Virus record (IMG/VR): IMGVR_UViG_3300030372_005019
Location: 1-24,910 of that record
Source: a virus
Lineage: Duplodnaviria; Caudoviricetes
DNA length: 24,910 nt
Reading direction: 5' to 3' (one strand)
Position numbers and translations under genes: made by a program. The notes beneath the pieces are model-generated. The model worked only from the letters and a program-made list of their open reading frames with translations. It searched no databases and was not told the DNA's origin. Below, one piece after another: positions 1 to 24,910 of this stretch; the stretch's first letter is position 1; every line of letters begins with the position of its first letter.

Positions 1-22
1 CCACATTCGGAGATTTTTTTCC

Positions 23-493
23 TTGGTAGAGCAAAATTCAGCGCAGGCGGGAGATGGAGAGCAGGAGCTGGATCTGTTCGGTGCGCCGTTGACGCAGGTG
101 CGTGACCGGTGGGGGCGGCCATCGTTCAAGACAACCAAGGAAAACAAGGAGTTTGTGGCGGCGCGCATAGCGATGGGCTGGAGCCAGAAGCGGATTGCCG
201 CGGCAATCGGGTGTGACGAGAAGACGTTGCGCAAGAATTTTTCCCGTGAGCTTGAGCACGGCCGGGACATCATCGAGGGCATGGCGATCGACGTGCTGAT
301 GCACAAGATGCGCCAGGGCAATGGCCCGGCCATCACCAAGGTTCTCGAGCGTATCGACATGGCGGACCTGAAGACCAAGCCGGCAACCCCGAAAAAGCCG
401 GAGCCGCTGGGCAAGAAAGATCAGCTGCGGGCCGCCGCACACGAGCCGACAGGAAGCTGGGCCGATACGCTCAACGCGGAAAAGCTGAACTGA
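23..493 (+). CDS. terS: Terminase small subunit (HTH-containing)
   Basis: HTH-like segment WSQKRIAAAIGCDEKTLRKNFSREL; directly upstream of terL; TTG start with GGAG at 9-12 (start uncertain). Confidence 0.8.
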   Translation: MVEQNSAQAGDGEQELDLFGAPLTQVRDRWGRPSFKTTKENKEFVAARIAMGWSQKRIAAAIGCDEKTLRKNFSRELEHGRDIIEGMAIDVLMHKMRQGNGPAITKVLERIDMADLKTKPATPKKPEPLGKKDQLRAAAHEPTGSWADTLNAEKLN

Positions 494-494
494 G

Positions 495-2198
495 ATGACG
501 GCGCTTGCCTGTCCGGACTGGTTCGAACGGCTTCAGGCCGGTGCAACTCCGATGCCGGAACTTGAGCTTGACGACGAAGCCGCGGCGCGGGCCGTCATGA
601 TCTTCGACAAGTTGCGGCTGCCGGACGTGCCGGGCACGCCCTCGATGGCGGAAGCGGCGGGCGACTGGAACCGTGATGTGATCCGGGCGATCTTCGGATC
701 GGTGCTGACCGATGTCGACGGCAAGATCATCGGCCGCTCGATCCGGAAGTTCTTCGAGCTGGTGCCGAAGAAAAACGCCAAGACGACCAAAGGTGCTTCG
801 ATCATGCTGGTGGCGCTGTTGCTCAACCGGAGACCGCGCGGCGAGTTTCTGCTGGTGGGGCCGACACAGCAAACCGCAGAGCTGGCGTTCAGCCAGGCCG
901 CGGGAATGATCGAGGCGGATGACGAGGGGTTTCTGCAGAAGCGGTTTCAGATCCAGCAGCACAAGCTGACGATCGTGGACCGGACCAACGGCGCCAAGCT
1001 GAAGATCAAGACCTTCGACAACAAGGTGATGACCGGCGTCAAGCCGGTGGGTGTGCTGATTGACGAGCTGCATGAACTTGGAAAGTTCTCCTATGCCGAG
1101 AAGGTTCTGACCCAGATCCGCGGCGGCATCATCGCCAACCCGGAAGGGTTCCTGGTCTACATCACGACGCAATCGGATGAGCCGCCCACGGGCGTGTTCA
1201 AGAGCGAACTGGAATATGCGCGGGATATCCGCGACGGCAAGGTCGAGGGAGATCTTCTGCCGGTGCTGTATGAATTCCCGATCAAGATGCAGGCTGCCAA
1301 GGATGAGCCGTGGCGAGATCCCACGAACTGGCCGCTGGTGCTGCCAAATCTCGGCCGCTCGATCAACATCGAAACGCTGATGAGTGAATACAGAGAAGCT
1401 AACGCGAAGGGCATCGAGGTTCTTTCGATCTGGGCAAGCCAGCATCTCAATATCGAGATCGGGATTGCGATGCATCGAGACCGGTGGGCCGGGACAAAAT
1501 ACTGGCCAACGGCTGTTGATCCAGAGCCGATCACGGTCGACGGGCTGATTGCCCGCTGCGATGTGATCTGCGCCGGTGTCGACGGCGGCGGTCTTGATGA
1601 CCTTCTGGGGCTCGCGCTGGCGGGCCGGGACAAGGTGACGCGGGATTGGCTGTTCTGGTTTCATGCCTGGGCGCATCCGGATGTTCTGGAGCGGCGCAAG
1701 GAAATCGCCGATCGGCTTCGGGCCTTTGCCCGCGACGGCAATCTGACGATTTGCGATGAGCCGACGCAGGATGTCGATGAAATCGCCGATCTGATGGAGC
1801 GGGTTCATGTGGCGGGGCTGTTTCCGGAAAAATACGGCATCGGCCTCGACCCGGTCGGCGTTGCCGCTATCACCGACGAAATTGCCAACCGGGGCATTGA
1901 TCCGGAAATCATGACGGCGGTCGGCCAAGGCTACCGGCTGTCGGGCACGATCAAGGGTTTCGAGCGGAAGCTCAAGGACGGGACGCTCTGGCATGACGGT
2001 TCCGATCTCATGACCTGGTGCGTCGGAAACGCGAAAGCCGAACTGAGAGGATCAGCGCTGATGATCACCAAGGAAAAGTCCGGCACCGCAAAAATCGACC
2101 CGTTGATGGCGGGTTTCAACGCTTTTGCGCTTCTGGCGCGCAACCCGCAGTCGCAAGGTCCAAGTGTCTACCAGACACGCGGCGCGCTGGCACTCTGA
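495..2198 (+). CDS. terL: Terminase large subunit
   Basis: Walker A-like VPKKNAKTT, Walker B VLIDELH, coupling motif ITT, nuclease acidic motifs GVDGGGLDD and KIDPLMA; precedes portal. Confidence 0.95.
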   Translation: MTALACPDWFERLQAGATPMPELELDDEAAARAVMIFDKLRLPDVPGTPSMAEAAGDWNRDVIRAIFGSVLTDVDGKIIGRSIRKFFELVPKKNAKTTKGASIMLVALLLNRRPRGEFLLVGPTQQTAELAFSQAAGMIEADDEGFLQKRFQIQQHKLTIVDRTNGAKLKIKTFDNKVMTGVKPVGVLIDELHELGKFSYAEKVLTQIRGGIIANPEGFLVYITTQSDEPPTGVFKSELEYARDIRDGKVEGDLLPVLYEFPIKMQAAKDEPWRDPTNWPLVLPNLGRSINIETLMSEYREANAKGIEVLSIWASQHLNIEIGIAMHRDRWAGTKYWPTAVDPEPITVDGLIARCDVICAGVDGGGLDDLLGLALAGRDKVTRDWLFWFHAWAHPDVLERRKEIADRLRAFARDGNLTICDEPTQDVDEIADLMERVHVAGLFPEKYGIGLDPVGVAAITDEIANRGIDPEIMTAVGQGYRLSGTIKGFERKLKDGTLWHDGSDLMTWCVGNAKAELRGSALMITKEKSGTAKIDPLMAGFNAFALLARNPQSQGPSVYQTRGALAL

Positions 2199-2207
2199 GG
2201 AAAACGC

Positions 2208-3479
2208 ATGGGATTCCTTCAACGGTGGTTTGGCGCGAAGGGTACTGCAGGCGCCGATCCGCGGGCGTCAACGCAGTCGTCAGGTGGCGGAACGCTTGTC
2301 ACGTCGCCCGATCAGCTCGAGGACGTGATGCGCGGTGCGGGCATGTCTGGCTCCGGAATGCCGGTGACGCCGGAAACTGCAATGCGTCAGGGTGTCGTGT
2401 TTGCCTGTGTTCGCATCCGATCCGGCGTTCTGGCCAATATGCCAATTCATATCAAGCGAAGGGTTGACGCGCGAACCCGCGAAGATGCCTCGGATCACCC
2501 GTTGTGGAAGCTGTTTCGCCGGCGCCCGAACAGGTGGCAGACGCCGTCGCAGTTCAAGCGCATGCTGCAAGCGCATCTGCTTTTGCGCGGCAATGCCTAT
2601 GCGATGATTGTTCGCTCAAGGGGGCGGGTTATCGGGCTGGTTCCGCTGCACCCGGATCGGGTCACTGTCGTTCAAAACGATGATCATTCCCTGGTCTATA
2701 CCTATCGCCGCAAGAATGGCGGGATCACAGTGCTGCCGCAAGGCGAGATGATGCACCTGGTCGGCTTGTCTCTCGACGGCATCGTGGGGGTTTCGGTGAT
2801 CTCCTATGCCCGGGAAACGGTCGGCCTGGCTGCGGTCATGGAGAACCACGGCGCCACCACGTTCAAGAACGGTGCACGGGTTTCAACGGTTCTGAAACAC
2901 CCTGGAAAGCTTGGGCCGGAAGGACTGGTTTTCCTGCAGGCCAGTCTTGATGAATATCGATCGGGTGGCGAGAGCGAAGGCAAGGCGCTGATCCTGGAAG
3001 AGGGGATGGATGTTTCGCCCCTCGCGATGACGGCGGAAGATGCCCAATGGCTCGAAAGCCGGAAATTCTCGCGAACGGACATCTCGATGTTTTTCGGGGT
3101 GCCGCCGCACATGTTCGGCGATACCGAGAAATCCACAAGCTGGGGAACTGGCATCGACAGCCAGACGCAGGGCTTTGTCACCTTCACTTCGGAAGATGAT
3201 CTGACAACCTGGGAAGAGACCATCAATCGTGACCTGGTCGGGGATGGTGAGCCTGATGTTTACGCTCGGTTCAACCGGGCGGCGCTGATCCGGGGAGATA
3301 TCAAGACCAGGTGGGGCGCCTACGTTCAGGGCTTGCAATGGGGAGTGTGGAGCCCCAATGAGATCCGCGCTCTGGAAGACGAAAACCCGCGTGAGGGCGG
3401 TGATGTCTACTACGACCCGCCGAACACGGCCGGCGAAACATCGAATGGAGATGGCAATGAGCCTTCGAACACTTCCTGA
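2208..3479 (+). CDS. Phage portal protein, HK97 family
   Basis: Motifs VFACVR, HPLWKL..RPN.WQT, LLLRGNAY, FGVPPH, SPNEIRALE; RBS GAGG upstream. Confidence 0.95.
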   Translation: MGFLQRWFGAKGTAGADPRASTQSSGGGTLVTSPDQLEDVMRGAGMSGSGMPVTPETAMRQGVVFACVRIRSGVLANMPIHIKRRVDARTREDASDHPLWKLFRRRPNRWQTPSQFKRMLQAHLLLRGNAYAMIVRSRGRVIGLVPLHPDRVTVVQNDDHSLVYTYRRKNGGITVLPQGEMMHLVGLSLDGIVGVSVISYARETVGLAAVMENHGATTFKNGARVSTVLKHPGKLGPEGLVFLQASLDEYRSGGESEGKALILEEGMDVSPLAMTAEDAQWLESRKFSRTDISMFFGVPPHMFGDTEKSTSWGTGIDSQTQGFVTFTSEDDLTTWEETINRDLVGDGEPDVYARFNRAALIRGDIKTRWGAYVQGLQWGVWSPNEIRALEDENPREGGDVYYDPPNTAGETSNGDGNEPSNTS

Positions 3480-4302
3480 AGCCAAGGTTTTCCCGCGGCC
3501 AAAGAATTACCAGCCGGAGGCACCCTCGGATGTGATGGCCGACTGGTCGGCGAAGCCACTTGCGGCGGAAGCCGATGATGCCAGCACGATCTCGATCTAT
3601 GACGTGATCGGCGATGATTTCTGGAGCGGCGGCGGGTTCACGGCCAAACGCGCATCGGCCGCCTTGCGTTCGATCGGCGCCAATCCGGTGACGGTCAACA
3701 TCAATTCGCCCGGTGGCGACATGTTCGAGGGGATTGCGATCTACAACGCATTCCGGGCGCATCCCGCCAAGGTGACTGTCAATGTGATGGGGATTGCCGC
3801 GTCGGCCGCTTCCATCATTGCGATGGCCGGCGACGAGGTCAACATGGGTCTCGGGACCTTCATGATGGTGCACAATGCATGGGGGCTCGTTGTCGGCAAC
3901 CAGCATGATCTTGCCGAAGCCTCCGAGCTGTTCGGTCAGTTCGATTCCGCGCTCGCGGATATCTACGAAGCGCGCACCGGCCAGAGCCGGGCTTCAATCG
4001 AAAAGCTGATGGATGCGGAAAGCTTCCTGTCTCCCGCCGATGCGGTCGAGAAGGGGTTTGCCGACAGCGTCGACAAGGAATTGAAGGCGGCTGTTTCGAA
4101 CCAGGCGCATCCGGGCTCGGTCAATGCCAAGCGGCGGATTGAATCGCTGCTGGCCAAGCAGGACGTGCCGCGCTCCGAGCGCAGGCGTTTGCTCAATGAA
4201 CTAACTGGGGGCACGCACGACGCTGCCCCGACGGTCACGCAAGACGCTGGCCTTGACCTGGCTGCCGTGCGGCAGCTGATTGAAACAATCAAGACACACT
4301 AG
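3457..4302 (+). CDS. Prohead maturation protease, ClpP-like (S14)
   Basis: INSPGGD, GIAASAAS (catalytic Ser), MVHN (His); start moved to ATG 3457, which follows GGAG at 3447-3450; lies between portal and capsid. Confidence 0.92.
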   Translation: MSLRTLPEAKVFPRPKNYQPEAPSDVMADWSAKPLAAEADDASTISIYDVIGDDFWSGGGFTAKRASAALRSIGANPVTVNINSPGGDMFEGIAIYNAFRAHPAKVTVNVMGIAASAASIIAMAGDEVNMGLGTFMMVHNAWGLVVGNQHDLAEASELFGQFDSALADIYEARTGQSRASIEKLMDAESFLSPADAVEKGFADSVDKELKAAVSNQAHPGSVNAKRRIESLLAKQDVPRSERRRLLNELTGGTHDAAPTVTQDAGLDLAAVRQLIETIKTH

Positions 4303-4311
4303 GAGAAAGTC

Positions 4312-5589
4312 ATGAACGTGGCTCTAAATTCCCGTGCCCGCGGGATCATGTCGGCGCGTGCCGACGCAGGAAATGCAACCGCAGTTCTCAGTGAGCTGCA
4401 GAAGACCTTTGCCGAATTCAAGGCTGAGCGGAAAGCTGAGCTTGACGGCATCAACGCGAAATTCGCCGACGTGGTGCAGGCCGAAAAGGTTGATCGTATC
4501 AACGATGAGGTCACCAAGCTGCAGGCGGCGATCGACGAAACCAACATGATGATGGCGGCGCTGAGAACCGGCGGCGGTGGTGGCGATGAGCTGAGCGCTG
4601 AAAAGCGGGCCTACAACAAGGCCTTCAACCAGTTTTTCCGCAAAGGCAAAGAAGACGGGCTGTCGGAACTTGCGGCACAAGCATCGCTGCGCACCGATTC
4701 CGATCCGGATGGCGGCTATGTCGTTCCGGAGCAGATGGAGACGCAGATCGACCGGGTGCTGGGTACGGTTTCGGCAATGCGGTCGATCTCGCGCGTGATG
4801 ACGATTTCCTCCAGCCTTTACAAGAAGCCCGTGAACCAGGGCGGCGCAACCGGCGGCTGGGTCGGTGAAACCGAGTCACGCTCCGAAACGTCAACGCCGA
4901 CCCTGTCCGTGCTCGAGTTTCCGGCAATGGAAGTCTACGCCAATCCGGCGGCAACGCAGTCGATGCTCGATGATGCAGCGATCGATGTGGGCGCCTGGCT
5001 GGCGGATGAGGTCTCGATCACATTTGCCGAGATGGAGGGTGCTGCCTTCATTTCCGGCAACGGAGTCAACAAGCCGCGCGGTATTCTGCAGTACGACACG
5101 GTTGCCAATGCGAGCCACACCTGGGGCAAGCTTGGATTTGTCACCACCGGGGTTGCCGCAGATATCAATGACGCAACCCACAACGGTTTGAAGGCATTGA
5201 TCGACCTGGTGTATTCGATCAAGCAGGGCTATCGCACCAATGCCCGGTTTCTGATGAACCGCACGCTGCAGGGCAAGATCCGGAAGCTGGATACCCTCGG
5301 CGACACCGAAGTTCCACTGTGGCAGCCGTCGGCGCAGCTGGGCCAGCCGGCAACACTGCTGGGTTATCCGATCACCGATGATGACAACATGTCGGATGTC
5401 GGCGCCAATGCGTTCCCTGTCGCCTTCGGTGATTTCAACCGTGGTTATCTGGTGGTCGACCGCATGGGCATCCGGGTGCTCCGCGATCCGTTCACCAACA
5501 AGCCCTATGTGCATTTCTACACCACCAAGCGCGTGGGTGGCGGCGTGCAGAACTTCGAGGCGATCAAGCTCCTCAAGTGCGCGGCCTGA
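4312..5589 (+). CDS. Major capsid protein, HK97 fold with N-terminal coiled-coil delta domain
   Basis: DGGYVVPE, GWVGE, FISGNGVNKPRGIL, TLLGYPI, FGDFNRGY, KRVGG motifs; RBS AGGAG. Confidence 0.96.
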   Translation: MNVALNSRARGIMSARADAGNATAVLSELQKTFAEFKAERKAELDGINAKFADVVQAEKVDRINDEVTKLQAAIDETNMMMAALRTGGGGGDELSAEKRAYNKAFNQFFRKGKEDGLSELAAQASLRTDSDPDGGYVVPEQMETQIDRVLGTVSAMRSISRVMTISSSLYKKPVNQGGATGGWVGETESRSETSTPTLSVLEFPAMEVYANPAATQSMLDDAAIDVGAWLADEVSITFAEMEGAAFISGNGVNKPRGILQYDTVANASHTWGKLGFVTTGVAADINDATHNGLKALIDLVYSIKQGYRTNARFLMNRTLQGKIRKLDTLGDTEVPLWQPSAQLGQPATLLGYPITDDDNMSDVGANAFPVAFGDFNRGYLVVDRMGIRVLRDPFTNKPYVHFYTTKRVGGGVQNFEAIKLLKCAA

Positions 5590-5600
5590 CCGACTGACAG

Positions 5601-5652
5601 GCCCGGCGGACCACGCCGGGCTCTCGCCGGACGCGGAGCGTCCGTTCATTTT
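5601..5652 (+). terminator. Tandem hairpins after the capsid gene; the second is terminator/attenuator-like
   Basis: GCCCGGCG-gacca-CGCCGGGC (5601-5621), then CGGACGC-gga-GCGTCCG (5628-5644) followed by TTCATTTT. Confidence 0.55.
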
Positions 5653-5674
5653 CTTCGACAAGAGGGTTATTCCC

Positions 5675-6079
5675 ATGAAAGACATGCACTCGAATATCAA
5701 GGTGCTGCCCGCCATCACGCCGGCTGCGGTTGGAACCAGCGGCATCGCCGGTGGCAAGCTTTCGGCGATCATCGACCGCCGAGGCTACGAGTCCGCCGAG
5801 TTTGTGTATTCCTACGGCACATCGGCAACGGTGGCCGATACGATCACGCCGGTGGTCTATGAGGCGAATGCGACCGGCGACACGTTCACATCGGTTGCGG
5901 ATGCGGACCTGATCGGTTCCGAAGCCGCCATCGCGCTGACGGCGGCCGGTTCCAGCAAGATCGGTTATCGCGGCAACAAGCGCTATCTGCGGCTGCGGCT
6001 CTACGGCACCGGCCATGCGACCGGCACCGTGTCGGCTGAGGCTCTCCTCGGAAACCCAGCGATCGCGCCGGTGACCTGA
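5675..6079 (+). CDS. Putative capsid decoration/cement protein (134 aa)
   Basis: ATG 5675 with GAGG RBS; small Ala/Thr/Gly-rich beta-type protein (IDRRGYES, KIGYRGNKRYLRL) directly after the capsid gene. Confidence 0.65.
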   Translation: MKDMHSNIKVLPAITPAAVGTSGIAGGKLSAIIDRRGYESAEFVYSYGTSATVADTITPVVYEANATGDTFTSVADADLIGSEAAIALTAAGSSKIGYRGNKRYLRLRLYGTGHATGTVSAEALLGNPAIAPVT

Positions 6080-6867
6080 TGCCGGCCAAACGAAAGAGCC
6101 GCGCGCGGGCAACCCCCGCGCGCGGTCCCGACCATGTCGCCATTCTGGGTCTTGGCGAGTCGCTTGGAACCTTCATGGAGGTTGCCAAGCGGCTGGGTGG
6201 CCGCAGCGCCTATTGCGACGAGGTGTGGAGCATCAATGCGGCAGGCGACGTGTTTGCCTGCGACCGGATTTTCCACATGGATGATCTTGCGGTGCAGGAA
6301 GCCAGAGCAGCTGCGCGGCCTGATGGAAACATCGCGGCAATGGTCAAATGGCTGAAGACGCACCCGGGTCCGATCTACACATCCAGGTTGCGCAAAGGTT
6401 ATCCGGGGCTCGTGGAGTTCCCGCTCGAGGAAGTGCTCAATGCCGGTCATGACGGCAATGGCGGCGCTCCCTATTTCAATTCGACAGCGGCCTATGCAAT
6501 AGCCTATGCAATCCACATTGGCGCCAGCCGTATCTCCCTGTTCGGTCTCGATTACACGCTTCAGAACTCACACAGTGCCGAACGCGGTCGGGCATGCTGT
6601 GAATTCTGGCTTGGAATTGCCGCGGCCCGTGGCATCGAGATCACCATTCCCGAAACGAGTTCACTCATGGACGCCTGCGCGCCGGAGGATGAGCTGCTTT
6701 ACGGATATGACTGTGTCGATGTGTCTCTGTCGACACGCGATGACGGCAGTCTTGCGGTCGCCTTTGCCGAGCGTGCGCCACCGACCGCCGAAGACATCGA
6801 GGCGCGTTACAACCATTCCAGACATCCGAACCGGCTCATAGCCGGAGATGTGAAGCAAGGGAGATGA
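6079..6867 (+). CDS. Putative CstII/Maf-like (sialyltransferase-fold) glycosyltransferase
   Basis: VAILGLGES, EVWSIN, STAAYAIAYAIHIGASRISLFGLDY motifs; TGATG coupling to the upstream gene. Confidence 0.6.
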   Translation: MPAKRKSRARATPARGPDHVAILGLGESLGTFMEVAKRLGGRSAYCDEVWSINAAGDVFACDRIFHMDDLAVQEARAAARPDGNIAAMVKWLKTHPGPIYTSRLRKGYPGLVEFPLEEVLNAGHDGNGGAPYFNSTAAYAIAYAIHIGASRISLFGLDYTLQNSHSAERGRACCEFWLGIAAARGIEITIPETSSLMDACAPEDELLYGYDCVDVSLSTRDDGSLAVAFAERAPPTAEDIEARYNHSRHPNRLIAGDVKQGR

Positions 6868-7040
6868 TGATGAAGGCGATTGTGAAGACGCAATTCCCCG
6901 GCCGTCCTGACGGCGAAGCTGTATCCCGGCAGGTTGAGCCGGGCGAGACAATCGAGGGCGCATTGGCGGAGGTGGCGGTGGCCAACAAATGGGCTAGCGC
7001 TGTTGGTGAGAAAAAAGCCAAGGGCGGGGATGGCAAGTAG
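6864..7040 (+). CDS. Small hypothetical head-module protein (58 aa; alternative starts 6867/6870), absent from the ORF track
   Basis: MMMKAIVKTQFPGRPDGEAVSRQVEPGETIEGALAEVAVANKWASAVGEKKAKGGDGK*; fills the gap exactly, with ATGA overlap upstream and TAG abutting ATG 7041. Confidence 0.75.
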   Translation: MMMKAIVKTQFPGRPDGEAVSRQVEPGETIEGALAEVAVANKWASAVGEKKAKGGDGK

Positions 7041-7613
7041 ATGCTGGCCCCGGTTCTGGTAACGGCGCCGACAGACTTGCCGGTTTCTATCGTGGAAGCA
7101 AAGGCATGGTGCCGGGTCGACCATGACGATGATGACGATCTGCTGGAGGCGCTGATTGCGGCGGCAACGGGACATCTCGACGGATGGTCAGGGTGCCTGG
7201 GCCGGGCCATCATGACGCAGACCTGGCGGCAGGATTTCGGAGGTTTTTCCCGGGTGCTGCGGTTGCCGATGTTCCCTGTCTCGTCTGTTGAATCGGTCAA
7301 GTATTTCGACGCGGACAATGCCGAGCAGACCCTGCAGTCGGCCAATTACACGCTGATGACTGACGAGCGTGGCTGTTTCCTCGAGATTGACCGGGATTTG
7401 TCCTGGCCATCAACTTATTGCCGCCGCGATGCGGTCTCGGTGACATATCTTGCCGGCGAGGGTTCGGCGCCGGCGGCAATTGCAACTGCCATCAAGATGC
7501 TGGTTGCGAACTGGTACATGCATCGGGAATCCGTGGGATCCGCAGAGATGGCAGCCGATCTGCCGCTCGGGGTTCGCCGCATTCTCTCTCCCCTCAACCG
7601 GACCGGTGTCTGA
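7041..7613 (+). CDS. Head-tail connector/adaptor protein (HK97 gp6-like, phiE125 gp8-type)
   Basis: PVSIVEAKAWCRVD..DDDLLEALIAAA, GRAIMTQTW, AIKMLVANWYMHRE. Confidence 0.9.
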   Translation: MLAPVLVTAPTDLPVSIVEAKAWCRVDHDDDDDLLEALIAAATGHLDGWSGCLGRAIMTQTWRQDFGGFSRVLRLPMFPVSSVESVKYFDADNAEQTLQSANYTLMTDERGCFLEIDRDLSWPSTYCRRDAVSVTYLAGEGSAPAAIATAIKMLVANWYMHRESVGSAEMAADLPLGVRRILSPLNRTGV

Positions 7614-7645
7614 CCCGGCGATAAAACCACATCAGGAGACAAGTC

Positions 7646-8062
7646 ATGACTGCACTTTCGATCACTGCTGCCAACGTCATCGCCGGCACTGGCGCAATTA
7701 CCGAGAACGGGACCGCCGGGGCTACCATTACGGCGGGCCAAGTCGTCTATCAGGCGGGAGCGACCGGCAAGTACGGTCTGGCGGACTGCAACTCGGCAAC
7801 GGCCGAGGTTCGTGTTGTTCGCGGCATTGCCCTGAATGGTGCTTCTGATGGCCAGCCGCTTCGCATTCTCAAGCAGGGCCCGATTACCATTGGCGCGACT
7901 GTCGTTGTGGGTAGTGCCTATTTTGCGGGCGGCACTGCCGGTTCGATCATCCCGGTGGGCGACTTTGCGACCAATGATTACGTCAGCCAGATCGGCATTG
8001 CCACCACGGCTGCAATCATTGACGTGAATATCCAGAACAGCGGCGCGCAAGTTCCGGCCTGA
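7646..8062 (+). CDS. Putative DUF2190-like capsid cement/spike-base protein
   Basis: AGATITAGQVVY...GIALNGASDGQ pattern; RBS AGGAG. Confidence 0.55.
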   Translation: MTALSITAANVIAGTGAITENGTAGATITAGQVVYQAGATGKYGLADCNSATAEVRVVRGIALNGASDGQPLRILKQGPITIGATVVVGSAYFAGGTAGSIIPVGDFATNDYVSQIGIATTAAIIDVNIQNSGAQVPA

Positions 8063-8397
8063 TGAGCGCTGGCAAGCTTGACAAGCGTATTGCCTTCGAG
8101 AGCCCCGTCGATACGGCGGACGGGGCAGGGGGAACTGTGCGCGGTTGGGCTGCTCAGTTCACCGTCGCTGCTGGCTATATGCGGTTGCGTGGTGGTGAGA
8201 CGGTTTTAGCGTCGCGTTTGAGCGGGACGCAGCCAACGGTGATCCGCGTTCGGGCTTCCACTCAAGCCAGGCGGGTCACGACAGACTGGCGTGGCGTCGA
8301 TGCGCGCACCGGCGAGATTTTCAACCTCCGTGCGATCATCGAAAGTGACGACCGGGCCTTTCTCGAAATCACGGCGGAAAGCGGCGTTGCCACGTAA
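8062..8397 (+). CDS. Head closure/stopper protein (SPP1 gp16-like)
   Basis: AGKLDKRIAFE..DGAGG...W motif; synteny. Confidence 0.88.
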   Translation: MSAGKLDKRIAFESPVDTADGAGGTVRGWAAQFTVAAGYMRLRGGETVLASRLSGTQPTVIRVRASTQARRVTTDWRGVDARTGEIFNLRAIIESDDRAFLEITAESGVAT

Positions 8398-8415
8398 TCA
8401 GCGGGAGGGCGTCAA

Positions 8416-8826
8416 ATGGTGATCGGCCTCCCGAGCCTCAAGCGCAAGCTTACCATGACGATCCCCGCGAAGGTGCGCGAGGCAACACGAAGGGCTCTTG
8501 CCAAGGGCGCTGACGAGATTGTCGCACTGATGAAGTCGCGGGTTCCCGTTGATAGCGGTGCATTGCGAGACAGCATCGGATGGACGTGGGGCGATGCCCC
8601 CGCTGGTGCAATGGTCTTGGCAACCTCAACGAGGACTGAAGGCGGGGAGCGGATCACGATATACGCTGGAAATGATGATGCGTTTTATGCGCGGTGGCAG
8701 GAGTTCGGCACTCAGAACATGGCGCCAAATCCATACTTCTATCCGTCCTATCGCCAGCTCAAGCGCCGCACAAAATCCCGCGTTACTCGTGAAATGAAAA
8801 AAGCAATCAAGGCGGGCGCTGCATGA
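8416..8826 (+). CDS. HK97 gp10-family tail completion protein
   Basis: VPVDSGALRDSI, YARWQEFGT.NM.PNPYFYP. Confidence 0.9.
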   Translation: MVIGLPSLKRKLTMTIPAKVREATRRALAKGADEIVALMKSRVPVDSGALRDSIGWTWGDAPAGAMVLATSTRTEGGERITIYAGNDDAFYARWQEFGTQNMAPNPYFYPSYRQLKRRTKSRVTREMKKAIKAGAA

Positions 8827-9227
8827 GTGTTTCGGTTGAACTGCAAAAGCTCATCTATGCGCGGCTTGTTGCTGATGCTGGCGTCCATGCGATCTGTGGC
8901 GACCGGATCTATGACAACCCGAAAGAGGGCGTCGAGTTTCCTTACGTGTCGTTCGGCCCGTCTGACCAGATCGAGGATGACGCGGAGTGCATCACCGGCC
9001 TTGTCGAGACCATGCAGATAGATTGTTGGTCACGATATGGCGGTGGGTTTCTTGAGGTCAAGAAACTCACCGACGCGGTGCGCAAGGCTCTGCACCAATA
9101 CGAAGGCGAGCTTACTGAGAACGCACTTGTCGAAATGCGCGTCCTTTCCACCAGGTTCTTTCGAGATCCGGACGGGCTGACAAGTCACGGCGTCATGAGC
9201 GTCCAGTCAACAGTCGAGGAACCGTAA
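8823..9227 (+). CDS. Tail terminator protein (DUF3168-like)
   Basis: LQKLIYARL, RIYD, FPYVSFG, QIDCWS, RDPDGLTSHGV. Confidence 0.88.
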   Translation: MSVSVELQKLIYARLVADAGVHAICGDRIYDNPKEGVEFPYVSFGPSDQIEDDAECITGLVETMQIDCWSRYGGGFLEVKKLTDAVRKALHQYEGELTENALVEMRVLSTRFFRDPDGLTSHGVMSVQSTVEEP

Positions 9228-9436
9228 TGGCGTGGGTCATTTTCGAGAAGTCGTTCGATTTCGACTTCCGGCCTTTGAAGGCCGTTTGCCAGACATACCA
9301 ACCATCTGACCAGCCGCAGGAAGTCACCCGAGCGGTGCGTGATGCGGCTATCAAGGCGGGAGCGGCCCGAGAGCCGGAAGCCCCGCAAAAGAAACGGCGT
9401 GAAGCCGGAAACCGGGGCGCAAGCCCGAAACCCTAA
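9227..9436 (+). CDS. Small hypothetical tail-module protein (69 aa)
   Basis: TAATG coupling to the terminator gene; fills the gap before the tail tube gene. Confidence 0.7.
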   Translation: MAWVIFEKSFDFDFRPLKAVCQTYQPSDQPQEVTRAVRDAAIKAGAAREPEAPQKKRREAGNRGASPKP

Positions 9437-9466
9437 CGGGCTTTGCCCTAATTCGGAGAATAGATC

Positions 9467-9925
9467 ATGGCTGCTCCACAAACAGCAAAATACGAAGAAC
9501 TGGTTCTTGAGGTGGAATTCACCGCGGAATCTGGCACATACGTCGCGATGTGCGGATTGACTGATGTTTCCATCAATCGGACATCCAACATTGATGAAAC
9601 CGAAGTCCCAGGGGATTGCAACGACGAAAGCGTTCCGCTGTCGATTGAGATCGCTGTGCGTTCGCAAACGGTGTCTGCATCGGGGTCTGGCGTTTGGGCG
9701 CTGTCCAGCCATGAAAACATGATGGATTGGTGGTATTCTGGCGCGACAAAGGTTGCGCGCCTCCGCAACCTCAAGGCCACAAATGACGGGGTTACCGGAG
9801 ATACAACGGTTGAAAGTGGCCCGGCGATCTTGGCCACACTCAACAACTCGCGCACCAAGGGCCAGAAGGTTTCGTCTGAAATCGAAATCCGCTTCGACGG
9901 CGTACCGACACGGACCGCCAAATAA
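9467..9925 (+). CDS. Major tail (tube) protein
   Basis: MCGLT, DC.DE, SASGSGVW, GQKVSSEIEIRFDG; RBS GGAG; synteny. Confidence 0.88.
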   Translation: MAAPQTAKYEELVLEVEFTAESGTYVAMCGLTDVSINRTSNIDETEVPGDCNDESVPLSIEIAVRSQTVSASGSGVWALSSHENMMDWWYSGATKVARLRNLKATNDGVTGDTTVESGPAILATLNNSRTKGQKVSSEIEIRFDGVPTRTAK

Positions 9926-10326
9926 TGAAGGTCACATTGACGTGGCAGGGCGGCGAGCATGATTTTGCCCTGCCGATAGGTCAACTTCGGGCCTTGCAAG
10001 ATCGGTGTGACGCGGGGCCGGGGTTCGTTCTTCAGCGTCTTTCAACCAGTCAATGGCGCATTGAAGACGTGACCGAAACCATCCGTCTTGCCCTCATGGG
10101 CGGCGGCATGGATCGCAAGGAAGCGTCAAAGCTTGTCGAGCTTCACGTCGAAGAAAAGCCCCTCGCACAATCGGCAACCCTTGCCGCTGCAATCCTGATG
10201 TCTCGCCTCTACGACGCCCCGGAGGATGACCCGGTGGGGGAGACGATAGCGGGGGCGGAAGCGCCGAGCCACTCCCGCGGGGACGATGGAAGTTCTCAAC
10301 CTTCTACGGAACCGGCGCAGCTCTAG
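9925..10326 (+). CDS. Tail assembly chaperone G (GTA-gp10-like)
   Basis: FALPIGQLRALQDRCDAGP, DVTETIRLALMGGGM; between tail tube and tape measure genes. Confidence 0.85.
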   Translation: MKVTLTWQGGEHDFALPIGQLRALQDRCDAGPGFVLQRLSTSQWRIEDVTETIRLALMGGGMDRKEASKLVELHVEEKPLAQSATLAAAILMSRLYDAPEDDPVGETIAGAEAPSHSRGDDGSSQPSTEPAQL

Positions 10327-10475
10327 GCTTTACGCCTCGCCAAGTGGATCAAATGACCATTTGGGAATTCATGGCTTGCGTTGACGGGTTCCAAGTCGCC
10401 AACGGCACCAAGAAGAAAAAAGGCTCGGAGCCATCCAAGGAACTCCTGGCAGAACTCGGAATCGAGGATGATTGA
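10236..10475 (+). CDS. Tail assembly chaperone T extension, expressed by -1 frameshift (gpGT-like); absent from the ORF track
   Basis: -1 frame is open from 10230 to TGA 10473-10475 and reads ...RWKFSTFYGTGAALGFTPRQVDQMTIWEFMACVDGF...; candidate slippery G GGG GAG at 10236-10242. Confidence 0.75.
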   Translation, partial: GGDDSGGGSAEPLPRGRWKFSTFYGTGAALGFTPRQVDQMTIWEFMACVDGFQVANGTKKKKGSEPSKELLAELGIEDD

Positions 10476-12550
10476 TGGCGACAGAAGTTGAAACGCTATT
10501 GCTTCGCCTTGAGGCCACGCAAGCCAAGTTCGAGAAGCAGATGAAGGCGGCTTACAACTCGGCAGACCGGAATTCGCGCAAGATCGAAAACCGCTTTGCC
10601 AGGATGAACAAAAGCGTCGGCGGTTCGTTCAATGCTCTGCAAGGGGTGATGGTCAAGGCGTTCGCCGCGGCGGCTGCGGCAAGGGGGGCGCAACGGCTTC
10701 TCGACAGCGCCACGCGCATTGAAAACGCGCTGAAGGTGGCCGGGCTTGAGGGTGAGAACCTGACGGCTGTTTATGGCAAGCTTTTCCAGTCTGCGCAAAA
10801 GAACGCGGCTCCGCTGGAAGCCCTTGTCACTTTGTTTGGCCGCGCCTCTCTGGTCCAAAAGGAACTTGGCGTTTCCCAAGAGGAAATGATCGGCTTTACA
10901 GATCGGGTTGCGGTTGCGCTTCGTGTCTCTGGCAAGTCGGCAGCTGAATCTTCCGGCGCTCTCTTGCAGCTTTCTCAGGCTCTCGGTTCCGGCATTGTCC
11001 GGGCAGAAGAATTCAACAGCATCATGGAAGGCGCACAGCCTATCGCGCAGGCGGCGGCGGCTGGTCTTGATGAGGCGGGCGGTTCTGTCGCCAAGCTTCG
11101 CCAGCTTGTCGTTGACGGCAAGGTATCTTCGGAAGCGTTCTTCCGTGCCTTCGAAGCTGGTTCTGTCATCCTTGAACAGAAGGTGGCCGGGGCAGAGCTT
11201 ACTGTCTCGCAGCAGTTCACACGTCTGCAAAACGTCCTGATCGATACCGCTGGCAAGTTCGATGATGCGACAGGAGCAAGCCGGGCCCTTGGCGGTGTGC
11301 TTGAAGCGATTGCTGACTACATTGAAAGCGCAGGAAACGCTTTCGCTCAATTTAATGCTGGCCCGATAGCAGAGTTCATTGGAACTGTGACTGCGGGCGT
11401 TAACGCGACCGCAAACCTTATCGAGAAATTGACGGAACTCCCCGCACTCCTTGGCGCGGCCAAAATCGCCGGGCAGGTGATGTCCGATGCGATGATGGGG
11501 CGTTCTCCTGGCTCCAGCACTGCTGCCGGCGCTCAAGAAGCATATGCCGAAAAACGCCTGCATGATGCCTTCAACTTCCCGGAAGACAAGCGCACACCGA
11601 CAACAGGAAGGCTCAAGCGGGCGGCGGCTGTCAAGACAGTGTCGCTTGATGATTACGCGCTGCCCGCGTCTTCGAAAAAGAAGGGTGGAGGCGGCTCCAG
11701 GCAAAATGATTTCGCCCGCGAAGTCGAGCAGATCAAGGAGCGCACCGCCGCCCTGCAAGTCGAAATGCAGGTCATGTCTGGGCTAAATCCGCTGGTCGAT
11801 GATTACGGCTTCGCAATGGAAAAGGCCCTCGCCGCTCAAGAGTTGGAAACCGCCGCGAAAAAGGCCGGGTTGCAGATAACCCCTCAATTGTCCGCGTCGA
11901 TCAATGAACTTGCCACATCCTATGCGCAGGCTTCGGTTGACGCTGAGAGGCTGGCAGAAAGTCAGGACAAGGCCCGCGAATCTGCCGAAGAAATGAAGTC
12001 GCTCGGCAAGGACGTTATGTCAGGATTTATCTCTGATCTTCGTCAGGGTAAATCAGCATCCGAAGCACTGGCCGGGGCGTTAAACAAGGTCGCGGACAAG
12101 CTGATCGATATCGCTTTAAACAGTATTTTTGACGGCGGCGGCATCGGAGGGTTGCTCGGTGGCGGTCGTAGCGGGGGTCTGCTTGGCGGGCTTCTTATCC
12201 CCGGCATTTTGCATTCCGGTGGGGTTGCGGGATCGGATGGCTACGGCCACGGGCGCGTTGTATCGCCAACGGTGTTCTCCGGCGCAAAGCGTTACCACCA
12301 GGGCGGCGTTGCTGGCCTGCAGCCGGGAGAAGTCCCCGCGATCCTTCAAAAGGGCGAAGTCGTCATTCCGAAGGGTGGATCGGTCAAAAACGGAGGGTTC
12401 TCAATCTCGATGCCGATCAAGATTGACGCAACAGGGGCGGACGCCGCCGGTCTTGCCCGCGTGGAGCGAGAAATACAGGGACTAAAGTCCAGCCTACCCG
12501 GCCTGGTTATTGACACCGTCACTGAAGCGCAACGGCGAAGGGTTCTATGA
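10475..12550 (+). CDS. Tail tape measure protein (691 aa)
   Basis: ALLQLSQALGSGIVRAEEFNSIME tape-measure motif; Ala-rich helical; C-terminal HSGG..YHQGG..EVPAILQKGE; ATG 10475 in TGATG overlap. Confidence 0.93.
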   Translation: MATEVETLLLRLEATQAKFEKQMKAAYNSADRNSRKIENRFARMNKSVGGSFNALQGVMVKAFAAAAAARGAQRLLDSATRIENALKVAGLEGENLTAVYGKLFQSAQKNAAPLEALVTLFGRASLVQKELGVSQEEMIGFTDRVAVALRVSGKSAAESSGALLQLSQALGSGIVRAEEFNSIMEGAQPIAQAAAAGLDEAGGSVAKLRQLVVDGKVSSEAFFRAFEAGSVILEQKVAGAELTVSQQFTRLQNVLIDTAGKFDDATGASRALGGVLEAIADYIESAGNAFAQFNAGPIAEFIGTVTAGVNATANLIEKLTELPALLGAAKIAGQVMSDAMMGRSPGSSTAAGAQEAYAEKRLHDAFNFPEDKRTPTTGRLKRAAAVKTVSLDDYALPASSKKKGGGGSRQNDFAREVEQIKERTAALQVEMQVMSGLNPLVDDYGFAMEKALAAQELETAAKKAGLQITPQLSASINELATSYAQASVDAERLAESQDKARESAEEMKSLGKDVMSGFISDLRQGKSASEALAGALNKVADKLIDIALNSIFDGGGIGGLLGGGRSGGLLGGLLIPGILHSGGVAGSDGYGHGRVVSPTVFSGAKRYHQGGVAGLQPGEVPAILQKGEVVIPKGGSVKNGGFSISMPIKIDATGADAAGLARVEREIQGLKSSLPGLVIDTVTEAQRRRVL

Positions 12551-13158
12551 TGGCGATCACCTTTCCACGTGAGATCCCAGCCGTCGGCTACACGGTGTGC
12601 GGTCTGCGCCAAGTTTCAGGTGTGAAGGCATCCCGATCCGGAAACAAGATGGTGAACCACAGCCAGGTGCATGATCCATTCTGGACCGTCGAGCTGGAGA
12701 CAAAGCCGCTTCGCATCAGTGCAAGGGACGAAGTTGAAGCCTGGGCGATGTCCCTGCGTGGCGGAACGAAACGCGTGCTGTTCAAGAATCCGCATCGCTG
12801 CTTTCCCAGAAACCACATTGGCGACACGGCGCCGGCTCTTGACGACGGACTCGTTGCAGGGGTGACGGATGGAAACATCATTGCAGTCAGTGGCGTGTCA
12901 ACCAGCCTTTCGCTGGTTCCCGGTGACCCCATTTCGCTAGTGAATACTCATTACCACTTGTGTCGCGTGACCGAGATCACAGGCTCCGGAACTTCGCGGA
13001 CGATAACCGTGGAGCCTCCTCCGCCCGATGATATTGGCGTTGGGGCGGCGGTTGTCTTTGCATACCCAGCGCTCTTGACGCGGCTTGTGCCCGGTTCCTT
13101 TTCGGTGTTGGGAAGTGGCCTCTATACCTGCCGCTTCACCCTTCAGGAAAGCCGTTGA
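12547..13158 (+). CDS. Putative distal tail (Dit-like) protein
   Basis: First gene after the tape measure gene, coupled by ATGA; W..EL.T..L...EAW..SLRG pattern. Confidence 0.6.
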   Translation: MMAITFPREIPAVGYTVCGLRQVSGVKASRSGNKMVNHSQVHDPFWTVELETKPLRISARDEVEAWAMSLRGGTKRVLFKNPHRCFPRNHIGDTAPALDDGLVAGVTDGNIIAVSGVSTSLSLVPGDPISLVNTHYHLCRVTEITGSGTSRTITVEPPPPDDIGVGAAVVFAYPALLTRLVPGSFSVLGSGLYTCRFTLQESR

Positions 13159-13739
13159 TGCGAACCTATCCGACTGCTCTGCTCAATCTGCTCGATGAAG
13201 GCCGGGTCCGATATGCGGGCATGATCCGGTTTGACCTTGGCGAGGGCTCCTATGGGTTCATCCGCCAGTCTTCGGACTACGTCTATGGCGGCGTGACTTA
13301 CAAGGCCATGCTGGATGGGTTGATCGAAGTTTCCAGCTTGTCGCGCGGGTCCGGCACTTCGGCTTCGGGTTTTTCACTTCGTTTTTCGGAGAGCCCGGAC
13401 AACGGCATCACGCCGGATGTGTTGCTGAATATCGAAGACTACGATTACCGCGACCGGCCGGTGACCATCTACGACCTTCATCGTCATCCAGATACCGGCG
13501 CCGTGCTTGGCGACCCGATCATCATGGAGCGCGGCTACATCAATGCGATCGTCCATAACGATGATCCGGATGCCGGGTTCTTCATGACAGTCGACTGCGA
13601 AAACCGGGCGATTGACTATAGTCGAACCAATGGCCGGATCCGCAGCCAGGAAGACCAGCAGCGCCGGTCGTCTGGCGATCTTTTCTTTGAGCATGCGTCA
13701 CTCACCGGGCGGCAACTGATCAAATGGGGCAAGACATGA
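13158..13739 (+). CDS. Tail tip/hub protein (DUF2163-like)
   Basis: YGGVTYK, YRDRPVTIY, RSQEDQQRR..GDLFFEH..WG; synteny; TGATG overlap. Confidence 0.6.
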   Translation: MRTYPTALLNLLDEGRVRYAGMIRFDLGEGSYGFIRQSSDYVYGGVTYKAMLDGLIEVSSLSRGSGTSASGFSLRFSESPDNGITPDVLLNIEDYDYRDRPVTIYDLHRHPDTGAVLGDPIIMERGYINAIVHNDDPDAGFFMTVDCENRAIDYSRTNGRIRSQEDQQRRSSGDLFFEHASLTGRQLIKWGKT

Positions 13740-14152
13740 GGATTGAAGGCTGGGAGAAGCGCCTCAAGCAGGTCGTGGAACGCCATCGCGGCATTCCGGG
13801 CCAATGGGGCGTGTCCGACTGCTGGACGCTCGCCACAGACGCCCATGAGGCTGTGACGGGAGAAGTGCTTGCGCCGCAGCTGCGCCGTTACAAATCCGAA
13901 GCCGGCGGCTACAAGCTCTTTGCGAAGCATGGGTTCACGACTGTAGGTGAGGCATTGGCGGCGCACTTGCCTGGTTGCCCGGTGTTGATGGCGCAGCGTG
14001 GCGATCTCGGCGTGATTGAACGCGGCGGCGTTGAAAGCTGCGGCGTTGTAACTTCGACCGGGGTGGCGGTGAAGACGCTTTACGATGACGGCACGTCGCA
14101 GCTCGAGTTCCATCCCGTGACATCGCTGATCCGCGCGTTCAAGGTTTCCTGA
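13736..14152 (+). CDS. NlpC/P60-like tail-tip protein (lambda gpK position)
   Basis: WGVSDC motif, AQRGDLGV; ATGA overlap at 13736. Confidence 0.7.
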   Translation: MRIEGWEKRLKQVVERHRGIPGQWGVSDCWTLATDAHEAVTGEVLAPQLRRYKSEAGGYKLFAKHGFTTVGEALAAHLPGCPVLMAQRGDLGVIERGGVESCGVVTSTGVAVKTLYDDGTSQLEFHPVTSLIRAFKVS

Positions 14153-14155
14153 TCC

Positions 14156-16732
14156 ATGCCATTTATTTCAGCCATAATCGCCGGCATTGGGGTTGCTGCT
14201 GCGGCTGTCGGCTCGTTTATTGCCCCGCTGACCGGTGCACTGGGCGGGCTTGGGTTCTTCGGCAAGGCCGTCCTGTCGATCGGGCTTAATCTCGCGGCAT
14301 CCGCGATCCAAAAAGCGTTTACGAAAAAAAGCAACCCGGCATCAACGGACGCGCCGTCTGGTGTCGATCTTGACCTTCAATATGGTGAGGGTGTTTCGCG
14401 GAAGGTCATGTGCGGCAGGTTCTGCGTGGCGGGGCATTTCAACTACGCCAACGCCTACGGCACGGCAAACGGCACTCTGCAGCAGCAGTTTGTCCTTTCC
14501 GACTTTTTCATCACATCGCTTGACAAAATCTGGATCGACGGTGAGCTGGCAACGCGCGGTGCTTTTGACGGTACCAAGGGACACGTCATTACCTCGGGTG
14601 AATACGCGAACAAGATCTGGGTCAGGATCTATGACGGCACGCAGGCCTCCGCGGATGCGGGGCTGGTATCCGGATCAAACCCTACAGGCCGATGGACGGC
14701 GGCTCACATCGGTGTGGGCATGGCCTATGTCGTTGTCACTATGGAATACGATCAGGAGAAGCTGACGCAGCCGCCCACATTCTTGTTCGAATGCAAGGGT
14801 GCGCCGCTTTACGACCCGCGGCTTGACACCACTGTTGGCGGCTCCGGTGGGCATCGGTGGAATGATGTATCAACATGGGAGTTCTCGGAAAATCCGGCAC
14901 TGATGTTTTATGCCTATCATCGCGGGTTCTCGGTCAATGGTGACGTGTTCTGCGGCATGGAGGTCAGCGAGTCCGACCTTCCCATAACAAAGATCGCGAC
15001 AGCCGCGAATATTTGCGATGAAACGGTTGACCTTGCTGCCCGTTATCGGTGCTCGATCGGGTTCGACTGTGCGGCTCAGCACGGGGATAATATCGAAGCT
15101 TTGCTGATGTCGTGCGGTGGCATTCTGGTAACGAGCGTCGGTGAGATTTCCATGATCGTGGGCACCGACCAGTCAACCGTTGCCACGCTTACGGATAATG
15201 ATCTGATTGTCGGCCAGCCGGTATCGTACCAGCGCCGCAGGGCGATGGATGAACTGGTCAACTCGGTGTCGGGCACCTTCCCGAACCCGGATAATTTGTG
15301 GTCGTCAACAAGCTACACCACTGCCAGGGATGCGGGCGTTGTCTCGATAGACCGTCGCACGCGCGACGTGTTGATGAATTTCAACACGGTCCCGTATCCG
15401 AAACAGGCCGGCCAGCTTGCCGCAATCTATTATTCTGAAAACCGGTTCGAAGCTGCGGCGGGGGTCACTGTTCGCCCGCGTTGGCAGTCTCTTGAAGTCG
15501 GCGATTGGATCCTGTGGAACTCTGCCCGGTACGGTTCGCGAACCTTCATGGTGACCGACATGCAGATCATGGCTGACAGTGATGATGGGCCGCGTAACGT
15601 GGCGCTGTCGCTGCAGGAGCGCAATGGCGACATATATGACGGCGTGGGTATCACGGTTCCCGACATTCCTCTTGGCCCAGCCACTCCGGTATATGCCAAT
15701 GAACTCCAGGATTTCTCGGTCATAGCTGCAACAGGCGTCGGTTCTGACAGCCAGGCATATCCTATCATTCGCGTCTCCTGGTCCGCTCCAACCGATCCGA
15801 CTGTTTCGGGCGCAGTCCTGCAATGGAGGGTAAAGGCTGACCCGACTACGTTCTTTGAAAAGATTGTAAGTCGAGACCGGACAATCGCGATCCTGAGCGA
15901 GGGGGTCGTCCGAAACACGACCTATGAGGTGCGCCATATATTGCGCACAGACCCGGCCAGGACCGTAGTCGCTTCTGCATGGGTTGATGTCACGACTTCA
16001 AACCCTCCATCGAGCGATGTCACGGTGGGGCTGGGACAGGTGCGGACCGATGTATACGAGCTCTTTGAGAAGCTTCGGGTTCAGATGGATGATCTTGAAG
16101 CCAAAGTTGATCTTTCGTCCGGCAACGCTTCGGCTGACACCGCAGAACGGTTCCTTGATCGACGGGTGATCCGGAGGGAGCAGGGCGCTCTTTCGGCTTC
16201 CATCATCACCGAGCAAGAGGCGCGTGTTTCGGGTGACGAAGCATTGGCCTCTAACCTGGTTGCGGTGCAAGCCATAGCCGATGCCAACTCGGCCGCTGTC
16301 ATCAATGAATCAGTGGCTCGGGCGGATGCTGATTCTGCGTTGGCTGACGACATCACTCTCGTCCAGGCGAAAGCGAATGACGCCACTGCCTCAGGGCTTT
16401 TCAAGATAACGGCTTCCGCAGGTGCAGGCGCCGTCCAAACGGCTATCACGCAGTTTGTTCGGGCAACAACGGGCGGGGCTTACCTAGAGGCCGGCGAGAT
16501 CCTTGAGGTCTATCTCGATGGAGGCGTGTTGAAATCCCGCAAGGTTTTCAAGGTCGACCAATTCATCGTCTCGGATGGAGCCAACTCCCAGACGTTCCCA
16601 ATGGTTTTCGAGGGCGGTGTTCTCAAGCTGGCGCTTGCCAATATCGGAGCCATCACTGCCGGCACGTTGACCAGCTCCAACGGCAAGGTGCTGCTCGACT
16701 TGAACAACGCCCGCCTTCTATTTTCGGATTGA
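14156..16732 (+). CDS. Tail tip/central fibre protein (lambda gpJ-like)
   Basis: KGAPLYDPR, WEFSENPAL, FN3-like IRVSWSAP..TYEVR, coiled-coil repeats (EQEARVSGDEALA / ESVARADADSALA), C-terminal ANIGAITAG..LDLNN. Confidence 0.88.
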   Translation: MPFISAIIAGIGVAAAAVGSFIAPLTGALGGLGFFGKAVLSIGLNLAASAIQKAFTKKSNPASTDAPSGVDLDLQYGEGVSRKVMCGRFCVAGHFNYANAYGTANGTLQQQFVLSDFFITSLDKIWIDGELATRGAFDGTKGHVITSGEYANKIWVRIYDGTQASADAGLVSGSNPTGRWTAAHIGVGMAYVVVTMEYDQEKLTQPPTFLFECKGAPLYDPRLDTTVGGSGGHRWNDVSTWEFSENPALMFYAYHRGFSVNGDVFCGMEVSESDLPITKIATAANICDETVDLAARYRCSIGFDCAAQHGDNIEALLMSCGGILVTSVGEISMIVGTDQSTVATLTDNDLIVGQPVSYQRRRAMDELVNSVSGTFPNPDNLWSSTSYTTARDAGVVSIDRRTRDVLMNFNTVPYPKQAGQLAAIYYSENRFEAAAGVTVRPRWQSLEVGDWILWNSARYGSRTFMVTDMQIMADSDDGPRNVALSLQERNGDIYDGVGITVPDIPLGPATPVYANELQDFSVIAATGVGSDSQAYPIIRVSWSAPTDPTVSGAVLQWRVKADPTTFFEKIVSRDRTIAILSEGVVRNTTYEVRHILRTDPARTVVASAWVDVTTSNPPSSDVTVGLGQVRTDVYELFEKLRVQMDDLEAKVDLSSGNASADTAERFLDRRVIRREQGALSASIITEQEARVSGDEALASNLVAVQAIADANSAAVINESVARADADSALADDITLVQAKANDATASGLFKITASAGAGAVQTAITQFVRATTGGAYLEAGEILEVYLDGGVLKSRKVFKVDQFIVSDGANSQTFPMVFEGGVLKLALANIGAITAGTLTSSNGKVLLDLNNARLLFSD

Positions 16733-16739
16733 GTATCAT

Positions 16740-17186
16740 ATGACCTGGCGCGTGGCGTTTGATGCTGACAACGTAGTGATTTCCAAGCCCGGACATGATG
16801 CCAGTAATCCGTCACTGGCCGACACCAGCAAGATATTCGACAGCGAGTGGCTATTCGGTTTGCAGGTGTTGGGCTCTGGCGTGTGGACGTATCCATACGA
16901 AGTGTCGACCTACCGGGATTTCTCGATCCCTGATTATGGGTTTCAGCCCGCACTTCTGATCAGGACTAAGGCCAGGCCTTATTATGCGGATGTCGGGACC
17001 GAGTACAACTTTCGCGAACACACAGACCGCCCCAACACGATGGTTTTTACGGGGGTAGAAATGCTATATGACCGCGATGACCCTAGCCCCACAGCGCATA
17101 GATTTCTGAGCAACACTACAGTCAGGATCTACCGAAGCGATGCCTATTCCGCGATAGAATACCATTGGCTGGCGATCAACCTATGA
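16740..17186 (+). CDS. Tail-tip accessory protein 1
   Basis: N-terminal VVISKPGHDA..IFDS motif shared with the next two genes. Confidence 0.7.
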   Translation: MTWRVAFDADNVVISKPGHDASNPSLADTSKIFDSEWLFGLQVLGSGVWTYPYEVSTYRDFSIPDYGFQPALLIRTKARPYYADVGTEYNFREHTDRPNTMVFTGVEMLYDRDDPSPTAHRFLSNTTVRIYRSDAYSAIEYHWLAINL

Positions 17187-17695
17187 CCGTGCGTACAATC
17201 ATCGATCCGGCGCAGTCCTGGGGCATGCGGGTCAGCACCCCTGGAAAGGATGTGTTGACTGATGGTGGACCATACCTGTTTGATGGTTCTCTCGAGACAA
17301 TGAATATTCATCAATCGGGAATCGTCACCGACATTTTCCAGTGGCAGCAGTTCAACACGCCTTCGGTGCACCGTTGCATCAAGCCGGCCGGCGCCTATGC
17401 CAGTTATCCCGAGCTGGTCATCAGTTTTCCAGCTCTGGCTTACGTGCCGCACATCGAATGGGGGATCACCAGCGATGACTTCAGCGCTACGATGGATTTC
17501 CCGGGAAGACACACCAACAAGGTCAATATTGCGCTCGGGACTGGCATCATAAATCTGCCTGTTGCCATGATCCCGTCAACGAGCAGCTTCAAGCTGATCG
17601 GCACGACCAAACCAATATCGGCCTACGGTGATCATGGTGGAGAAGCCCGCCAGGGCGACCTCTACTATACTGTTTTCAAGAGGCCGACGACATGA
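17183..17695 (+). CDS. Tail-tip accessory protein 2
   Basis: ATGA overlap at 17183; MRVSTPGKDV..LFDG motif. Confidence 0.7.
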   Translation: MTVRTIIDPAQSWGMRVSTPGKDVLTDGGPYLFDGSLETMNIHQSGIVTDIFQWQQFNTPSVHRCIKPAGAYASYPELVISFPALAYVPHIEWGITSDDFSATMDFPGRHTNKVNIALGTGIINLPVAMIPSTSSFKLIGTTKPISAYGDHGGEARQGDLYYTVFKRPTT

Positions 17696-18069
17696 GTGAT
17701 CGCGTTCTCTTTGGCAACAACGGCTCTCAGTTCGTCGCCCGCGTGACGAAGCCCGGCTATGATGTTTCGAGTTCGGATCTCAGTCATTTCTCAATGCACG
17801 AATCGTTTACCACGCTGATCCCGATAGCGAAGGGAACTGTGGTCCTCGGCGTCGGCGCGAGCACCGGCTTCACAGCAAGCGCCATGATAGGCAAATGCCC
17901 GTTTGTGGTGCTCAAATCCGCTGAAGGAATATTGCCGGTGTCACCGACGCCGGGATTTGCCAAGGGCAGCTTCTTCATGCGGGTCAATCCCGCGACGGGG
18001 GCCTGCTCGCTCTACAATGAATACGCCTCAACCCTGACAATCACCTATGCCGTCTTCATCGCACCGTAG
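17692..18069 (+). CDS. Tail-tip accessory protein 3
   Basis: ATGA overlap; ARVTKPGYDV motif. Confidence 0.7.
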   Translation: MSDRVLFGNNGSQFVARVTKPGYDVSSSDLSHFSMHESFTTLIPIAKGTVVLGVGASTGFTASAMIGKCPFVVLKSAEGILPVSPTPGFAKGSFFMRVNPATGACSLYNEYASTLTITYAVFIAP

Positions 18070-18078
18070 GACACCCCC

Positions 18079-18918
18079 ATGACAGCATATACGACTGAGA
18101 AGACCGGAACGATCAGCATCGAAAACGGGAGTGCGGCCCTGACAGGGGACACGACGCTGTTCAGCGTCAGGGCCTGCGCTGGGGGGCTTTTGATTGTCGA
18201 CGGCGTGGTGGGTGTTATCGCCAGTGTGGAAAGTGACACTGCGGCGACTATGGAAGAAGCATGGCCCGGGACCACTACCTCAGATGCGACATACATTATT
18301 GTGCGATCCACGGCTTCGGCAGCGCGGCTGGTCAACGCTCAAGACAAGCTGGCCGATCTGGTCGACAAGCTCGATGGTCAGTTTTACTTCGACTACGACG
18401 CATTCGGGACCGTGCTTGCGGACCGCGATGCGTTTGACGGCGAAGCAGAGGGCTTCAAGTTCGCGCTTCTCTCCGGCGGGGCTCCGGTCCTTTACGTTCG
18501 GGACACTGCTGTTGCGGGCGTGTGGACGGATGCAATTACCATCAAGGGCGAGACGGGGGATACCGGGCCATCCGGTGCTGACGGGTTGGGGGATTCCTAT
18601 GACATCCTGATCGATGATCCTGGCAAGCCGGGGGCTGGCGAGGTGTTGATGAAACACAGGCTCACCAACACTGTCTCATTTGGGACAGATATGTCCGGAT
18701 CTCGCGTGGTCATAGACACCAACCCGACGGTTGCGGCTGTGTATTCGTTCACGAAAAACAGCGTTCAATTCGCTACATTGACCATCGAAACAGATGGAGG
18801 CATCGCATTTTCCGGGCAAACGACACTTAACGATGGCGATGTGCTGCGGGTCATCGCGCCATCGCCGCGAGATGCAACTCTTTCCGGCGTAAGTATGACA
18901 CTCGCCGGCAGCCGATAA
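18079..18918 (+). CDS. Tail fibre proximal/adaptor protein with a short collagen-like linker
   Basis: N-terminal GTISIENGSAALTG.T.F fibre anchor; Gly-X-Y run GETGDTGPSGADG; RBS AGGA. Confidence 0.7.
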   Translation: MTAYTTEKTGTISIENGSAALTGDTTLFSVRACAGGLLIVDGVVGVIASVESDTAATMEEAWPGTTTSDATYIIVRSTASAARLVNAQDKLADLVDKLDGQFYFDYDAFGTVLADRDAFDGEAEGFKFALLSGGAPVLYVRDTAVAGVWTDAITIKGETGDTGPSGADGLGDSYDILIDDPGKPGAGEVLMKHRLTNTVSFGTDMSGSRVVIDTNPTVAAVYSFTKNSVQFATLTIETDGGIAFSGQTTLNDGDVLRVIAPSPRDATLSGVSMTLAGSR

Positions 18919-18931
18919 TAGGAGACGACCC

Positions 18932-19621
18932 ATGGCCCAGGTGACACGAGCCTACAACACGACAACCGCCTATCTCGCATCAAGGGGCATCGACCAAATG
19001 TCGCTCAAGGTCGCGCTTCTCGCTGACGCCGGAGACTATGTCGCCACGCATAGCACGATTGACGAGATGACAAACGGCACGGCCGGGAACAGCGCTGTGA
19101 CCATGACTATCGCCACGCCCGGCGTGGTGACATGGACCGCCCACGGCATGTCGGACGGAGCCATGGTTTTGCTTACCACCACTGGTGAGCTTCCAACCGG
19201 GTTCACAGCGGGTGGGGTTTATTTTGTCGTCAACTCTGGCACCAACACATTCGAACTTGCTGCGACATCAGGCGGGGCGGCTATTGACACATCAGGTGCG
19301 CAGTCCGGGGTCCACACAGCTTTCCACATCGGGTCATACGAGGTCTCGGGGAATGGCTGGGCGCCGGGCGGCGAGGCGCTGTCAAGCGTGTCGGTTTCTA
19401 CGATCACGACCAACGATGCCCTGATCGACGCCGACGACGTGTCGGTGACGGCAAGCGGCGGGCAGATCGGCTACGCCTTTGGCCATGTCTATTATGATTG
19501 CCTCACGGGCCGGGTGCTGAAGCACACGGACTATGGCGAATCCTGGCGGGCGGGTGACGGCACTCCGTTCAAGATCAACATCCCGAATGGCCTTTACAAT
19601 CTCAATTACACCCCGGCTTAA
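18932..19621 (+). CDS. Virion structural/fibre-associated protein with an inserted beta domain
   Basis: LKVALL...YEVSGNGW.PGG.L...DADDV scaffold interrupted by TPGVVTWTAHG..YFVV..TFEL; RBS AGGAG. Confidence 0.6.
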   Translation: MAQVTRAYNTTTAYLASRGIDQMSLKVALLADAGDYVATHSTIDEMTNGTAGNSAVTMTIATPGVVTWTAHGMSDGAMVLLTTTGELPTGFTAGGVYFVVNSGTNTFELAATSGGAAIDTSGAQSGVHTAFHIGSYEVSGNGWAPGGEALSSVSVSTITTNDALIDADDVSVTASGGQIGYAFGHVYYDCLTGRVLKHTDYGESWRAGDGTPFKINIPNGLYNLNYTPA

Positions 19622-19626
19622 CGGTC

Positions 19627-20133
19627 ATGCTGGGCTTTGGTGCAGTCGCGGAGTTCGGAATTGCAGAGTTCGCGCAACAGATCGGCGTCATCGTCATCGA
19701 GGCGCCGTCTGAACTCACTGTCGTCGCTGGAGAGGATGTGCTCCTGAGTGGAGCGTCAATCGGTGAGGCAGCAACTGTTGCCGAGCTAACAGCTATGATG
19801 GACCCGGTGGGGACCGGGCTACAGATTACAGAGCAGCTCACATATATTGAACTTGAACCTTCCTCGGATTCAGGCGCGAGCGGTGCGCTGATCATCGATA
19901 TCGACACAGTGAGTTTTGAAGTTGGCACAGCCATAGCCGAGGGGGCTATTGGCGAAGAGGGGCCGATTGCGCTGTTCCAGCGTGGGACAGAAATCCTCAT
20001 GTTTACGCGTAACGTCGTGGTGGCTTCTGGCGCCAACACGACAGAGGCATCTGCTGAACTCATAGCGGGCGCTCCTGAAGATGAAATCATTGCGCGTTCG
20101 CGAACACTGAAGAAACTCGCTATCGCCTCCTAA
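19627..20133 (+). CDS. Hypothetical acidic fibre-associated protein
   Basis: Full ORF between structural genes; degenerate G-A-[VI]-[AG]-E repeats. Confidence 0.6.
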   Translation: MLGFGAVAEFGIAEFAQQIGVIVIEAPSELTVVAGEDVLLSGASIGEAATVAELTAMMDPVGTGLQITEQLTYIELEPSSDSGASGALIIDIDTVSFEVGTAIAEGAIGEEGPIALFQRGTEILMFTRNVVVASGANTTEASAELIAGAPEDEIIARSRTLKKLAIAS

Positions 20134-20149
20134 AACAGGAAATACGGAC

Positions 20150-21295
20150 ATGGAATATTTTGATCGCGTGGCTGTCACCACTGCCACGACCGGCACGGGA
20201 ACCATCACGTTTGGTTCTGTTCTGGACACCAATTTCTTTTCATTTGCCGAGCAGGGTGCGGTCGACACCGATCAAGTCTATTACATGCTCAATGAGGGCG
20301 GCGACGTCGAGATCGGGATTGGCACAATCGGAGGGTCGGAGACGACCTTGAGCCGTGACACTGTGCTTTCATCACGCATATCAGGGACGGCCGGCACGAC
20401 AAAAATGAGCCTTGCAGGTTCCGCGCAGGTGCGGTGCATCAGCCCAGCCCAGGCAATCTCCGGGCTCGACCTCAAGGCACCACTGGCAAGCCCGGCGCTG
20501 ACTGGCGTTCCGACCGCACCGTCCGCGCCCATTGGCACGAAGACAACGCAGATTGCGACGACAGCGTTTGTGGACGCGTCAGTCCGACGCGGTCATGTCT
20601 ACGGGCTGACGACCGGGAATAACGGTGCTGACGCCAACAATGACATCGATATTGCCGCTGGCGAGGCGGCCAGTGATGTTGCAGCGCCGGCGCTCATGGT
20701 GCTTGCTTCAACAATCACCAAGAAGCTGGACGCGGCATGGGCCGTTGGCACCGGCGCTGGCGGGCTCGACACCGGGTCGAAGGCCGTTTCAACATGGTAC
20801 TTTGTCTGGCTGATCCATCGCAGCGATACCGGCGTTACCGACGTGCTCTATTCGCTGTCATCATCAGCACCAACGATGCCGGAAAACTACGATCACAAGC
20901 GGCTGATTTGGGCCGTGAAAACGGATGGGTCTGGCAACATTCAGCCTTATACGCAAATCGGTGACAAGTGCATCTGGACAACTGATTACACCGAAGTCAC
21001 AGCATCAACCGTCACTTCTGCAACGGCCTACGTCATTGCCAATGTCCCACCCTTGCTAGGGACCATAGCTGATCTAAACGTGTTTCTCTACAACCCAAGT
21101 GCGGCTGGAGCGGGCAGGGTGTTCTCGGGCCTTCTCTCTAACGGGCGATACAATATTTCAATGCCGACGGCAGGTGGTACAGGTTCGGGTGATATGTCGA
21201 TTGTGGTGGACGGGTCCGGTCAGATAAAGGCTTACAACAGTGTCGCAACCAACCAGCTGTCAATCTACTCTCGCGGCTTCAGGTTCCAGTTCTGA
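20150..21295 (+). CDS. Tail fibre / receptor-binding protein
   Basis: N-terminal DRV..TT.TTGTGTIT anchor; tail-fibre repeat KAPLASPALTGVPTAP..TTQIATTAFV; RBS AGGA. Confidence 0.82.
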   Translation: MEYFDRVAVTTATTGTGTITFGSVLDTNFFSFAEQGAVDTDQVYYMLNEGGDVEIGIGTIGGSETTLSRDTVLSSRISGTAGTTKMSLAGSAQVRCISPAQAISGLDLKAPLASPALTGVPTAPSAPIGTKTTQIATTAFVDASVRRGHVYGLTTGNNGADANNDIDIAAGEAASDVAAPALMVLASTITKKLDAAWAVGTGAGGLDTGSKAVSTWYFVWLIHRSDTGVTDVLYSLSSSAPTMPENYDHKRLIWAVKTDGSGNIQPYTQIGDKCIWTTDYTEVTASTVTSATAYVIANVPPLLGTIADLNVFLYNPSAAGAGRVFSGLLSNGRYNISMPTAGGTGSGDMSIVVDGSGQIKAYNSVATNQLSIYSRGFRFQF

Positions 21296-21882
21296 TGAGC
21301 GGGCGTAGATCCAGACGGTGCGGGATCGTCAATTTGAATTGCTTGGCGTCTATCGGGGATTCCATCACTTGGCGCCCGTCGGTGCCCGAATCATATCCGG
21401 TCCTCATAGGCGCGAACCGTAACTTTTCCACAGTCGTAAATGCTGGAGTTGATGGTAACCAAGCTGCGGCAATGCTGGCGCGGTTTGACAACGATGTGCT
21501 TGCGCACCGGCCTGGTGCGGTTTCAATTATGGCGGGTACAAACGACGCTTACTATGAAAATGATCTCACGCAATGGGAGAATGATGTTCGTGCAATGGTT
21601 AATCGTGCGATAGCAGCAGGCGCACACGTTACCCTTTGCACCCCTCCTGTTGCGCGTGACGCCAGACCTTTGTCTGACTACGCGGCAGTGGCACGAACAA
21701 TCGCTGGCGATACTGGAAACTGCCGACTATTCGATGTTTATGCCCGCTTCGATACATATTCAGAAGGCACAAAAGACTCGCTTTACTCTGATGTTGTCCA
21801 TCTGAATGCCACAGGCTGCGAGTGGGTAGCCAATCTGGCTGATGAAGCAGAGAACCTGCAGGCGTTTACGGTATTGGCTTAA
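21295..21882 (+). CDS. SGNH/GDSL esterase
   Basis: All four blocks present: GDSIT, NAGVDG, GTND, DVVH; TGATG coupling to the fibre gene. Confidence 0.88.
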   Translation: MSGRRSRRCGIVNLNCLASIGDSITWRPSVPESYPVLIGANRNFSTVVNAGVDGNQAAAMLARFDNDVLAHRPGAVSIMAGTNDAYYENDLTQWENDVRAMVNRAIAAGAHVTLCTPPVARDARPLSDYAAVARTIAGDTGNCRLFDVYARFDTYSEGTKDSLYSDVVHLNATGCEWVANLADEAENLQAFTVLA

Positions 21883-22043
21883 CGCTCGCACCGATCGCTG
21901 AGGCCAGGAGCGAACAACTCAAGCACGCCGCCTTCTCTGGCTTCGCAGCCCGAATTCGGCGGCCCGGCCCATTGTCCGAGAATGATGGCGCAAATTACGA
22001 ACGCAAACAGCATTCCGGCACCTGCTATTTCTCTCGGCACCAT
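21879..22043 (-). CDS. Small membrane protein (54 aa), moron-like
   Basis: AAAGGAG about 10 nt upstream of ATG 22043; hydrophobic AGMLFAFVICAIILG; alternative start 22127. Confidence 0.55.
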   Translation of the reverse strand: MVPREIAGAGMLFAFVICAIILGQWAGPPNSGCEAREGGVLELFAPGLSDRCER

Positions 22044-22225
22044 CGTCCAGTATCTCCTTTGCGAGTGCCTGTCGCACTCATCCTTGGGCTTAGCGAAGTA
22101 AAGTCCCCAAGCCTTTGAATTAGCCATTTCTACCCGCTGGGGCAATAGCCCGCATTTATCAACAAGCACCCTGCGCCCTGGCCTTAATAGTTTCCAGGCG
22201 CTTTGTCGTGCTGGAAAGGAAGACA

Positions 22226-23041
22226 ATGGACCGCAATTTTCAACGTGCACTTCCGCTCGTTCTCAAGCACGAAGGCGGTTGGGCCGACAACCCGAAGGAT
22301 CCCGGCGGCGCCACCATGAAGGGGGTCACGATTGCGACCTTCCGGCGTTATGTGAAGGCTGACGCGACGAAGGCTGATCTGCGCGCGATCTCTGATGAGC
22401 AGATCGCCACGGTTTATTACCGGCACTACTGGTCGGTCGTGAATGCGCCGGCGCTGCCGTCCGGTCTTGACTACGCGGTGTTCGACTATGCGGTCAACAG
22501 CGGGCCGAGCCGATCGGCAAAGTACCTCCAGCGAATAGTGGGGGTGAAGCAGGACGGGCGCATAGGCCCAGAAACGCTCAAGGCAGTCAGACGGCACGAC
22601 ACAGCCGAACTGATCAACCGCCTCTGTGATGATCGCCTGGCCTTTCTCAAGCGCGCCAAGGACAGGCAGGGGCGACTGCTGTGGCCAACTTTCGGCGATG
22701 GATGGACAAGCCGCGTTGGCGATGTCCGGCGCACTGCCATCAAGATGGTCGGTGACCCGGCGGATGTGGAGACCGTTAACGTGCCGGTTCCGGTTCCAAA
22801 GCCGGTCGTGCCGCAATCGGTCGATGAGGCAGTCAAGAAGACATCGAAGCAGGGGGGCTGGCTGTCCATTATCAGTGGCGCCGCCGGCACAGCTCTCTCT
22901 GCGGTGCTTGGGGCTGATTGGCAAACAATCGCGGTGATCGGCGGTGTGGGGCTCGGTGTCGCGGTGCTGGCGCTGGTGGCCGGACCGTTGATCGTGTCCC
23001 GGATCAAGGCCATACGCCGGGCTGTGGAGGCAGCCGCGTGA
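22226..23041 (+). CDS. Endolysin, glycoside hydrolase family 108 with PG-binding region and hydrophobic C-tail
   Basis: HEGG..NPKDPGGAT..GVT, VFDYAVNSG, DGRIGPETL, FGDGW..RV; ATG 22226 after AGGAAG. Confidence 0.92.
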   Translation: MDRNFQRALPLVLKHEGGWADNPKDPGGATMKGVTIATFRRYVKADATKADLRAISDEQIATVYYRHYWSVVNAPALPSGLDYAVFDYAVNSGPSRSAKYLQRIVGVKQDGRIGPETLKAVRRHDTAELINRLCDDRLAFLKRAKDRQGRLLWPTFGDGWTSRVGDVRRTAIKMVGDPADVETVNVPVPVPKPVVPQSVDEAVKKTSKQGGWLSIISGAAGTALSAVLGADWQTIAVIGGVGLGVAVLALVAGPLIVSRIKAIRRAVEAAA

Positions 23042-23277
23042 TGTGGTGGCCTGTCGCAAAGTGGGTGGCCGTCGGCGCCGCAGTGATCTTCATCGTACAG
23101 ATGCTCCGCGATGACGGCGCGCAGTCGCTCAAGAACAAGATGGAAAGGCAGGACAATGAAGCAGCTCACAACGCCGACACGGCTCGCCTTGATTACGATG
23201 GCTGCTCTGATGCTGGCCTCGTGTGGGACTTCGGGGCCGGCAAGTGTCGCGGGCCTTCGGAACGTGGTCGGGACTGA
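23041..23277 (+). CDS. Inner-membrane spanin (Rz-like)
   Basis: N-terminal TM (WVAVGAAVIFIVQML), helical periplasmic part, two Cys; TGATG coupling to the endolysin. Confidence 0.7.
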   Translation: MWWPVAKWVAVGAAVIFIVQMLRDDGAQSLKNKMERQDNEAAHNADTARLDYDGCSDAGLVWDFGAGKCRGPSERGRD

Positions 23278-23410
23278 CCTGAAGGGCGCCAAAGGTCTCA
23301 CCCCGAACGATCAGCGCAAGATCGACCGGACAGTGGTTGGGATCTGCGCGGCGTTGATCTGGACCCGGGCCGAATGCGCTGAGCACGGACGTCAGAGCCG
23401 CGCACAGTAA
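23156..23410 (+). CDS. Outer-membrane spanin lipoprotein (Rz1-like), overlapping the i-spanin
   Basis: Signal peptide with lipobox LAS-C; AGGA RBS; starts inside the i-spanin in a different frame. Confidence 0.75.
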   Translation: MKQLTTPTRLALITMAALMLASCGTSGPASVAGLRNVVGTDLKGAKGLTPNDQRKIDRTVVGICAALIWTRAECAEHGRQSRAQ

Positions 23411-23482
23411 GCGGGCCGAGCGGAGATGCGACCTTCCGCACGGCCCTGACCACACCAGCCTACAAGGGGGCCGATATGGCTA
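23410..23482 (-). ncRNA. Candidate cis-antisense RNA with SymR-like two-hairpin architecture
   Basis: The 23449-23480 hairpin pairs fully only on the minus strand (four A-C mismatches become G-U); second stem 23413-23446; covers the RBS/ATG of the leader ORF. Confidence 0.5.
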
Positions 23483-23538
23483 CAGAGACCACTACCCGAT
23501 CATCGGTAAAGCAACCGTTACTGAAGGCATCCCGATGA
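23476..23538 (+). CDS. 20-aa leader peptide coupled to the holin-like gene
   Basis: AAGGGGG RBS at 23464-23470; MATETTTRSSVKQPLLKASR*; stop overlaps ATG 23535 (ATGA). Confidence 0.5.
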   Translation: MATETTTRSSVKQPLLKASR

Positions 23539-23876
23539 CGTTGGCGGAAATGATCAACAGCGACAACGCGCTGGTCTGGGCGGCCGGGTTGGCCGGGGCC
23601 GCGGCTATGGCTGCTACAGACTGGCGTTCGCCATGGCGCCTTGCTCAGCACGTCTTTGTCGGCACAACGGCGGCGATCATTGCCACGCCTTTGCTGTTCC
23701 CGATGATCAGTGGCTTGCTGGGCTTCCTCAATGTCGATGAAGGTGCGCACCAAAACTCAGCGGCATTCATGACCGGCGCATTTGCGATCTACCTGTTCGA
23801 GTACATCCTGGCATTCTGGAACTCGAAAATGATGCAGAGCACCCCAAAGGAGGATGGAGACGGTCATGAGCAATAA
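23535..23876 (+). CDS. Holin-like membrane protein
   Basis: Two to three hydrophobic segments, charged C-terminus, located in the lysis module. Confidence 0.65.
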   Translation: MTLAEMINSDNALVWAAGLAGAAAMAATDWRSPWRLAQHVFVGTTAAIIATPLLFPMISGLLGFLNVDEGAHQNSAAFMTGAFAIYLFEYILAFWNSKMMQSTPKEDGDGHEQ

Positions 23877-24375
23877 AGCGGCCGCCACAGCTGCGGCGAT
23901 GGAAACCTCCGGTGCCGGGCTGAGGTTCATTGCATTGTCGATCGGCGCAATGGTGTTTTTCTCGGTGCTGACCGATTTCAGGCAGTGGCGGGAATCCACC
24001 TCACGGATCTACGCTGAACCGACCAATGTCATCTGGTCCCTTCGCCCTGATGCATTGGTGGTGTCGGGCGTTTCAGAGAAAAAGGAAGACTGCTCGGTCG
24101 TTCATGGCAGCCAGGTGTTCCTTCTGGCCATGGCTGAGTACAACGGTGAGCTTGAGCCGCTGGCGTATCCCGCATTGAAACTCTCAGGAGCAGAGATCGA
24201 AGGCCGGCCGCTGCTCCAGAGTGGTGACCGGTTCGTGGTTGGACCCTGGGTGATCAACGACAGCCGCGAATTGCTCGAGCGCATCAATGAGGTGCGCGTT
24301 ATCCTCCAGTGTGAATTTGCATCCGGGGTTCGCCGGTCGACATACATCGGCCCGCTCTTGAAACCGGGCGCATAG
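23866..24375 (+). CDS. Membrane-anchored hypothetical protein (N-terminal TM, likely periplasmic domain)
   Basis: GGAG at 23856-23859 before ATG 23866; TM FIALSIGAMVFFSVL; two Cys. Confidence 0.7.
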   Translation: MSNKAAATAAAMETSGAGLRFIALSIGAMVFFSVLTDFRQWRESTSRIYAEPTNVIWSLRPDALVVSGVSEKKEDCSVVHGSQVFLLAMAEYNGELEPLAYPALKLSGAEIEGRPLLQSGDRFVVGPWVINDSRELLERINEVRVILQCEFASGVRRSTYIGPLLKPGA

Positions 24376-24480
24376 CCAATTCGCCGCATGCCGCGGCGTT
24401 TGCCCGCCGGTGCTGACCGGTCTGTTCAAAGTGCCTCGAACTCGTCAGGTTGGCTGCAATCTACCTGAAGCGTTCCATTG

Positions 24481-24519
24481 AAAAGAGCCCCGCTGCCCGA
24501 AAGGGTGGCGGGGCTTTTT
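24481..24519. terminator. Rho-independent terminator closing the late operon, possibly bidirectional
   Basis: AAAAGA-GCCCCGCTGCCC-GAAA-GGGTGGCGGGGC-TTTTT. Confidence 0.85.
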
Positions 24520-24548
24520 CGCGTTTTCGGATCGTGGTATCGGGCGAC

Positions 24549-24800
24549 ATGACCGACAACGGAATCAACCTCAAGACATTCGGCGACCTTCTCAGGCATG
24601 GGTTCAAGCTGTCGGGGTTTTGCCGGCGCTGCAGCGTGCACCGTGTTATCGATCTCGCCAAGTGCCCGCCCGATCGACCCTATGTCGGCGCCCGGTTCAA
24701 ATGCCGGGACTGCGCCGGTGCGGTGGAGATCACGTTGAGCCAGATCGTGACTGGAAGCGAAGCTCATCTGCCGGCGCTTGAGCGGTGGCGGAGGGGCTGA
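24549..24800 (+). CDS. Small zinc-ribbon protein (83 aa)
   Basis: CRRC...CRDC; start placed at ATG 24549, downstream of the terminator. Confidence 0.65.
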   Translation: MTDNGINLKTFGDLLRHGFKLSGFCRRCSVHRVIDLAKCPPDRPYVGARFKCRDCAGAVEITLSQIVTGSEAHLPALERWRRG

Positions 24801-24815
24801 AATCAGCTGCTCCTG

Positions 24816-24910
24816 TTATTTCCGGCCGCCGCGCGGTCCGAATTTGTTGTTCAACCAATTGCGCGCCCAGGTCCGGTTTTCCTTGCTGTCGTCGCGCCCG
24901 GCTTCCTCAA
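24816..24910 (-). CDS. 3' end of a convergent gene truncated by the window edge
   Basis: Open frame ...EEAGRDDSKENRTWARNWLNNKFGPRGGRK* ending at TAA 24816-24818. Confidence 0.35.
   Translation of the reverse strand, partial: EEAGRDDSKENRTWARNWLNNKFGPRGGRK

Follow-up and report, generated by a model that had tools for sequence, protein, structure and literature searches.

A predicted cis-antisense RNA of about 74 nt covers the ribosome-binding site (RBS) and start codon of a 20-codon leader in the lysis module of the phage record IMGVR_UViG_3300030372_005019, and the stop of this leader overlaps the start of a predicted holin gene. The reading we favour, at a probability of about 0.6, is that an antisense RNA from a promoter within the leader blocks the leader RBS on the late transcript, the holin being held down through translational coupling. 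The observation behind this reading came from a first-pass annotation and is confirmed here; the interpretation attached to it is partly to largely supported.

The lysis module and its candidate antisense element

The window (the whole stretch of DNA analysed) is the entire virus record, 24,910 bases, linear and about 50% complete, and it carries a head-tail-lysis operon. The nearest named relatives of its endolysin come from Nitratireductor, Aquamicrobium, Mesorhizobium and kin, which points to a member of the Rhizobiales as the phage host. The lysis end opens with a GH108 endolysin, followed by two overlapping spanin-like genes; after a gap of 124 nt come the three-TM gene (113 aa) and a membrane-anchored gene (169 aa):

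22226..23041, plus strand: endolysin with GH108 and PG_binding_3 domains and a hydrophobic C-terminus (Pfam PF05838, E 1.7e-26, and PF09374; phrog_315 endolysin; scanned from 22244)
23041..23277, plus strand: predicted i-spanin-like gene with an N-terminal hydrophobic segment (sequence; phrog_23603, function unknown)
23156..23410, plus strand: predicted o-spanin-like lipoprotein with a lipobox, overlapping the i-spanin-like gene (sequence; phrog_19660)
23408..23481, minus strand: predicted ~74-nt cis-antisense RNA of two stem-loops (fold; own model R1 60.3 bits, this copy being in the training set; RF00043 30.4 bits on the plus strand)
23413..23446, minus strand: stem-loop II, the 3' hairpin, with a short tail that is not a U-run (fold)
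23449..23480, minus strand: stem-loop I, 12 bp including four G-U pairs (fold; anti-SD from the stem top into the loop)
23464..23470, plus strand: leader Shine-Dalgarno (SD) sequence, AAGGGGG (sequence; duplex -10.3 kcal/mol)
23476..23538, plus strand: leader ORF, 20 codons, its stop overlapping the holin-like start (ATGA) (sequence; homologous leaders of 21 codons in L001 and 32 codons in L146)
23489..23494, minus strand: predicted antisense-promoter -10 hexamer TAGTGG, without the final T (family register)
23506..23514, plus strand: 9-mer shared without change by four related leaders, rare codons included (alignment)
23535..23876, plus strand: predicted holin, 113 aa, three hydrophobic segments (phrog_13918, E 1.4e-12; phrog_2359 'holin', E 9.6e-5; 3 TM)
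23866..24375, plus strand: membrane-anchored gene with an N-terminal anchor, overlapping the holin end (no family match)

The gap separates the o-spanin-like stop at 23410 from the holin-like ATG at 23535. All earlier coordinates for the gap, the AAGGGGG site, the ORF and the ATGA overlap were verified. A spanin role for 23041..23277 is suggested by its position and overlap; phrog_19660, the family of the o-spanin-like protein, is also found upstream of the cassette in locus L075. The three-TM gene can be weakly assigned as a holin. Its homologue in L146 matches phrog_2359 at E 5.7e-8; searches with the window protein gave no Pfam or relevant NCBIfam match and no SymE family match, and the Phage_holin_3_1 cluster in Atlas, at rank 20 only (score 0.85), is a lead. 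The 23866-24375 protein could be a partner of the holin. The Atu_ph08 paper puts holin activity on the gene upstream of the three-TM gene (PMC6630229).

By-eye comparison places genes built like 23866-24375 after the holin in L001, L146 and L148. A strong GC-rich hairpin at 24480-24520, flanked by A and T runs and resembling a two-way terminator, ends the lysis operon. Far upstream, at 6079-6867, a 262-aa gene of non-structural appearance lies between capsid-region and head-tail connector genes.

The element folds best on the minus strand. Positions 23449-23460 and 23469-23480 meet in four A-C mismatches on the plus strand, all of which become G-U pairs on the minus strand; this 12-bp stem and the second stem at 23413-23446 had both been described before, and both are present. 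The minus strand of 23408-23481 folds at -43.1 kcal/mol (z -5.03; 0 of 200 shuffles as stable), versus -30.6 kcal/mol (z -2.16) for the plus strand of the same 74 nt, and of 994 tiles of this length across the window none folds as stably as the minus-strand element. The ends assigned to the RNA follow from the family alignment; its predicted 5' end is complementary to the first two codons of the leader, and the element covers both the leader SD and the start codon. A terminator scan at stem-loop II gave no match. Trans targets among the start codons of the window reach -38 or weaker, versus -70 for the cis duplex.

A promoter for this RNA is predicted in the first codons of the leader. Compared with 117 control gene starts, the extended -10 of the window ranks at the 98th percentile; at canonical spacing a -35 is lacking, the -35 part contributing -3.0 bits and the total standing at the 7th percentile of long-ORF cassettes. 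A generic promoter scan of the window returned no site at the cassette. The 9-mer at 23506-23514 is a candidate DNA element of the antisense promoter; as to codon rarity, GTA accounts for 11 of 283 Val codons and CAA for 37 of 130 Gln codons in seven window genes.

The SD of the holin is weak in the window, as noted earlier (-3.7 versus -10.3 kcal/mol for the leader), yet this weakness may not be fixed, because an A>G change at 23524 in a close-strain contig (one contig, depth 5.3) creates a GGAGG site for the holin. For a close strain, the variant list, 26 rows of which lie outside the view, names no change within the RNA. A hairpin pairing 23500-23506 with 23532-23538 that might hide the holin start was rejected, since none of 12 loci showed it above shuffles; nor does the leader occlude the holin start significantly (14/60 shuffles in the window, 4/60 in the best locus).

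The cassette family and its leader-type copies

Three pattern scans of IMG/VR, one of them selected for ATGA overlaps, gave at least 357 sites, and at least 223 distinct phage-contig copies fold as the same two hairpins. Among the matches listed, 223 copies divide into 174 that head ORFs over 40 codons, 45 that head short ORFs and 4 that are cut off. Scanning of 97 of the 174 long ORFs (matches listed) identified HNH, endonuclease VII or homing endonucleases in 48; Rha, an integrase and a repressor family are found among the rest. A forward promoter precedes the long-ORF copies (p 6e-20 among the matches listed). In the host family, a 72-copy model found matches in 27 of 61 genomes (79 candidates scored per genome); besides the L146 site, most of these precede long genes that are hypothetical or HNH-like, and of the 30 loci of this survey 11 fall outside the start-codon rule used. 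Blastn of the element against plasmids and phages gave short chance matches only.

Several variants of the layout were observed. In L158, L160, L162, L163, L165, L170, L173, L177 and others, the cassette heads common Rhizobiales hypothetical proteins with near-identical N-termini; the conserved residues at their start coincide with the reverse extended -10 promoter. In many Rhizobiales genomes there is a sub-family whose ATG is displaced with respect to the hairpin (L166, L168, L171, L172, L174, L175, L181-L183, L185-L187). HNH genes are also headed via 15- and 17-codon leaders (L041:1232-1280; L211:2038-2091), and the leader-type cassette of L211 directly follows an endolysin and an Rz-like gene. 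Short coupled leaders are also found ahead of a primase gene, of DUF-type genes close to primases, of a replication initiator and of a major head gene (L382, L355, L369, L406, L222); the leader device therefore extends beyond lysis.

The antisense fold is supported by covariation. In an alignment of 11 leader-type copies, 8 of which came from a pattern fixing the five invariant pairs of stem I, the minus-strand consensus reaches -40.3 versus -13.0 kcal/mol for the sense strand, which keeps part of stem II only. Two-sided changes occur at 18 of the 25 pairs (0/500 shuffles; above all slid controls). The antisense fold is more stable than the sense fold in all 25 of 25 leader-type copies, with G-U at 163 of 664 pairs.

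Small membrane proteins follow 25 of 45 short-leader cassettes as predicted-TM products, versus 8 of 174 long ORFs with any TM (matches listed); in two scans without ATGA selection, 20/171 copies were of the short-leader type, 10 of them before small TM proteins (matches listed). A lysin lies upstream in 7/30 short-leader versus 3/107 long-ORF copies (leave-one-out p 0.001; matches listed); an initial figure of 13/30 versus 3/107 was circular owing to self-hits and has been replaced. Genes downstream of leader-type copies come from unrelated families (phrog_13918, DUF1515, phrog_6420 and unclassified), and the leader SD is stronger than the downstream SD in 11/12 loci. The closest copies to the window among the matches listed, L293, L233 and L321, share its cassette and the first part of its leader including the 9-mer; their leaders are then followed by a hydrophobic ORF of 24-25 aa and by a membrane gene other than that of the window. 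This cassette has thus, judging from the alignments, outlived a change of downstream gene. The strongly hydrophobic 24-25-aa ORF between a 14-codon leader and the next membrane gene is seen in L028/L321:2072-2146, L075/L233 and L293:375-452; in L321, L233 and L293 it is overlap-chained, and its size resembles a type I toxin or an antiholin.

Next to the holin itself, both close homologues with DNA (2/2) keep the cassette and an out-of-frame overlapping leader: L001, from a metagenome scan covering 13 of 64 parts, and L146, one of 6 matches in 400 genomes. The order in both is upstream gene stop, two hairpins, SD, and a leader running over the holin start. The extent of the overlap is not fixed, being 4 nt in the window and 14 and 29 nt in the homologues. 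The minus-strand fold of L001 has z -5.8; in L146, the holin SD is better than the leader SD. A contig of run X1 carries another cassette variant behind the same o-spanin end.

Further away, a convincing cassette was found in 0/5 distant holin homologues in genomes, in 0/7 cultured-phage loci at the homologous gene (phi3LM21, RHph_N28_2, RHph_X3_15, Erebus, AmM-1, Atu_ph08, JL001) and, above 25 bits, in 0/24 endolysin relatives; L139 and L129 gave weak R1 matches of 24.7 and 22.5 bits at atypical lengths. The cassette is therefore an optional insert before the predicted-holin gene family and is dispensable across the group. A similar-sized gap in phi3LM21, considered as a cassette, reads by eye as an unannotated o-spanin-like end. 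Close queries for holin homologues confirmed none in viral contigs, genome contigs, cultured phages and plasmids; an order-wide sample gave 0/401 genomes, and a genus sample 1/12, the already known one (G295 was left out of scoring).

The leader peptides are not conserved past the first residues, and a reverse sigma-70-type signal lies in the first codons of the ORF across the cassette family. The reverse promoter score of 31 hand-picked lysis-type leaders exceeds that of 117 other gene starts (p 3e-11); the extended -10 accounts for this, its TG being present in 22/31 versus 17/117. The signal is weaker in leaders than in long-ORF copies (p 1e-8), with the canonical TA in 8/31 versus 149/174 (matches listed for both). 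ATGA-coupled leaders of 12 codons or fewer number 1 among 47 structured cassettes (50/64 parts scanned); those of 14-23 codons number 20 among 62 structured copies listed (39/64 parts), and 11 of these are 14-15 codons long. Because coupled leaders are almost never shorter than 14 codons and the reverse extended -10 is kept, the leader likely houses the antisense promoter. The floor near 14 codons fits a promoter footprint, ribosome spacing being another possible cause. The symR promoter also sits inside symE (PMC1891008).

For the forward direction, a sigma-70-type scan of lysis-type copies found no promoter above background (p 0.90; matches listed); the score is 4.9 in the window, with a median of 4.2 in 24 lysis-type copies, 4.6 in the background and 7.5 in long-ORF copies. 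Lysis-type copies thus likely depend on the late transcript, so that the device would be a translation gate on that transcript and not an autonomous hok/sok module.

Relation to known antisense systems

The closest analogue in layout is SymR/symE of E. coli (RF01809). It shares with the predicted RNA of the window a cis-antisense RNA of similar length and two-hairpin form over the RBS and start codon (PMC1891008, PMC4147584). A promoter within the target ORF would be a further likeness: the family-level signal is clear, and the window's own -10, at the 98th percentile, stands without a canonical -35. By contrast, the target in the window is a 20-codon leader plus a predicted holin, not SymE, and no own forward promoter signal is seen. 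Against Rfam symR (gathering cut-off 61 bits), the window gave no match at E <= 10, its best Rfam score being the 30.4 bits on RF00043, but the homologue L001 reaches 42.6 bits (E 6e-6) over the entire model, still below the cut-off. The earlier description of a SymR-like minus-strand two-hairpin element over the leader RBS, and of a leader-coupled layout, is supported by the covariation, the conserved layout and the score of L001.

RepX targets repA and FinP targets traJ. These RNAs act directly on long genes, whereas the window has a leader relay in a phage lysis operon. The RF00043 match, to RepX/R1162, a 75-nt RNA of IncQ plasmids (E 0.018), spans the full model on the mRNA strand. RepX and the window both have two stem-loops, a short linker (GUUA in RepX, GUCA in the window) and a short 3' tail without a U-run; RepX, FinP and the window are all antisense to the RBS and initiation codon (PMC8136791). 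Differences are a score below the gathering score of 55 and a context in a phage lysis module, not at repA of an IncQ replicon. Since the RF00043 match is to the mRNA strand and the consensus of the model stops at a start codon, Rfam appears to store this family in sense orientation. PtaRNA1 (RF01811; mentioned in PMC3300014) has the same 5' anti-start-codon layout, and the leader-type copy L100 matches it weakly at 26.7 bits; this is below the cut-off of 47, and the window gives no match.

For the relay, the parallels are CopA-tap-repA of plasmid R1 (PMC12361487) and Sok-mok-hok (PMC4147584, PMC5488031), in which an antisense RNA blocks a leader and the gene is translationally coupled to it; the window has the same layout. 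An antisense RNA over a leader ORF that overlaps a membrane-protein gene, as in hok/mok/sok, is what the window is predicted to encode, and the output is a predicted holin where that of hok is a membrane-damaging protein. CopA and Sok, however, belong to RNA families different from that of the window, and mok reaches over nearly the whole of hok, whose mRNA requires 3' processing, whereas the window leader is short, with a 4-nt overlap, within a late operon. The hok/mok/sok-style control first proposed is not supported in the sense of an autonomous module, in view of this small overlap and the lack of a forward promoter in lysis copies, and the co-opted type I antitoxin is better described as a portable start-codon antisense cassette, often on HNH genes. 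IsrK-orf45-anrP of prophage Gifsy-1 likewise combines a prophage small RNA, a leader of variable peptide and an AUGA overlap to the next gene; it differs in that IsrK activates in trans from the same strand and the output is an antiterminator pathway, not lysis (PMC4825925).

Judged by sequence comparison, the window element is SymR/RepX-like in RNA shape and target site and tap/mok-like in its relay, and it is a member of none of these families: scores lie below the cut-offs, targets differ and no autonomous mRNA is predicted. Single cassette copies match the symR, R1162, PtaRNA1 and FinP models weakly, and on this ground we suggest that all of these and the cassette form one superfamily.

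Proposed lysis gating, rival explanations and significance

In the proposed mechanism, the ~74-nt antisense RNA would be made constitutively, likely from the promoter within the 20-codon leader, and would pair with the leader RBS and start codon on the late lysis transcript, blocking translation of the leader. The predicted holin, whose start overlaps the leader stop, would then likely be kept down by coupling of the CopA-tap or Sok-mok kind. The likely purpose is a threshold: the antisense pool would soak up leaky read-through in the lysogen or in early infection, and strong late transcription would out-titrate it; a delay of lysis may follow as a secondary effect. Of the two roles first suggested, silencing of leaky holin expression is better grounded than timing, because SymR is reported to alter the level and not the timing of SymE (PMC1891008). 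As to origin, a portable cassette that often heads HNH endonuclease genes was likely domesticated more than once, its ORF being trimmed to a leader just long enough to retain the antisense promoter. Several observations speak against the coupling model: the weak promoter of the window, overlaps of 4, 14 and 29 nt, the holin's own SD in L146 and in the strain variant, and the absence of significant occlusion.

The main rival, which we hold to be unlikely, is that an HNH (or other) gene with its antisense cassette was inserted between spanin and holin and then deleted, the leader being a leftover and the RNA being silent or without bearing on lysis. HNH cassettes downstream of lysins (L211, L230, L250, L256) suggest a route of origin for the domesticated device and feed this relic explanation as well, as do the endonucleases among the long ORFs scanned (48/97; matches listed), the patchy presence of the cassette, the degraded promoters of leaders relative to long-ORF copies (p 1e-8; matches listed) and the fact that the nearest neighbours of the L001 and L146 cassettes among the matches listed are long-ORF copies. 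Decay alone, however, fits poorly with the undiminished hairpin stability of leader-type copies (medians -17.4/-26.2 versus -14.7/-25.3 in long-ORF copies; all passed the fold filter; matches listed), with the loss of the forward promoter signal while the reverse signal is retained, or with the length floor near 14 codons. One cassette lineage also persists before different membrane genes (window, L293, L233, L321), and the nearest neighbour is of the lysis type for 14 of 28 lysis-type copies, versus 12% expected (matches listed).

A functional antisense RNA might also act without leader coupling, through a duplex leading to RNase III cleavage or polarity, with the leader only carrying the promoter and the holin using its own SD. 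We give this somewhat less credence than the relic. The variable overlaps and the own SD in L146 and the strain variant fit it, as does L008, whose 4-codon leader stops 51 nt short of the next start; yet in 40 of 45 cases the leader stop lies -14..+8 nt from the next start (matches listed; starts chosen by hand; one of three scans ATGA-selected), and SymR acts on translation independently of RNase III (PMC4147584). Least probable by our assessment is a plus-strand hairpin acting only in cis after the o-spanin stop (processing, stabilising, attenuating or masking the SD), with no antisense RNA at all. Stem II does form on the plus strand too (-30.6 kcal/mol overall, z -2.2), and 10 of 11 sense pairs covary; stem I, however, forms well on the minus strand only, the G-U bias is consistent, no U-run stands behind the sense hairpin, and a reverse promoter signal is found in the cassette family.

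A wider and more tentative proposal, to which we give slightly under even odds, is that a single superfamily of portable start-codon antisense cassettes, spread largely through HNH endonuclease genes, unites SymR, RepX and PtaRNA1 with hundreds of phage elements not yet catalogued. Phages, chiefly of Alphaproteobacteria, would have repeatedly domesticated it into a minimal antisense-gated bicistronic leader (14-30 codons, with its own antisense promoter) setting a translation threshold for holins and other lysis membrane proteins. A literature search, in which few subscription journals were covered, found no description of such a cassette before holins. Known holin controls are mainly dual starts, antiholins and late transcription. 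Holin output decides when the infected cell or lysogen dies; if the proposal is true, lysis would be controlled at the RNA level by a route other than dual-start motifs and antiholins, and holin regulation would gain a further layer in the form of a recurrent cis-antisense gate whose leader is disposable. Such a gate would also account for the 100-130-nt gaps left without annotation in many lysis modules, connect several Rfam families now separate, and be a clear case of a selfish element's self-silencing device taken over by a phage.
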